From assembly GCA_963737655.1 (NCBI GenBank), contig CAVTTN010000002.1, positions 3,552,001 through 3,616,000 of the forward strand: a DNA stretch of 64,000 bases. The letters run 5' to 3'. Under the pieces are notes generated by a model that made no database searches, was not told the origin of the DNA, and saw only the letters and a list, made by a program, of their open reading frames with translations. Positions 1 through 64,000 of the stretch are shown one piece after another; position 1 is the stretch's first letter, and each line of letters begins with the position of its first letter. The translations under genes and the position numbers were made by a program. This DNA comes from an uncultured Planctomycetota bacterium (GTDB lineage Bacteria; Planctomycetota; Planctomycetia; Isosphaerales; Isosphaeraceae).

Positions 1-220
1 GGTGAATGTCTCGCACGGCGGCGCCGACCTGGGCGTCGGAATAACCGTCAATGTCTTCCTGGAGGAAGTCCACCAGCCGGCCGTCCCGTTGCAAGACGGC
101 CAGGACGCGGAGGTCCGGGCCGGTCGGCGCCTTCGAATACAGGGGCTCGACCCTCTGGGCGAACGAGGGGTCGGTCAGGATCGACCAGAAGGCCCGGAAG
201 GCCAGGACGAGGCGATTCAC
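1..220 (-). CDS. DUF2760-family protein, N-terminal part (runs off the left edge)
   Basis: Manual translation from GTG at 220 gives MNRLVLAFRAFWSILTDPSF...VLAVLQRDGRLVDFLQEDIDGYSDAQVGAAVRDIH, matching the LQR(D/E)GRL.DFLQED...DAQVGAAVR motif of DUF2760. It is absent from the ORF track because it has no stop in the window. Confidence 0.75.
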   Translation of the reverse strand, partial: MNRLVLAFRAFWSILTDPSFAQRVEPLYSKAPTGPDLRVLAVLQRDGRLVDFLQEDIDGYSDAQVGAAVRDIH

Positions 221-348
221 CGGCGGAACGCTCCGGGACAGGGGCTTCGGGAGGGCCGGCGCGGGGAATCGGCGCCCTCCTCACCTCAGTTTACCCCGTC
301 CCGCGTCGAGAGGAAACGACGCGAACGCCCGATGGCCGGAAAAAGCCC

Positions 349-378
349 TTGCCCGATCGTCGGCCCTCCGCCGACAAT
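349..378 (+). promoter_or_regulatory. putative sigma70-type promoter of metF
   Basis: TTGCCC (349-354), 18 nt spacer, GACAAT (373-378), about 65 nt upstream of the ATG at 443. Confidence 0.35.
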
Positions 379-442
379 CTTGGGGGGAAGAAGGGCCCGG
401 GTCGCGACGATCGCGACGGGCCGGGTCCGGAGGTCCGCCGCG

Positions 443-1348
443 ATGCACATTCTCGACATTTTCGACAATCACCCGACCACCTTCAGCTTCGAGTTCTTCC
501 CGCCCAAGACGAATGCCGCGTGGGAGGAGCTGTTCGTCAATATCGCCCGGCTCCAGCCGCTGCAACCCTCGTTCGTCTCGGTGACTTACGGCGCCGGCGG
601 CTCGACCCGCGAGAAGACCCACGAGCTGATCGTCCGCATCCAGAAGGAGACGGACCTCACGGCCGTGAGCCACCTGACGTGCGTCTGCCACACCGAGGAC
701 GACCTCGCCGCGATCCTCGACCGCTACGCCGAGAGCGGCGTCGAGAACATCCTGGCGCTCGGGGGCGACCCGCCGCGCGACCTCGTCGATTACGACCGCT
801 CGAAGGATGCGTTCTGCCACGCCGAGGGGCTGGTCCGCTTCCTCAAGTCCCGCCCGATCGCCTCCGAGCCGAGGGGGTTCGGCGTGGGGGTCGCGGGGTT
901 CCCGGAAGGGCATCCCGGCACGCCCAATCGGCTGAACGAGATGGACTTCCTCAAGAGGAAGGTGGACGCTGGGGCCGACTACATCGTCACCCAGCTCTTC
1001 TTCGACAATCGCGACTTCTACGACTTCCGCGACCGCTGTGACCTCGCCGGGATCAAGGTGCCGATCCTCGCCGGGATCATGCCCATCAGCACCAAGTCGG
1101 GGATGACCCGGATGGCCGAGCTCGCCCTCGGGGCCAGGTTCCCGGCCCCCCTGCTCAAGGCCCTCGGCCGATGCTGCGACGATACGGCGGTCGGCCGGGT
1201 CGGCCTCCACTGGGCGACCGAGCAATGCCGCGACTTGCTCCATAACAACGTCCGCGGCATCCACTTCTACACCCTGAACAAGTCCGACGCGACCCGCCAG
1301 ATTTACGAAAACCTCGGCGTGGCCGACTCGGTGGCCCTCCGGGCGTAG
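443..1348 (+). CDS. metF: 5,10-methylenetetrahydrofolate reductase
   Basis: Motifs FSFEFFPPK, SVTYGAGGS, AVSHLTC, ILALGGDPP, AGFPEGHP, TQLFFD and GIHFYTLN. ATG at 443 follows GGAGG. Confidence 0.96.
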   Translation: MHILDIFDNHPTTFSFEFFPPKTNAAWEELFVNIARLQPLQPSFVSVTYGAGGSTREKTHELIVRIQKETDLTAVSHLTCVCHTEDDLAAILDRYAESGVENILALGGDPPRDLVDYDRSKDAFCHAEGLVRFLKSRPIASEPRGFGVGVAGFPEGHPGTPNRLNEMDFLKRKVDAGADYIVTQLFFDNRDFYDFRDRCDLAGIKVPILAGIMPISTKSGMTRMAELALGARFPAPLLKALGRCCDDTAVGRVGLHWATEQCRDLLHNNVRGIHFYTLNKSDATRQIYENLGVADSVALRA

Positions 1349-1482
1349 GGTGCATGAATTGCACCACCCCGCGGCGGCCGGAAGGCCGCCCACCGCATCC
1401 CCCTTCGCCTGCGAATCAAACCCTTCAACAAGGAAGGCGGCCATCCGGCCGCCGAATGGTTGGTGCATGGCATGCACCCGAC
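1345..1482. repeat. REP doublet (REPIN-like), family A, copy 1
   Basis: GTAGGGTGCATGAATTGCACC (1345-1365) and inverted GGTGCATGGCATGCACCCGAC (1462-1482). Confidence 0.85.
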
Positions 1483-2497
1483 AGCACTGAAGGCCGAAGC
1501 GCTCCGCCTGGGCTTCGACATGATCGGAGTGGCCCCGGCGGTGCGTTCCCCGGGTTTTTCTCGGTATGAGGCGTGGATCGAGGACGGCTTCGCCGCCGGG
1601 ATGGAGTATCTCCGCAAGCAGTCCGAGGCCCGGGCCCATCCCCAGAGCATCCTGGACGGCGTGCGGTCGGTAATCGTTTGCGGATTCGTTTATGGCGACA
1701 AATCTTCGGCCGTCGCAAGCCGCACCACCGGCAAGATCGCCCGATATGCCCGAGGGGCCGACTACCACGAAGTCCTCTGGAGACGTCTTGAGGCCCTGCT
1801 CGACTGGCTGAAGGGCAAAATCCCCGGCCTTCAAGGCCGAGCCGTGGCCGACACCGCCCCCTTGCTCGAACGCGACTTCGCCCGGCTCGCCGGCCTGGGG
1901 TGGTTCGGCAAGAACACGATGCTGATCGACCGCAAGCTCGGCAGCTTCACGGTCCTCGGCGCCCTGCTCGTGGATGCCGAGCTCGAATACGACGCCCCCC
2001 ACGAATCCAGCCATTGCGGGACCTGCACCCGCTGCCTCGACGCCTGCCCGACCTCCGCGTTCGCCGGCCCGTATCGGCTCGACGCCTCGAAATGCCTGAG
2101 CTACTGGACCATCGAGCATCGCGGGACGATCCCCGACGCCATCGCCGAGAACCTCGACGGCTGGGCCTTCGGCTGCGACATCTGCCAGGACGTCTGCCCC
2201 TGGAACCGCAAGGCCCCGCCCGGCCGGGAACCCGAATTGCAGCCGCGACCCGAATGGACCGACCCCGACCTGATCGCCTGGCTCGAAGCCGACCCTCTGG
2301 AATTCCGCCGAAAGATCAAGAAAACGGCCCTCTCTCGAGCCAAACGCTCGGGACTGCTCCGAAACGCGGCGCTGATCCTCGGCCAGAGGCGATGCCGCGA
2401 TGCGATCCCCGCCCTGACGGCCCTCCTCTCCGACGAAGATCCGGTCCTCCGAGATGCGGTGGCCTGGGCCCTGGCTCGGATGGAAGAGGGGGATTGA
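1472..2497 (+). CDS. queG: tRNA epoxyqueuosine(34) reductase
   Basis: Motifs IARYARGADYH, DTAPLLERDFARLAGLGWFGKN, CGTCTRCLDACPT, CLSYWTIE, FGCDICQDVCPWN and a C-terminal HEAT repeat. Start is ATG 1472 or TTG 1460. Confidence 0.93.
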   Translation: MHPTALKAEALRLGFDMIGVAPAVRSPGFSRYEAWIEDGFAAGMEYLRKQSEARAHPQSILDGVRSVIVCGFVYGDKSSAVASRTTGKIARYARGADYHEVLWRRLEALLDWLKGKIPGLQGRAVADTAPLLERDFARLAGLGWFGKNTMLIDRKLGSFTVLGALLVDAELEYDAPHESSHCGTCTRCLDACPTSAFAGPYRLDASKCLSYWTIEHRGTIPDAIAENLDGWAFGCDICQDVCPWNRKAPPGREPELQPRPEWTDPDLIAWLEADPLEFRRKIKKTALSRAKRSGLLRNAALILGQRRCRDAIPALTALLSDEDPVLRDAVAWALARMEEGD

Positions 2498-2680
2498 ACC
2501 GCCAAGACGCCAGGAACGCCAAGGCAAACACGGAGGAGGAGGAGAGAGGAGAGGAGAGAAAGGGAGAGGATGAGGAGGGTCCTTGGTTGTCCGTCGTCAC
2601 TTCCGAAGTGATCGGGCGACGATCACGGACGGGGCCGGATTTCTTCCATTCGGTGATCGGTCTCGCTGGCCTCGGGAGGA
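2494..2680 (+). pseudogene. possible degenerate GxxExxY-cassette remnant
   Basis: AACCGCCAAGACGCCAGGAACGCCAAG leader, an AG-rich tract, and a translation LNRQDARNAK...VTSEVIGRRSRTGPDFFHSV resembling the start of GxxExxY proteins with an internal deletion. Confidence 0.35.
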
Positions 2681-2730
2681 TCGACTCGGTTATCTTGAGC
2701 GGAGACGCGCCCAGCCTCCGCGAGGCCGCC

Positions 2731-3423
2731 ATGCCGCTGCTCGATCATTTCCATCCCCCGTTGAGCGAGAGGCGGCACTGGCACGCGTTCCATAACTCGT
2801 GGGCCACCTACCTTTCGTCCCGGCTCAACGCGCTTCTCCCGGAGGGATACTTCGCCGAGGCGAACGTCCAGTACGGGATCGAGATCGACGTGGCCGCGTT
2901 CGAGGAGCCCGGGGCGAGCTTGCCCGGGGGAGGGTGGGTCTCGCCGGCCCCTCAGTCGAGCGTTCCCCTGGAACTCCTGGGGGCGGTCGTTGAAGTCGGG
3001 ATTTTTGACCGCTCGGAGGGTCCGATCCTCGCCGGGGCCGTGGAGTTGATCAGCCCGGCGAACAAGGACCGCCCGTCCCATCGCGAGGCCCTGGTCTCGA
3101 AGTGCGCATCGTACCTCCAGGCGGGGGTCGGGCTGGTCCTGGTGGACGTGGTGACCGGGCGGTCCGGGGACGTCCACCGGGAGTTGCTCGGGAGGCTCGG
3201 AGTCGCCGACCCGGGACCGGGACCGTCCCTGTACGGGTCGGCCTATCGCCCGGTCGAACGGGACGGGGCCGCCGTCCTCGACCTCTGGCGAGAGCCGATC
3301 GCCGTCGGTCGCCCCCTGCCCACCTTGCCTCTGTGGCTCCGGGGCGGCCTCTGCCTGCCGGTCGAACTGGAAGACACCTACATGCGAACCTGCTTGGAGC
3401 AAAAGGTGCAACCGGCCGCGTAG
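2731..3423 (+). CDS. DUF4058-family protein (restriction-endonuclease-like fold)
   Basis: Motifs MPLLDHFHPPLS..RHWHAFH..WA, AVELISPANKDR, LVLVDVVT and PLPTLPLWL. ATG 2731 follows GAGG. Confidence 0.8.
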   Translation: MPLLDHFHPPLSERRHWHAFHNSWATYLSSRLNALLPEGYFAEANVQYGIEIDVAAFEEPGASLPGGGWVSPAPQSSVPLELLGAVVEVGIFDRSEGPILAGAVELISPANKDRPSHREALVSKCASYLQAGVGLVLVDVVTGRSGDVHRELLGRLGVADPGPGPSLYGSAYRPVERDGAAVLDLWREPIAVGRPLPTLPLWLRGGLCLPVELEDTYMRTCLEQKVQPAA

Positions 3424-3442
3424 GGCGGGGCCCGGCGACGCC

Positions 3443-6292
3443 TCACCCCTCCGCGGAAGGCAGAAGCCTCAGCCCCACCGGCAACGAGTCGCCCAGGGCC
3501 TGGCCCTGGCCCGTGGTGCCGAGATCGACGTATTCGCGGACCCCGCGGATTTGCTCATCGTCGGCCCCGAGCGTTTTCAGGCGCTCGACCACCCGGTTTC
3601 GGAGCGATTCGTCGAGGTCTCTCGCCCGGTCGCCCGAGACCCTCGCCATCTGGGCCAGGGCGAACGCGGCGTCGGCCGAGTCGCGGCCCGGGGCGAATTC
3701 GCGATCGACCAGGGCGGTGGTCCATCGCGAGGCGGCGTCCCGGTGGACGGCCACGTTCGCCGGGCCGAACAGGAGGACCCGCGCACCGAGCCTCCCGAGG
3801 CACCACAGCGCGTAATTCGGCGGGTTCGGCCGGGAAAGATCGCGGACCAGGGCGTCTCCCAGGGGTTCCTTCGACGTCGGCGGGATGCGTTCGAGGCTGG
3901 CGGCGCACCGCCACATCTCGGCCATCTCGTGAGGCTCGGGCTTCGGCCTCGTCGGCTTCTTGCCCCCGCTCGAACCGCCCTTCGGAGGGGTCAAGAACGG
4001 CTGGACGCGGCGGAAGACTTCCTCGTGATGGGCCCGGTTCAGCCCGGCGGCGACCCTCCGCCACAAGATCCAGAACTCGGCCCAGCACTGGGCGTCTTTC
4101 AGGTGCTTCACGCCCGAGTGGAACACCGGCCAGAGGGCCTTGACCCGCGATTCGTCGAGAGGGAAGCCGGTGCCGGGCCGGAGGCAGTAGCCCGCCAGGT
4201 TCAGCCATCGCGATTCGTGGCGGGGCGAGAGCAGGCGGGACTCGCTCGCCTCCTTCAACGGCTCCCAGAGCGCCCTCAAGGCCGACGGTGGCCACTGGTC
4301 CCGAGGGACGTCCAGGATTTCCTCGAGCTTCTTGACCAGCCGGCTCGGGCCGATCTCCTCGGCCGGCGCAGGCCGAGCGAACGCGGTCCGGATCGCCTCG
4401 ATCGCCGCATCCAGCTCCGATTGTTCGATGATCACGGCATCGGTTTCGCCGCCGGAGACCCGAGGGCCGGCCTCGACTCTTCCTCCGGGGCCTCGCAACT
4501 GGACCTGCAATCGCCAGCGGCGGTCGTCGGTCCGGGACTGGCACCAGAGCTCGACCGTGCCGACCTCCGTGACCTTCGCCGCCAGGCGGACCGGCACCCG
4601 CTCGGCCTTCGCCTTCCGCCCGACCCTCATCAGCCCCACGAGCGGAGGCAGGGGCAGGATCGAATCGGGGTCGCCCGCCACGAGGTCTCCCGGGCGGTCG
4701 TCGGCGCGGACCGAGGAGCTCGCCAGGGGGAACGCGACCGGCTGGCCCATCAAGAGGTCGAAGTCGTGACGCTCGATGGCGATCTCGTCCCCTTCCTGGG
4801 CGTCGCGAGGGACCACGCAAAGCCAGGGTTTTTCGACCGTTTCGGCCTCGAACCCGACGTAGACGGACCTCGCCGTCCCCCCGCCGATGCGGATGCCTCC
4901 GCCTCGCCGGACGACTCCGTAATAGGCCGCGCCGATTGCCACGGCGAGATCGAGCGAGACATTGGTGAGCACCCGAGGCGAATAATCGCCCCCCGGGAAC
5001 CACGAGGCGACGACGTCCACGATCCTCTGCCGGACGAGGCTCGGCGTGAGGGCCCCGCCGTTGAACAGGACGGCGTCGGGCCGGGCCGGCCGATCGTCCG
5101 GCGGTCGAGGCCCCTGCCCGATCGGCTCGGCTTTGTGCCGTTTCAGGAACGCGGCGAGGTGCCTGGGGATCGCCGGATCGGCCACGAACGGGAGGCCGAA
5201 TTCCTGGAGGCCGAGCCGTCCTCCCTTGGTCGGCACTTCGGTCGGGCCGGTCTTCGGGAAGAATCCCTCGACGACCACGGAGAGGCACTCCTCGCGGGTC
5301 AGCTCCGACTGGAGGCTCCCGCCGATCAACCGCGAGCCCCGGCCGGCGATCGTCACGGGCCAGCGAGAGGCCGGGCTGTCGTCGGCCAGGAGCTTTTCCT
5401 TCGCGGTCCGGCAGGCGAACCGGAGGGCGCTCCATTGCTCGGCATCGAGGCGGGCCCCGCCGAGCTTCGCCTCGACGTGGTGGGCCAGTGCCAGGTCGAT
5501 GTTGTCGCCGCCGAGCATCAGGTGGTCGCCCACGGCCACCCGGCGGAACCCGGGGCCGGTGGGGGTCTCGATCACCGTGATCAGGCTGAAATCCGTGGTC
5601 CCGCCGCCGATGTCGCAGACCAGGATCAACTCGCCGCCCCGGACCTGCTGCTGCCAGCCATCCTGATGGGTCACGATCCAGCAATAGAACGCGGCTTGAG
5701 GCTCTTCGAGGAGCGTCAAGTGGACGAACCCGGCCCGCTTCGCGGCCTCGACCGTCAACTCGCGGGCGGCCTCGTCGAACGACGCCGGGACGGTCAACAC
5801 GACCTCCTGCGCCTCAAGCTTGGCGGTTTCGTCCTCCGAAGCGAACCGGGCGTTCCAGGAGTCGCGGATATGCCGGAGGTACTCGGCCGACGCCTCGACC
5901 GGAGAGACCCGGCGAGCCTCGCCCGGGGCACCCCAGGGCAGGATGTCGGCCTCGCGATCGACGCCCGGATGGCAGAGCCAGCTCTTGGCGCTGCTCACCA
6001 GGTGGGCCGGGACTCGCGCCCCCTGGACCCGGGCGAACTCGCCGACGATCCGGTCGGAATCGTCCTTCCAGGGCAGGACCGCCGCGCCCGGGGGCAATTC
6101 GTGGGGTCCGGGCAGGTAGAGGAATGAAGGAAGCATCGCCCGAGGGGCGGTCTCGCCCGCCGCGACAAGCTGGGGGATCTCGAACGTCTTGATGTCGGCC
6201 GCCGGTCGCTCGCGGCCCTTCGTGTCCACGTAAGCGGCGGCGCAATTGGTCGTGCCGAGGTCGATCCCGACAATATAACGAGGGCGTGCCAT
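3443..6292 (-). CDS. atypical Hsp70-family protein with long C-terminal extension (DUF3731-like)
   Basis: Actin/Hsp70 ATPase motifs VGIDLGTTN, VLTVPASFDEAAR, LLEEPQAA, VCDIGGGTTDFS and GGDNID. C-terminal WLNLAGYCLRPGTGFPLD and WCLGRLGAR. Confidence 0.85.
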   Translation of the reverse strand: MARPRYIVGIDLGTTNCAAAYVDTKGRERPAADIKTFEIPQLVAAGETAPRAMLPSFLYLPGPHELPPGAAVLPWKDDSDRIVGEFARVQGARVPAHLVSSAKSWLCHPGVDREADILPWGAPGEARRVSPVEASAEYLRHIRDSWNARFASEDETAKLEAQEVVLTVPASFDEAARELTVEAAKRAGFVHLTLLEEPQAAFYCWIVTHQDGWQQQVRGGELILVCDIGGGTTDFSLITVIETPTGPGFRRVAVGDHLMLGGDNIDLALAHHVEAKLGGARLDAEQWSALRFACRTAKEKLLADDSPASRWPVTIAGRGSRLIGGSLQSELTREECLSVVVEGFFPKTGPTEVPTKGGRLGLQEFGLPFVADPAIPRHLAAFLKRHKAEPIGQGPRPPDDRPARPDAVLFNGGALTPSLVRQRIVDVVASWFPGGDYSPRVLTNVSLDLAVAIGAAYYGVVRRGGGIRIGGGTARSVYVGFEAETVEKPWLCVVPRDAQEGDEIAIERHDFDLLMGQPVAFPLASSSVRADDRPGDLVAGDPDSILPLPPLVGLMRVGRKAKAERVPVRLAAKVTEVGTVELWCQSRTDDRRWRLQVQLRGPGGRVEAGPRVSGGETDAVIIEQSELDAAIEAIRTAFARPAPAEEIGPSRLVKKLEEILDVPRDQWPPSALRALWEPLKEASESRLLSPRHESRWLNLAGYCLRPGTGFPLDESRVKALWPVFHSGVKHLKDAQCWAEFWILWRRVAAGLNRAHHEEVFRRVQPFLTPPKGGSSGGKKPTRPKPEPHEMAEMWRCAASLERIPPTSKEPLGDALVRDLSRPNPPNYALWCLGRLGARVLLFGPANVAVHRDAASRWTTALVDREFAPGRDSADAAFALAQMARVSGDRARDLDESLRNRVVERLKTLGADDEQIRGVREYVDLGTTGQGQALGDSLPVGLRLLPSAEG

Positions 6293-6401
6293 GCCGGTCC
6301 CGAGGTCTCGCGGACAAAAACGAAGGGCCGGAGCGGTCGCGGCCCGCCCTCTATTATAGACGAATCGGAGCGGGCCGCTCGCACCGACCTTCCGGGTCCA
6401 T

Positions 6402-6863
6402 TCACCACCGCTCGGGAAGCCGGGCGAGAAAGAGGCTGAGCCGGCGCCGGGCCTCGTCGAACCCGACGGCCGGCGACGGGTCGTCCCGTTCGTGGATCAA
6501 GGAATTTCGGTATTTGCGGACTTCGTGGACGAGGTCCCGAACGCTGGCCCCGACCTTCCGGCCCCCCCGAATGCCCTGCGCCCAGTCGATCAGGTCCGAG
6601 GCCCGGAGATTCTCCGCAGGATTGCCCACCACGTGCCGACGAGACGAGCGGAGGGCCGTCTCGAACTCCGCCCAGAGCCGGACGAGGTAGGTGGGTTCGA
6701 GCCGGGCGATCGCCGAGTCGTAGTCGCGGAGCGACGTTTCGGGCGGAGAGGCCACCTCGTTCGCTCGGACCGCGGCGCGGAGCCGTTCGATCGCGTCGGC
6801 GACCACGTGATATTCCCTCCTCGTCGCCTTCAGGCGGTCGAAGACCTCGAGGAGATCAGGCAT
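6402..6863 (-). CDS. hypothetical protein with HEPN-like motifs
   Basis: 153 aa, appears helical. LVRLWAEFE near the middle and RNSLIH (Rx4H) near the C-terminus. Confidence 0.6.
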   Translation of the reverse strand: MPDLLEVFDRLKATRREYHVVADAIERLRAAVRANEVASPPETSLRDYDSAIARLEPTYLVRLWAEFETALRSSRRHVVGNPAENLRASDLIDWAQGIRGGRKVGASVRDLVHEVRKYRNSLIHERDDPSPAVGFDEARRRLSLFLARLPERW

Positions 6864-7284
6864 GGGCGGAAAGCGCGTCGAGGATGCGAAGCATAATGGG
6901 TTCGTTGAGAAGGAGCCGGTCGGTCGCCAGGTCGAGGCGAGGCGACGTCGGGTCGGGGGGATTCATCGGCCGAATCCACCACTCGCCCTCCTCGAAAATG
7001 AGGCGGACCACGTCGTCATAGGCCGGCATCAGGTAGAGATCGACCGCGCCGCCGGTCCCCGAGACCGGGCCCAGGACGGCCTCGACTTCGTCCCGTTCCA
7101 GGATCAGGAGAGGGACTTCGGAACGCCCCAGGTCCGGCTCGGTCATCCGCCTGGTCGTCCGACGAGTCCGCCATCCCGCCCCCTCGGCCCACCGCGAGAC
7201 GATCTCCATGAGGAGATCGAGGCGACGCAGCCGCTCTGTGGGCTCCTGATGGATGGACCCAATTCGCGGTTCCGCGATCGACAT
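6856..7284 (-). CDS. hypothetical protein, translationally coupled to the HEPN-like gene
   Basis: 142 aa with GGAGG RBS. Its stop overlaps the next start by 8 nt. Contains GAVDLYLMPAYDD. Confidence 0.65.
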   Translation of the reverse strand: MSIAEPRIGSIHQEPTERLRRLDLLMEIVSRWAEGAGWRTRRTTRRMTEPDLGRSEVPLLILERDEVEAVLGPVSGTGGAVDLYLMPAYDDVVRLIFEEGEWWIRPMNPPDPTSPRLDLATDRLLLNEPIMLRILDALSAHA

Positions 7285-7419
7285 CGGCCTTTCCTCCCGG
7301 CGGTTCGCGGATCACTCCCAGCATCATTGTACCGGGTCTTGAGGTTCGATCGAAGGGGAAGACGCGACCCGCGAACACTCCTCTCACTCAAGAACCCGCT
7401 TGTGGGACTTCTCCGCACC

Positions 7420-7505
7420 GCAGGACCAGGGAGACCCAATCCGATGCCCCGGATGCAGGGGTTCCCGCAGCCGACGGCCGGTTACGATCGGATGTGGCGG
7501 TTGAC
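7420..7505 (-). pseudogene. possible DUF433 remnant
   Basis: The minus strand reads VNRHIRS*PAVGCGNPCIRGIGL, resembling the DUF433 N-terminal DP.vcgGkPcIrG motif with an in-frame stop. Confidence 0.35.
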
Positions 7506-7587
7506 CCTCGGGTCGTACTCGACCCGCGCGACCCGAGGGCCTTTCGCGATACGAAAACCGAGGTTGCTCTGAAGGGGCTACCCATGT

Positions 7588-10410
<2,823 letters not shown>

Positions 10411-10844
10411 CGCGGAGACCCCATCCGAACGACGGAACAACGAACGGCCGCCCCTCTCCCTCGGGAGGAGCCGGCCCCGGTCGAGACGCTCTCAGGATAC
10501 CGCCCCCCTCCCTCCCGATGCCAGCGACGGCGACGAGGTTCGCGGCCGACCTCGCCCCGCGATTGGGGTTGACGAAATCGACCATGCCGATTGCAACGCC
10601 CGATCCCCTTTCTACAAACCGCCGATCGGCCCGGGTCGGGGAAATCTTGAAGGAATTTCGACGATTTCCGCCCGGTTTTCGGCCCTTCGGCCAATCGGCG
10701 TGTAGACTTGAGACGAACCCGGGAATCCGGGCGAAGTCGTGGTCGGTCGTCGCGGGAAGCCTTGGCATCCGTCTTGCGTTAAGCCGGTCTGCACCCCTCG
10801 ACGCGACCCCCGCGACCTCGAACCTCTTGAATCGGAGGAGACCC

Positions 10845-11789
10845 ATGCAACCGCTCCAGCGGACCTCGATCGCGGTGCGCCCCTGGCTGATCGTCCCGGC
10901 GCTGATCCTGGCGGTCGCCGCCGCCGGGTGTCACCACAAGAGGCAGTCGCTCCGGCCCGTGTATGTCGGCCCGGCCGTCCCGGTCGTGGCGCCGAGCTCC
11001 GACCCCTGCCCCGGAGGCGAGCCGTGCGCCGGGACGGCCCCCTCCCCGGCCTTCGGCCAACCGGGCGACCTCGGGTCGCCCCCCCCCTCGTCGGTCGCGC
11101 CCGGCCCGGTGCCGAGATCCGGGATGCCGGGCCCGGCCGAGCAGGAGCCCAGGCTCCTGCCGAACACCCCGGGCGCCTCGGGTGAAGGGGCCCCGGTCCC
11201 CAACGGCCCCCTGGGCCAGAGGGGATCGACCAACCGCCGCCCGGCCGTCGGCACCAGCCGGCGGCTCGACGGCCGAGACAAGGTCTCGGCGTTCCTCGAC
11301 GACCCCAACGAGCTGTTCCTCCCGCCCAAGGCCGATCGCCCCTGGAAATACATCGTCGTCCACCACAGCGATGCCCCGACCGGCTCCTATGCCCAGATCG
11401 ACCGCGACCACCGCGAACGGCTCGGCACCCAGGGATGCGGCTATCACCTCGTCGTCGGCAACGGGTCCGAGAGCCCCGACGGCCGGATCGAGGTCGCCCG
11501 CCGCTGGTCCGACCAGAAGCCCGGGGCCCACTGCCGCGATGCCACCGTGCCCGACGCCAACGATTACGGCATCGGCATCTGCCTGATCGGCGATTTCGAC
11601 CAGAAAGCCCCGTCCGACAAGCAAATCCTCGCCACGAAGGCGCTGATCGACTACCTCCGAGACCGCTACAACATCCCCGCCGACCACGTCGTGACCCACG
11701 CCTCCATCGCCCCGACCGCCACCCGATGCCCCGGAAAGTTCTTCCCCGCCGAGATCCTGGTCGATTCCCGAGGATTCGCCTCTCGATAA
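10845..11789 (+). CDS. lipoprotein N-acetylmuramoyl-L-alanine amidase (Amidase_2/PGRP type)
   Basis: Signal peptide with lipobox AAGC, Pro-rich linker, then WKYIVVHHS, GYHLVVGNG, GAHC, IGICLIGDF and HASIAPTATRCPG. GGAGGAG RBS. Confidence 0.85.
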   Translation: MQPLQRTSIAVRPWLIVPALILAVAAAGCHHKRQSLRPVYVGPAVPVVAPSSDPCPGGEPCAGTAPSPAFGQPGDLGSPPPSSVAPGPVPRSGMPGPAEQEPRLLPNTPGASGEGAPVPNGPLGQRGSTNRRPAVGTSRRLDGRDKVSAFLDDPNELFLPPKADRPWKYIVVHHSDAPTGSYAQIDRDHRERLGTQGCGYHLVVGNGSESPDGRIEVARRWSDQKPGAHCRDATVPDANDYGIGICLIGDFDQKAPSDKQILATKALIDYLRDRYNIPADHVVTHASIAPTATRCPGKFFPAEILVDSRGFASR

Positions 11790-11799
11790 ACCTTTCGCT

Positions 11800-11953
11800 T
11801 CTGGGTGTATCGCATGCACGACTCCCTGGAATGCGGCGGCCGACGGGCCGCCTCCCTCATTTCTGGCCCTCCCGTTTGCTCGATCGTTCAAGTCATTCTG
11901 AAATGAAGGCGGCCGATGGCCGCCGCGTGTTTGGTGCATTGCATGCACCCTAC
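11800..11953. repeat. REP doublet, family A, copy 2
   Basis: Degenerate left unit TCTGGGTGTATCGCATGCACG (11800-11820) and right unit GGTGCATTGCATGCACCCTAC (11933-11953). Confidence 0.75.
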
Positions 11954-12336
11954 AGGATGGCATGTCCCTCGGCCTGAAGGGCGAGGGTGGCTTCGCCGAG
12001 GTTCTCCTCCTTCACGAGCAGGTAATCGGTGTCGAAGGTGGAGACGGCGAACAGGCTGATCCCGGCCCTGGCCAGGCCGCCGGAGAGCTTCGCGAGCACT
12101 CCGACCGTCGCCAGGTCCATCGGCCCGGCGACCTCGAACGCCCTCCAGCCGCGATCGGCCTCGATCCCCCCGGGGACGGCGACGGCTTCGCAGACGATGG
12201 ACGTCTCCGACCGGGTCCTGGTCACGCTGAAGAAGTCGCCCTGGACGGCCCAGCCCGGGATCGGCTCGCCCGGCCCGAGGCGGCAGATCGCCATCCGGCC
12301 CGGCATCAGGATCAACGTCATCGCTCGATCGAACAT
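11950..12336 (-). CDS. ACT-domain protein (ACT_7/CASTOR-like)
   Basis: Motifs FFSVTRTRSETSIVC, GWRAFEVAGPMD...VGVLA and ISLFAVSTFDTDYLLVK. Confidence 0.85.
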   Translation of the reverse strand: MFDRAMTLILMPGRMAICRLGPGEPIPGWAVQGDFFSVTRTRSETSIVCEAVAVPGGIEADRGWRAFEVAGPMDLATVGVLAKLSGGLARAGISLFAVSTFDTDYLLVKEENLGEATLALQAEGHAIL

Positions 12337-12359
12337 CGGGCCCTCTCCGAACGAGCGAG

Positions 12360-13394
12360 TCAGTACGAATCGGCCGAGAGGATCTCGCCGCCGGAGATCG
12401 AGCCCAGGGCCCGCCAGGTTTGCCAGGTGATCGAGTTGCGGAGGAACTTCACGCTGCCGTCGCCGAACAGGGCGTTGACCCCTCCGGGATGATAGCTCCG
12501 GGCCGTCACGGCCGAATAGGTCGGGCCGCCGTCGTCTTCGTCCTCGGACGTGAAGTCCGTGTCCTGGGCGTTCGGCCCGCCAGGCGACCGGGTGTTCGGC
12601 GGCAAGGCCGTCGTGAAGCCGTCGTAAAACGAGTTGCCGTTGACCCACCGGGTATGGCCGCTGGCCACCTTGCCGCAGGACGACCCCGCCGAGCCGATCA
12701 CGCTTAAAATCGACGCCGGATCGGGGCTGACTCCGGGAGAGGCCAGGCTCGCCGGGACGGCCGCCGGGCAGTCATGGTAGACCTGCCCGTACGTCCTGAC
12801 CTCGGCGGCCAGGAGAGACTGGCTCAGGCCGTCGGTGAACGCCGAGAACCTCCGGCTCGCGTTGGTCTGGAAGGCTCCCCGATTGTCCGGTGCCGATGCC
12901 CCCCCGAACGAGTACCAGTCCCCCACGTTCCACGCGTAATTCGAGACTCCGAAGGTCGTCTGGACGCCCGTCGTGGCGTTGGTGCTCACGAACGGGTTCG
13001 AATGGATCTCGCTCGGGCAGATCAGGACCGAGACCGTCGACGACGCGACCGTGACGTTCACCGGCGAGCTCGTCGGCATCGCGAAGTTGATCGCATCGAA
13101 CAGCGGCCCCTGCTCCGCGAACGGAAGGAGTCGCGAGGTCACGCCCCATTGCGACTTCCACGCCACCTTCCCCGCCACGATCTTGAGCACTTGCTGGGGA
13201 GGCAACGCGCCGTGGACGCCCTCATAATTCATCACCGCCAGGCCCAGTTGCTTCAAATTGTTCGTGCACCGCATCCGCCGGGCCGCCTCCCTCGCTCCCT
13301 GGACCGCCGGAAGGAGCAGCCCGATCAGCACGCCGATGATCGCGATCACCACCAGAAGCTCAATCAGGGTGAATCCCCGTCGTTCCGTCTTCAT
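12360..13394 (-). CDS. DUF1559 prepilin-type N-terminal cleavage protein
   Basis: [54 protein letters not shown] and the C-terminal [16 protein letters not shown] (H-X9-DG). AGGAGG RBS. Confidence 0.93.
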
Positions 13395-13410
13395 CCCATC
13401 CTCCTGGTCT

Positions 13411-13470
13411 TGATACTGAGATTCAGTCTCATTGAGACAGGATCTCAACACAAGTCGAGCTGCCTGTCAA
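13411..13470 (-). promoter_or_regulatory. promoter (-35 TTGACA) overlapped by three Fur-box-like 7-1-7 inverted repeats
   Basis: TGATACT-G-AGATTCA (13411-13425), TGAGATT-C-AGTCTCA (13417-13431) and TGAGACA-G-GATCTCA (13433-13447). TTGACA on the minus strand at 13470-13465. Confidence 0.6.
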
Positions 13471-13630
13471 GGCGCCGGCTGGTCATTTTTGGACGATTCC
13501 TCTCGGGTGTCTGGAAACCGAAGCGACCTGGCTGGCCCGGGTTCCGAAGCCGGAATCCGAACCAGCCAGGACGCTTTGGAAGACACCTCGGCCCCATGAG
13601 AAACCGCCCCGGCGCGTCCGGAGGGCGATT

Positions 13631-14194
13631 TCAGAGGCCGATGCGTGACCTGCGGAGGGACTCGTGAAGGAGGGCCACGACCGTCATCGAGTCGGTGACG
13701 TCGCCTCGATGGAGGAGGTCGAGGGCCTCGGCCCAGGAGACGCGGCGGACCCGGATTTTCTCGGTCCCCTCGGGCTCGCTCGGCCCTCGGTGGAGGCCGG
13801 TGGCGCGGAAGAGGACGGCGGCCTCGTCGGTCGCGGAGTTCGACAGGTGGACGGCCCCGCCGATCGGTTCGAGGCGATCGGCCACGAGGCCGGTCTCCTC
13901 GCGAAGCTCGCGGCGGGCGGCCTCATCGGGCGACTCTCCCTCGGGTGCCCCGCCCTCGGGGATCTCCCAGGAATACCGCTCGATGGCGTAACGATACTGG
14001 CCGACCAGCCAGATCGAGCCGTCGTCCTCGACCGGGAGGACCCCGACCGCCAGGTTCTTGAAGTGGACGACGCCATAGATCCCGGGCTGACCGTCGGGAC
14101 GGATCACCCGATCTTCGCGGACGGAGATCCAGGGGTTCTCATAGACGGGGCGACGGTCCAGGGTCGTCCACGGATTGGCCTCCGGCTCACTCAT
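13631..14194 (-). CDS. NUDIX hydrolase (ADP-ribose pyrophosphatase-like)
   Basis: Nudix box [27 protein letters not shown], plus [12 protein letters not shown] and LVGQYRY. Confidence 0.9.
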
Positions 14195-14204
14195 CGGCAA
14201 CTCC

Positions 14205-14368
14205 GTAAGGTGCATGAAATGCACCGATGAATAAGATGCAAGAGATGAACCATCCACGCATCGGCCGATGGCTCGCCTCCGATTTCCGTCCCCCGTTCCG
14301 TCGCGAATCGGGGGAGGAAGCGGAGGACCTCGGCGGCCTCGCGGATGGTGCATCTTCCTGCAGCCTAC
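14205..14368. repeat. REP doublet, family A, copy 3
   Basis: GTAAGGTGCATGAAATGCACC (14205-14225) and inverted GGTGCATCTTCCTGCAGCCTAC (14347-14368). Confidence 0.8.
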
Positions 14369-15246
14369 GCTCGGAGGACGGCCTGGAGGGTGATCCCCAT
14401 GTCGGCGGGGCTCTGGGCGACCTGGATCCCCGCGCCTTCGAGGGCCGCGATCTTGTCGCTGGCCTTGCCCGAGCCGCCGGAGATGATCGCGCCGGCGTGG
14501 CCCATCCTCTTGCCCGGGGGGGCGGTCTGGCCGGCGATGAACGCGGCCAGCGGCTTGGTGAACCGGCCGGACTTCTTCAGGGCCGCGGCCTGTTCCTCGG
14601 CGTCCCCGCCGATCTCGCCCATCATCAGGACGGCGTCGGTGTCCGGGTCGTCCTGGAACATCGCGAGGACATCGACGAAGCTCGTGCCGTTGACCGGGTC
14701 GCCGCCGATCCCCACGCAGGTGCTCTGGCCGATCCCCAGGTTCGTCAGTTGCCAGACGGCTTCGTAGGTGAGCGTCCCCGACCGGCTGACCACGCCGATC
14801 CGGCCCGGCTTGTGGATGTATCCCGGCATGATGCCGATCTTGCACGCGCCGGGGGTGATCACTCCGGGGCAATTCGGGCCGATCAGCCGGGCTTTCGGGT
14901 GGTGGATCTTGAGGTACTCGACGGCCCGGGCCATGTCGAGGACGGGGATGCCCTCGGTGATCGCCACGATCAGGGTGATCCCCGCGTCGGCCGCTTCGAG
15001 GATGGCGTCGGCCGCCCCGGGAGGCGGGACGAAGATCATGGTGGCGTTGGCGCCGACGGCCGAGACGGCCTCGTGGCAGGTGTCGAAGACGGGGACGCCC
15101 ACGGCGGTCTGGCCGCCTCGTCCGGGGGTGACCCCGCCGACGAGGTTGGTGCCATACGCCTTGCACTGCTCCGAATGGAACGCGCCCGCCTTGCCGGTGA
15201 TTCCCTGGCAGATCAGCCGCGTGTCCTTGCCGACGAGGATGCTCAT
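14365..15246 (-). CDS. sucD: succinate--CoA ligase subunit alpha
   Basis: Motifs [35 protein letters not shown] and the phospho-His motif RMGHAGA. Confidence 0.97.
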
Positions 15247-15694
15247 GGGATGATCCCGAGGGTTGATGGAAGGCCCGCCATCTTACCGACCCTCGCGCGA
15301 GTTTCCCACCCTGGCGGCCCGCCCTCCGGGCGCTTTCTCGGGACGCGATCGGCGGTCCGGCCTGTGCGGATCGTGCGAGGCCTGATGCATTCCCGTAAGA
15401 TCGGTCCGGCTCGTCCTTTCGAAAAAGCGGAGGCGTCGCCATTTTTTGGGGACAACGCCCGGGGCCTCCGACGCATCTCTCCATCATGAGGCCACCAAAG
15501 GCCGGCCGAGCCAGGCTCTCCGAGAGGAGTCCTCCTCGGCCGTCGATGGAGCGGTGGACCTCGATCGGGCCCCCTCTGAGCGGGCGGCCCCTCGGTCAAC
15601 TCGCCCCCAGATTCGCCGGGCTTTCCAGTCCCCTGGCTGTCCTTCCGCGCCCCGACTGCCCCGGGGCCGACCGGACCGAAGAGGAGTTCCCCCC

Positions 15695-17209
15695 ATGACC
15701 GCCCTCGCCCGGACCCTCCGATCGGCCGCTCCTTCCGCCCCCGAGGACCAGTCCGAAGGGCGGCCCGAGGACGCCGAGCGACGGATCGAGGACTGGATCG
15801 TCAGCAACCTCGACGGCGACGCCTCCGACCGACCCGGGGCGTACCTCGACGGCCTCCTCCTGAAGTCCCCGGTCAAGAGGAAGGGGGCCGGGGCCTCGCC
15901 GTCTCCCTCGCCCGAACCGCCCGTCCGTCCCTGGAAGCATTTCGCCGTGGCCAAGCTCCGGGGGATCACCATCGTGAAGCTCGTGGACTCGAACCTGATC
16001 CGAGACACCGTCCTCCACGAGCTGGGGGACGAGCTCGCCGCCCTGATCGACTCCGGGGCCCGCCGCCTCGTGGTCGATTTCCAGAGGGTCGAGCGGCTCT
16101 CCAGCCACCTCGTGGCCTCCCTGGCCGAAGCCTACGCCCGCTGCACGGCCACCGTCGGCGGATTGCTCCGGGTCTGCCGCCTGAACCCGGAGATCGCCCC
16201 GGTCTTCTCGCTGGTCGGCCGGATGATCGGGATCGAGGCATTCGCCGACGAGAAAACGGCCGTCGAGGCCCCCTGGCCCGGCCCGACCCTGCTCCTCCCC
16301 CTGCCCGTGTCGATCCTCTCGGCCCTGGCGGCGGGGGAATCCGGCGTCGATCTGGACACCCGGGGGATCGCGTCCGATTCGGCCCCTGCGCTCGACGACG
16401 ACCAGGCCGAGGCCCTCGCCGCCGCCCCTCCGGTGGTCCTCGTCGGCGACGACGGCCGGATGGCCCCGGTCGGCCCCGGCGAATTCTCGATCGGCCGCGA
16501 GGAAGCCTGCGACCTCTGGCTCGACCTGCCCAGCGTCAGCCGTCGCCACGCGGCGATCGAGAACTTCGGCCGAGGGGTGACCCTCCGCGACCTGGGCAGC
16601 ACCAACGGCACGATCCTCAACGGCCGGACCCTCCGAAAGTCCTCCGAACTCCTCCGCAACGGCGACCGGATCGAGGTCGGGGGCCACCGCTTCGTCGTCT
16701 CGATCGGCGACGCCGCCCGGTTCGAGGAGGCCGTCGAGGACCACCTCCTGGACTGGCTCGGCACCCACTCATCCCCCATGCCCGAAGACCTCGACGACGA
16801 CGAGGACGCCGCCGAAACCCCGACCCTGACCGGCGCCGAGACGCTCGACCTGGGCATCGCCTCGGTCGCCATCAAGTGCGAGCGGATCGAGGACGTCCTG
16901 CTCGTCACGCCGATGCTGCCTCATCTCGACGAGGAATCGGCCGTCAACGCCCTCCGGGAAGCCCTCCTGGACCTCCTCGATCGCGGCCTGCCGACCCGCC
17001 TGGTGGTGAACCTCCCGATCGTCGAAAGGCTCTCCAGCGGGGCCATCGGGGTCCTCCTCGCCCACCAGCTCCGGCTCCACCGCCTGGGAGGAGCCATGAG
17101 GCTAGTCCAGGTCCAGCCCCTCGTGCGGACTTATCTGACCCACATCCGCCTGCCCATGCTCGTCGAGATCCACGAAACCCTCGACGATGCGGTGTTGACC
17201 TCCTGGTGA
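15695..17209 (+). CDS. STAS-FHA-STAS multidomain signalling protein
   Basis: Two STAS-like segments (LVVDFQRVERLSS and LVVNLPIVERLSSGAIGVL) flank an FHA domain (IGR...SVSRRHA...DLGSTNGTILNG). GAGGAG RBS. Confidence 0.8.
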   Translation: MTALARTLRSAAPSAPEDQSEGRPEDAERRIEDWIVSNLDGDASDRPGAYLDGLLLKSPVKRKGAGASPSPSPEPPVRPWKHFAVAKLRGITIVKLVDSNLIRDTVLHELGDELAALIDSGARRLVVDFQRVERLSSHLVASLAEAYARCTATVGGLLRVCRLNPEIAPVFSLVGRMIGIEAFADEKTAVEAPWPGPTLLLPLPVSILSALAAGESGVDLDTRGIASDSAPALDDDQAEALAAAPPVVLVGDDGRMAPVGPGEFSIGREEACDLWLDLPSVSRRHAAIENFGRGVTLRDLGSTNGTILNGRTLRKSSELLRNGDRIEVGGHRFVVSIGDAARFEEAVEDHLLDWLGTHSSPMPEDLDDDEDAAETPTLTGAETLDLGIASVAIKCERIEDVLLVTPMLPHLDEESAVNALREALLDLLDRGLPTRLVVNLPIVERLSSGAIGVLLAHQLRLHRLGGAMRLVQVQPLVRTYLTHIRLPMLVEIHETLDDAVLTSW

Positions 17210-17278
17210 GCGAGTCGGTTGAGAGCGGTTTTCGATCGGATGAAGCGGTGGACTTCCGAACGAACCTCTTTTCCCGTC

Positions 17279-17331
17279 GTAGGGCAGGCCTTCGGCTGCC
17301 GTCGGTCCCGGCAGGCCAAGGCCTGACCTAC
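17279..17331. repeat. REP doublet, second GTAG family (B)
   Basis: GTAGGGCAGGCCTTCGGCTGCC (17279-17300) and inverted GGCAGGCCAAGGCCTGACCTAC (17310-17331). Confidence 0.7.
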
Positions 17332-17528
17332 GAGTTCTCAACCGCCACGCTCAATCGAAAAAATGCACCAACCGTCCAGGTGGTCAAGGATCGACCCAGG
17401 CCGCTCGGCCAACGGCGGGAACAAAATACCTCAAGAAACGGCATCCAGCCAATCGATGCCGACCGGTCCGGAAACGAGGGTCCCGGTCGCGGTCGATTCA
17501 GCGAGTCATGGCCGCGCACCCACGCCGA

Positions 17529-18407
17529 TCAGAGCGAACCCCCACCATAATACGACGGATTCGTGAGGCGAATCCCGACGATTCCGGGAGTCGTGTCGGG
17601 GTTGATCAGGTTGCCCTGGAGGTCGGTCAGACCTGAACCGGTGTTCGACGGCGGCACCAGCCGGAGCAAAGACTTCGTGCGCCTCCCCTGAATCGGGTTC
17701 GCCGCCAGGGGATCGTTGCGAACGGGCTGCTTCGGGATCAGCGTCACCGATTGGGTCGACGGGTCGTACCGGGCGGATCGGAGCGGCACCGAATGCGCAG
17801 AAAGCGATTGACTCAGTCCCAGGAAGCCGGTGGATTGGCTGGTCGCCGCTTGAACAAAGTAATTCTTCACATTCGAGGCAGCGACGGGATTCATCGGTTT
17901 GTTGAATCTCACCACGATGCCGGAGGGCGCGTTCGACGCGGAGACGACCCTCGGGGGGAGCGTGGGTTCCGACGCCACGATCGTCAGATCCATCATGGCG
18001 AATGCGAGGTTGACGATCGGCGTGGAATTGATGGATTTGATGAAGAAGGGGACGTCCACGACGCCCGGGTTGGGTGCTCCGGCGAGAATCGGGACGGTCA
18101 GGGAGGCTTGACCCTGGCCGTCGGCAAACGTGAGGGTCTGATCCGTGGCGCCCACGTATGGCGTGTACCCATACGTCGCCACCTCAACCTGCAAAGGGCC
18201 GGCGGTGTCGGGGCGCGACAGGGTCACGGTGGCTTCGCCGGCTTGCTGCGTCACCACTTGCGTGGGAAATCGAGGGGTCCCGGATTGGTCCCCCACGAAA
18301 CGCACGATCGGGGGTTTCTCGGGAGTCGACGCGGGTCCGGCCGACAGGAGCAACCGCCCTTCGAGCTCGAAGGGCGCAGCCGCGAAGGCACGCGCAGGGC
18401 GGGGCAT
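17529..18407 (-). CDS. planctomycete extracellular protein (LEPR-XLL motif; Calx-beta/Ig-like domains)
   Basis: ELEGRLLLS export motif, TLTFADGQ (Calx-beta-like), and VVRFNKPMNP...SARYD...VTL...LTDLQGN (Ig-like). Confidence 0.65.
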   Translation of the reverse strand: MPRPARAFAAAPFELEGRLLLSAGPASTPEKPPIVRFVGDQSGTPRFPTQVVTQQAGEATVTLSRPDTAGPLQVEVATYGYTPYVGATDQTLTFADGQGQASLTVPILAGAPNPGVVDVPFFIKSINSTPIVNLAFAMMDLTIVASEPTLPPRVVSASNAPSGIVVRFNKPMNPVAASNVKNYFVQAATSQSTGFLGLSQSLSAHSVPLRSARYDPSTQSVTLIPKQPVRNDPLAANPIQGRRTKSLLRLVPPSNTGSGLTDLQGNLINPDTTPGIVGIRLTNPSYYGGGSL

Positions 18408-18578
18408 GGGAGGAATCCATCCCAGAAAACCGAGGGGATCGCCCGCGACGGCTTCGACGCGGGCCGAGAACTTCGACCTGGATCGACCGGGGGCATGCCA
18501 GACTTGAGGATTCGTTGGATTTGATCATGCCCCCCGGCGCCGATCCGAGATCCCGGCCGGCGGTCCAGCGACCGAGCG

Positions 18579-19142
18579 TTATCCGCGCCCGCCTCCGTCT
18601 TCTTCCACCGCCTTCACCAGCCTGCGAAACGCAGCCCGAAGCTCCTTCGGCAGTTGAGAGGCAAACCCGGCGGAGAGCCCGCGATGGCGGATCAGGCCGA
18701 TCACGTCGGCCAGGTCGATGGCCCGGACCAGGTGCCTCGTCCCACTTCGGAGTTTCATCGCGACCAGGTCGGCCAGGGAGACGGTCGTGATACCCTGAAG
18801 TTCGACGACTTCCCTGGGCGCCTGAACGATCTGATCGATGGTGACCAGATGGATCGGAAGCCCATCCCTCCGAAATTCTCGTCGGCTGCGATCCGGGGCG
18901 AACCCCAGGGATTGGAGGAGATCGCCCATCGGCTCGTCGGGGCCGGGGACGAAGAGATTGACGTCCCGGGTCGTGCGGACGTAGCCGTGGAGGACCACGG
19001 CGACTCCCCCGATCACCGCCCCTTCGATGCCCGCCGAGGCCATCGCCCGCGAGAGCTCGACGGCCGCCTGGAGGAGCGCCCCCCGGTTCTCCAGCAAGAG
19101 GAGGGCCTCCTCGCGAAGGTCGATCGGGAGGTTCGCGGGCAT
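18579..19142 (-). CDS. nucleotidyltransferase-fold protein (AbiEii/DUF6036-like)
   Basis: AVIGGVAVVLHGYVRTTRDVNLFV and SLADLVAMKL...R..DLADV. Confidence 0.7.
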   Translation of the reverse strand: MPANLPIDLREEALLLLENRGALLQAAVELSRAMASAGIEGAVIGGVAVVLHGYVRTTRDVNLFVPGPDEPMGDLLQSLGFAPDRSRREFRRDGLPIHLVTIDQIVQAPREVVELQGITTVSLADLVAMKLRSGTRHLVRAIDLADVIGLIRHRGLSAGFASQLPKELRAAFRRLVKAVEEDGGGRG

Positions 19143-19155
19143 GCTGGCTCTCGGT

Positions 19156-20406
19156 TCAGGCGGCGCCTCGAACGGCGGCCACGATCTTTTGCGCGGCGTC
19201 GGTGAGGCCGTCGGCCGCGATGATCTTCCGGCCCGACTCGGCCAGGAGCTTCTTGCCCGCCTCCACGTTCGTCCCTTCGAGCCGGACGACCAGGGGCACC
19301 CGGAAGTCGATCTCGTCATACGCCGCCAGGAGGGCCGCCGCGATCGTGTCGCACTTCATGATCCCGCCAAAGATGTTCACGAGAACACCCTTGACGTTCG
19401 GCGTCGAGAGGAGGATCCGGAAGGCCTCGAGGACCTGGTCCTTGTTCGCGCCTCCGCCGACGTCCAGGAAGTTGGCCGGCTCGCCCCCGTGGTACTTGAT
19501 CAGGTCCATCGTGCTCATGGCCAGGCCGGCGCCATTGACCAGGCAGGCGATGTCGCCGTCGAGCTGGACGTAGCTCAGGCCGCTCCTGGCGGCGCGGAGC
19601 TCGTTGGGGTCTTCCTCGGCCGGATCGAGATATCCGGCGATGTCCTTGTGCTTGAACAGGGCGTTGTCGTCGAAGTTCAGCTTGCAGTCGAGCGCGAGAA
19701 CCTCGCCCTTGTCGGTGACGATCAAGGGGTTGATCTCGGCGAGCGAGGCGTCGGTGTCGAGGAACATCTTCACGAACTGCTTGAGGAAGACGGCCCCCTT
19801 CGCGGCGGATTCGCCCGAGAGGCCCAGGGCCTTGCAGACCTTCCTCGCCTGGAAATCCCCGAGGCCGAACAGGGTGTCGATCGGCTCTCGGTGGATCTTC
19901 TCCGGCGATTCCTCGGCCACCTTCTCGATCTCGACGCCGCCCTCGGTCGAGGCCATCAGCACCGGGCACTTCAGGCCGCGATCCAGGGCCAGGCCCAGGT
20001 ACAACTCCTTGGCGATGTCGTGGCCGACGGTCACGAGGACCTTGGCGATCTTCTGGCCCTCGGCGCCGGTCTGGTACGTCACCAGGGTCTTGCCCAGGAG
20101 GCTGGCGGCGGCGGCCTTCGCCTCGTCGCGGGTCTTGACGAGCTGGACCCCCCTGGCCATGCCCTGGGGGCGGGGCTTCTGGCCCGAGGCGATCGCCAGG
20201 GCCTCGGCCCGATCGACCTCGGGGCCGATCGCCACGCCCTTGCCCCGGCCTCCGGCGTGGACCTGCGCCTTGACGACCACGAGGGGGACGCCGAGCTTGT
20301 CGAACGCCTCGGCGGCCTCCTCGGGGGTCGTCGCCACGATCCCCGCCGGGACGGCCACTCCGGCCTTCTCCAGGATCTCCTTGGCCTGATACTCGTGGAC
20401 CTTCAT
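19156..20406 (-). CDS. sucC: succinate--CoA ligase subunit beta
   Basis: Motifs [48 protein letters not shown] and VVRLEGTN. Confidence 0.97.
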
Positions 20407-20505
20407 CGCCCGATGGCCCCCTCGTTGCTCGCCGGGATTCGAACGCCCCCGATCGCCGGGGACGCCCGGTTGTAGCACATCGGCCGGGCCCTTCGCCAGA
20501 CGGCC

Positions 20506-21141
20506 CTACGACCGCTTCTTCCGGCCGCCGCCCGGAGGTTCGCCCTCGACCTCCCGGACGATCCGGGCGATCTCGTCGTCGGTCGGCGCGAAGCCGTCGC
20601 CGGGGGCGTCTCGGAGGCCCGGTTCTTCATCGACGTGAGCAAACGTGTTCATCCAGAAGGCCGCCTCGGCCGCCGACGGCCCCTGCTGGCGGGCCGTCTC
20701 CTCGGGCGAGAGGGCCGGCGCCGGCGCCTCCTTCTTCTTCCGTCCGCGGTCGGCGACCTGGGACAGGAACTCGTCGCACGAGAGCGACCTCGCCCCCTTG
20801 CGGATCGCCGCGACCCTCACCCGATGGTCCGTCGAGACGACCGTCACCGCCTTCGGCGTCGGGTGGGAGGCCAGGATGGCCTCGATCCGGGCGTCGGCGT
20901 CCTCGTCGTCCACCGCGAACAGGATCGTCAGGCCCTTATGTTTTGCCCGATCCGGCCGGTCCGGCGGAGGATGGGCGGCGTCGAACACCACGACGGCCCC
21001 CGCGCTGTCAAGCGGCCCCAACGACGCCGCCAGGTCGTCGAGGAACCGAGTGCGGGCCCTTCGGAGCCCATCGGGCCCGAAGTCGCGTTCCATCAGCCCT
21101 CGGGCATGCATCAGGTTGTAGCCGTCGATGAGGGTCCTCAT
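20506..21141 (-). CDS. YacP-like NYN-domain protein
   Basis: LIDGYNL, VVVFDA, DADARIE and VVSTD (PIN/NYN acidic residues). Confidence 0.85.
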   Translation of the reverse strand: MRTLIDGYNLMHARGLMERDFGPDGLRRARTRFLDDLAASLGPLDSAGAVVVFDAAHPPPDRPDRAKHKGLTILFAVDDEDADARIEAILASHPTPKAVTVVSTDHRVRVAAIRKGARSLSCDEFLSQVADRGRKKKEAPAPALSPEETARQQGPSAAEAAFWMNTFAHVDEEPGLRDAPGDGFAPTDDEIARIVREVEGEPPGGGRKKRS

Positions 21142-21861
21142 GTCCACGATTGTATCCCGACCCCAGGCCCGAGGGGAGGTCGGCGACCCGTCGCGGGTCG
21201 TGGCAATCGGTTCGAATGCCGATGTGAAATTTTCATGGAATCATGATTTGAGATCGGGGAACGCACGGTCTCGTGACCGCGGCCGGGATCGAACCCAGGT
21301 TAGAATCTCATGATTTCCAATATTGTTGATATTACTCAATTTTACGTTTCGCAAGATCGTCGATGTCAACAAAGTGGACAACACAATCATCAAACTGGAC
21401 TACACTCGAGGGGCCAAAAACGCATTCCATCCGAGAAAACAAGGCGAAACCGGGCGCGCACTCGGTAAGGCCAGGTTCCACTTGCCAGAATCTGCATACT
21501 TTTGATGAATGGACTCAAATTCGGTTCTCGCAATAACTTACGCCGCCAGGAGACAGGGTCGCCTCCTGCCGGAAAACGCCCGGATTACGCTTCGTTCCGG
21601 GCCCTGGCTCGGGGCCCGAATCCGAGGGCCGATGCCGCGGGCTCCCGGAGCTTGGCCGGGATCGGGTGATCGGCGGCGTCGGGCGTCTCGATACTCCTTC
21701 CAGAAACTCGATTCGAACGGCCGCGATAAGAAGCGTTTCCTTCTCGGCGGACGGTTCTTCGGGGGCGTCCCGGCCGAGCGACCCCCGGGAAGGAAACGGC
21801 CCTGTCCCGGGGAATCGTCTTGCGGAACGTGCGGAGACCGGCCAAGATGGATGCGTTCGAC

Positions 21862-22192
21862 GCGGCCCTAGCTCAACGGTTAGAGCAGGGGACTCATCAA
21901 TAAATGGTGGCGCCGGTGGGCAACCACCGGACGCGATCCGGGTGAATTGCGGGAAGCCTAAACCGACCCCCCCGGCACGGTAATCCGCAGCCAAGCCTGG
22001 CAGGGCTTCGTTCGCCAGGACGGTTCAGAGACTAGCGGGGTGAGCCCCAACGATAATCCCCGCCCCGAGCGCCCGGCCTCCCCGATCGGACCGCCTGCGA
22101 GTCCCGAAGGGAGGGTGAGATAGTCCGAGCCCCTCGGAAACGGGGGGATGCCTCGAATCCCTTGGTTGCAGGTTCGAATCCTGCGGGCCGCA
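21862..22192 (+). tRNA. tRNA with CAU anticodon (probably tRNA-Ile2), intron-split; exons 21862-21897 and 22156-22192
   Basis: Spliced sequence GCGGCCC TA GCTC AACGGTTA GAGC A GGGGA CTCAT|AA TCCCT TGGTT GCAGG TTCGAAT CCTGC GGGCCGC A folds into a full 73-nt cloverleaf. CCA is not encoded. Confidence 0.93.
21898..22155 (+). ncRNA. group I self-splicing intron, 258 nt, no ORF
   Basis: P1 CATCA/TGGTG with U.G at the 5' splice site, P2 with GCAA loop, P3 CCGGGTG/CGCCCGG, P AATTGCGGGAA, Q AATCCGCAGC, R GTTCAGAGACTA, S GAGATAGTCC, P9 with GAAA loop, and terminal G22155. Confidence 0.92.
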
Positions 22193-22197
22193 CTCCC

Positions 22198-24149
22198 TTG
22201 ACCAAATCCCTAGCCTTCCCAGAATCCCCCAAAGCTCCCCGACGAACTCGGGGATGGGGATGGCTCGTCGTCTTCGCCCTGGCAACCCTCCACGAGGTCG
22301 GAAGCTGGGTGGGCCTGGGGGGTTGGAAAGACCTGTCCAGCCCGTCGCCCATCACCCTCCAGGACCACCCGGTCCACGAGCACAGCCTGGCCATCTCCCC
22401 CACCTTTCTCCGCCGGTCCGGGACCACCGCCGGCTACGACCCCAGCTTCATGGCCGGCTATCCCAAGAGCGTGATTTTCCCCCAGTCCTCGACCCTTTAC
22501 GACGCCACAAGCTTCCTGATCCCCGGGGTGCCCCGGCCGATCCTCCATAAGTGGATTGTTTTCTTCGCCCTGGGGAGCATCCCCTGGGTCGTCGCCCTCG
22601 CGGGAAGCCTCTGGGGGCTTCGAGACGACGCCGTCGCCTGGGCCGTCGCCCTGTTCCTGCTCTATGTCTGGACCAATGGGGGGGATGCCGGCTTCCCCCT
22701 CAATTTTGCCTATTTTGGCATGCTAACTTACCTCCTGGCGGTGCCCGTTTGTCTGGTCGCGACGGCGGCCTACTCCCGATACATGGCACGGGGCGGGATG
22801 GGCCGGTGGTTCGGGGCGATCTTGGCCTCGTTCCTGGCGTTCCTGGTCCACGTCACGGCGCCGATGATCGTGGTTCCGGGGGCGTTGTTGAGCTTCCTGA
22901 CCGCCCTGACCAATCGACAGAAGTTCCCCATCTCACGGTACATCGGCGCGTGGACCGTGCCGATCTTCGCGGTCGCCCTGAACGCGTTTTGGTGGCTTCC
23001 GGGCGTGTGGCTCTGGAAGGTCAAGGGAGACACCGGGTTCGCGTTCGACCACTCGAAGGAAAGCGTCTGGACCCGCCTGGCCCAGATCGTCACGACCGCC
23101 CCGCCGATCCAGGCCGTTCTGGTCGGTGCGGGTCTGGTGGGAATTGTGGTCCTTTGGGCCCGGGACCGGGTGTCTGCGGCCGGTCTGGGCGGGTTCGCTC
23201 TGGCCGGGCTTGCCTGGGGTTACCTCGCCGGCGCCGTCCCGAGCCTGGATGCCCTCCAGCCGGGCCGGCATACCTACGCGCTGTTCGCCGGATTGGCCTT
23301 GCTTGGCGGATTGGGGATTTCGGAGGCGTTGGATCGGCTCTCGACCGGCCGCCCGGCCCTTCGCCTGGTGGCCGCCTTTGGCCTGATCGTGTTCGCGGGC
23401 CGGGTGTTCGGTCCGGACCTGGCGGTTTCGGTCCGCTCTCGCCTGGGCTGGCATGCCGGGCCTGGGGCGAGGCCGTTCGTGGGGAGCGAGCCGACCGATC
23501 AGTTCACTCGGCTGATCGCCTGGATTCGCTCCAACGTCAAGCCGGGTGAGCGGTTGTATTACGAAGAGGCCGGCGGCGAGCCGCTACCGGGCGACCCCGA
23601 ACCGTTCGGCGGCCACCGCTATAGCGGCGTGTTGCCGGAGATGACCGGCGTGGAGGTCATCGGCGGCCCTTATTTGAAAGCCTCGGTCGTCCAGAACTTC
23701 ACCCAGATTGGCAGCGGCCTCCTCTTCGGCAAGCCCGAGTGGACCGTGGAACGGTTCGAGAAATACGCCCGCCTCTATCGGCCGTCGGCGATCGTCTGCT
23801 GGAGCCGTCCGGCCCGCGCCTTCTGCCGAAATCACCCAGATCTCGTATCCGTCAGCTTCGACGACGGCCGAATCCTGGCCGGCACGGTGATCGGGTTCGC
23901 GGGCTCGGCGATCCGGGGACGCTGCGAGGTCTTGGCAAGCCCCGGGCGGCTGGACGTCCGGGGGATGGTGCCCGACCTTGACGGCCTGGTCGTGCTCCGG
24001 TATCACCACGCGCCGGACTTCGGAGCCGTCCGACCGTGACGATCGAGCCGGTCCTCCTGGAAGACGACCCGGCACCGTTCATCGGCCTGAGGCCGACGGG
24101 CGGTTCGAGGGAGACGGTCCTGGACCTGGCGATCCCTCCGGCCCGATAA
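22198..24149 (+). CDS. multi-pass membrane protein, probable GT-C-type glycosyltransferase (frameshift near 24015)
   Basis: More than 10 hydrophobic segments and LQDHPVH...GYDPSFMAGYP. The C-terminus continues as ..TIEPVLLEDDPAPFIGL.. in another frame to TAA at 24147-24149. Start uncertain. Confidence 0.65.
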
Positions 24150-24272
24150 GATTAGAGTGATGGGACCACCCGCCGAACCCTCAGGAGGAGGCGCCTCGGC
24201 GAGGTGAGGATCGGAAAATGGGGGCGGGCCGTCCGGATCGGCCGCCCCTCGTCTCCAGGGAAGGAGAAGTCC

Positions 24273-25577
24273 GTGACCAGTCCCGAAGAGGCCCCGAACC
24301 CCGACCGCCACGGGCGGAGGGCGGTCTGGATCGCCTACCTCGTCACCATGATCGGCGCCGGACTGATCTACAAGGACAAGGCGGAGGAGGATCGCTCCGC
24401 GTTCGTCCGCTGGCGCCATCAGGTCCTGGAGATCCGCGAAGGGAAGAACATCTGGGATCGCTATTACTTCCCCAATCCGCCCATCCTCGCGCTGACGGTC
24501 TACCCCCTGATGACCCTTCCCCCGGTCGAGGGGGCGTTGTGCTGGTTCAGCCTCAAGGCGTCGATCGCCGCCCTCTGCATGATGGCGTGCATGAGGATGG
24601 CGAAGCCGCCGTGGCTGAAATTCCCGTCGTGGGCGCAGGCGGCCGTGGTCCTTTTATGCCTCCGGCCGATCATGGGAGACCTGCACCACGGCAACAACAA
24701 TTTGATCATCTTTGGCCTGATCGTGACGACGCTGTGGGCCTGGAGGCGGGGCCTGGACGTGATGGCGGGCCTGGCGCTGGCCCTGGCAATTTGCTACAAG
24801 GTCACTCCCGCCTTGTTTGTCCCTTATTTCATGTACAAACGCTCCTGGAGGACGGTCGGGGCGACGTTCCTGGGGATCGTCCTGTTCCTGCTGGTGGTGC
24901 CGAGCCTGATCCTGGGGCCGACGTTCAACGTCCAGTGCCTGGCGAGCTGGTATCGCCGGATCCTGAGTCCCTACATGGAGAACGGGAGCGGCAGCCCTCA
25001 GGAAGTGAACCAGTCGATGGTCGGCGTAATCTACCGCCTCCTCCTGGAGCCGAAGGCGGCCGGTGAGCACAGCTACGGGACGGCCAAGCTGGATCTGAAC
25101 ATCGCGAGCCTCCCTCAAGGGCTCGTCTCGGTCGTGGCCAAGGGGCTCTCGGTCGTCCTGGTCGGCCTCCTGGCGGTCCTCTGCCGGACGAAGACGACCG
25201 ATCGGAAGGACCCGAGGCTCCTGGGCGAATTCTCCCTGGTCGTCCTCACGATGCTGTTCGTGTCGGAGAGGAGCTGGAAGCACCATTACGTGACGATGGT
25301 GTTGCCGTATACCTACCTGGTCGCCCGGACGCTGGTCCTGCCGGCGGAGAAGCGAGTCCGCTGGATCCTTGCCGGGTCCCTGGCGCTGTCGGCGTTCCTC
25401 ATGGCGTGTACGTCGAGCGAGATCGGCTCGCTACTGGTGAAGCACGGGCACAAGATTGCCCAGTTTTACGGCCTCTTCTTCTGGGCGGGGGTGGTGGCGT
25501 ACGTCGCGACGGCCTGGAGGGTCGCGGCCGAGGCCCGAACCTCCCCCCTGGAGCCGGTTCCGGCCTTGACCTCCTGA
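24273..25577 (+). CDS. glycosyltransferase family 87 (DUF2029) membrane protein
   Basis: YYFPNPP, DLHHGNNNL, LAICYKVTPAL, NQS and SERSWKHHY. AAGGAG RBS before GTG 24273. Confidence 0.8.
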   Translation: MTSPEEAPNPDRHGRRAVWIAYLVTMIGAGLIYKDKAEEDRSAFVRWRHQVLEIREGKNIWDRYYFPNPPILALTVYPLMTLPPVEGALCWFSLKASIAALCMMACMRMAKPPWLKFPSWAQAAVVLLCLRPIMGDLHHGNNNLIIFGLIVTTLWAWRRGLDVMAGLALALAICYKVTPALFVPYFMYKRSWRTVGATFLGIVLFLLVVPSLILGPTFNVQCLASWYRRILSPYMENGSGSPQEVNQSMVGVIYRLLLEPKAAGEHSYGTAKLDLNIASLPQGLVSVVAKGLSVVLVGLLAVLCRTKTTDRKDPRLLGEFSLVVLTMLFVSERSWKHHYVTMVLPYTYLVARTLVLPAEKRVRWILAGSLALSAFLMACTSSEIGSLLVKHGHKIAQFYGLFFWAGVVAYVATAWRVAAEARTSPLEPVPALTS

Positions 25578-25715
25578 TCCCGGCCGGCGCATTCGGAGGA
25601 ATCGTTCAACTTGGGGCCCTCCCGGCCCGATAATCGGAATAGTCGCGAAGGCAATGGGGTTCGGGCCCCGCCCTTCGCCTCGATCCGATGGTCAGGTCGG
25701 GCCAAGGAGGGCCTC

Positions 25716-26708
25716 ATGAACCCCAATCGCCAGAAGACGCGCCGGCGTCCCCTGTTCCGCATCCAGGCCGAGGCCCTCGAATCCCGGCAGCTGCTCACGG
25801 GAGGGGCCGGCAACACCTTCGCCCTCTCCAAGGCCACGATCCCGACCGCCGGGGGGACCGTCTCGGTCCCGTTCACCATCGAGACCGGCCACTTCACCCT
25901 GCCCCGGAGCGGCCGGCTGACCCTCGGCCTGGATGTGGTGGCCGACAACGGATCGACGGCCTCCCCGCTGATCACCTCGGTTTCGAGCGTCTCGAACCAC
26001 GAGACCGTCTTCTCCCATCCGATGCCGAAATCCCAGACCGCCCAGACTGCCCTGGCCAATGCCTCCCACGCGATCTACCCAACCATTACCCTGAAGGCCA
26101 GGAAGGGGCAGCCGGCGACGGCGACCTATCAGGTCACGGTGGCGGGCGCGAACAGCACCAGCGGGGATATCCTGGTCGGCTTCTTCCTGCCCGGCGACGC
26201 CAACGGCGATGGCAAGGTGGATAAGACGGACATCGCCGCCATCAAGGCCGACAAGGGCCAGAGCGTCTCCGGGACGACCTATACGTTCGACGCCGACACG
26301 AACCGAGACGGCAAGATCGACGCCGCGGACGTGGTCCTGGCCAAGAAGAACCTCGGGGCCGCCACGACGATCACCCCCGCCCTGACGGCCAACCTCGCCC
26401 CGGCCTCGGATACCGGCGCCGCGGACCGGATCACGAACGTCCAGACCGTCCAGTTCACGGGTCAGGCCGCTCCGGGGGCGTCGATCAACTACTCGGAGAT
26501 CAACGGGCTTTCCCCGGGAGGTTCCACAACCGCCGACTCCGGCGGTAATTACAGCGTGAGCCTCCCGCTGGGCCTCGGCACGAACACCTTCCAGGTGACC
26601 TCCAAGGACGCGTTTGGTCAGACCATCCAGGGCCAGATTCAGCCGGTCACCTTCACCACCGACGCCGTCCCCCAGGCGGCTGCGACCAGCACGACGACCA
26701 CGTCGTGA
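25716..26708 (+). CDS. secreted dockerin type I domain protein with LEPR-XLL motif and Ig-like domain
   Basis: EALESRQLLT, paired Ca-binding loops GDANGDGKVDKTD and ADTNRDGKIDAAD, and SDTGAADRITN. AAGGAGG RBS. Confidence 0.85.
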   Translation: MNPNRQKTRRRPLFRIQAEALESRQLLTGGAGNTFALSKATIPTAGGTVSVPFTIETGHFTLPRSGRLTLGLDVVADNGSTASPLITSVSSVSNHETVFSHPMPKSQTAQTALANASHAIYPTITLKARKGQPATATYQVTVAGANSTSGDILVGFFLPGDANGDGKVDKTDIAAIKADKGQSVSGTTYTFDADTNRDGKIDAADVVLAKKNLGAATTITPALTANLAPASDTGAADRITNVQTVQFTGQAAPGASINYSEINGLSPGGSTTADSGGNYSVSLPLGLGTNTFQVTSKDAFGQTIQGQIQPVTFTTDAVPQAAATSTTTTS

Positions 26709-26779
26709 GTGTTTGGAACAGGTGAGGGGTTTGAGTCAGCCAGGGAGAAGCGGTGTTTTCGGTCGTCCGCAATCAAGAC

Positions 26780-26830
26780 GATCCCCGGGTCTCCATCCCA
26801 CGAAGACGTGGGGCGGTGACCCGGGGATCG
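26780..26830. terminator. hairpin between convergent genes
   Basis: GATCCCCGGGTC ... GACCCGGGGATC inverted repeat. Confidence 0.45.
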
Positions 26831-26854
26831 ACGTTCCTGGCGGTTCGATTTCGT

Positions 26855-28871
26855 TTACTTCGCGTCGTTCTTGAGCGAAACGGCCTTCTCGCCGTCGTCG
26901 GCGAATGAGATGGGCACGTTCCACACGACGTTATTGACGGTGCAGAACCCGGCCGAGCCCTTCTTGCAGACGAACATGGCCAGGGAGACGCGGAGCTTCA
27001 GGGATTCTCCGGCGGAGGCGGGTTTGGCGAGAGGGACCTCGATGGAGAGCTTCTCTTTGGGCGGGTCGAGCTTCGTCCCGGTCGGGGAGACGGCTTCGCC
27101 AAGCGCCTTGGGGGAGTCGGGGGCTTCGATCAGGTAGATCTCGGGGGCCTCGAGGTTGAGCTTGTACCCCTCGGGGACCGCCAGGGCCAGGTCGAGCGCC
27201 ACCGAGCCTCCCGGGGCGAGCTTCACGACCGGGAGATCGATCGTCTTGGCCCGCGGGAACTTCGGCGCGAGCCTGGGCGAAGGCGGAGGGGTCACCCCTT
27301 CGAGGGTCAGGGTCCGGACCTTCGAGGTCTTCAGGTCCACGGCGCGGATGGCGTGGTTGTTCGTGTCGGCGATGAACAGGGTGGCGGCCGAGGCGCTCAG
27401 GCCGCCGGGCTCGTAGAACTGGGCGGGCGAGTCGGCCGACCCCGAATCGCGGGTGCCCAGGAACGTCTGGACGACCCGGGTGTTCGGGTCGCAGACCTTG
27501 ATCTTGTTGTTGTAAGTATCGGCGATGTAAAGCTTTCCCTCGGCGAAGGCGACGCCCAGGCAGTGCTGGAACTTGGCCTCGGCGGCGCGGCCGTCCACGT
27601 CTCCGAAGTTGAACAGGACGCCTTCGAAGTCGTGGCCGCCGACGAGGGTCGTGACCTTGTGGCCCGGTCCCATCACGATCGACCTCACGCAGGAGCCCTC
27701 GCTATCGGCCACGAACAGGTGCTTGCCGTCGGTGGCCAGGCCGCTGGGCTGGGCGAAGCTGGCATCCGGCGCCGGGCCATCGCCGATGAACTCGCGGGCC
27801 GTCCCGGCGTAGACGCCGATGGTCATGGTCGGCAGGTCGAGTTTCCAGATCTGGTGATCGCCGGCCATGGCGATCGCCAGCGCCTCGTTGCCGGGGAACG
27901 GGGCGATGTCCCACGGGCTGCTCAGGCCGGTCGATTTGGCGGGGGCTTCCTTCGGCTTCTTGTACGACTGTTCGCCGGTCCCCGCGATCGTGGTGACGGT
28001 CCTGGCCTTGAGGTCCACCGATCGGATCGCGTGGCTTTCCGTATCGGCCACAAACAGCGTCTCTCCCTTGAGATACGTCCCCTGAGGGCGGTTGAACTGG
28101 GCCTTGTCGAACGTCCCGTCCACCATCCCGGGCTGACCGTTGCCGATGGTCTCGATGTGCTTGCCCTTGAGGTCGGTCACGACGATCCGGTTGTTGCCGG
28201 TGTCGGAGATGAACAGGCGACGGCCGGGGGCGTCGGCGGTGATCTTGCCGGGGAAGTCCAGGGGGGAGTCGTGCGGCTTCTCGCTCTCGGGCCGGACGAT
28301 GAACGGCCGGGTGTCCAGGTCGCCATCCTTCTTGTGCTTGGCCACGAGCTCGCCGATCACGCGGTCGAGCTGCTCGCGATGCCCTTCGCCCGAGGCCGAG
28401 CCGAGATAATTGCCGTTGGGGTCGATCAGGACGAGGGTCGGCCAGCTCTCGACCCCGTAGCGGCCCCAGAGGGCCTGATTGGCGTCATTGATCACCGGAT
28501 GCTTGATCTTGTATTCGGCGACCTTCTTCTTGAGGTTCTCGGTGTCGCGTTCGGCGGGGAACTTCGGGGTATGGACGCCGATGACGACCAGCTCGTTCTT
28601 GTACTTGTTTTCCAGGTAGGCCAGGTCGGGCAGGACGTGGTGGCAGTTGATGCAGCAGAAGGTCCAGAAGTCGAGCAGGACGATCTTGCCCTTGAGGTCT
28701 TCCAGGTGGATCGGCCCCGCGGCGTTGATCCAGTCGGTCCCGCCTTCGAGCCCCTCCCGGGATTCGCCGGACCTGGGCGAGGGCCGATCGGGAGACGGGA
28801 TTGGCGAGCGACGAGGCCAGGAGCAGGGCCACGCCCATCGAGCGGATCAGACGCGTCTTGGGACGACTCAT
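26855..28871 (-). CDS. secreted thioredoxin-like + NHL-repeat protein (NHLRC2/SOQ1-like; frameshift near 28760)
   Basis: Signal peptide from ATG 28871. Manual translation upstream of 28495 gives DFWTFCCINCHHVLPDL...VIGVHTPKF. NHL repeats FISDTGNNRI, FNRPQG, FAQPSG and YIADTYNNKI follow. Confidence 0.88.
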
Positions 28872-28976
28872 GGAGGATTCCCCTGGATCGGTGGGTGCGA
28901 TCGGCGATCGCCGGGAGGGCCGCCTCTCGATGATTGTATGCAGAAGGCCCGCCTCGGTGCGACGGGCTTCCCCCGC

Positions 28977-29005
28977 TTGCCCCCGGCCTCCCCTCTTGCT
29001 ACGAT
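28977..29005 (+). promoter_or_regulatory. putative sigma70-type promoter of pyrRBC
   Basis: TTGCCC, 17 nt spacer, TACGAT with an extended -10 TG. Confidence 0.5.
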
Positions 29006-29062
29006 CCGCCCGACGTCGGCCGCGGAACGCCGCCCGGATGTGCCCCCTCGCCGAGGACCCGA

Positions 29063-29614
29063 ATGGCCGCCACCGAGACCCGCCTCCGCGACGCCTCGGG
29101 CCTGGCCCTCCTGGTCGAGGACCTCGCCCGACAGATCGCCCAGGGGCGAGACCCGGCCGTCCCGCTCCGCCTGGTCGGGGTGAGGACCCGGGGGGTCCCG
29201 ATCGCCGAGAGGCTCGCCCAGGCGCTGAAGCTCCGTTTCGGAGTCGAGGATTGCCCCGTCGGCGCCGTGGACATCACCCTGTACCGCGACGACCTCGGCC
29301 GGGGGGACCGCTGGCCGGTCCTCCGGGGGACCGAGGTGCCGTTCGGGGTCGAGGGGGCCGAAGTGGTCCTGGTGGACGATGTCCTGTTCACCGGGAGGAC
29401 CGTCCGAGCGGCCCTGAACAGCATCTGCGACCTCGGGCGGCCGGCGAGGGTCCGCCTGGCGGTCCTGGTCGATCGCGGGGGACGCGAGCTGCCGATCTGC
29501 GCCGATTACGTCGGCCTGGAGGTCACGACCGGGCCGACCGACCGTGTCCAGGTGAAGATCGCCCCGATCGACCCGGAAGACGAGGTCCTGCGATCGGCGT
29601 CCGATCCCGAGTGA
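29063..29614 (+). CDS. pyrR: bifunctional pyr regulator / uracil phosphoribosyltransferase
   Basis: [36 protein letters not shown] and [11 protein letters not shown]. Confidence 0.93.
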
Positions 29615-29645
29615 ACCGACGAACCGACCCTCAAGGAGGCCCTCC

Positions 29646-30608
29646 GTGACCGGCTCCGCGCCCCCGACGGGCCCCTCCGCGTCCCCTCCCTGGACGAAGA
29701 AGCACTTGCTGGGCCTCGAAGACCTCTCGAAGGCCGAAATCCTCCATCTCCTGGACACGGCCGACGCCTTCTCCGAGGTCTCCCGGAGGGATCGCAAGAA
29801 AGTCCCCGCCCTGACCGGCCGGATCGTCTTCAACCTCTTCTTCGAGAACTCCACCCGGACCCGGACCAGCTTCAGCCTGGCCGCCAAGCGGCTCTCGGCC
29901 GACGTCCAGGACTTCTCCGCCGCCGTCTCCAGCCTCTCCAAGGGCGAGACGTTCATCGACACGGCCCGGAACCTCGAAGCGATGGGGGCCGACGTCCTGG
30001 TCGTCCGCCACCCCACGCCCGGCGCCCCCCACTTGCTCGCCAATCACGTCCGCTGCTCGATCCTCAATGCCGGCGACGGCGCCCACGAGCACCCCACCCA
30101 GGGTTTGCTCGATCTCATGACGATCCGCCGGGCCAAGGGCACCATCGAGGGCCTGACCGTCGGCCTGATCGGCGACATCAGCCATTCCCGGGTCGCCCGG
30201 TCCAACATCTGGGGCCTGACCAAGCTCGGGGCCAAGGTGATCCTCTGCGGGCCGCCCACGCTCCTGCCCCGGTCCATGGAACTGCTCGGCTGCGAGGTCG
30301 CCAACAAGCTCGACGACGTCTTGCCCAGGCTGGACGTGGTGAACGTCCTGCGAATCCAGTTCGAACGCGATCACAAGAGCGTTTTTCCATCCATCGCCGA
30401 ATATTTTCGGCTCTACGGGATGAATCGCGAACGGCTGGCCCGCGCCAAGGACGACCTCTTGCTGCTCGCCCCAGGGCCGATCAACCGAGGCGTCGAGCTC
30501 ACGGCCGAGGTCGCCGACGGCCGCCACTCGGCGATCCTCGATCAGGTCACCAACGGGCTGGCCGTGAGGATGGCGGCCCTGTTCCTCGTCAGCGGGGCCA
30601 AAGCGTAG
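29646..30608 (+). CDS. pyrB: aspartate carbamoyltransferase catalytic subunit
   Basis: [42 protein letters not shown] and PGPINRGVE. Confidence 0.96.
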
Positions 30609-30751
30609 GGTGCATGCAATGCACCAATCCCGCGCGGGCAAAACCCGCCTTCCGATTCAAAGCGTCTCCAACAGGTGGAGACAAGGGACCTGGGTAAGAA
30701 GAGCGGTTGCGGGCGTCGCCCGCGTGGGTTCGGTGCATGGCATGCACCTAC
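30605..30751. repeat. REP doublet, family A, copy 4
   Basis: GTAGGGTGCATGCAATGCACC (30605-30625) and inverted GGTGCATGGCATGCACCTAC (30732-30751). Confidence 0.85.
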
Positions 30752-30764
30752 AGGAAATCCTCCG

Positions 30765-32075
30765 ATGCGAACGATCGTAATCACCGGGGGCCGGGTGATC
30801 GACCCGAGCCAGAACATCGACCGGATCGCCGACGTCTGGCTGAGCCGGGGGCGCGTCCTCGCCCTGGGCGGCGAGGGTCCGGTCGAGGCCGAGCTGGTGA
30901 TCGAGGCCCAGGGGATGATCGTCTGTCCCGGCCTGATCGATTGCCACGTCCACCTCCGCGAACCCGGCAACGAGGAAGATGAGACGATCGCCACCGGTGC
31001 GGCCTCGGCCCTGGCCGGAGGCGTGACGACCGTGGCGTGCATGCCGAACACCATCCCGGCCCTCGACACCAAGGGGGCGGCCGAATATGTCGTCCTCCAG
31101 GCCAAACGGGCGAGGCAGGCGAACGTCTATCCCGTGGGTGCCGTGTCCAAAGGTCGCAAGGGCGAAGAACTTGCGGAGCTGGGGCAGCTCGTCGAGGGAG
31201 GCGCCGTCGGATTCACGGACGATGGCGCCCCCGTCGCCTCCGCCTCGCTGATGAGGCAGGCCCTGCTCTATTCCAAGATGTTCGACCGGGTAGTCATGCA
31301 GCATTGCCAGGTGCCGGAGCTGACCGTCGGCGGGGTCATGAACGAGGGGTTCGAGTCGATGAGGCTCGGCCTGGGCGGGATGCCGGCGGCGGCCGAGGAC
31401 ATCATGGTGGCCCGGGACATCCGCCTGGCCGAGATCACCGGAGGCCGGCTCCACATCCAGCATATCTCCACGGCTCGATCCGTCGAGCTCGTCCGGGAGG
31501 GCAAGAGGCGAGGCGTCCGCGTGACGGCGGAGGCGTGCCCTCATCACTTCACCCTGACCGACGAATGCCTTCGGACATTCGACGCCAACTTCAAGATGAA
31601 TCCGCCCTTGCGGACCCACGCGGACATCGAGGCGGTGATCGGGGGCCTCCGCGACGGCACCATCGAGGTCCTGGCCACCGACCATGCCCCCCACGCCCGG
31701 GAGAAGAAGATGAGGGAGCTGGACCAGGCCCCGTTCGGGATCGTCGGCCTGGAGACCCTCGTGCCGATCACGATCCAGGCCCTGATCGAGCCCGGCCACC
31801 TGACCTGGCCCGAGGTCATCCGCAAGCTCACGGTGGCCCCGGCGGCCTTGTTGAATTTACAAAAGGGAACGTTGAAACCCGGGGCCGACGCCGACGTGAC
31901 CATCCTCGACCCCGAGGCCCGCTGGACGATCGACCCGGAAGCGTTCCTCTCCAAGAGCAAGAACACGCCGTATGGCGGGCGGGACGTCCGGGGCCGGGCC
32001 CATACGGTGATCGTCGATGGCGAGGTCCGGTTCACCCGAGGGGGGATCGTCCATCGGCCGGGCGAGGCGGGATGA
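30765..32075 (+). CDS. pyrC: dihydroorotase
   Basis: PGLIDCHVHLREPG, MPNT, PHHF, KMNPPLR and ATDHAPH. Confidence 0.95.
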   Translation: MRTIVITGGRVIDPSQNIDRIADVWLSRGRVLALGGEGPVEAELVIEAQGMIVCPGLIDCHVHLREPGNEEDETIATGAASALAGGVTTVACMPNTIPALDTKGAAEYVVLQAKRARQANVYPVGAVSKGRKGEELAELGQLVEGGAVGFTDDGAPVASASLMRQALLYSKMFDRVVMQHCQVPELTVGGVMNEGFESMRLGLGGMPAAAEDIMVARDIRLAEITGGRLHIQHISTARSVELVREGKRRGVRVTAEACPHHFTLTDECLRTFDANFKMNPPLRTHADIEAVIGGLRDGTIEVLATDHAPHAREKKMRELDQAPFGIVGLETLVPITIQALIEPGHLTWPEVIRKLTVAPAALLNLQKGTLKPGADADVTILDPEARWTIDPEAFLSKSKNTPYGGRDVRGRAHTVIVDGEVRFTRGGIVHRPGEAG

Positions 32076-32339
32076 CCCCGGCGCGTTGATTGCATCGTCG
32101 AAACTTGACCGAATCCGGCCCTTCCCACGACTCGGGGATCGCGCAATCGGCACGATCGTCACCCTCGTTGCCTTCGCCCGAGGAATTCCCGAGGATTTCG
32201 CGGATCGCCCCGGTGGCGCCGCTTGGAGGGCCGTGGCGAGTCTGCTATCGTAGTTCCATCGGGCCTCGAACCGGCCCCCATCGCACAGGACCGACCCCTC
32301 TCGGATCGACGAGTCCTCTCGGCCCTCGGAGACCCCACC

Positions 32340-33485
32340 ATGAGACGACTCCTTCCCCGCTTCGCCGCGGCCTCGACGACGTTGCTCGCCGTCCTGATGC
32401 CCGCCGCCGGGGCGAACTTCGGCCTCGGCGCCGTCGAGACGGTGTACCTGGCGCCGACCTCGTACTCCTACTCCCCGGTGGTCGCCACCTCCTACTCCTA
32501 TTCGCCCGTGGTCACGACCTCGTACTCCTACTCGCCCGTGGTCTCCACGTCGTACGTGACCACGTCCGACGTGCTGGTGCCCACCGCCTACTCGACGGGC
32601 TACTCCTACGTCCCCACCGCGTACTCGACGACGGCCTATGTGCCGTCCTACTCGGCGGTTCCGACGGCGGCCGTGGTCTATCCGGGCCTCTATCGCCGGG
32701 GCCTCTTCGGTGGCCTCCGGCCGATCCGCCGGCCGGTGTACGAGACGGCCGCGACGTATTCGTACGAGGCGATGCCCACGACGGTCGCCTACCCGACGAC
32801 GACCTCGCTCCGCCTGCCCTACGTGGCCACGGCCGCGACGGTGGCCACCGGGTTCTGCAACGAGTCTCCCGTGGCCTTCAACCCGCCGACGGGGCCAAGC
32901 GACGGCGCCAGCCCGACGGGCAAGACGGTCGTCAGCTCGCCCAACACCACGAAGGGGACCGATCCGTCCTATAGCGGCCCCCGGCCCGAGACCAACAAGG
33001 CCGCCGGGGCGGTCGGCGAGATGAAGAAGGCGGACGAGGCCAAGCCGGCGGAGTCGAACGAGGGCATCGCCTCCCCTCCCGACGGCCCCGCCCCCGACGT
33101 CCGCGACCTGCCCCCTCCCGAGGACCCCAAGGAGAACCGCAAGGCGTTCCGCCCCAAGTTCACCGAGGTCAAGGCCCGCGAAGTCGCCTCGACGGCCAAC
33201 GTCCTCCGCGGCGAGGTCGTCTCCCAGGCCACCAGCAAGGGGCTGTCGAACGTCCAGGTCGTCTTCAGCGACGTCAAGGGGATCTTTGGCGATCGAAAGA
33301 AGACGACGGACAACACGGGAGCGTTCCAGGTCTACCTGCCGACGGGCGACTGGTCGATCTCGATCGTCGATACCGCGGCGATTGGAGGCCCGAAGGTCCT
33401 GAATGCCGGCCAGGTGACCTCGGCCAATGGGCAATACCTCGAAGAGGACGGCAAGCCGATCTTCGGGCTCCGCATTCACCAGTAG
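32340..33485 (+). CDS. secreted Tyr/Ser/Thr-rich protein with C-terminal carboxypeptidase-regulatory-like domain
   Basis: Signal peptide, low-complexity YS repeats, and LRGEVVS...LSNVQVVF...TTDNTGAFQVYLPTGDW. Confidence 0.7.
   Translation: MRRLLPRFAAASTTLLAVLMPAAGANFGLGAVETVYLAPTSYSYSPVVATSYSYSPVVTTSYSYSPVVSTSYVTTSDVLVPTAYSTGYSYVPTAYSTTAYVPSYSAVPTAAVVYPGLYRRGLFGGLRPIRRPVYETAATYSYEAMPTTVAYPTTTSLRLPYVATAATVATGFCNESPVAFNPPTGPSDGASPTGKTVVSSPNTTKGTDPSYSGPRPETNKAAGAVGEMKKADEAKPAESNEGIASPPDGPAPDVRDLPPPEDPKENRKAFRPKFTEVKAREVASTANVLRGEVVSQATSKGLSNVQVVFSDVKGIFGDRKKTTDNTGAFQVYLPTGDWSISIVDTAAIGGPKVLNAGQVTSANGQYLEEDGKPIFGLRIHQ
32457..32555 (+). repeat. 30-bp coding tandem repeat, about 3.3 copies (TSYSYSPVVx)
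   Basis: Units start at 32457, 32487 and 32517, with a partial unit at 32547. Confidence 0.85.
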
Positions 33486-33558
33486 GGTGCTTGAAATGCA
33501 CCATCAGGGGCGGGCGGCCCTTGTCCGCCCCGATCCTGGTGCATTTGATCAACCCCAC
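33482..33558. repeat. REP doublet, family A, copy 5
   Basis: GTAGGGTGCTTGAAATGCACC (33482-33502) and degenerate inverted GGTGCATTTGATCAACCCCAC (33538-33558). Confidence 0.75.
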
Positions 33559-33560
33559 AC

Positions 33561-34712
33561 ATGCTCGAAGATCGCCCCATCCGCGTCTGCTACGTCCTGA
33601 GCCATTTCCACCCTCGCCAGAGCGGCGCCGAGAGGCAGGCCCTGGCCCAGGGGATGGAATTGGTCCGCCGGGGGCATTCGGCCCGGGTGATCACGCGAGC
33701 GATCCCGGGCCTGCCTCGCGACGATGAAGTGGGCGGCGTCCTCATCCATCGCTGGGTCCGTGCCGTCGAGGCCGGCCCGCTGTTCGCGCTCTCCTTCGTC
33801 CTCGGGATAATCCGCGGCCTGATCCGGCTGCGCCCCCATTACGATTTGATCCACACGCATCAAGGGTTGTGGGAATCGGTGGCGACCGGGCTCGGCCGGG
33901 ACCTGTTCGGACGCGCCCCGATCCTCGTCCAGCCGGCCAGCTCCGGCTACTTCGGCGAGGCCGAGGAGATGGCCCGGACCAAGGGGTTCCCGGCCCTCCG
34001 GCGGCTCTCCCTCCGCAATCCCATGTTCGCGGCGATCTCGGCCGACATCGAACACCAGTGGCGGGCCCTGGGAGTTCCTCCCGAGAAGATGGTGAGGATG
34101 GCCAGCGGCGTGGATGCCGAGCGGTTCCGCCCCGGGCCGAGCCGGGTCGAGGACGACTTGCCCCCAGGCCCTCGGATCGTCTTCACCGGCCGGCTCCATC
34201 CTCAAAAAAATCTGGACCTCCTGCTGGATGCCTGGTCGGACGTTGCGCCGGAAGTCCCGGGGACGCTAGTGCTTGTGGGCGACGGTCCCGACCGCGAGGC
34301 GCTCGAATCGCAGGCCCGAGCCCGGGGGATCGCCGATCGGGTCGTCTTCGTCGGCCCGGTGCCCGACCCGGCCGAATACCTTCGCGCCGCGGACCTCTTC
34401 GCCCTTCCCAGCGTGGCCGAAGGGATGAGCAACTCCTTGCTGGAGGCGATGGCCACCGCCCTGCCCTGCCTCGCCTCGGACATCGGAGGCAATACCGACC
34501 TGATCACATCAGGAAGAACGGGGCTTCTGATCGCTCCGGGGGACCGCTCGGCCTGGGCCTCGGCCCTGAAAACCAGCCTGACCGATCTCGACGCTTCCCG
34601 GGCGATGGGCCGGGCAGCGCGATCCCGAATCGAGGCCGAATTCGCGTTGCCGGTCGTCGTCGATCGCTATCTAGCCCTCTATCGGCGGCTTTTGAATACG
34701 TCGGATGCATGA
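33561..34712 (+). CDS. glycosyltransferase family 4
   Basis: SGAERQ, FTGRLHPQKN, LVGDGP and EGMSNSLLEAMA. Confidence 0.9.
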   Translation: MLEDRPIRVCYVLSHFHPRQSGAERQALAQGMELVRRGHSARVITRAIPGLPRDDEVGGVLIHRWVRAVEAGPLFALSFVLGIIRGLIRLRPHYDLIHTHQGLWESVATGLGRDLFGRAPILVQPASSGYFGEAEEMARTKGFPALRRLSLRNPMFAAISADIEHQWRALGVPPEKMVRMASGVDAERFRPGPSRVEDDLPPGPRIVFTGRLHPQKNLDLLLDAWSDVAPEVPGTLVLVGDGPDREALESQARARGIADRVVFVGPVPDPAEYLRAADLFALPSVAEGMSNSLLEAMATALPCLASDIGGNTDLITSGRTGLLIAPGDRSAWASALKTSLTDLDASRAMGRAARSRIEAEFALPVVVDRYLALYRRLLNTSDA

Positions 34713-34781
34713 AATGCACCAACTTCCATCCCTTTTTCGATTCCCAAGCCAATCGAAGATGGTGCATTTCATGCACCCTAC
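34700..34781. repeat. REP doublet, family A, copy 6
   Basis: GTCGGATGCATGAAATGCACC (34700-34720) and inverted GGTGCATTTCATGCACCCTAC (34761-34781). Confidence 0.85.
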
Positions 34782-34954
34782 GGGTGGTTCCAAAGCAAGA
34801 AATGCGCAGGGTGGATTCTGGAGAATCTTCGGGACGTTCTCCAGAATCCGTTTGAAAATCGACCTCCAGGTCGTTAAGGTAAGGTGTTAAGCCGACCCGC
34901 CAGTTGCCCGCCTGCCTCGAATCCCGCCCTCCCCCGATTCTCGGAGTCCCGCGA

Positions 34955-35698
34955 GTGTCCGTCGTGCCCTCGCCATTGCCTTTGGCCTGCGATCATGGCC
35001 TCCGTCGCGAGGCGGTGGTCAACGTCCTGGTCCGCGAGGTGGTCCAGGGCCGGATGAGGCCGGGGCAACATCTCGTCACGCGGTCCCTGGCCGATCGGTT
35101 CGGCGTCAGCCATACGCCGGTCCGCGAGGCGCTGGTGGCCCTGGCGGGGATCGGCCTGGTGGACCTGCTCCCCAATCGCGGGGCGATCGTCCGAAGGATG
35201 ACTCCGGGCGAGGTCCGCGAGATCTTGCAGGTCCGCCGGGCCCTGGAATGCGAGGCGGTCCGCGGGGCCGCCGGCCGGATGCCGAAAGACTCGCTGGACG
35301 GCCTCGCCACCGAGTTCCGATCGCTGATCGCCCGGGGGCCGTCGGCCGATTCCTCGACGATCGAGGCGGCGCAGGAGGCCGACAGCCGGCTCCACGACGC
35401 GATCGCGGCAAACTGCGGCAACGGCTTCCTCGCCAAGGAGTTGGGTCGCCTGAAGATGCTCTACCGGGCATTCCGGGACGCCTCCTGGGCCCGGGAAGTC
35501 CACCGCGACCGCCCGTCCAGGCTGGTCGAGGAAGCCGGCGAGCACCTGGCGATCGTCGAGGCCCTGCGATCGGGCGACCGGCGGGCGTCCTCGAAGGCGA
35601 TGTCGGCTCATATTCGGGCCGGAAACAAATACTGGTGTCGAGCGTTGCCCGACGACGGGCCGAAGATTGGCGATCACCGAGAGGGCCAGCCCCGATGA
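34955..35698 (+). CDS. GntR-family (FCD) transcriptional regulator
   Basis: LADRFGVSHTPVREAL, PNRGAIV, VRRALE, DSRLH and EHLAIVEAL. Start uncertain. Confidence 0.88.
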   Translation: MSVVPSPLPLACDHGLRREAVVNVLVREVVQGRMRPGQHLVTRSLADRFGVSHTPVREALVALAGIGLVDLLPNRGAIVRRMTPGEVREILQVRRALECEAVRGAAGRMPKDSLDGLATEFRSLIARGPSADSSTIEAAQEADSRLHDAIAANCGNGFLAKELGRLKMLYRAFRDASWAREVHRDRPSRLVEEAGEHLAIVEALRSGDRRASSKAMSAHIRAGNKYWCRALPDDGPKIGDHREGQPR

Positions 35699-38600
35699 TT
35701 CCGGAAACGATCCGAATTCGCGACCTCAAACGGCTCGTCGGGCTCGCGGCCCTGGCCCTGGTCCCGGGCTTGGCCCTCGCGGCCGACCCGCCGAAGAAGG
35801 TCGAGTACAACCGCGACGTCCGGCCCATCCTTTCGGAGAACTGCTTCGCCTGCCACGGCCCGGATAGCGCCTCGCGCAAGGCCGACCTCCGGCTCGACAA
35901 GCGCGAGGCCGCCCTGGAGAGCGAGGTCCTCGAGCCGGGCAAGCCGGACGAGTCCGAGCTGATCGCCCGGATCGATTCCGAGGCCGACGACCAGGTGATG
36001 CCGCCGCCGAAGACCAAGAAGACGCTCACGCCCCAGCAAAAAGACATCCTCCGCCGATGGATCGCCGAGGGGGCCGAATACCAGCCCCACTGGTCGCTGA
36101 TCGCCCCGAAGCGGCCCGAGCCGCCGGCCGTCGGCGACAACGGCTGGGTCAAGAATCCGATCGACCGCTTCGTGCTCGCCAGGCTCGAGGAAAAGGGCCT
36201 CCAGCCGGCCCCCGAGGCCAATCGCCGGACCCTCGCACGTCGCCTGAGCCTCGACCTGATCGGCCTCCCGCCGGCCCCGGCCGACGTCGAGGGGTTCGTC
36301 AACGACTCTTCGCCCGATTACTACGAAAAATACGTCGATAGGCTGCTCGCGTCCCCGCAGTGGGGCGAGCATCGCGCCCGCTACTGGCTCGACGCCGCGC
36401 GCTATGCCGACACTCACGGCATCCACTTCGACAATTATCGAGAGATGTGGTCGTACCGCGACTGGGTGATCAAGGCCCTCAACGCCAACCTGCCCTTCGA
36501 TCGGTTCGCGACCGAGCAGGTCGCCGGCGACCTCCTGCCCGACCGCACGCTCGACCAGCAGCTCGCCTCCGGGTTCAATCGCTGCAACATGACCACGAAC
36601 GAAGGCGGAGCCATCAACGAGGAATACCTCGTCCTGTACGCCCGGGACCGCACCGAGACGTTCTCGCAGGTCTTCCTCGGCCTGACCACCGGGTGCGCCG
36701 TCTGCCACGACCACAAGTTCGACCCGATCAGCCAGAAGGAGTTCTACGAACTCTCCGCCTTCTTCAACAACACCACGCAAGGGGCGATGGACGGGAACAT
36801 CGCGAACACACCGCCGACGGTGTTCGTCGCCTCGGACGCGGACCGTCCGCGATACGAGACGCTCGTGGGCGAGCTGGCCACGGCCCGCAAGGACCTGGAC
36901 GACCGCAAGGCCGCCGCCCGGCCCGAGTTCGACCGCTGGCTGGGCGCGACCTCGGCCGAAGCGTTCGCCAATCAGGTCCCGACCGACGGCCAGAAGCTCC
37001 GCGCCGGCCTGGACGACCGCGACGCCTCGACCCCGCCGAACCGGGGCGTCGGCGCGATCCTGGAACTCGCCGACTCGGGCGACTTCGAGAAGGACCAGGC
37101 GTTCTCCGTCGCTGCGTGGGTCCGGCCCGGCAATCCCGGGAAGGGGATGGCGATCGTCGCCCGGATGGACGACCAGCACGATTACCGGGGCTGGGACCTC
37201 TGGCTCGAAGACAACAAGGTCGGCACCCACATCATCAGCAAGTGGCCGGAGGACGCGCTCAAGACCGTCACCACGGAACCGCTGAAGGTGAATGAATGGT
37301 CTCACGTGCTGCTGACCTATGACGGCTCGGGCAAGGCCGCCGGGGTGAAGGTGTACGTCGACGGCGAATCGAGGCCGATGGCCGCCTCGGCCGACAAGCT
37401 CCAGAATACGATCCGGGCGAGCGTCCCGCTGAAGGTCGGCCAGAGGCACACCTCGGCGAAGCTGGAGGGGGTCCTCGTCCACGACGTCCGCGCCTTCGCC
37501 AAAAGCCTCTCGGCCGACGAGGCCGACCGCCTCGCCTCATTGACCCGCGCCGCCTATCTCGCCTCCAAGCCCGCCGACAGGAGGCCGGCCCCGGAGCTGG
37601 ATGCCCTGTTCGCCTGGTATCTCCGCTCGCAGGACGCCCCGTGGAAGGGGATCTCCGGCCGCCTGGCGAAGCTCCAGGAAGAAGAGGGCGGGATCAAGGC
37701 GCGAGGGACGGTCGGATATGTCATGCAGGAAAAAAATGAGGCCGCGATGGCCTATCTCCTGTTCCGGGGCGATTACGACAAGAGGCGCGACCCTCTGAAG
37801 GCCGGCACCCCCGACGCCCTCCCGCCGATGGCCGAGGACCTGCCGAAGAACCGGCTGGGCCTGGCGAAATGGCTCCTGAGTCCCGAGCACCCGCTCACGG
37901 CGAGAGTCACCGTCAACCGCTACTGGCAGGAGGTCTTCGGCACCGGCCTCGTCCGGACCACCGGCGATTTCGGGGTGACCGGCGATCTCCCGAGCCACCC
38001 CGAATTGCTCGACTGGCTGGCTGTCGAGTTCCGCGAATCCGGCTGGGACATCAAGCGATTCTACAAGATGATGGTCACCTCCGCGGCCTACCGCCAATCG
38101 GCGATCGCCAGCCCGGAGAAGCTCGAGAAGGACCCGCAAAACCGCTATCTCTCGCGAGGACCCAGGTTCCGGATGGACGCGGAGATGGTCCGGGATTACG
38201 CCCTGGCGGCCTCGGGCCTGCTGGTGGAGAAGCTCGGCGGCCCGAGCGTGAGGCCGTACCAGCCCGATGGCGTCTGGGAGGCCGTGGCGATGATCGGCTC
38301 GAACACCCGCGATTACAAGGCGGATTCGGGCGAGAAGCTCTATCGCCGGAGCCTCTACACGTTCTGGAAGAGGGCCGCGCCTCCCGCCTCGATGGACATC
38401 TTCAACGCCCCGGCCCGCGAGGTCTGCACCGTCCGCCGCGAGCGCACGAACACGCCGCTCCAGGCGCTCGTGACACTCAATGACACCCAGTTCGTCGAGG
38501 CCGCCAAGAAGCTGGCCGAGAAGACGCTCAAGGAAGGCGGCGACTCCGCGGAGTCCCGCGCCGCGTTCCTCGCCAATCGGCTCCTCGCCCGGCCGTTCGG

Positions 38601-38796
38601 GACCGAGGAGTGGAAGGTCGTCGAGGCGTCGCTCAAGGACCTCCTCGCGCATTACCAGGCGAACGCCGAGGACGCGAAGAAGCTCCTGGCCGTCGGCGAG
38701 GCGAAGGTGGACCCGTCGATCGACGCCCCGACCCTCGCGGCCTGGACCATGCTGGCCAACGAGCTGATGAACCTCGACGAAGCCATCAACAAGTGA
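35695..38796 (+). CDS. planctomycete cytochrome c / DUF1549 / LamG / DUF1553 protein
   Basis: VRPILSENCFACHGPD, WLDAARYADTHG, GCAVCHDHKFDP, PSHPELLDWLA and TNTPLQAL. ATGA overlap with the GntR gene. Confidence 0.93.
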   Translation: MIPETIRIRDLKRLVGLAALALVPGLALAADPPKKVEYNRDVRPILSENCFACHGPDSASRKADLRLDKREAALESEVLEPGKPDESELIARIDSEADDQVMPPPKTKKTLTPQQKDILRRWIAEGAEYQPHWSLIAPKRPEPPAVGDNGWVKNPIDRFVLARLEEKGLQPAPEANRRTLARRLSLDLIGLPPAPADVEGFVNDSSPDYYEKYVDRLLASPQWGEHRARYWLDAARYADTHGIHFDNYREMWSYRDWVIKALNANLPFDRFATEQVAGDLLPDRTLDQQLASGFNRCNMTTNEGGAINEEYLVLYARDRTETFSQVFLGLTTGCAVCHDHKFDPISQKEFYELSAFFNNTTQGAMDGNIANTPPTVFVASDADRPRYETLVGELATARKDLDDRKAAARPEFDRWLGATSAEAFANQVPTDGQKLRAGLDDRDASTPPNRGVGAILELADSGDFEKDQAFSVAAWVRPGNPGKGMAIVARMDDQHDYRGWDLWLEDNKVGTHIISKWPEDALKTVTTEPLKVNEWSHVLLTYDGSGKAAGVKVYVDGESRPMAASADKLQNTIRASVPLKVGQRHTSAKLEGVLVHDVRAFAKSLSADEADRLASLTRAAYLASKPADRRPAPELDALFAWYLRSQDAPWKGISGRLAKLQEEEGGIKARGTVGYVMQEKNEAAMAYLLFRGDYDKRRDPLKAGTPDALPPMAEDLPKNRLGLAKWLLSPEHPLTARVTVNRYWQEVFGTGLVRTTGDFGVTGDLPSHPELLDWLAVEFRESGWDIKRFYKMMVTSAAYRQSAIASPEKLEKDPQNRYLSRGPRFRMDAEMVRDYALAASGLLVEKLGGPSVRPYQPDGVWEAVAMIGSNTRDYKADSGEKLYRRSLYTFWKRAAPPASMDIFNAPAREVCTVRRERTNTPLQALVTLNDTQFVEAAKKLAEKTLKEGGDSAESRAAFLANRLLARPFGTEEWKVVEASLKDLLAHYQANAEDAKKLLAVGEAKVDPSIDAPTLAAWTMLANELMNLDEAINK

Positions 38797-38846
38797 CGTC
38801 GGCCCCGGCCGGTCCTCCCGAACAGCGAATCCCGGAGACCACCTTC

Positions 38847-40301
38847 ATGAACATTTTTGACGAATATCGCAATCTCGAATCCCGTCGCCGGTTCCTGGGC
38901 AAGGGGGCCGGCGCGGTGGGCCTGGCGGCGCTGTCCTCGTTGTTCGACCGCGACAAGGTGATGGCCCGGGACGCCCAGGCGGTGCCCCCGGTCCTCAAGC
39001 AGTTCGCGCCGAAGGCCAAGCAGGTGATCTATCTGCACATGGTCGGCGGCCCCTCGCAACTGGACCTCTACGACTACAAGCCGACGATGGGCGAGTGGTT
39101 CGACAAGGACCTGCCCGACTCGGTGAGGATGGGCCAGCGTCTGACCACGATGACCTCGGGCCAGAAGCGGTTCCCGGTGGCCCCCTCGAAGTACAAATTC
39201 GCCCAGCACGGCCCGAGCGGGATGTGGATCAGCGAGTTGCTGCCCTTCACCGCGAAGATGGCCGATGACATGTGCTTCATCCGAAGCATGCACACCGAGG
39301 CGATCAATCACGAGCCGGCCATCAGCTACATGCAGACCGGCAACCAGATCACGGGCCGGCCGTGCCTGGGCTCGTGGGTCTCCTACGGCCTCGGGTCGAT
39401 GAACGAGAACCTGCCGACCTTCGTCGTCCTCGTGGCGAAGCCGTCCAACCAGGAGCAGGTCCAGGCGATCTCGGCGCGGCTCTGGTCGTCGGGCTACCTC
39501 TCGGGCGAGCACGCGGGCGTCTCCTTCCGCACCGGCGGCGATCCGATCCTTTATATCAACAACCCGCCCGGGGTGACGAAGGAGGTCCGCCGCCGGACCC
39601 TCGACGGCCTGAACGCCCTGAACGAGATGACGTATCAGAGCGTGGGCGACCCCGAGACCCACACGCGCATCCAGCAGTATGAGCTGGCCTTTCGCATGCA
39701 GTCGAGCGTGCCCGAGCTCGTGGACCTCGCCCGGGAGCCCGAGAGCGTCCATCAGCTCTACGGCCCCGACCTGAAGAAGCCCGGCAGCTTCGCCCACACC
39801 GCCTGGCTGGCCCGGAGGATGGTCGAGCGGGGCGTGCGGTTCATCCAGATCTATCACAACAACTGGGACCACCACGGCAACCTCGCCGGGCGGATGCCCG
39901 ACCAGTGCAAGGACGTGGACCAGCCCTGCTGGGGCCTCGTCCAGGACCTCAAGAGCCGCGGCCTCCTCGACGAGACCCTGGTGATCTGGGGCGGCGAGTT
40001 CGGCCGGACGATCTACTCGCAGGGCGGCCTCTCCAAGGACAATTACGGCCGGGACCACCACCCGCGATGCTTCACCATGTGGATGGCCGGCGGAGGCTCG
40101 AAGCCCGGCCAGGTCTACGGCGAGACCGACGACTTCTCCTACAACATCGTGAAGGACCCGGTCCACATCCGCGACTTCCACGCGACGGTGCTCCGGCTCC
40201 TCGGCTTCGATCACGAGCGGTTCACCTATCGCTATCAAGGGCTCGACCAGAAGCTCACGGGAGTGGAAAAGGCACGCGTCATCGATGCATTGATGGCCTG
40301 A
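38847..40301 (+). CDS. DUF1501 protein (Tat signal)
   Basis: SRRRFL, GGPSQLDLYDYKP, LARRMVERGVRF, WDHH, GEFGRT and GRDHH. Confidence 0.92.
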   Translation: MNIFDEYRNLESRRRFLGKGAGAVGLAALSSLFDRDKVMARDAQAVPPVLKQFAPKAKQVIYLHMVGGPSQLDLYDYKPTMGEWFDKDLPDSVRMGQRLTTMTSGQKRFPVAPSKYKFAQHGPSGMWISELLPFTAKMADDMCFIRSMHTEAINHEPAISYMQTGNQITGRPCLGSWVSYGLGSMNENLPTFVVLVAKPSNQEQVQAISARLWSSGYLSGEHAGVSFRTGGDPILYINNPPGVTKEVRRRTLDGLNALNEMTYQSVGDPETHTRIQQYELAFRMQSSVPELVDLAREPESVHQLYGPDLKKPGSFAHTAWLARRMVERGVRFIQIYHNNWDHHGNLAGRMPDQCKDVDQPCWGLVQDLKSRGLLDETLVIWGGEFGRTIYSQGGLSKDNYGRDHHPRCFTMWMAGGGSKPGQVYGETDDFSYNIVKDPVHIRDFHATVLRLLGFDHERFTYRYQGLDQKLTGVEKARVIDALMA

Positions 40302-40377
40302 TCGCCGATCCCGGGCGGTTTGCCCTCGCCCGCGTCGGCGGGCCGCCCGGGACGAATCCTAGCGAGGCGGGACGCCG

Positions 40378-41487
40378 ATGAGGCTGGACCGGATCGAACT
40401 CCGCCTCGTCGGCCTGCCCCTCGTCCGGCCGTTTCGGACGAGTTCCAGCATCAAGGACAGGATCTCTCACATCCTGATCCGCGTGATCGACGAGGACGGC
40501 GCCGAGGGCTGGGGCGAGTGTGCCAGCCCGGCCGATCCGTACTACTGTCCCGAAACCGTCGAGACCTGCTGGCACATCCTCGCGGATTTCCTGGGGCCTC
40601 TCGTCCTGGGCCGGGACTGGGCCTCGATCGATGAATTTGTGAAATTCTATGGATTGGTCAAGGGCAACAACTTCGCGAAGGCGGGGCTGGAGATGGCCTG
40701 CTGGGGCCTCCTCGCCGGTCGCGAGGGTCGGCCCCTGTCCGCGCTCCTCGGCGGGACTCGTTCGGAGGTGGCGTCGGGCGTGAGCCTGGGGATCGAGACG
40801 GACCCTGGCCGATTATTCGACTTGATCGATGGGTTCCTGGCCGAGGGGTATCGCCGGATCAAGCTGAAGATCGGGCCGGGACATGACGTCGAGCCGGTCC
40901 GCCGGGTCCGCGAGCGGTATCCCGACCTCCCCTTGCAGGTCGATGCGAATTCCGCCTATTCGCTGCGGGACGTGGAGACCCTTCGCCGCCTCGACGAATT
41001 CGGGCTGCTCCTGATCGAGCAGCCCCTTGGTCATGAGGACCTGTTCGATCACTCGCAGCTCCAACCGTTGCTGAAGACGCCGATTTGCCTCGACGAGAGC
41101 CTGCACTCGGCCGAGGACGCCCGGAAGGCTCTCGACCTCGGGGCGTGCCGGGTCGTGAACATCAAGGTCAGCCGAGTGGGCGGTCTTCTGGAGGCGAAGC
41201 GGATGCACGAGGTCTGCGAGTCGCGAGGGGTTCCGGTGTGGTGCGGCGGGATGCACGAGTTCGGCATCGGCCGGGCCGCGAACGTCGCCCTTTCCAGCCT
41301 GCCCGGGTTCCTCCTGCCCGGTGACATCTCCGGCTCGGACAAGTATTATCGCGAAGACCTCGTCGATCCGCCGATCCGAGCAAATCGCGGGCTCGTGGCC
41401 GTCCCGACGACGGCCGGCCTCGGCCACTCGCCGATCGTGGAGAGGATCGAGCGCGCCACGTCCCGCCGCCTGACCCTGGGGGGATGA
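40378..41487 (+). CDS. menC: o-succinylbenzoate synthase / N-succinylamino acid racemase (enolase superfamily)
   Basis: GWGEC, RIKLKI, VDANSAY, IEQP, CLDES, NIKVSRVGG, WCGGM and PGDISGS. Confidence 0.85.
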   Translation: MRLDRIELRLVGLPLVRPFRTSSSIKDRISHILIRVIDEDGAEGWGECASPADPYYCPETVETCWHILADFLGPLVLGRDWASIDEFVKFYGLVKGNNFAKAGLEMACWGLLAGREGRPLSALLGGTRSEVASGVSLGIETDPGRLFDLIDGFLAEGYRRIKLKIGPGHDVEPVRRVRERYPDLPLQVDANSAYSLRDVETLRRLDEFGLLLIEQPLGHEDLFDHSQLQPLLKTPICLDESLHSAEDARKALDLGACRVVNIKVSRVGGLLEAKRMHEVCESRGVPVWCGGMHEFGIGRAANVALSSLPGFLLPGDISGSDKYYREDLVDPPIRANRGLVAVPTTAGLGHSPIVERIERATSRRLTLGG

Positions 41488-41491
41488 TGTC

Positions 41492-42606
41492 GTGATCGAT
41501 TCCTCAAGTCTCGATCTTCTCAAGACCCTGGTCGAGCACGAGACGCCCAGCGGGGACAAGCCCGCGCTCGACGCGATGGCCGCGTCTCTGGCCGAACGGT
41601 TCCGGGCCCTCGGCGGCGAGGCGTCGCGAATCGCCAATCCCCGGGGCGGCGACCATCTGCGGGTCGTTTTCGGTCCGACCGCCCCCGCCTCGGCCCCTCC
41701 GATCCTGGTCCTCGGCCATTTTGATACCGTCTGGCCATCCGGGACCGTGGTGAAACGTCCGTTCCGGGTCGAGTCGGATCGAGCAAGCGGGCCCGGCGTT
41801 TACGACATGAAGGCCGGGATCGTGATCCTTCTCGAGGCGCTCCGAATCGTGGGTCCTCGGATCTATGCCTCACTTCCAAGGAGCCTGGAAATACTCCTGA
41901 CCTCGGACGAGGAAATCGGCAGTCCCGAATCCCGCCGATGGATCGAGGCCGCCGCGCGATCCGCGGCGATCGTTCTCGTCCTGGAGCCTCCGTTGCCGGG
42001 CGGGGCGTTGAAAACCGCCCGCAAAGGGGTCGGTCGATTCACGGTCCGGGCGATCGGCAAGGAGGCCCACGCGGGCGTGGAGCCGGAGAAGGGGGTCAAC
42101 GCGATCGAGGAGATGGCCCATCAGATCCTCATGCTCCGAAACGTCGCGAACCCGGAGGAGGGGACGACGCTGAACGTCGGCGTGATCGCGGGAGGGACGA
42201 CCCCGAACGTCGTCCCGGGGCAGGCGACGGCCGAGGTGGACGTCCGGGCCTCGTTTCGGGGCGAGGCGGATCGGGTCGAAAAGGCGATCCGGGACCTCCG
42301 GCCCGCCCTCCCTGGCGTGCGCATCGAGGTCTCGGGCGGGTTCAATCGGCCGCCGATGGAGAGGACTCAGGCCATCGCCTCGCTCTTCGAGAAGGCCGCG
42401 GCCATTGCTGCCACGCTCGGGATGCCGCTAGCCGAAGGCTCGACCGGCGGGGGCTCCGACGGCAACTTCACCGCGGCCCTCGGCGTGCCGACGCTCGACG
42501 GCCTGGGTGCCGATGGCGGGGCGCTCACGCCGAACATGAGCATATCCTGCTGGATTCGATCCCGAGACGAACCGAACTTCTCGCCGCATTGCTCGTCCGA
42601 TTGTGA
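41492..42606 (+). CDS. M20 metallopeptidase (frameshift near 42520)
   Basis: LGHFDTVW, GPGVYDMKAG, SDEEIGS, HAG and GGGSDGNF. The final AHAEHEH segment is in another frame, ending at 42606. Confidence 0.88.
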
Positions 42607-42702
42607 TGCTCCTTCTCGAAAATTTCGACATGCATAAATACAAGGACTGCAATACATCGATTCGGTTCCCTTGACCGGCCCTTCCGGAGCGCACCCATCG
42701 CC

Positions 42703-43476
42703 ATGATTGACGGTGTGACCATCCGACCGGCCGAGAGTCCGGCCGATTATCTGGCGGTGCAGCAGGCCCAGAGGCGGGCCTGGGGGATCGTCGAATCGTC
42801 GTATGTCGTGCCGATCGCCACGATGGTCGGTGCGCAACTCCACGGCGGCCTGGTCCTGGGCGCGTTCCGGCCCGATGGCGAGGCGCTGGGCCTTTCGTTT
42901 GCGTTCCTGGGTCGATCGGAGGGCCGGCTGTGCCTCTATTCGCAGCTCACCGGGGTCGTCCCGGAAGCCCAGGGGCTCGGGATCGGCGGTCGGATGAAGG
43001 CCGCCCAGCGGTCGTTCGCCCGCGATCAGGGAATCCCGATCGTCGCCTGGGCGTTCGACCCCTTCCGCCTCCGCAATGCGCGGTTCAATCTGGATCGCCT
43101 TGGCGTCACGGTGGCGCGATATCTTGTAAATATGTACGGGCCTCGGACGGATGCCCTGAACGCCGGGCGGCCGACGGATCGCCTGATCGCCGAATGGCCC
43201 GCGTCCAATCCTCCGCCTCGGAGAGACTTCCCGGTCCTCGACGATTGGCGGAGCCTTCCCAGGCCGATCCTCGGGGGGCGGCCGGTCGGCGGGTTTTCGT
43301 TCGACGTGCCGAGGATGGTCCTGGAGATGCCGGCCGAGGAGGCGGATGCCGAAGGATGGCGAGAGGCCGTGCGTTTCGCGTTTAGCTCGGCATTCGCACG
43401 GGGGCATCGTGCGGTGGGCATCGTGGGCGATGGCGCCCCGGGGTCGGGCTATCTGCTCGAAAAAAGGCCGGGCTGA
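42703..43476 (+). CDS. GNAT acyltransferase, probable D-amino-acid N-succinyltransferase
   Basis: GGLVLGAF, LYSQLTGV.PEAQGLGIG..MK, WAFDP...NARFNL..LG, NMYG and PTDRLIAEW. Confidence 0.82.
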   Translation: MIDGVTIRPAESPADYLAVQQAQRRAWGIVESSYVVPIATMVGAQLHGGLVLGAFRPDGEALGLSFAFLGRSEGRLCLYSQLTGVVPEAQGLGIGGRMKAAQRSFARDQGIPIVAWAFDPFRLRNARFNLDRLGVTVARYLVNMYGPRTDALNAGRPTDRLIAEWPASNPPPRRDFPVLDDWRSLPRPILGGRPVGGFSFDVPRMVLEMPAEEADAEGWREAVRFAFSSAFARGHRAVGIVGDGAPGSGYLLEKRPG

Positions 43477-45140
43477 TCAGCGTCGCCCGAAGCAGACGAT
43501 CCCGATATCGTCGGTTTGAGGGGCCCCGGCGGCGTGCTCTCGGACGGTCTGGAGGATCGTTCGGACGATGGCCTCGGCTCCCGGGCCGGCGTTCTGGATC
43601 GTCCGAAGGAATCGATCGTTGCGGAACCGGCGATCCTCGGGGTCCATGGCGTCGGGGACGCCGTCGGTGTGGAGGACGACGAAATCGCCCCGATGGAGGG
43701 TGGCCTCGACGGCCGTATAGGTGGCGTCGTCGATCACCGCCAGGGGGGGGCCGAATTCGTCCTCGCCGATCGCCTCGATCCGGCCATTGGCCCGGCGGAT
43801 CACGGGCGTCATGTGGCCCGCGTTGACCAGGCGGAGCGTGTGGGCCTGCGTGTCAAGCTCGATCAGGGCAAAAGTGATGAATCGCTCGGGGAACCGGGCG
43901 TCGCTGAGCTGTCGATTCAACTTTTGCATCGCGAGGACGGGGTCGGACTCGGTCAGAAGGCAGGTACGGACCTCGCTGGCGAGCTTCGCGACCATCAGCG
44001 CGGCGGGCATGCCCTTGCCGGCCACGTCGCCGATGGCGAGGGTCAGGAACCTGGGGATGGGGGCGGCGGTCCGTTCCGGGAAGTAGTCGTAGTAGTCGCC
44101 GCCGACCTTGTCGGCCGGCTCGTAGGCGTCGAAAAACTCGTAGCCCGGCACCTCCGGCCGATGTTCGGGGAGGAGGGCGAGCTGGACCGACCGGGCGTTC
44201 TGGAGGCTGGCCTCGATCACGGTCAATCGGACGAGGTCTTCGTGGAGACGGGAGTTCTCGACGGCCAGGCCAACCGGGCCGGCGATCGCGCCGAGGAGGT
44301 CGAGGTCTTCCTGGCTGAACCGGCTCATCTGGTCGCGGGTGTCGATCTGGATCATGCCGACCGGCCGGCGATCGGCGTCCATCAGGGGGCGCACATCATC
44401 GTGCGGATCTCGGCGCCGGAGATGCTCTCGCTGTCCTTGAACCGGGAGTCGCTGGAGAGGTTGGTGCTGAGGATCGCCTGGCCCTGCTCCATCACGTGAG
44501 AAAAGATGGTGTTGGAGAGGCTCCTCGGGCCGCCGTCGTCCTTGCGGGACCGCACGGCCAGGGGGACGAGCGGGGTCCCCGAGGGTCCCTTCATCAGGAC
44601 GAACCCGCGGTCGGCCTGGGGGAAGATCCGGAACAGGCTGATGAGCGTGCGGTCCAGGACGTCGCGAAGCTGCAACGACGCGCCGATGTCCCGGCTGATC
44701 TCCAGGACCGCCTGGAGCTTGTCCTCGGCCTTCATCTTCGGCCCGAAGACGCTCGAGCCGGCCATGGTGATCGAGCCGAGGATCTTGGACGAGGATTCGT
44801 CGTCGCTCTCCAGGGTGATCGGCGAGTTCAGCGGCCCCGGGGCGCGGAAGGCCAGGGTGAAGTCGCAAATCTTGATCCGGTCGCCGTCCAGGAGCCGACG
44901 GGGGGTCTTGTGAGGCAGGAGGACGCCGTTCACATAGGTCCGGTTCAGGCTCGAATCGTCCTCGATCAGGAAGCCCAGGGGGTCCGGGCGGATCTCGGCA
45001 TGGTGCTTCGAGACGCGGTAGTCCGACAGGACGACCTGGCACTCCTTGCCCCGGCCGAGGATCGTCTTCCCCCCGTCGAGGGAGAATTCCTGGCCGCCGA
45101 CGAGCTTCAGGCTCGGCTTCCGTTCCCCTTCGGAAGACAT
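43477..45140 (-). CDS. FHA-GAF-PP2C (SpoIIE) phosphatase (frameshift near 44387)
   Basis: FHA: LGR...VSKHHA...SLNRTYVNG. GAF: RTMMCAPL...GMIQID. PP2C: VGGDYYD, GDVAGKG, NAGH, HTDGV and DDIG. Confidence 0.88.
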
Positions 45141-45336
45141 GGTCCGGCCTCCTCGACGCTGGCCCGGGACGGTCCCCCTCCGCGTTCCGCACGGAGGGCG
45201 GGCCGAACTCCATTGTGACGGCCGGGGCCGGTCCACCCAAGCGGTTTTTTCAACCTCGGGGCGGAAATCCGGTCTCGGACCTCCGGGACAGGAGCGCAGG
45301 TGGACGGAATCGAACGAATCCGACGGCCCGGAACGC

Positions 45337-46676
45337 TTAGATGAACTCCCGGATCGCCGATCCCTTATCGACCAGGCGAATCGGCTGGCCGTCGGGCGTC
45401 TCGAACTTCGTCGCGGGGTCGATCCCCAGGAGGGTATAGATCGTGGCGGCGAGGTCGGCCGGGGTGATCGGGCGCTCGACCGGGGAATCCCCTCGCGGGT
45501 CGGTCCGGCCCAGGACGAGCCCTCCGGGCGTCCCGGCACCGGCCACGATCACGCTGTTGGCCCGTCCGTGGTGGTCGCGGCCGGCGTTGGGATTGATCTT
45601 CGGCGTCCGGCCGAACTCCCCCATGCAGACCACCAGGGTCGAATCCAGCAATCCCCGCTCGGCCAGGTCGGCCAGGAGGACCGAGAGGCCCTGGTCGATC
45701 GGCGGGGCCAGGGTATTCTTGATGGTGGGGAAGTTCTGCTGGTGGGTATCCCAGCCGGCCGGACCGGCCCCCCGGTCATTGATCGTGACGAACGGAACGC
45801 CCCTCTCGACGAGCCTCCGGGCGAGGAGGCAGGCCTGGCCGACCGGGTTCCGGCCGAAGCGGTCGCGGACCTCCGCCGGCTCGGTCTCGATCCGGAACGC
45901 GGCCTGGGCCTCGCCCGAGGTCAGCAGGTCGTAGGCCTTGTCGATGAACTGGTCTCGGCTGGTCGTCAGGGGGGTCTCGCTCAGGTCGTGGGTGAAGCCG
46001 TCGAGCGAGCGGATCATCGACCGTCGGCGCCGAAGCCGTTCGAGGGTCAGGCGATCGGGCGGGGTGAGGTCCCGGACGCGGAACCCGGCGCCGTTGGGAT
46101 CACCGCCGACGGCGAACGGATCGTACGCCGGGGTCAGGTAGCCGCCGCCGGAGAAGGCCGGGGCCTCGGGCACCGCGACATACGGCGGGAGGACCGAATT
46201 GGCCCCGAAGCCGATCGCCTTGGCCACGGCGCTGCCGAAGCTCGGGTAGACCAGGGCCGGGCTGGGCCGATACCCGGTCTGGAGGTGGTGCGAGGCCCGG
46301 CCGTGGTCGGCCTCGGGCGAAGTCATGGACCGGATCAGGGCGAGTTGATGCATCGAGGCCGCCAGCCTCGGCAGGACCTCGGAGATCGTCACGCCCGGGA
46401 CGCTCGTGGCGATCGGCTTGAACTCGCCCCGGACGTCGGCGGGCGCCTCGGGCTTGGGGTCGAAGGTGTCGATGTGGACGGCCCGCCCTCCTGCCAGATC
46501 AGGATGCAGCTCTTGGCCCGAGGGGCGATTTTCAGGCCGGTGGAGGGGTCGGAGGCCAGGGAACGGCCCCGGAGGAGGTCGGCCAGGCCGAGCCCGAAGG
46601 CGCTCAGGGCACCGACCCGGAGGGCTTCCCGGCGGCTGGGTCCGCGGCACGGCCGATCGCTCATCGGGGGAGTCAT
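45337..46676 (-). CDS. DUF1501 protein (Tat signal; frameshift near 46476)
   Basis: SRREAL, WQEGGPS/HIDTFDPKP, LARRLVERGV, WDTH, GEFGRTP and GRDHH. Confidence 0.88.
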
Positions 46677-46701
46677 GGCGAGGCTCCTTCGGGCTTCTGG
46701 G

Positions 46702-49262
46702 TCAGTGATTGAATGCGAACTCTCGGGAATTGAGCAGGGCCCAGAACAGGTCCTCGGCGGCGTCCCGGAACGAGGACGCGGACTTCAGCTCGGCCGACCA
46801 GTGCGAGAGCTCCTCGGACGTCGGCGGCCGGCAGAGGGCCTTCATGTACAGGAGTTCCACCAGGTCGCCCGGCTCGGGGTTCTCGACCAGGAGGTTCGAG
46901 AGGTAGCCGTTGAGGCCCGGTGACCTTGCTGTCGACCACGTCGCCGCCGATCAGCAGGAGGGCCTGGCGGAGGCTGAGCGACGGCGTGGCCGCCGGGGAG
47001 CAGGAGTTGGTCCTCGGACACCGGCCGAACGTGTCCAGCAGGACGCTCGGCACGCTCGGGTCGAAGACCTCGATCGCCTTCCTCTTGCCAAGCTGGCCGA
47101 AGCGAAGCTCGGAGCCGGTCACCGTGGCCAGGGCGTCGGCCATCTGGTGGGCCGTCAGCGGGCGGGGCAGGTGGTGCGAGAAGAAGCGGGTATCCCCGGC
47201 GTTCCCCGGCAAGGTCGCCGAGGAGAGGCCATACGCCTCGCTCGTCACGATCGTTCGGATCAGGTCGCGAACGTCGTACTTGTGCTCGACGAAGTGCCTG
47301 GCCAGCGCGTCGAGCAGCTCGGGGTGAACGGGTGGGTTCGCCGGGCTGAGGTCGTCGGCCGGCTCGGCCAGTCCTCGGCCCGAAGAACTGGGCCCAGGCC
47401 CAGTTGACCGTGGCGCGGGCGAAATACGGATTCTCGGGCCGGGTCATCCAGTCGGCCAGGGCCTTTCGCGGGTCTTCGTCCTTGGAAACCTTGACCGGAG
47501 AACCGTCCAGGAGCCTCATCTCGGCCGGCTTCTTGGTTCGGAGGTGCTCGACCGTGCCGTCGGGCAAGACGCCGATCTTCAATCGGCCCATCATCGCCCC
47601 GGCGGGCTGGTTGCGGTAGTTCCCCGAGGGCCCGACCTTGGCGAAGATCGCCGCCAGGCCGAAATAGTCGTCCTGGGTCCAGACATCAAACGGATGGTCA
47701 TGGCACTGGGCACAGCGGAGCCGGAGGCCGAGGAACCTCTGGGCCGTCTGCTCGGCGGCGACCTTCGGATCATACATGCCGTCGGCCGCGTAGTTCACCG
47801 GGCCGCCGGTCGCCTTGTCGTACGGGTCGCCCAGCGAGGTCAGGAGCTCGCGGACGACCTGGTCCCACGGCGTATTCTGCTCCAGGCGATGCTTCATCCA
47901 GACCTTGTAGGGGTCCGACCCGTTACCGAACCGGGCCTGGCTGATCTGGAGGAGGTCGCCGAGCTTGATCTCCCAGAACGAGACGAAATCGGCGCTCTTG
48001 AGGAGCTCCTCGACCTTCTTCTCCCTCTTATCGGGGTCTGTATCCTTGAGGAATTCGCGGACCTGCCAGGAATCGGGCTGCTGGGCGGTCAGGTCGAGCG
48101 TGACCCGGCGGAGCCAGGCGGCATCGTTGGCCGGAGGGCTGGGCGGCACCTTGAGCGATTCCAGCCTCTTGAACAGCTCGACGTCGATCACGTTCCGCCG
48201 GGGCAGCTTGGCGAAGTCGAACGCCAGGGCGGGGTTGATGATCGTGGCCAGGCGGGTGGCGACGACCTCCGAGCCGTACCGGACGATCAGATCCGCCTCG
48301 GCCCGACGGAGCAACCGCGCCGACCCTTCGGGCGAGACCTCGACGGCCGAGTCGTCGTTGACCTTGAACGAGGCGAGCCGGGTCACGTCGCGAGTCCGGC
48401 CGTCGGAGAACGTCGCCACGACCCGAAGTTGCCTCGGGCCAGGGGCATCGAGCCGGGAATCGGCCGGTTCGACCAAGAGCTTGGTCAGTTTCCTCGGCTC
48501 CAGGCCCTTCCTCTCCGGCGCGCCGTCGGCGATCCAGCGGAGGAGGACCCGGTGGGCGTCCGTCCCGGAGACGATTCGCTGGCCGCCTCCGTGGGGGGTC
48601 CGGCCCGTCGCCTTCCTCATCAGGAGGCTTTCCTCGGGGTCGAATCGGAGGAGCCGCCGCCCGCCGGCCTCCCGGACGATCGCCTGATAGTCCCCCTCGG
48701 GATCGTAGCCGAACAGCGAGAGGTGGAAGCCGTTCTGGCCGTCGGCCTTGCCGTGGCAGCCGCCGGTGTTGCAACCCGCTCGGGTCAGAAGCGGCACGAT
48801 ATCGGTCGCGAAATCCCAGGAACGCCCCGCGGCCGGCTCGGGCTGGACCTGGACTTCCGCCCGGATGACCTCGTCGCCGATCTTGCCTTCGATCGTGGCC
48901 TTCCCCGGGCCAATCGGCCGGAAATAGCCGTTGGAGACCGGAACCAGAATTCCCGGAGGCTCGACGGTCCAGGCCGCATCGCCCGTGACGTCGCGGACGC
49001 CTCCGCCGGGCCCCTTCCCTTCGACCAGAAGCTGCAAGCCGGGATCGCCCGGGTCCAGGCTGGCCGTCGCCGGGATCACGCGAAAGGCAGGCTCCTTCGG
49101 GCGTGCCGGCGCGGGCGGCGGCGGTTCCGGCCGTCGGGCAACCTCCGGCTTCGGCCCCGAAGCGGCGGGCTTGGGCGTCGCGGTCTTCGTCGCGCCGCCT
49201 CCGCAGCCCGCCAGGAATGCCAGGACTAGCGGCAGGCCGCCCTTCGCGATTCGCCGTCTCAT
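46702..49262 (-). CDS. DUF1549/DUF1553 lipoprotein with Ig-like domains (frameshifts near 47380 and 46918)
   Basis: Lipobox LAGC, GCNTGGCHG, LRCAQCHDHPFD, ENPYFAR and C-terminal ALLNSREFAFNH*. Confidence 0.87.
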
Positions 49263-49408
49263 CGAACGCCCCTTCCGCGAGCCCAACGGCCCGGCACCGG
49301 CGACCCCGATCGACGTCCCTAATCCTAAAACACTAGGATTCCCGACGCAAGCGAATAATCCCCGACGGCGGACGATTTTTCGACGATTGTAGGGCCGCCG
49401 CCGCCTCC

Positions 49409-49453
49409 TTGACGGAGGCCGGAATCGGGGTAAGATTTCTGGAGAGACTGAAA
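49409..49453 (+). promoter_or_regulatory. promoter with overlapping palindromic operator
   Basis: TTGACG, 16 nt spacer, TAAGAT, immediately followed by TTTCTG-N6-CTGAAA (49436-49453). Confidence 0.55.
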
Positions 49454-49477
49454 GGACCGTTAGAGCGGAACAAACCC

Positions 49478-50026
49478 GTGGAACTGACGCACGCGGCCCA
49501 GAAATTCGTGCTGCACTGGGGCGAGATGGGGCAGGCCTGGGGGATCAACCGGACCATGGCGCAGGTCCACGCGCTCCTGTTCGTGGCGCCGGAGGCCCTG
49601 GACGCCGAGGAGATCAGCCGCCTTCTGGACGTGAGTCGGTCGAACGTCTCTACCAGTCTTCGCGAGCTGATCACCTGGGGCGTGGTCCGCCGGGTCCACA
49701 TCATCGGCGACCGCCGCGACCGTTTCGAGGCGCTCAAGGACGTCATGGAGACGTTCCGCGTGATCATGGCCGAGCGAAAACGCCGGGAGATGGACCCGAC
49801 CATCGCCCTCCTGGAACATTGCGTCCAGGAGGCCAGGGCCGGGGGCGCCACCGAGGATTACACCCGCGAACAGCTCGAGAAGATGCTGGAATTCGTCAGG
49901 ATGGTGACCGTCTGGTACAGCCAGATCGACCACCTGTCCACGCCCGCGCTCCAGAGGCTGTTTCGAGGGGGCGCGAAGCTCGCCAAGCTGTTCGGCCTGA
50001 CCGGTTCGCCCGAAACGGTGGCGTGA
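49478..50026 (+). CDS. GbsR/MarR-family transcriptional regulator
   Basis: FVLHWGEMGQAWGINRTMAQVHALL, VSRSNVSTSLREL..WG and ERKRREMDP. Confidence 0.88.
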   Translation: MELTHAAQKFVLHWGEMGQAWGINRTMAQVHALLFVAPEALDAEEISRLLDVSRSNVSTSLRELITWGVVRRVHIIGDRRDRFEALKDVMETFRVIMAERKRREMDPTIALLEHCVQEARAGGATEDYTREQLEKMLEFVRMVTVWYSQIDHLSTPALQRLFRGGAKLAKLFGLTGSPETVA

Positions 50027-50040
50027 GGTCCGGCAGGGAT

Positions 50041-50082
50041 GTCCGTGTTTCGCGTCGCCCATCGACCACGCGAAACACGGAC
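50041..50082. terminator. 15-bp perfect inverted repeat between convergent genes
   Basis: GTCCGTGTTTCGCGT-N12-ACGCGAAACACGGAC. Confidence 0.6.
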
Positions 50083-50103
50083 GACCGCATGGGATCGGCC
50101 ATC

Positions 50104-52266
50104 CTAGAACGGCGCACGGCCACCGGCGCCCTTGGGGGCTGGGGCCTTCTTCTGGGCACCGCCGCCTTGCCCCTTCGGGGCCGCGCCCTCGGATTTCGAC
50201 TCCCCTCCGCCTCCCGAGGGTGCCCCGCCGGTGGGACGGGCGGTCAGATGGAATGAGCCGAAGAAATCGGTGGCGGTCTTCTCGCGCAACCAGGCCTTCG
50301 GGCCATAGAACGAAATCGTGTAGATGCGAGCATTCAGCTCGACCGTTCGAAGCAGGAGCCCGTTGGCGCCCTGGCCTCCCTGGCCGGCGACTTCGAACTC
50401 GATCTCGCGGCCATCCCGACCGTCGATCGTGATCGGCGTCTCCTTGACGACCTTCGAGCCCGGCACGGTGGCCAGGGCCCGGGTCCGCTCGCCGTCGAAG
50501 GCCTTGGGCCGTTCCTCGTCCGTCATCGCGATGGGATAGGTCCAGTACTCGGCGGAGAAGACGCCCTTGGTCGGATCGGTCAGGCGGTAGATCTTGATCT
50601 CGCTCGCTCCGTCGGCGGCCTTGGCGGTGGACTGGCCGGGCAGGCCCGGGAAGACGATCTGGAAGCCGGCCCCGAGCGGGGCGACCTCGGTGATCGCGCC
50701 TCCTCCGGCCGACGTCCCCCCGCCAATCTTCAGAGGGGGCGCCTTGGGCAGCGCCTTGGTCGCGTTCCTGTCGGCGTTGGCCTGGACGATGTGACGCTGA
50801 TAGGCGTCGTCGAAGCTGGCGAATTCATCGTCGTTGAGATAGCTATCGATCAGCGCCTTGGTGTCGCCGATCAGCCGCTGATAGGTCCCGGTCCGGATGG
50901 CCTTGCCCCGGTTCTTCGACTGCTCGCTGTTGAGCGACTCGTCCAGCCGGGTGACCCGGGACTCGAGGTCGGCCTTGGAGGGGAGGCGGCGGAACTCGTC
51001 CATGTACTGCTTGGCCTCGTCCCAGTTCTCTCCCTCGATCCTCGCCTTGATCTTCGACTCCAGGCGGCGGCGGATGGCGATCATGTCCACGATCTCGTCG
51101 CGGATCGCGTTGATCTCGCTCTCGATGGTGACCGTGGGCGACTTCAGATCCACGCCGATGGTCCGCTCCTCGACCTGGATGCCGGGCATCAGGGGGAATT
51201 CGGTCAGGGGTTCGATGTCGGCGGCGAGCAGGCGGGCCAGCAGGAGGCCCTCGCCGTAATTCGGCTCCAGGACGATCCGGCCCTCGCGGTCAGTCGCACC
51301 GGCCTCTCTCGGGCTGCCTCCGCTGACGGGCCGGGTGATCAGCTTGTAACCGGAGGCGGGGATGTGTTCCTTGTTCGCCCCGACGGTCACGAACCGGAGG
51401 CGGGTCGGGATCGAGGCCGGCTTCAGCCCGATGGCGACGGCCCGGAATCGTCCGATGATCTTCTTGGTGAAAGGCTCGGCCAGGGCCGTCGTGATGGAGC
51501 AGGTGGCGATGCCCCCCTCGATGCTCTCGGCCCGGCAGAACGTGTTGTTGATGATGTCGATTCGATTGATCGAGCCATCAGGCTTGTAGTAGATCCGCAT
51601 CGGGCGGAACATGGCACCGACGGGGGCGACCGCGCCGAGGGGATCGGCCGAGGGGATCATCGATCCCTGGACCTTGAGCTTGACCTCCTGGGACATCGCG
51701 TCGCCGATCTCGGCCACGGGGGCGAAGACGTCCAGGCAGAGGCGGAGCAGGGCCCGGGGGGCGTCGGCCGGCACTTTCGCCTCTCGGCGGCACAGCAGGC
51801 CGATTCGCTCGGTGGTGGCGTCGTACTCGCGGGCCGCGAAGCTCAGGCCGGCCCCATCGGGCTCGACGCGGATCATCCACGCCTTGTCGAACCCCTTGAC
51901 CAGCGGCAGGACGTCCTTCGGCTGGATCTCCTCCAGGTCCTTGGTCGCCAGCGGGCCTTCGCCCTCGGCGATTTCGAGCTGCCACGGGGCGCCGACGAAC
52001 CGGCCCACCATCACCTTCCAGCCGGCGATCATCGATTCGCGGCCCCGGGGATCGACCCGGGCCCGCGAATCGATCGACAGCCAGGCGCGGATCTTGTACG
52101 GCCGCAATTCGAACGGGACTTCGGCCGAGGCCGTCTCGCGGGGCGACGCCGGGGCGGCGGGCGCCGGAGGCGTCTGGGGAGGGGCGGGCTTGGTCGAATC
52201 GTCGGCCCCGGGCGCCGGCCCGAGCGCGGCGAAGGCCAGGACCGCCCCGAGCGTCAAGCTCACCAC
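50104..52266 (-). CDS. large secreted hypothetical protein (coiled-coil centre)
   Basis: About 720 aa with a signal-like VSLTLGAVLAFAALG. Start is GTG 52266/52263, overlapping the upstream stop, or ATG 52299. Confidence 0.7.
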   Translation of the reverse strand: MVSLTLGAVLAFAALGPAPGADDSTKPAPPQTPPAPAAPASPRETASAEVPFELRPYKIRAWLSIDSRARVDPRGRESMIAGWKVMVGRFVGAPWQLEIAEGEGPLATKDLEEIQPKDVLPLVKGFDKAWMIRVEPDGAGLSFAAREYDATTERIGLLCRREAKVPADAPRALLRLCLDVFAPVAEIGDAMSQEVKLKVQGSMIPSADPLGAVAPVGAMFRPMRIYYKPDGSINRIDIINNTFCRAESIEGGIATCSITTALAEPFTKKIIGRFRAVAIGLKPASIPTRLRFVTVGANKEHIPASGYKLITRPVSGGSPREAGATDREGRIVLEPNYGEGLLLARLLAADIEPLTEFPLMPGIQVEERTIGVDLKSPTVTIESEINAIRDEIVDMIAIRRRLESKIKARIEGENWDEAKQYMDEFRRLPSKADLESRVTRLDESLNSEQSKNRGKAIRTGTYQRLIGDTKALIDSYLNDDEFASFDDAYQRHIVQANADRNATKALPKAPPLKIGGGTSAGGGAITEVAPLGAGFQIVFPGLPGQSTAKAADGASEIKIYRLTDPTKGVFSAEYWTYPIAMTDEERPKAFDGERTRALATVPGSKVVKETPITIDGRDGREIEFEVAGQGGQGANGLLLRTVELNARIYTISFYGPKAWLREKTATDFFGSFHLTARPTGGAPSGGGGESKSEGAAPKGQGGGAQKKAPAPKGAGGRAPF

Positions 52267-54715
52267 GGGTCCTTGGCGAACCAGGCGTCGATTTGCCATT
52301 GGTCGATCCCTTGATAAAGGTGGTCCGCCGAGTCGCCGGGGCCTTTCAGGCGGGTCCGGTAGGCGTAATGGTCCTGGAGCTGCCAGAGGGGGATGATCGG
52401 CAGCTCGTCGCGGCATTCGCGGTCGATCTGCTTGACCAGCTCCCTCGCCGTGTTCAATTCCGGGGCGTGTTCCAGCTGCAAGAGGAGCTGCAAGATCCTC
52501 GGGCTGGAGATCGAGGCCAGGGCCTCGGTGTCGCTCGGGGCGTCGTAGCCGGGGCAGAGGATCGGGCCGACCTCGTGGAGGGGTTCGACGCAATGGTTGG
52601 CACGATACGCCAGGTCGAACCGCTTGCCGGAACGGAGCGCCTCCTCCAGCTCGGACTCCGGCCGCTCCACCAGGGCGATCTCGACCCCGCAATCGCGGAG
52701 CATCTCGGCCAGGCGGGGGGCGGCGACCTGGGCCTCGGGGATCGCCGGGTATTCCAGGGTGAGCTTGATCGGCCCGATCTTCATCTCGGTCTTGCCGGCG
52801 GCGATCAGCATCCGCGACAGGCCGAGGTCATACGGATACGGCTTCACGCCGGCGGCATTGGCGTAGCTGTCGGTGGCGAAGGGGCCGTCGGACGGGGTAT
52901 TGGCCTCGTCGGTCGCTCGGTGGAGGATGTTCTCCTCGAGGATCAGTCGGCGGTCGATCGCGTAGGCCAATCCTCGGCGGATCGAGCGGTTGCGGAGGAC
53001 GGGGTTCCGCCCGTCCAGGGCCAGGCAGTGGAGGCTCGGGTGGTTGTAGGTGCCGACCTTGATCTCGGCTTCCTGGCGGAGGGCCGGCACGCGGTCGGGC
53101 GCGACCCGCTCGACCATGGTGACCTCGCCGCGGACCAGGGCGCCGAGGGCCTCCGAGGCGTCCTTCATCCGCACTTCCTTGATCCGCTTGACCTTGGCCG
53201 TGGCGTTGGCCGGGGCGGAGTGATAGGCGGCCGAGTTCTCCGATTCCGAGACGGAGATGAACGGGCCATCGCCGACGGGCTGGCGCTTGCCGTCGGCGGA
53301 GGAGACGCGGCCGTCCCACGCGGCATGGGCCGGGCCCACCGGCTTGAGCAGCCAAGACTCCGGCCGAAGCACCGGGCGGGTCAGGCGGACGCTGACCTGT
53401 TGCTCGTCGGTGATCTCGACCCGGTCCAGAAGGTCCGCCCATCGCGCCGAGTAGCCGGGCGAGCGGGGTTGGGCTCGATCCGACAACGCCCGGACCACGT
53501 CGATCGCGCCGACGGGCCTCGTCCCGTCGGACCAGACGGGCCCTTGTCGGAGCTTGATGTCGAGTTTCTTGCCGATCTCGCTGGTCTCCAGCCCCGAGGC
53601 CAACTGGGCGAGGTTCTTGCCATGGACGGCGTCCTCACTCTCGTCGGCGAGGATGGGCAGGTACAGGAGCTTGGTGACGCGCGCGGCGGCCGGGGAGCGG
53701 ACCCAGGGCGCGGCGGGACGAGGCAGGTCGAGCACGGCCACGTCGAGCGTCGGCATCGCTTTGAATGCCTCGGCGTACTTCTCGGCGGCCCCCTCGAAGG
53801 TCGGCCAGACGCGTAGGGCCTCGGCCAGCTTCTCCACCCGCTCGTACCCGTCGCGCTTCATGGCGTCGTCCACCAGGTTCTTCGCCCTGGTGTTGAAGCG
53901 GTTCTTGACCTCGACGACGATGAGGTTCTTGGGCGAGATCGTCTCCAGCTCGTGGAGGATCTTCCGGGCGTAGCCGAATTGCCCCTTCTCGAAGGCGTCG
54001 TTGATCCGCCCGCTGTATGCCTGGGCGAGTTTGTCGGCCAGGCCGGGGTAATCGGGCTTGCGGGAGCTGAGCTCGCGGAGGAGGCGGACGCCCTTGTCCC
54101 GGTCCTGGTCCAGAAGGGCCCAGCGCCCTCCTCGAAGAGGAGCTTCTCGACCCGTTCCTCCAGGCCCTTCCACTTGATGTTCTGGTCCTTGACTCTCAGG
54201 AGGTGCTCGAAGGCCCGGCCGAACTCCTTCATGAGGATCAGGCGATCGACCTCGGCCAGGAGCAGGTCTTCGAAGTAGTCGACCTTCTTGATGCTGGTCT
54301 TCAGGATCTTGAAGTCGCGAAGGTCCCCCTCCGTGAGGTGGATGATCATGTCTTCGGGGATTTCTTCCTTCTTGCTGTCGCCCTTCTGCTTGCCGATCGT
54401 GGCCGTGTTGTCGCGCGGCCCGCTCGGCGTGGTGCCGACGGTCCTCTTGGCCTTGGCTTTGGTCGGGTCGTAGGGCGGCAGGGGTCGCTCGGGCCCGACC
54501 GGCTCGATGATCCAGACCGTGTTATCGATCAGGGTCAGGCGGTCGAACGGCTCGGCCTTCAGCAAGTCCGTCGGCATGGCGCCGGAGGCCGGCTTGGCGG
54601 TGACCGGGCCTTGCTGGCCCAGGCCCGGGCGGACCGCGAGGAGGCTCACGGCGAGGACGATCGCGGACCCGGCGAAGGCGGCGAGCGGCCGGGTCAGGCG
54701 CGGGAGGACTCTCAT
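52260..54715 (-). CDS. family-5 solute-binding-like protein with N-terminal helical/TPR region (frameshift near 54125)
   Basis: Signal peptide, IKLRQGPVWSDG...DVV, VGDGPF, LRNRSIRRGLAYAIDR and DELPIIPLWQ. Confidence 0.78.
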
Positions 54716-54791
54716 GGGAGCGTCTCGGGGTAGCGGGTTTCGACCGAGAGAGGGGACGAGGGGAATGCGGATCGAGCCGGCCCGGAGGGTG

Positions 54792-57700
54792 TCAGGGCTG
54801 GGCGACCTTCTCCCCCTTGGCATCGAGCACGCGATAGGTGCCGGGGGCGGTCGGGACGAGGAAGTCCGGGCCGTCGGTGTTCAGCCCGGCCGTGGGCTGG
54901 ATGCCCAGATCGACCCGGTCCATGCCCGAGCCGTCGGTCATCGATCGGCGCTGGAGGGCGCCGTCCCGGCTGAGGAACCAGAGCGCGTCGTCCTTGAGGA
55001 TCGGCGGGCCGAGCGGGGGCGGGTCGCGGAGGTCGACCGACCAGGAGCGTTGACCCTCGGGGCCGAACGACATGACCCCGCCGGCCGCGTCGATCAGGAC
55101 CACGCTGCCGCCCACGGGCGACGGTCCCAGGGCCCGGGGGGCGTCCAGGGGCCAGCTCCCGAGGGGGACGAGGTCCCGCCCCGAGTATGAGTGGACCTTG
55201 CCGTCGGCCGTCGCGATGATGATCGCCTGCTCGGTGGCCGCCGGGTCGGCGATGATCGCACTCCGTAGGTCCACGACCTCGCCGACGATCCCGAGCTTGA
55301 CCCGGGGTTCGGTGATCTTGGCCAGCCGGCGGAGCCGCCCGGTCTCGTCGGCGAGGATGACCGCGTCGTCGCTCAGGCGGATGGGGTCCTTCCACTTCGT
55401 CGGCTTTTCGCGGTCGAACGGCGGGACGTAGGGCTCGGCCTTGCTCTGCCCGGTCCGGGGATCGACGAGGTAGACGCGGCCGTCGAGGCCCGGGGCGAAG
55501 AGGTCCGTCCCCCAGAACAGGGGGGCGGCCCCCAGGGGCGCGGGCAGGTCCACGCGGCGGAAGTCGGCCGTGCCGCTGGTCTCGCGGACGAAGACGTGGT
55601 CCGCGTCGGGCGCGGGCACGACGACCGTGAGCCCGCCGGATTCCAGCCGGCGAATCGGCGTGGGGTCGAAGTAGAGGTAGCCGGGCTTCTCCAGGGGCAT
55701 CTGGACGAAACCGCCCTTGGTCAGGGTCTCCCGGGAAATGGTCAGGAACCGGCCGTCGGCCGACAGGCAGGAGAGGCCGCCGTCGGGCTGGGCCGTCGGG
55801 ACGAGCGGCCAGGCCGCGCCCAGGACGGTCTGCCAGACCACGGCGTCGGCCGCCCGGCGGGCCGAGAAGTTCACGCCCCAGACCGCCACGCCGGGCCGGT
55901 CGAGATAGCTCTGGGTGAGGACGCCGAGACGGTCGGCCGCCTGGATCGGCGCCAGGGCCGTCCCGGCCTTCTCGGCGGTCCAGGCCGGGGCGATCGTTCC
56001 CTGTTCCTGGTTCAGCTCGAACCGTCCGGCCCGGTACGACGCCAGCCAGAGTTCCCGCTCGGTCCGGCAGCGGAGGAAGGCCGGGCCGGAGGGTCGGGCA
56101 TCGGGCACCGTGGCGGCGATCAGGACGAGCGGCTTCTTCGCGTCGGAGCTGAGCGCGAAGGCGGTCAGCGACCCTCGGTCGGTCAGCGACCAGACGACCG
56201 AGCCTTGAGTGGCGGGGGGCTCCAGGTCCAACCCTGGATGGGTACGTCCTGGACCAGCCGGATCGTCGAGCCGAGGCCGCCAACGGGTGCCGGGGGCGCC
56301 GCGGCGCTCCCTTCCTCGGCGGCCGGGGGCTTGGGCGTGTCCAGGACGAACACCGACCATTTGCCGTCGAGCAGGGAGCTATTCTGGGGGACGATCAGGT
56401 AGCGATCGACCCGAACCGGCGCAGGGGATCGAGCCGGGGGAGTGGCCGAGGTATTGCACCGAGGTGCAGGCCATCGTCTCCCGCGAGATCACGAAGACCA
56501 CGTCGCGGTCGGCCGCGATGTAGAGGTGCTCGCCGGATTCGTCGGTGGCGGGCGTCCGGGCGGCCCCTCGGCCGAGGTTGACCGATCCCTTCAACGCGCC
56601 GGTGGAGAGTTCGATCAGGAGGAGCTTGCCGCTGGGCGTCAACTGGGCCACCTGGTTGCCCAGGACCAGCGGCGGGCTGTTGATCGGCTCGTTGGTGGCC
56701 TGCCTCCAGAGCATCTTGCCGGTCCGGCCGTCGTACCGGACGAGCTCGCCGTGGCGGGTGTCATACACGAGGCAGGTCGGTGGGGAGCCGGGCACCGACA
56801 CCGGGGGGAACGGGGCCGAGAGGCCGACTGGCAAGTGCCAGAGAGGCGCGCCGTTGGTCCCGTCCAGGGCGTAGGCCAGGCCCTGGGCCATCGCGTAGAC
56901 CACCGGGCCGTTGGGGGTCGGCGCGGCGGTGGGGTCCTTGCGGAAGACCAGGGACGTCGGCGGACCGAGCGGGTCGGGATGCGGCGAGGTCTCGGCGGGT
57001 CGGCCGCTGGGATCGAACTTCACGTTCTTCTGGATCAGTTCGTTCGCCTGGGTGAGCCGGCTGACGACGTCCTTGTCGGTCGCGAAGTCGCGGAAACGGC
57101 CGACCAGGGCGTCTCTCGTCGCGTAGATCGCGTCGGCGGAGCCGGCCTTGATCGCCGCGTCCATGTCGGCCAGGGCCTTGGTCCGGACCTCCGCCTTCTG
57201 GACCGAGGCGCGGGCCTCCGTGAGCTTCTGGGGCAGGAGCGATCGGCCCCGGAGTGCCAGGGCATTGTTCCCGGCCACCTTGTCGTGGAGGACGACGGCG
57301 GCCTCCATCTCGCTCATCATCGTCTTGGCGTCGTCCAGGGCGTAGCGATCGGCCGAAACCTTGGCCCGCTCGGCCAGGCCGACCGCCGTCTTCAGGACGA
57401 GCTCGGCGAGGTTGGCCGCGTCGGTCTCATACGCCTCCCCCTCGTTGCCGACCTTCTTGAGCATCTCCTTCTCGGCGGTCAGCGCGGCGGTCCAGTTCGG
57501 CGTGCCGGAGACGTGCTGTTCCACGTTGCACAGGGCCCGGCGGACCCTGGCCTTGCTCGCTCGGGCCTCGTGGGGGAAGGAGTCGAGGAACAGGTCGTAG
57601 TCGCGGAGGGCCGTCACCCAACTCTTGTTGGTGAAACTCTCGTTGGCCGTCATGTACATCCGGTCGGCCGTGGTCCGGCGGATCACGGTGAACAGGCTGA

Positions 57701-58283
57701 TCCCGATCGCGATGAGCGCGACCAGCGCCACGGCCAGCGCGAGGACCAGGGGCGAGCTGGCGATCTTCTCCTCGCCGGGCCTCTGGTCCTTGGCGAGCAG
57801 GACGTTGATGAACTTCTTGATCGGGCCGGGCGGCCTGGGCGGCAGGACCGGGGCGGTGGGCTTGCCCGTCGGCCCGCCGAGGGTGGCGGCCGAGGTCCCC
57901 TTGGCGGATGCCGCCGAGGGACGCCCCGCCGCCGCCTTCGCGGCCTTGGACTGGGCCTGCTCCCGGGTCTTGTCCGGGTCGGCCGGGCCGTCGTCGGCGT
58001 TGGCGAGGAAGATCCGGTACTGGCCGACCCGGATCTCGTCGCCGTCGCCGAAGCTGGCGGCCACGACCTTCTTGCCGTTGAGCACCAGGGCGTTGGCCTC
58101 GGGGAACGCCTCGGCCTTGAATTTCCCGCCCTTCCACCGCAGGCGGCCGTGGAACGGCAGGGCCTGCGGGTCGTCCACCACGACGTCGCACTTCGGGTCC
58201 GAGCCGAACAGGGCCGTGTGGTCCCGAGAGATCGTCACGTACTCGACTCGGCCTTGGCCGTCATGAACTTCTAGGGTCGCCAT
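54792..58283 (-). CDS. FHA-like / TM / TPR / PQQ-like beta-propeller protein (frameshifts about 56240-56420)
   Basis: N-terminal FHA-like region (LFGSDPKCDVV...LVLNGK...GDEIRVG), one TM segment, a TPR-like region, and repeated propeller motifs (YALDGTNGAPLW, RYDGRTGKMLW, YLVDPRTG) across two ORFs. Confidence 0.75.
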
Positions 58284-58397
58284 GCTCGGGAGGACGCTCT
58301 CGGGTGACGGGTCGTGGTGTGGGCTCTCTCGGTCGCGGACTTCGGGCGGAATGCGACGGGCTGCCGGCCGCTCCGAGAACGGCCGGCGGGGGACGGC

Positions 58398-59405
58398 CTA
58401 CCTCGACAGCATCTCCTGGCCGACGACGCTGAACGTGTAGCCGGAGCCGCTGGGGACGACGCGGAACTGGGTCCGGCGGATCTCGGCCGGCACCTTGCCC
58501 TTGTACTTGTATTCGAGCTGCGCGAGCTGCTCCTCGACGGCCGCCGGGTAGATCGTGAGGATCAGGTTGCCGACGTTCAGCCCGGCCTGCTTCAAAAGGG
58601 CGATGTCATTGGCCTTTCTCGCCCCGCCGGACCAGGTGAAGTACAGCCGCTTCTCCGCGTTGAACTTGCTGACCAGGACGACTCGCTTGATCGGGTCGCC
58701 GGTGAAGTTGGTCACGAGCGTCAGGGCGTTGCCGCCGGCCGGGACGGCGAGCTCGACGTTCAGGGCATCAAGCTGGCGGGCGTACTCGCCGGCCGCCTGG
58801 CCGGGCGGGTAGGTGATGACCCATCGGAGCTCGCGAGAGACGCCCGTCCCGCCACTCCCACTGCCTCGGCCGAGCATGGTGTTGCCGGTGGACGAGGAGG
58901 GAACGCCGCTGGACACCGCCGAGTTGCTGCGGACCGGCGAGGAGCTCGTCTCTGCGCCTTCGCCCAGGTCGGCGTCGGCCGATTCGGCCATGGCGTCGAT
59001 CGCCGCGGAGCTGGTGGCCTGGACGCTCGGCTCCTCGAAGTCGCTGGAATCCTCGAACGGCGTGGCGCTGGAGGCCGGGCCGGTTTGCGGGGCGCCGTTG
59101 CTGAGGTCGAGCTGGCCGGCGGCATCGTCTCCGCCTCCGCCTCCCAGGTCCTCGCCGTTGCCGTAGACCTCGACCAGCTCCACCTTGGCCGGCACCGGGG
59201 CGGCGTAGCCCTGATTCATGAAGTTGATCAGCCAGAGCCAGCCGACGATGAACGAGGCCCCGAGGACCAGCGACATCAGCATCGAAGTGATGCGATCGTA
59301 GGCCGATTCGCCGTGGATCAGCGGTTCCAGGCTGTTGACGGATTCGGCCGAGGGGCCGGCGGGCGTCTTGGGGGTCGCGTCGTCGGTGTCGTGGTTGAGG
59401 TCCAT
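58398..59405 (-). CDS. single-TM hypothetical protein with acidic low-complexity linker
   Basis: TM segment MLMSLVLGASFIVGWLWLI, D/E/S/G-rich linker and a globular C-terminus. GGAGG RBS. Confidence 0.7.
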   Translation of the reverse strand: MDLNHDTDDATPKTPAGPSAESVNSLEPLIHGESAYDRITSMLMSLVLGASFIVGWLWLINFMNQGYAAPVPAKVELVEVYGNGEDLGGGGGDDAAGQLDLSNGAPQTGPASSATPFEDSSDFEEPSVQATSSAAIDAMAESADADLGEGAETSSSPVRSNSAVSSGVPSSSTGNTMLGRGSGSGGTGVSRELRWVITYPPGQAAGEYARQLDALNVELAVPAGGNALTLVTNFTGDPIKRVVLVSKFNAEKRLYFTWSGGARKANDIALLKQAGLNVGNLILTIYPAAVEEQLAQLEYKYKGKVPAEIRRTQFRVVPSGSGYTFSVVGQEMLSR

Positions 59406-59466
59406 GTCACGGTCCTCCGGGGACGAACGGTCCGAACGTGTCTCGGTCTCGGTCTCGGTCTCGATA

Positions 59467-61152
59467 TCAGTTCTGGCCGGGGGTGGCCGCGGGGGCGGCG
59501 GGGGCCGCCGGGGTGCCGGGCTTTTCCAGGACGAGGTCGGGGGCGTCGAGGTCCGGCGGCTTGACCGTCTCGAACCACTGCTGCCACCGCTTGGCGGCGG
59601 CCAGGCGCTCGGCGGCGTTCGCCCCGGGGGCCGGTCCGAATCCTTCGAGCTTCCGGCTGAGCACTTCCAGGCCGACTCTAGCGGCGGTCACCACGCCGTC
59701 GTCCGAGTCCAGCAGCGCCTTGATGAGGACCGGCGCGGCGTCCAGGTCGGCCATCCGGCCCAGGCCCCACGCGGCGACGACTCGCTGGTCGCCGTTGGGC
59801 TCGGAGAGCATCTTGCGGAAGCGGTCCTTGTACGGCCGGAGGATCTTCGGGCCTTCCTTCTGGAACTTCTCTTCCAGGCCGGCGATGGCCGAGTCGGAGT
59901 TCTTGACGTCATTCAGGGCGGCGAGCATCCCGTCGATCGCGCCTCCCATCGGCTTGACCGAGACGCGGCCCCCGGGGCCGATCTGCACGTTCTCCAGGTT
60001 CGCGGGGAGCTTGCGGTTGCCGACCTGGGTGCCGGCGGCGAGCTTGCGGAGGTCGATCTTCTTGACCGAGATGGTCGTCGCCTTCACGCCGAAGAGGACG
60101 GCCCAGCAGGTGTTGGGCACCTGGTTATGCTGGGCGTTCCACGAGCCGTCGCCCCCCTGGTTGGAGAGGACGAACTGCATCCCCCGGCCGTACCAGTCCA
60201 TCGCCCCCATCACCTTGTCATTGCGGGAGAGGGCGACCATGCGCTCCATCCCGTAGAGGGCGTAGTACGGCGACTGACCCATGATCGGGTCCTTGCTGAT
60301 CTGGAACGACCGTTGGAGCCAGCCGATCCCGCGGTCGATCCCGCTATTGATCGAGGCGGCGGCGGTCTCGACCTTGTATCTCGAGACCAGGGGCTCGCCG
60401 TTGGTGTCCACCGGCGTCATCAGCGGGTTCATGAGGTCCTGGCCCTTGCGATGCTTGGCCAGGAGTCCTTGACAGAGGTAGAGGCTGCCGACGCCCGCGG
60501 CGCTCATGGAGATGGTCTCGGGCCACTGGGTCTCGTCCCGGTGGTAATTCCAGCTCCCGCCGGAGGTCTGGACGCTCAGGAACCAGCTCGCGGCGCGGTC
60601 CCACACGCGGGGAGGGATCAGGACGCCGGCGCCGTCGGCCTCCCAGAGCCCGAGCAGGGCGTACTGGCTCATCGAGGTGTCGCCGGCCGTCCGGTGCGAA
60701 TAATCCCAGCCGCCGTTGCCGAGCTGGCTGTTGATCAGGTAGTTAGCGACGGCCTCGATCTGCGGCTTGTAGCCGATGTAATCGATGTTCGCCAGGGCGA
60801 TCAGGGTGACGGCGGCCTCGTACTTGTTGGCGCCGTCCTTCATCTGAGGGGTGTACCGGTTGTCCTGGCCGAAGCACTCGCCGATCTTGGCGAGGCAGGC
60901 GACCAGGGCCGGGTCATTGACCGGGACTTCCGCCTTGTACAGGGTCAGGGCGGTGAAGGCGGCCTCGCCGGTCTCCATCTCGCCGATCTTCGACTTGAGA
61001 TAGTTCAGGCCGTTCTGCACCGTCGGCGACGACGAGGGCAGGGCGCCGGGGATCACGATGTGGCCCTTTTCCTGATACGGGGGCCCCGCCATCGCTTGAG
61101 ACCCGACGGCCAGGACGGCCGCCGTGGCGGCCAGGCTGAGGAAGCGTCTCAT
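59467..61152 (-). CDS. secreted prenyltransferase/squalene-cyclase-repeat protein with HEAT repeats
   Basis: QW-like repeats SQLGNGGWDY, VQTSGGSWNY and NQGGDGSW, then DTSMSQYALLGL, and HEAT segment AAWGLGR...PVLIKALLD. Confidence 0.8.
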   Translation of the reverse strand: MRRFLSLAATAAVLAVGSQAMAGPPYQEKGHIVIPGALPSSSPTVQNGLNYLKSKIGEMETGEAAFTALTLYKAEVPVNDPALVACLAKIGECFGQDNRYTPQMKDGANKYEAAVTLIALANIDYIGYKPQIEAVANYLINSQLGNGGWDYSHRTAGDTSMSQYALLGLWEADGAGVLIPPRVWDRAASWFLSVQTSGGSWNYHRDETQWPETISMSAAGVGSLYLCQGLLAKHRKGQDLMNPLMTPVDTNGEPLVSRYKVETAAASINSGIDRGIGWLQRSFQISKDPIMGQSPYYALYGMERMVALSRNDKVMGAMDWYGRGMQFVLSNQGGDGSWNAQHNQVPNTCWAVLFGVKATTISVKKIDLRKLAAGTQVGNRKLPANLENVQIGPGGRVSVKPMGGAIDGMLAALNDVKNSDSAIAGLEEKFQKEGPKILRPYKDRFRKMLSEPNGDQRVVAAWGLGRMADLDAAPVLIKALLDSDDGVVTAARVGLEVLSRKLEGFGPAPGANAAERLAAAKRWQQWFETVKPPDLDAPDLVLEKPGTPAAPAAPAATPGQN

Positions 61153-61272
61153 GGGTCGAAGACCTTCAAGAGGTGAGGGGGCGAACGCCCATCCGTCAAG
61201 AATTCTATCCGAGCGGTCTCCCCGACGCGAGAGCATGCAAGCGAGAAAGCGCGAATTCTCCGTCGAACGGGT

Positions 61273-62094
61273 TCACTTTCGGAGCGGACGGACCTCAAAC
61301 TTGCGGAAGACGATCTCCGCGCCCTCGGACTGGAGGAGGATCTTGCCCTCGGTCACGCTGGCCTTGGTGCCGACGTTCACGACCAGGCCGTTGACGAGGT
61401 TAGTGATCGAATCGCCGTCGCAGACGACCTCCATCCGGTTCCACTGGCCGACGGGATTCTCCACGTCATTCTTGCCGCGAAACCCGAGGACGTCCATCCA
61501 TTGCGGGTCCCGGCCCCACCAGTTGAACCGGCCAGAATCACGGGTCTGGGCCATCCCGCCTTTCTCGTAATAGGGCTGGCCGTCGGGCCCGGGGCGGACC
61601 TCGCAGGTCAGCTTCGGCCGGGTCCGGCCGCCGACCATCAGGAGGTCGCCGCAACCCCCCTCGATGATCTGGCACTCGATCGACTCGTACCAGCCGTTGC
61701 CGGCGGCGCCGTCGGCCCCGACTCCGTGGAGGAGGATGCCGGAATCGCGGGCGTTCTTCTCGCGAGGGGGCCAGGTCTTGCCGCCCCATCGCCACTCGAC
61801 GACGAGGTGATAGTCCCGGAAGTTGCCGCAGGTGGAGAGCCCGCCGAATTCCTCGCCGGAGAGGACGATCTGGCCGTCCCGGACGGCGATGACCCCCCGG
61901 GGATCGGCGTAGCCGTGGTCCCGAGTGAAGCGGTAGAAGCCCGTGAGGTCCTTGCCGTTGAAGGCGAAGATCGGCTCGCCCGAGGCGATCTTCGGGACGT
62001 CGCGGGCGAACGCGGGGACCTCGGGCCCGTCGGGAGGACGGGCGGGCGTCAGGGCGATCAGGACGACGAGCCAGGGGGGGACGCGGGTCGGCAT
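61273..62094 (-). CDS. DUF1080 (3-keto-disaccharide hydrolase) protein
   Basis: FNGKDLTGF, YHLVVEWRW, RDSGILLH, IECQI, GQWNRMEV and GKILLQSEG. Confidence 0.88.
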   Translation of the reverse strand: MPTRVPPWLVVLIALTPARPPDGPEVPAFARDVPKIASGEPIFAFNGKDLTGFYRFTRDHGYADPRGVIAVRDGQIVLSGEEFGGLSTCGNFRDYHLVVEWRWGGKTWPPREKNARDSGILLHGVGADGAAGNGWYESIECQIIEGGCGDLLMVGGRTRPKLTCEVRPGPDGQPYYEKGGMAQTRDSGRFNWWGRDPQWMDVLGFRGKNDVENPVGQWNRMEVVCDGDSITNLVNGLVVNVGTKASVTEGKILLQSEGAEIVFRKFEVRPLRK

Positions 62095-62137
62095 CGCGAG
62101 CGGCCTCGGGGCGGTCGGCTCCGCCCGGACGATCGGG

Positions 62138-62422
62138 TCAACGCCTCAAAATCTGGTAGTTCGCCCCTTGAGACTTGCAGAGTGCCTCGACCTTCGACAG
62201 GAGACCGTCCTCGGGACAGGCGATCGAGAGGACCATCCCCTGACCGCCCTCGATCCGGTCCGGAGGGGTGATCCCCAGTTGATTGTTGGGGATTCCCAAA
62301 GCCGTGAGGAACTGGATGGCCGAGTTCCCCTGGGCCGAGTTGGGGAAGAACGCGACCACTCGCGGCGAGGTGGGGGCGTCGGAGGGCTTGACCTTGCCGG
62401 GGCGGATCTGCGGGACTTCCAT
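62138..62422 (-). CDS. small hypothetical protein
   Basis: 94 aa with non-shadow amino-acid composition and a GGAGAG upstream. VVAFF...AIQFL..LGI pattern. Confidence 0.6.
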   Translation of the reverse strand: MEVPQIRPGKVKPSDAPTSPRVVAFFPNSAQGNSAIQFLTALGIPNNQLGITPPDRIEGGQGMVLSIACPEDGLLSKVEALCKSQGANYQILRR

Positions 62423-62527
62423 CGGGGAGGCTCTCCGTCAAGTCGAGGACGCGGTCGGGTCCGCGCGTCTCCCCAGAGTGTGCCCGATCCGAGGCCGAGC
62501 CGCAATCCCGCAGGTTTCGCGAAATGC

Positions 62528-62642
62528 CTTCTGCCCGGCAGGGGGTGTCGCTCCCGAATCTGGAGTTTTTTCGGGTGCCCCCGGTTCTCGAACCGGGGGC
62601 ACCCCAGAAATTCCAGATTCCAGAGCTATACCCCCCGGCAGG
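62528..62642. repeat. long imperfect inverted repeat
   Basis: Core GGGTGCCCCCGGTT-CTCG-AACCGGGGGCACCC, extended by GAATCTGGAG/TTCCAGATTC and GGGGGTGTCGCTC/GAGCTATACCCCC. Confidence 0.65.
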
Positions 62643-62680
62643 ACGGATCGAACCGGGGGCCTCTCGGCCTCCCTGACGCC

Positions 62681-64000
62681 TCAGAGTCGGGGAGAAACCG
62701 GCACCAACGCGGCCTGGAGGACTTCCTTCGTCCCCTCGTCCTGGACGAACGCGACGACCGAGAACATTTTCAAATCGACCGTGGGCTCGGGAAGCTTGCC
62801 CCCGGCATTGGCGGGATCGGCCAGATACGCCTGGATCCCCTTGCGGATCTCGGCGCGAGTCAGGGAAACATCCACCGAGCCGCGTCCTTCGCTCAGGGGC
62901 GTCCCGGCTGCGCCCCCCGGCATGGCGCGGACCACGCGGCGGTGGAGCCGGAGCCGGTTGTTGCCGACGTACCGCACCTCCTCCTCGACCACGGCGAGAC
63001 GGAGCCGGAGCTCGGAGCCGGAACCGGGCTCGGTGGCCCGGGCGGTGGCGACGATGTGGATGATGTCCGAGTCGAGGGTCGCCTTCAGGTCGATCGAGGC
63101 CCCGGCCTTGCTCTGGATCTCCGGCTCGACGGCCGCGCGGATCGCCTGGTAGCGGGTTTCCGAGAGGCCGAGAGGACCGCCGAGCCCGGGGACGATCCGG
63201 CCATCGACGAAGAGCGACGGGCAGCCCTCGAACTCGGGATAGAAGTCCTTGCGGGCGGCCGATTCGCGGCAGATCAAGGGGTCGGAGCCGAGCATCGGCG
63301 AGTGATATTGCAGGGCGATGACCTCGCCCGCCCCGTGGGACTTCAACAGGGCGTCGAACGCGGCCTCGGCGGCGACCGTCCCGCCTCCCTGGGTGCTCGT
63401 GAACAACTCGACGAGCGCCACACGGTCGGCGCCCGCGGCTTTCCGGCCGGAGGACGGCCTCGGCACGAACGGAGGCACGTTTTGCCGAGCGTAGTCGTCG
63501 AGTTCGGCGTCGAGTTGGTCGGCCTTCTCGCCCGCGGAATGGGCCAGATCGGTCTTGCCGGTCAGGCGAGCGGCCTCGGCCAGCCCTCGGGCCACGGTGG
63601 CACGGGTTTCGAGGGGGGCGTCGGCCGGCATGGCGGTTTCGGCGTCCTGGGCGATCTCCAGGGCCATCGCGGCGAACGCCCTCTGGCTGGAAAGCGCATG
63701 GACGACCCGGCCTCGGACTTCCGCCTCATACTCCGGGCCGAACGGCTTCGCGGTGCCGAGCCAGGCATCGGCCTTCGCACGAACCTCTTCCGGCTTCAGC
63801 CCCGCGCTCGTGGCATTCTTGAGGATCTCGCCGAACACCGAGTCGGCCGTCGGCTCGGCCCCGAGCTCGTCCTGGAGGGCCGACAGCTTCTCGACCCTCG
63901 TCCTCGGGGACGTCTGCTTCATGGCGGCCATGAAGCTGAGGATTCGCGAGCGATCGGTCGAGGCGCGGAGCTTCTTCTCGTCGGACCGTTCCATGACGGC
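62681..64000 (-). CDS. helical-repeat + thioredoxin-like (DUF1223-like) protein, 5' truncated by the window edge
   Basis: VALVELFTSTQGGGT, IALQYH, SDPL, PSLFVDG and VVAFVQD...EVLQA. Confidence 0.7.
   Translation of the reverse strand, partial: AVMERSDEKKLRASTDRSRILSFMAAMKQTSPRTRVEKLSALQDELGAEPTADSVFGEILKNATSAGLKPEEVRAKADAWLGTAKPFGPEYEAEVRGRVVHALSSQRAFAAMALEIAQDAETAMPADAPLETRATVARGLAEAARLTGKTDLAHSAGEKADQLDAELDDYARQNVPPFVPRPSSGRKAAGADRVALVELFTSTQGGGTVAAEAAFDALLKSHGAGEVIALQYHSPMLGSDPLICRESAARKDFYPEFEGCPSLFVDGRIVPGLGGPLGLSETRYQAIRAAVEPEIQSKAGASIDLKATLDSDIIHIVATARATEPGSGSELRLRLAVVEEEVRYVGNNRLRLHRRVVRAMPGGAAGTPLSEGRGSVDVSLTRAEIRKGIQAYLADPANAGGKLPEPTVDLKMFSVVAFVQDEGTKEVLQAALVPVSPRL

What the first reader, a model, noticed from the sequence alone, without database searches (positions are those of the whole stretch)
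21862..22192. Group I self-splicing intron splitting a CAU-anticodon tRNA in a planctomycete
Seen: the 5' half of a tRNA stops at ...GACTCAT (21897) and the 3' half resumes at AATCCCT (22156). Joined, they give a complete 73-nt cloverleaf. The 258 nt between them carry all group I hallmarks. P1 pairs C21895-G21909, A21896-U21908, U21897.G21907 (the splice-site wobble), C21898-G21906 and A21899-U21905. P3, P4 (TTGCGGG/TCCGCAG), P7 (GACTA/TAGTC), P8 (CCTCCC/GGGAGG), GNRA-capped P2 and P9, and a terminal G are all present. Established: bacterial tRNA group I introns are rare and best known from cyanobacterial tRNA-Leu/fMet, Agrobacterium tRNA-Arg and Azoarcus tRNA-Ile(CAU). The Azoarcus intron sits at this same position, directly after the anticodon. 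Inference: I know of no characterised planctomycete example, and standard annotation could miss this gene. There is no homing endonuclease ORF.
Basis: partly seen in the sequence, partly recalled or inferred. Interest (0 to 1): 0.9.

Follow-up and report, generated by a model that had tools for sequence, protein, structure and literature searches.

The report
Self-splicing intron inside a tRNA-Ile gene
The gene for the isoleucine tRNA that reads the rare AUA codon is interrupted right after its anticodon by a 258-base self-splicing (group I) intron, a real and well-preserved element that belongs to a class already known from other bacteria.

Summary
Window 21862-22192 (+) is a 73-nt tRNA(CAU) split after U36 by a 258-nt group I intron that ends in G. 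Rfam RF00028 scores it 48.9 bits (cut-off 50, E 1.8e-11), so gathering-threshold Rfam and default ARAGORN both miss the gene.

The same intron sits at the same site in 31 of 36 other genomes of the family, which record titles name Isosphaeraceae. On 29 aligned pre-tRNAs my hand-drawn structure pairs 98.2% of cells, against 36-49% when slid, and 22 pairs show compensatory changes.

The host is tRNA-Ile2, the lysidine tRNA, not tRNA-Met. Its 5' exon best matches E. coli 'tRNA-Ile' genes, relatives carry three CAU tRNA classes and this is the third, and TilS is encoded.

This is the classical 'Ile2.5Ug' (Azoarcus-type, IC3) setting. Williams 2020 catalogued 5,292 such split tRNA genes.

One feature is new to my knowledge: a nearly invariant 32-nt hairpin between P7 and P3'. 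The same intron lineage carries it in tRNA-Arg, tRNA-Leu and tRNA-Phe genes of other phyla.

Verdict: correct, a useful annotation catch, a new member of a known kind, of modest interest.

The parts
21862..21897 (+). 5' exon of tRNA-Ile2(CAU): acceptor 5' strand, D arm, anticodon-stem 5' strand, C32 U33 and anticodon C34 A35 U36
   Evidence: Identical or nearly so in 29 of 29 orthologs. Its best E. coli matches lie under features annotated tRNA-Ile.
21898..22155 (+). Group I intron, 258 nt, with no ORF of its own
   Evidence: RF00028 48.9 bits, E 1.8e-11. Structure and covariation. An independent RNAalifold run recovers the same helices.
22156..22192 (+). 3' exon of tRNA-Ile2: A37 A38, anticodon-stem 3' strand, variable loop, T arm, acceptor 3' strand and discriminator A. 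CCA is not encoded.
21895..21909 (+). P1. Exon C34 A35 U36 plus intron C, A pair with the guide UGGUG (21905-21909), with the U21897.G21907 wobble at the 5' splice site.
   Evidence: C-G, A-U and U.G are kept in 29 of 29 sequences, and the next pair is C-G in 28 and U-A in 1.
21910..21934 (+). P2 (21910-21919 with 21924-21934, one bulge), capped by the GNRA loop GCAA at 21920-21923
   Evidence: helix 5: 7 of 10 pairs have changes on both sides.
21938..21944 (+). P3 5' strand. It pairs with 22070-22076 and forms the P3/P7 pseudoknot.
   Evidence: helix 6: 99.5% of cells paired, but the helix is invariant, so there is no covariation evidence. One search shows the covariance-model alignment.
21948..21989 (+). 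P4 (21948-21953 with 21984-21989) enclosing P5 (21957-21958 with 21979-21980) and a short P5a hairpin. The internal loop CCUAAAC/GGCAYGG resembles an 11-nt GAAA-tetraloop receptor.
   Evidence: P5a covaries, with up to 15 both-side changes per pair. The receptor resemblance is recalled, not tested.
21990..22024 (+). P6 (21990-21991 with 22023-22024) and P6a (21996-22001 with 22014-22019), with the conserved apical GGG at 22003-22005
   Evidence: helix 10: 4 of 6 pairs have both-side changes. GGG conservation.
22030..22034 (+). P7 5' strand GACUA. It pairs with UAGUC at 22121-22125 and is inferred to hold the guanosine-binding site.
   Evidence: helix 11: invariant and 100% paired.
22035..22066 (+). 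Extra 32-nt element between P7 and P3'. It has a 6-bp G/C stem (GCGGGG/CCCCGC) and a 17-nt, nearly invariant loop UGAGYCCCAACRAUAAY.
   Evidence: Nearly invariant in 29 of 29 orthologs and in the 80 loci fetched of the 101 stretches the pattern scan found, which required its first five bases. RNAalifold predicts the stem. Loop CCC covaries with the P6a GGG in 4 of 95 distinct sequences.
22070..22076 (+). P3 3' strand
22077..22114 (+). P8 (22077-22082 with 22109-22114) with a tip of variable length
   Evidence: helix 12: 2 of 6 pairs have both-side changes.
22121..22125 (+). P7 3' strand UAGUC, preceded by J8/7 GUGAGA
22127..22154 (+). P9.0 (22127-22129 with 22152-22154) enclosing P9 (22130-22136 with 22141-22147), which is capped by GAAA at 22137-22140
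   Evidence: The first P9.0 pair is G-C in 15 sequences and A-U in 14, with no mismatch. In P9, 4 of 7 pairs have both-side changes.
22155..22155 (+). Omega-G, the last intron nucleotide
   Evidence: G in 29 of 29 orthologs. G in all 78 loci for which a U(-1)/G(omega) solution was found.

Best explanation
This is the organism's tRNA-Ile2(CAU) gene, whose product becomes the AUA-reading lysidine tRNA. It is transcribed as a 331-nt precursor carrying a 258-nt group I intron between U36 and A37.

The intron folds into the canonical core: P1-P2, P3-P8, P4-P6, P7, P9.0 and P9. Its guide sequence GUG pairs with the anticodon CAU itself and puts the U36.G wobble at the 5' splice site.

In step one a free guanosine bound in P7 attacks after U36. 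In step two P9.0 places the terminal G22155 in the same pocket, and the 3'-OH of U36 attacks after it. This joins CAU to AAUCCC and releases the intron. The tRNA's own anticodon stem most likely holds the 3' exon in place, because no conserved P10 is seen.

TilS then converts C34 to lysidine.

Shown here: the sequence, the fold with covariation, conservation at one site across a bacterial family, and the tRNA's identity.
Inferred: the chemistry, autonomous self-splicing, the tetraloop dockings (L2 to P8, L9 to the P5 receptor, by analogy with Azoarcus), and a stabilising role for the extra hairpin between P7 and P3'.
For: Covariance model. RF00028 covers all 253 model positions at 48.9 bits, E 1.8e-11, and is the only hit in the genome. 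Among orthologs, 14 of 20 score 50-76 bits.

Conservation. The intron sits at exactly CAU|...G|AAUCCC in all 29 full pre-tRNAs extracted. By my reading of the match rows, 31 of 36 other genomes of the family carry it: 28 full, plus G011, G019 and G021 in pieces. One (G007) is intronless. In the other 4 it was not found: G003, G006 and G036 gave no match and G035 gave only a weak match to the 3' exon (completeness 76-96%).

Structure. Of 2,319 cells, 98.2% pair, against 35.8-49.1% with the 3' partner slid by 1-3 columns. There are 22 pairs with compensatory changes, against 4-7 when slid, and 0 of 500 shuffles reach the observed percentage paired, the two counts of both-side changes or the covariation score; 3 of 500 reach the count of further pair types. 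The P9.0 pair next to omega-G is G-C in 15 sequences and A-U in 14. RNAalifold independently recovers P1, P2, P3, P4, P5, P5a, P6, P6a, P8, P9.0 and P9.

The exons stay functional. Acceptor-stem pairs change C-G to U-A in a compensatory way (helix 1).

Identity.
- The 5' exon matches 'tRNA-Ile' features in 5,424 of 5,426 E. coli genomes at up to 88.9% identity.
- The spliced sequence shares 62 identical positions with that E. coli tRNA, against 54 with the genome's own tRNA-Met.
- Relatives have three CAU classes: initiator-like, elongator Met, and this one.
- TilS is encoded: TIGR02432 at 162.6 bits, cut-off 93.6.
- No other CAU tRNA except an elongator-Met type is found in the assembly, so this gene must yield a working tRNA.

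Literature. Ile2.5Ug is a classical IC3 setting (Williams 2020, whole text read). The Azoarcus pre-tRNA-Ile intron self-splices in vitro (PMC13168695, passages read).
Against: The window's own copy falls 1.1 bits under Rfam's gathering score.

P3, P4 and P7 are invariant, so they are compatible with the fold but give no covariation evidence.

No spliced product of this organism was seen.

An odd tRNA(UAU)-like gene elsewhere (G000:C2:6624238-6624309; 48 bits, C at position 37) could in principle read AUA. That would weaken the argument that the split gene is essential.

Whether splicing needs a protein helper is unknown.
Confidence: 0.9

Rival explanations
1. The intron is real, but it is not autonomous in the cell. 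The nearly invariant 17-nt loop of the extra hairpin would be a binding site for a host protein (a maturase-like or chaperone factor) needed for folding or splicing.
For: The loop is more conserved than any other peripheral element. It is nearly identical in the 80 loci fetched of the 101 stretches found, across several phylum labels and four host tRNAs. Conservation of unpaired sequence fits recognition by something, whether RNA or protein.
Against: No candidate protein gene is linked. The neighbours are a YacP-like NYN protein and a GT87 glycosyltransferase. The loop's CCC covaries with the GGG of the P6a loop (CUC with GAG in 4 of 95 distinct sequences, no exception at that pair), which points to an RNA-RNA contact. 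The related Azoarcus intron needs no protein.
Confidence: 0.12
2. The host is an elongator tRNA-Met rather than tRNA-Ile2. AUA would then be read by the tRNA(UAU)-like gene.
For: ARAGORN labels the spliced product tRNA-Met(cat). The assembly holds only two CAU tRNAs and no initiator, plus a UAU-anticodon tRNA-like gene.
Against: ARAGORN names every CAU tRNA Met. The exon's best E. coli matches are tRNA-Ile. A separate elongator-Met type exists at C2:1417550-1417623, with orthologs in relatives. Relatives with complete genomes carry all three CAU classes. TilS is present. The UAU tRNA has C37 and G8 and the lowest score of the good tRNA hits.
Confidence: 0.04
3. It is a decayed, non-splicing intron, so the tRNA is a pseudogene.
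For: The score is just under Rfam's cut-off. No splicing was seen directly.
Against: The window's copy keeps every nucleotide that is invariant across the 29 orthologs, by construction. The helices keep pairing through compensatory changes. No other tRNA-Ile2 gene exists in the assembly, yet TilS is retained.
Confidence: 0.03
4. It is an assembly chimera or an insertion artefact.
For: None found.
Against: The same architecture occurs in 31 other assemblies of the family, some of them single-contig genomes, and in named isolates such as Singulisphaera acidiphila DSM 18658, Tundrisphaera lichenicola P12, Paludisphaera soli and Tautonia sociabilis.
Confidence: 0.01

Closest known systems
[quoted passage not shown]
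   Same: The host tRNA and the insertion point are the same: after the fifth anticodon-loop nucleotide, with U(-1) and G(omega). The guide sequence pairs with the anticodon CAU. The intron is compact and has no ORF. The helix set P2-P9 plus P9.0 is the same (for Azoarcus; here). L2 and L9 are GNRA loops.
   Different: The intron is 258 nt against 205 nt. A conserved 32-nt hairpin lies between P7 and P3'; the Azoarcus paper's element list (P2-P9, P9.0) has no such element and the paper never mentions P7.1. An insert-less intron at the same site in two genomes of another planctomycete family (G051, G056) looks closer to my recollection of the Azoarcus core.
Agrobacterium tumefaciens tRNA-Arg(CCU) intron; class 'Arg.5Ug'
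   Same: A planctomycete of another family (G037, locus L071) has a tRNA-Arg(CCU) split after U36 by an intron of the same lineage, including the extra hairpin (RF00028 68.7 bits). This is the classical Arg.5Ug setting.
   Different: The host tRNA differs. Whether the Agrobacterium intron itself has the hairpin was not tested. No Agrobacterium or Rhizobium title is among the 80 titles shown out of 101 pattern matches.
Cyanobacterial and plastid tRNA-Leu(UAA) intron; class 'Leu.3Ug'
   Same: It is an ancient group I intron in an anticodon loop, without an ORF, inherited vertically across a large clade. Here the clade is a whole family.
   Different: The host and the site differ. The Leu(UAA) genes that carry this intron lineage (14 loci, mostly Myxococcota MAGs) are split one position earlier, CU|UAAAA.
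P7.1/P7.2 extensions of subgroup IA introns (phage T4 td, Twort)
   Same: They are extra helices inserted at the same topological place, between the 5' strand of P7 and the 3' strand of P3. This is recalled, not tested.
   Different: Here there is a single hairpin with a long conserved loop in an otherwise IC3-like intron. No sequence similarity was tested.

Membership tests
Group I intron (Rfam RF00028) | 5' splice site preceded by U that forms a U.G wobble within P1 | tested here: met
   U21897.G21907. The U.G pair is kept in 29 of 29 orthologs, and the two flanking exon pairs are also kept in 29 of 29.
Group I intron (Rfam RF00028) | Terminal guanosine (omega-G) at the 3' end of the intron | tested here: met
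   G22155. G in 29 of 29 orthologs. It is positioned by a covarying P9.0, G-C in 15 and A-U in 14.
Group I intron (Rfam RF00028) | Conserved core in canonical order: P3-P4-P5-P6-P7-P3'-P8-P7'-P9, with the P3/P7 pseudoknot | tested here: met
   All helices are present and 98.2% of cells pair. Covariation is seen in P2, P5a, P6a, P8, P9.0 and P9. P3, P4 and P7 are invariant.
Group I intron (Rfam RF00028) | Covariance-model score at or above the curated gathering score (50 bits) | tested here: inconclusive
   The window copy scores 48.9 bits, E 1.8e-11, just under the cut-off. Of 20 orthologous loci, 14 score 50.3-76 bits, 4 score 47.4-48.1 and 2 are not listed.
Group I intron (Rfam RF00028) | Guanosine-dependent self-splicing | not testable with these tools
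   This needs an in vitro transcript with GTP and Mg2+.
IC3 tRNA introns, class Ile2.5Ug (Azoarcus type) | Inserted after the fifth nucleotide of the anticodon loop of tRNA-Ile2(CAU), with U(-1) and G(omega) | tested here: met
   The mature loop is CUCAU|AA. The class definition is in Williams 2020.
IC3 tRNA introns, class Ile2.5Ug (Azoarcus type) | Compact architecture P2-P9 and P9.0, without P2.1, P5abc or P7.1/7.2 | tested here: not met
   All the listed helices are present, but an additional conserved 32-nt hairpin sits between P7 and P3'. The site and the core therefore match, but the architecture is a variant.
IC3 tRNA introns, class Ile2.5Ug (Azoarcus type) | Sequence relatedness to the Azoarcus or Synechococcus IC3 introns | not tested
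The assignment to the subgroup rests on site, size and helix set.
tRNA-Ile2 (lysidine tRNA) | CAU anticodon with an elongator-type body distinct from tRNA-Met and tRNA-fMet, resembling known tRNA-Ile2 | tested here: met
   G1:C72 and C11:G24, so it is not an initiator. The best E. coli matches are tRNA-Ile. It is the third CAU class in relatives.
tRNA-Ile2 (lysidine tRNA) | The genome encodes TilS | tested here: met
   TIGR02432 at 162.6 bits, cut-off 93.6, on the 519-aa ORF L032:1321-2880.
tRNA-Ile2 (lysidine tRNA) | Lysidine at C34 and charging with isoleucine | not testable with these tools
   This needs tRNA mass spectrometry or an aminoacylation assay.

The most novel reading that the evidence does not exclude
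The 32-nt hairpin between P7 and P3' would define an undescribed structural subclass of IC3-type tRNA introns. Its 17-nt loop would dock on the P6a loop through a three-base-pair contact (CCC with GGG), clamping the P4-P6 domain to the P3-P9 domain. This subclass would have moved between four anticodon-loop settings (Ile2 after U36, Arg-CCU after U36, Leu-UAA after U33, Phe-GAA after U33) in Planctomycetota, Myxococcota and Methylomirabilota, and then become fixed and vertically inherited in the whole family Isosphaeraceae.
Probability: 0.3. Interest if true: 0.45.

Novelty: new member of a known kind. Interest (0 to 1): 0.3.

Why it matters
The value is mainly practical. In this genome, and by extension across Isosphaeraceae, the only tRNA-Ile2 gene is invisible to default ARAGORN and to Rfam at its gathering score. 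An annotation would therefore appear to lack the AUA decoder, and TilS would look like an orphan.

Biologically it is a clean case of a group I intron fixed at one tRNA site across a whole bacterial family. The intron's guide sequence is locked to the anticodon it interrupts.

The extra hairpin, conserved across host tRNAs and phyla, gives ribozyme structural biologists a compact natural variant of the well-studied Azoarcus scaffold, with a testable tertiary contact.

None of this overturns current understanding. Thousands of such split tRNA genes have been catalogued.

Tried and rejected
RNA evidence for splicing. The look-up of sequencing runs found only metatranscriptomes that hold 5-7% of the sampled words. 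I laid Logan contigs of four of them.
- One run had nothing on the stretch.
- Three had contigs over the intron core and over the 3' splice site. These are relatives, and could be DNA or precursor RNA.
- One contig in X3 showed a joint from 21898 to 22154, skipping 255 nt rather than the expected 258, with 30 letters on the shorter side and 'between: not known'.
That contig could be a mature tRNA of a relative or an intronless allele of another planctomycete. I count it as no evidence either way.

A sigma-70 and terminator scan of 21500-22500 gave no promoter upstream of the tRNA and no terminator. This is uninformative for this phylum.

blastn of the pre-tRNA against the plasmid and phage collections gave no match.

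No conserved P10 was found. I looked by eye at the P1 loop against the 3' exon; the loop varies in length and sequence.

An alternative fold of the extra element, a GGGG/YCCC hairpin with a UGAG loop, was considered and put aside. The Arg-intron variant (L071) cannot form it, whereas the outer GCGGG/CCCGC stem is kept there and tolerates only C-to-U changes.

The search for an initiator tRNA in the genome's own assembly failed by every route: ARAGORN, RF00005, regular expressions, and blastn with relatives' initiators.

One search used a badly spaced pattern and returned only noise. One search was too loose to be useful.

Literature. Searches ('group I intron' with Planctomycetes, Planctomycetota, planctomycet-, Isosphaera and similar terms) returned no paper whose title or abstract deals with planctomycete tRNA introns; I saw listings only. 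The tRNADB-CE papers (passages read) mention intron-bearing tRNA-Leu(TAA) genes in Burkholderia only.

Full report
**What is in the sequence.** A 36-nt 5' tRNA half ends in ...GGGGACUCAU. It is followed by 258 nt that end in G, and then by a 37-nt 3' half that starts AAUCCCU. Joined in a script, the halves give a 73-nt cloverleaf with anticodon CAU: a 7-bp acceptor stem, a 4-bp D stem, a 5-bp anticodon stem, a 5-bp T stem and discriminator A, with CCA not encoded.

Default ARAGORN finds no tRNA anywhere in the window. Rfam at gathering thresholds reports nothing. On a focused search RF00028 covers all 253 model positions at 48.9 bits, E 1.8e-11, which is 1.1 bits under the curated 50. It is the only RF00028 hit at E<=1 in the 7.63-Mb genome.

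**Relatives.** A blastn search of 60 related genomes shows that the split gene is a family trait. By my reading of the match rows, 31 of the 36 other genomes of family f1 carry it. In 28 it is whole. In three it comes in pieces: G021 across two contig ends, and G011 and G019 with large insertions. One genome (G007) has a precise intronless allele. In four nothing usable was found: G003, G006, G036 and G035, with completeness 76-96%.

All 29 full pre-tRNAs, the window's included, have the intron at exactly CAU|...G|AAUCCC. Introns range from 251 to 369 nt by my subtraction of 73 exon bases from the lengths; the alignment is A1. Of 20 of these loci scanned with Rfam, 18 match RF00028 at E<=1e-5, and 14 of them score 50-76 bits.

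Titles of public records with the same intron name Isosphaeraceae: Singulisphaera, Tundrisphaera, Paludisphaera and Tautonia, plus many MAGs.

**Structure.** I wrote the canonical group I helices onto A1 and counted pairs.
- Of 2,319 cells, 98.2% form standard pairs, against 35.8-49.1% when the 3' partners are slid by 1-3 columns.
- 22 pairs have changes on both sides, against 4-7 when slid.
- 0 of 500 shuffles reach the observed percentage paired, the two counts of both-side changes or the covariation score; 3 of 500 reach the count of further pair types.

Covariation is rich in P2 (7 of 10 pairs), P6a (4 of 6), P9 (4 of 7) and P8 (2 of 6). The P9.0 pair next to the terminal G is G-C in 15 sequences and A-U in 14, with no mismatch. 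P3, P4 and P7 never vary, so they fit the fold without testing it.

The three exon-guide pairs of P1 (C34-G, A35-U, U36.G) are kept in 29 of 29 sequences. RNAalifold, run without my structure, recovers P1, P2, P3, P4, P5, P5a, P6, P6a, P8, P9.0 and P9. The exons also behave as a working tRNA: two acceptor pairs change C-G to U-A in a compensatory way.

**Which tRNA.** ARAGORN calls every CAU tRNA 'Met'. Four lines of evidence say Ile2.
1. The body is an elongator type (G1:C72, C11:G24), so it is not an initiator.
2. The 5' exon's best matches in 5,424 of 5,426 complete E. coli genomes lie under features annotated tRNA-Ile, at up to 88.9% identity over 34 of 36 nt and a median of two places per genome. 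The spliced sequence shares 62 identical positions with that E. coli tRNA, against 54 with the genome's own tRNA-Met.
3. In five relatives' genomes (four of them a single contig) the CAU tRNAs fall into three classes: initiator-like, elongator Met (ortholog of G000:C2:1417550-1417623), and this one. This class is contiguous in three genomes outside f1 and missing as a contiguous gene in the two f1 genomes.
4. TilS is encoded: TIGR02432 at 162.6 bits, cut-off 93.6.

The own assembly has no other candidate tRNA-Ile2. The intron must therefore come out for TilS to have a substrate.

**How it most likely works.** The guide GUG (21907-21909) pairs with the anticodon itself. Free guanosine bound in P7 attacks after U36. 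P9.0 then delivers G22155 to the same site, and the exons are ligated. I see no conserved P10, so the tRNA's anticodon stem probably aligns the 3' exon. A paper title in the reference list of PMC3984707 reports that requirement for the Anabaena pre-tRNA intron. L2 (GNRA) and L9 (GAAA), and a CCUAAAC/GGCAYGG internal loop in P5 that resembles the 11-nt receptor, suggest the same two dockings as in Azoarcus. That comparison is recalled, not tested. The chemistry and the autonomy of splicing are inferences.

**Comparison with what is known.** It maps 5,292 intron-split bacterial tRNA genes in 21 settings. It names Leu.3Ug, Arg.5Ug, fMet.2Ug and Ile2.5Ug as the four classical, IC3-type ones. The window's gene is Ile2.5Ug, the Azoarcus setting.

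The per-phylum table is an image and the supplements are closed. I therefore cannot say whether planctomycetes were already counted; its January 2017 data set may have held some.

Four library searches for 'group I intron' with planctomycete names found no paper on the subject by title or abstract.

The Azoarcus intron is 205 nt and is built of P2-P9 and P9.0 (PMC13168695, passages read).

**What differs.** Between the 5' strand of P7 and the 3' strand of P3 lies a 32-nt element (22035-22066). It has a G/C stem and a 17-nt loop, UGAGYCCCAACRAUAAY, and is almost invariant in all 29 orthologs. A pattern built on it found 101 stretches among the representative genomes, of which 80 were listed and fetched. 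By splice-site rules and regular expressions, the 80 divide as follows.
- 65 are tRNA(CAU) genes of Isosphaeraceae-type records.
- 14 are tRNA-Leu(UAA) genes split CU|UAAAA. Most are in Myxococcota MAGs; the other records are labelled Gemmatimonadota, Proteobacteria, Deltaproteobacteria and 'bacterium'.
- 1 is a tRNA-Phe(GAA) gene of a Methylomirabilota MAG.

A planctomycete of another family (G037) has the same intron lineage in tRNA-Arg(CCU). Two genomes of a further family (G051, G056) have a different intron without the insert at the Ile2 site.

The loop's CCC and the apical GGG of P6a change together. CUC goes with GAG in 4 of 95 distinct sequences. These are G018 and three metagenome contigs, all of one clade, so probably a single event. 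There is no exception at that pair. The divergent Arg intron has GCC in the loop with an unaltered GGG. This hints at a loop-loop contact and is not proof.

**Evidence from RNA.** No run holds this organism. Metatranscriptome contigs of relatives cover the intron core and the 3' splice site. One contig carries a joint close to the expected one but not at it, and it cannot be attributed. I draw nothing from this.

**Verdict.** The observation and the reading are correct. The element is a bona fide group I intron in the tRNA-Ile2 gene, is inherited across Isosphaeraceae, and is missed by routine annotation. It is a new member of a long-known class and perhaps a new structural variant of it. Interest is modest at 0.3.

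Noticed in passing
G000 whole assembly; relatives' loci L041, L049, L052, L054, L065: No initiator tRNA gene is recognisable in the genome's own assembly. ARAGORN, RF00005, regular expressions, and blastn with relatives' initiators all fail, and the assembly has no N runs. Relatives' initiators have only two of the three canonical anticodon-stem G:C pairs (A29:U41). The canonical arm GGGCTCATAACCC occurs in 5 of 61 genomes of the class, 2 of which also match the reversed control pattern. One relative has five tandem initiator copies (G024:C4:500823-503022).
   Followed up: partly
G000:C2:6624238-6624309 (+), outside the window: A tRNA-like gene with anticodon UAU (it would read AUA) scores 48 bits on RF00005. 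It has C at position 37 and G at position 8, both unusual. It may be a pseudo-tRNA or a second AUA decoder.
   Followed up: no
G000:C2:52385-52469 (-), outside the window: An 85-nt tRNA-like sequence (RF00005 39.5 bits) has a much extended anticodon arm. ARAGORN calls it Leu(aag).
   Followed up: no
L071 (G037:C273:20800-21600), about 184-534: A tRNA-Arg(CCU) gene in a planctomycete of another family is split after U36 by a group I intron of the same lineage, including the extra hairpin (RF00028 68.7 bits).
   Followed up: partly
L077, L089-L091, L094, L096, L103, L113, L120, L125, L136, L138, L142, L149 (tRNA-Leu); L145 (tRNA-Phe): The same intron lineage splits tRNA-Leu(UAA) between U33 and U34 in 14 records, mostly Myxococcota MAGs. 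That is one position upstream of the classical cyanobacterial site. It also splits tRNA-Phe(GAA) at the same position in a Methylomirabilota MAG.
   Followed up: partly
L069 (G056) and L070 (G051): Two genomes of another planctomycete family carry a different, insert-less group I intron at the same tRNA-Ile2 site (RF00028 27.9 and 48.7 bits). The site has therefore been occupied by at least two intron types.
   Followed up: partly
L074 and L075 (G007:C4:101750-101950 and 116400-116600); also G041:C1:1655598 and 1695852: The one intronless family member has a full tRNA-Ile2 gene. A second copy of its 3' part, with at least 60 nt of downstream flank, lies 14.6 kb away. G041 likewise has a second, partial copy 40 kb away. 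Either could mark an inserted element or a duplication.
   Followed up: no
window 20506-21147 (-) and 24204-25577 (+): The neighbours of the tRNA are a YacP-like NYN-domain protein upstream and a family-87 glycosyltransferase downstream. The long ORFs that overlap the tRNA and intron (21515-21994 -, 22032-22427 -, 22162-24039 +) have no Pfam match and are probably high-GC artefacts, at least at their 5' ends.
   Followed up: partly
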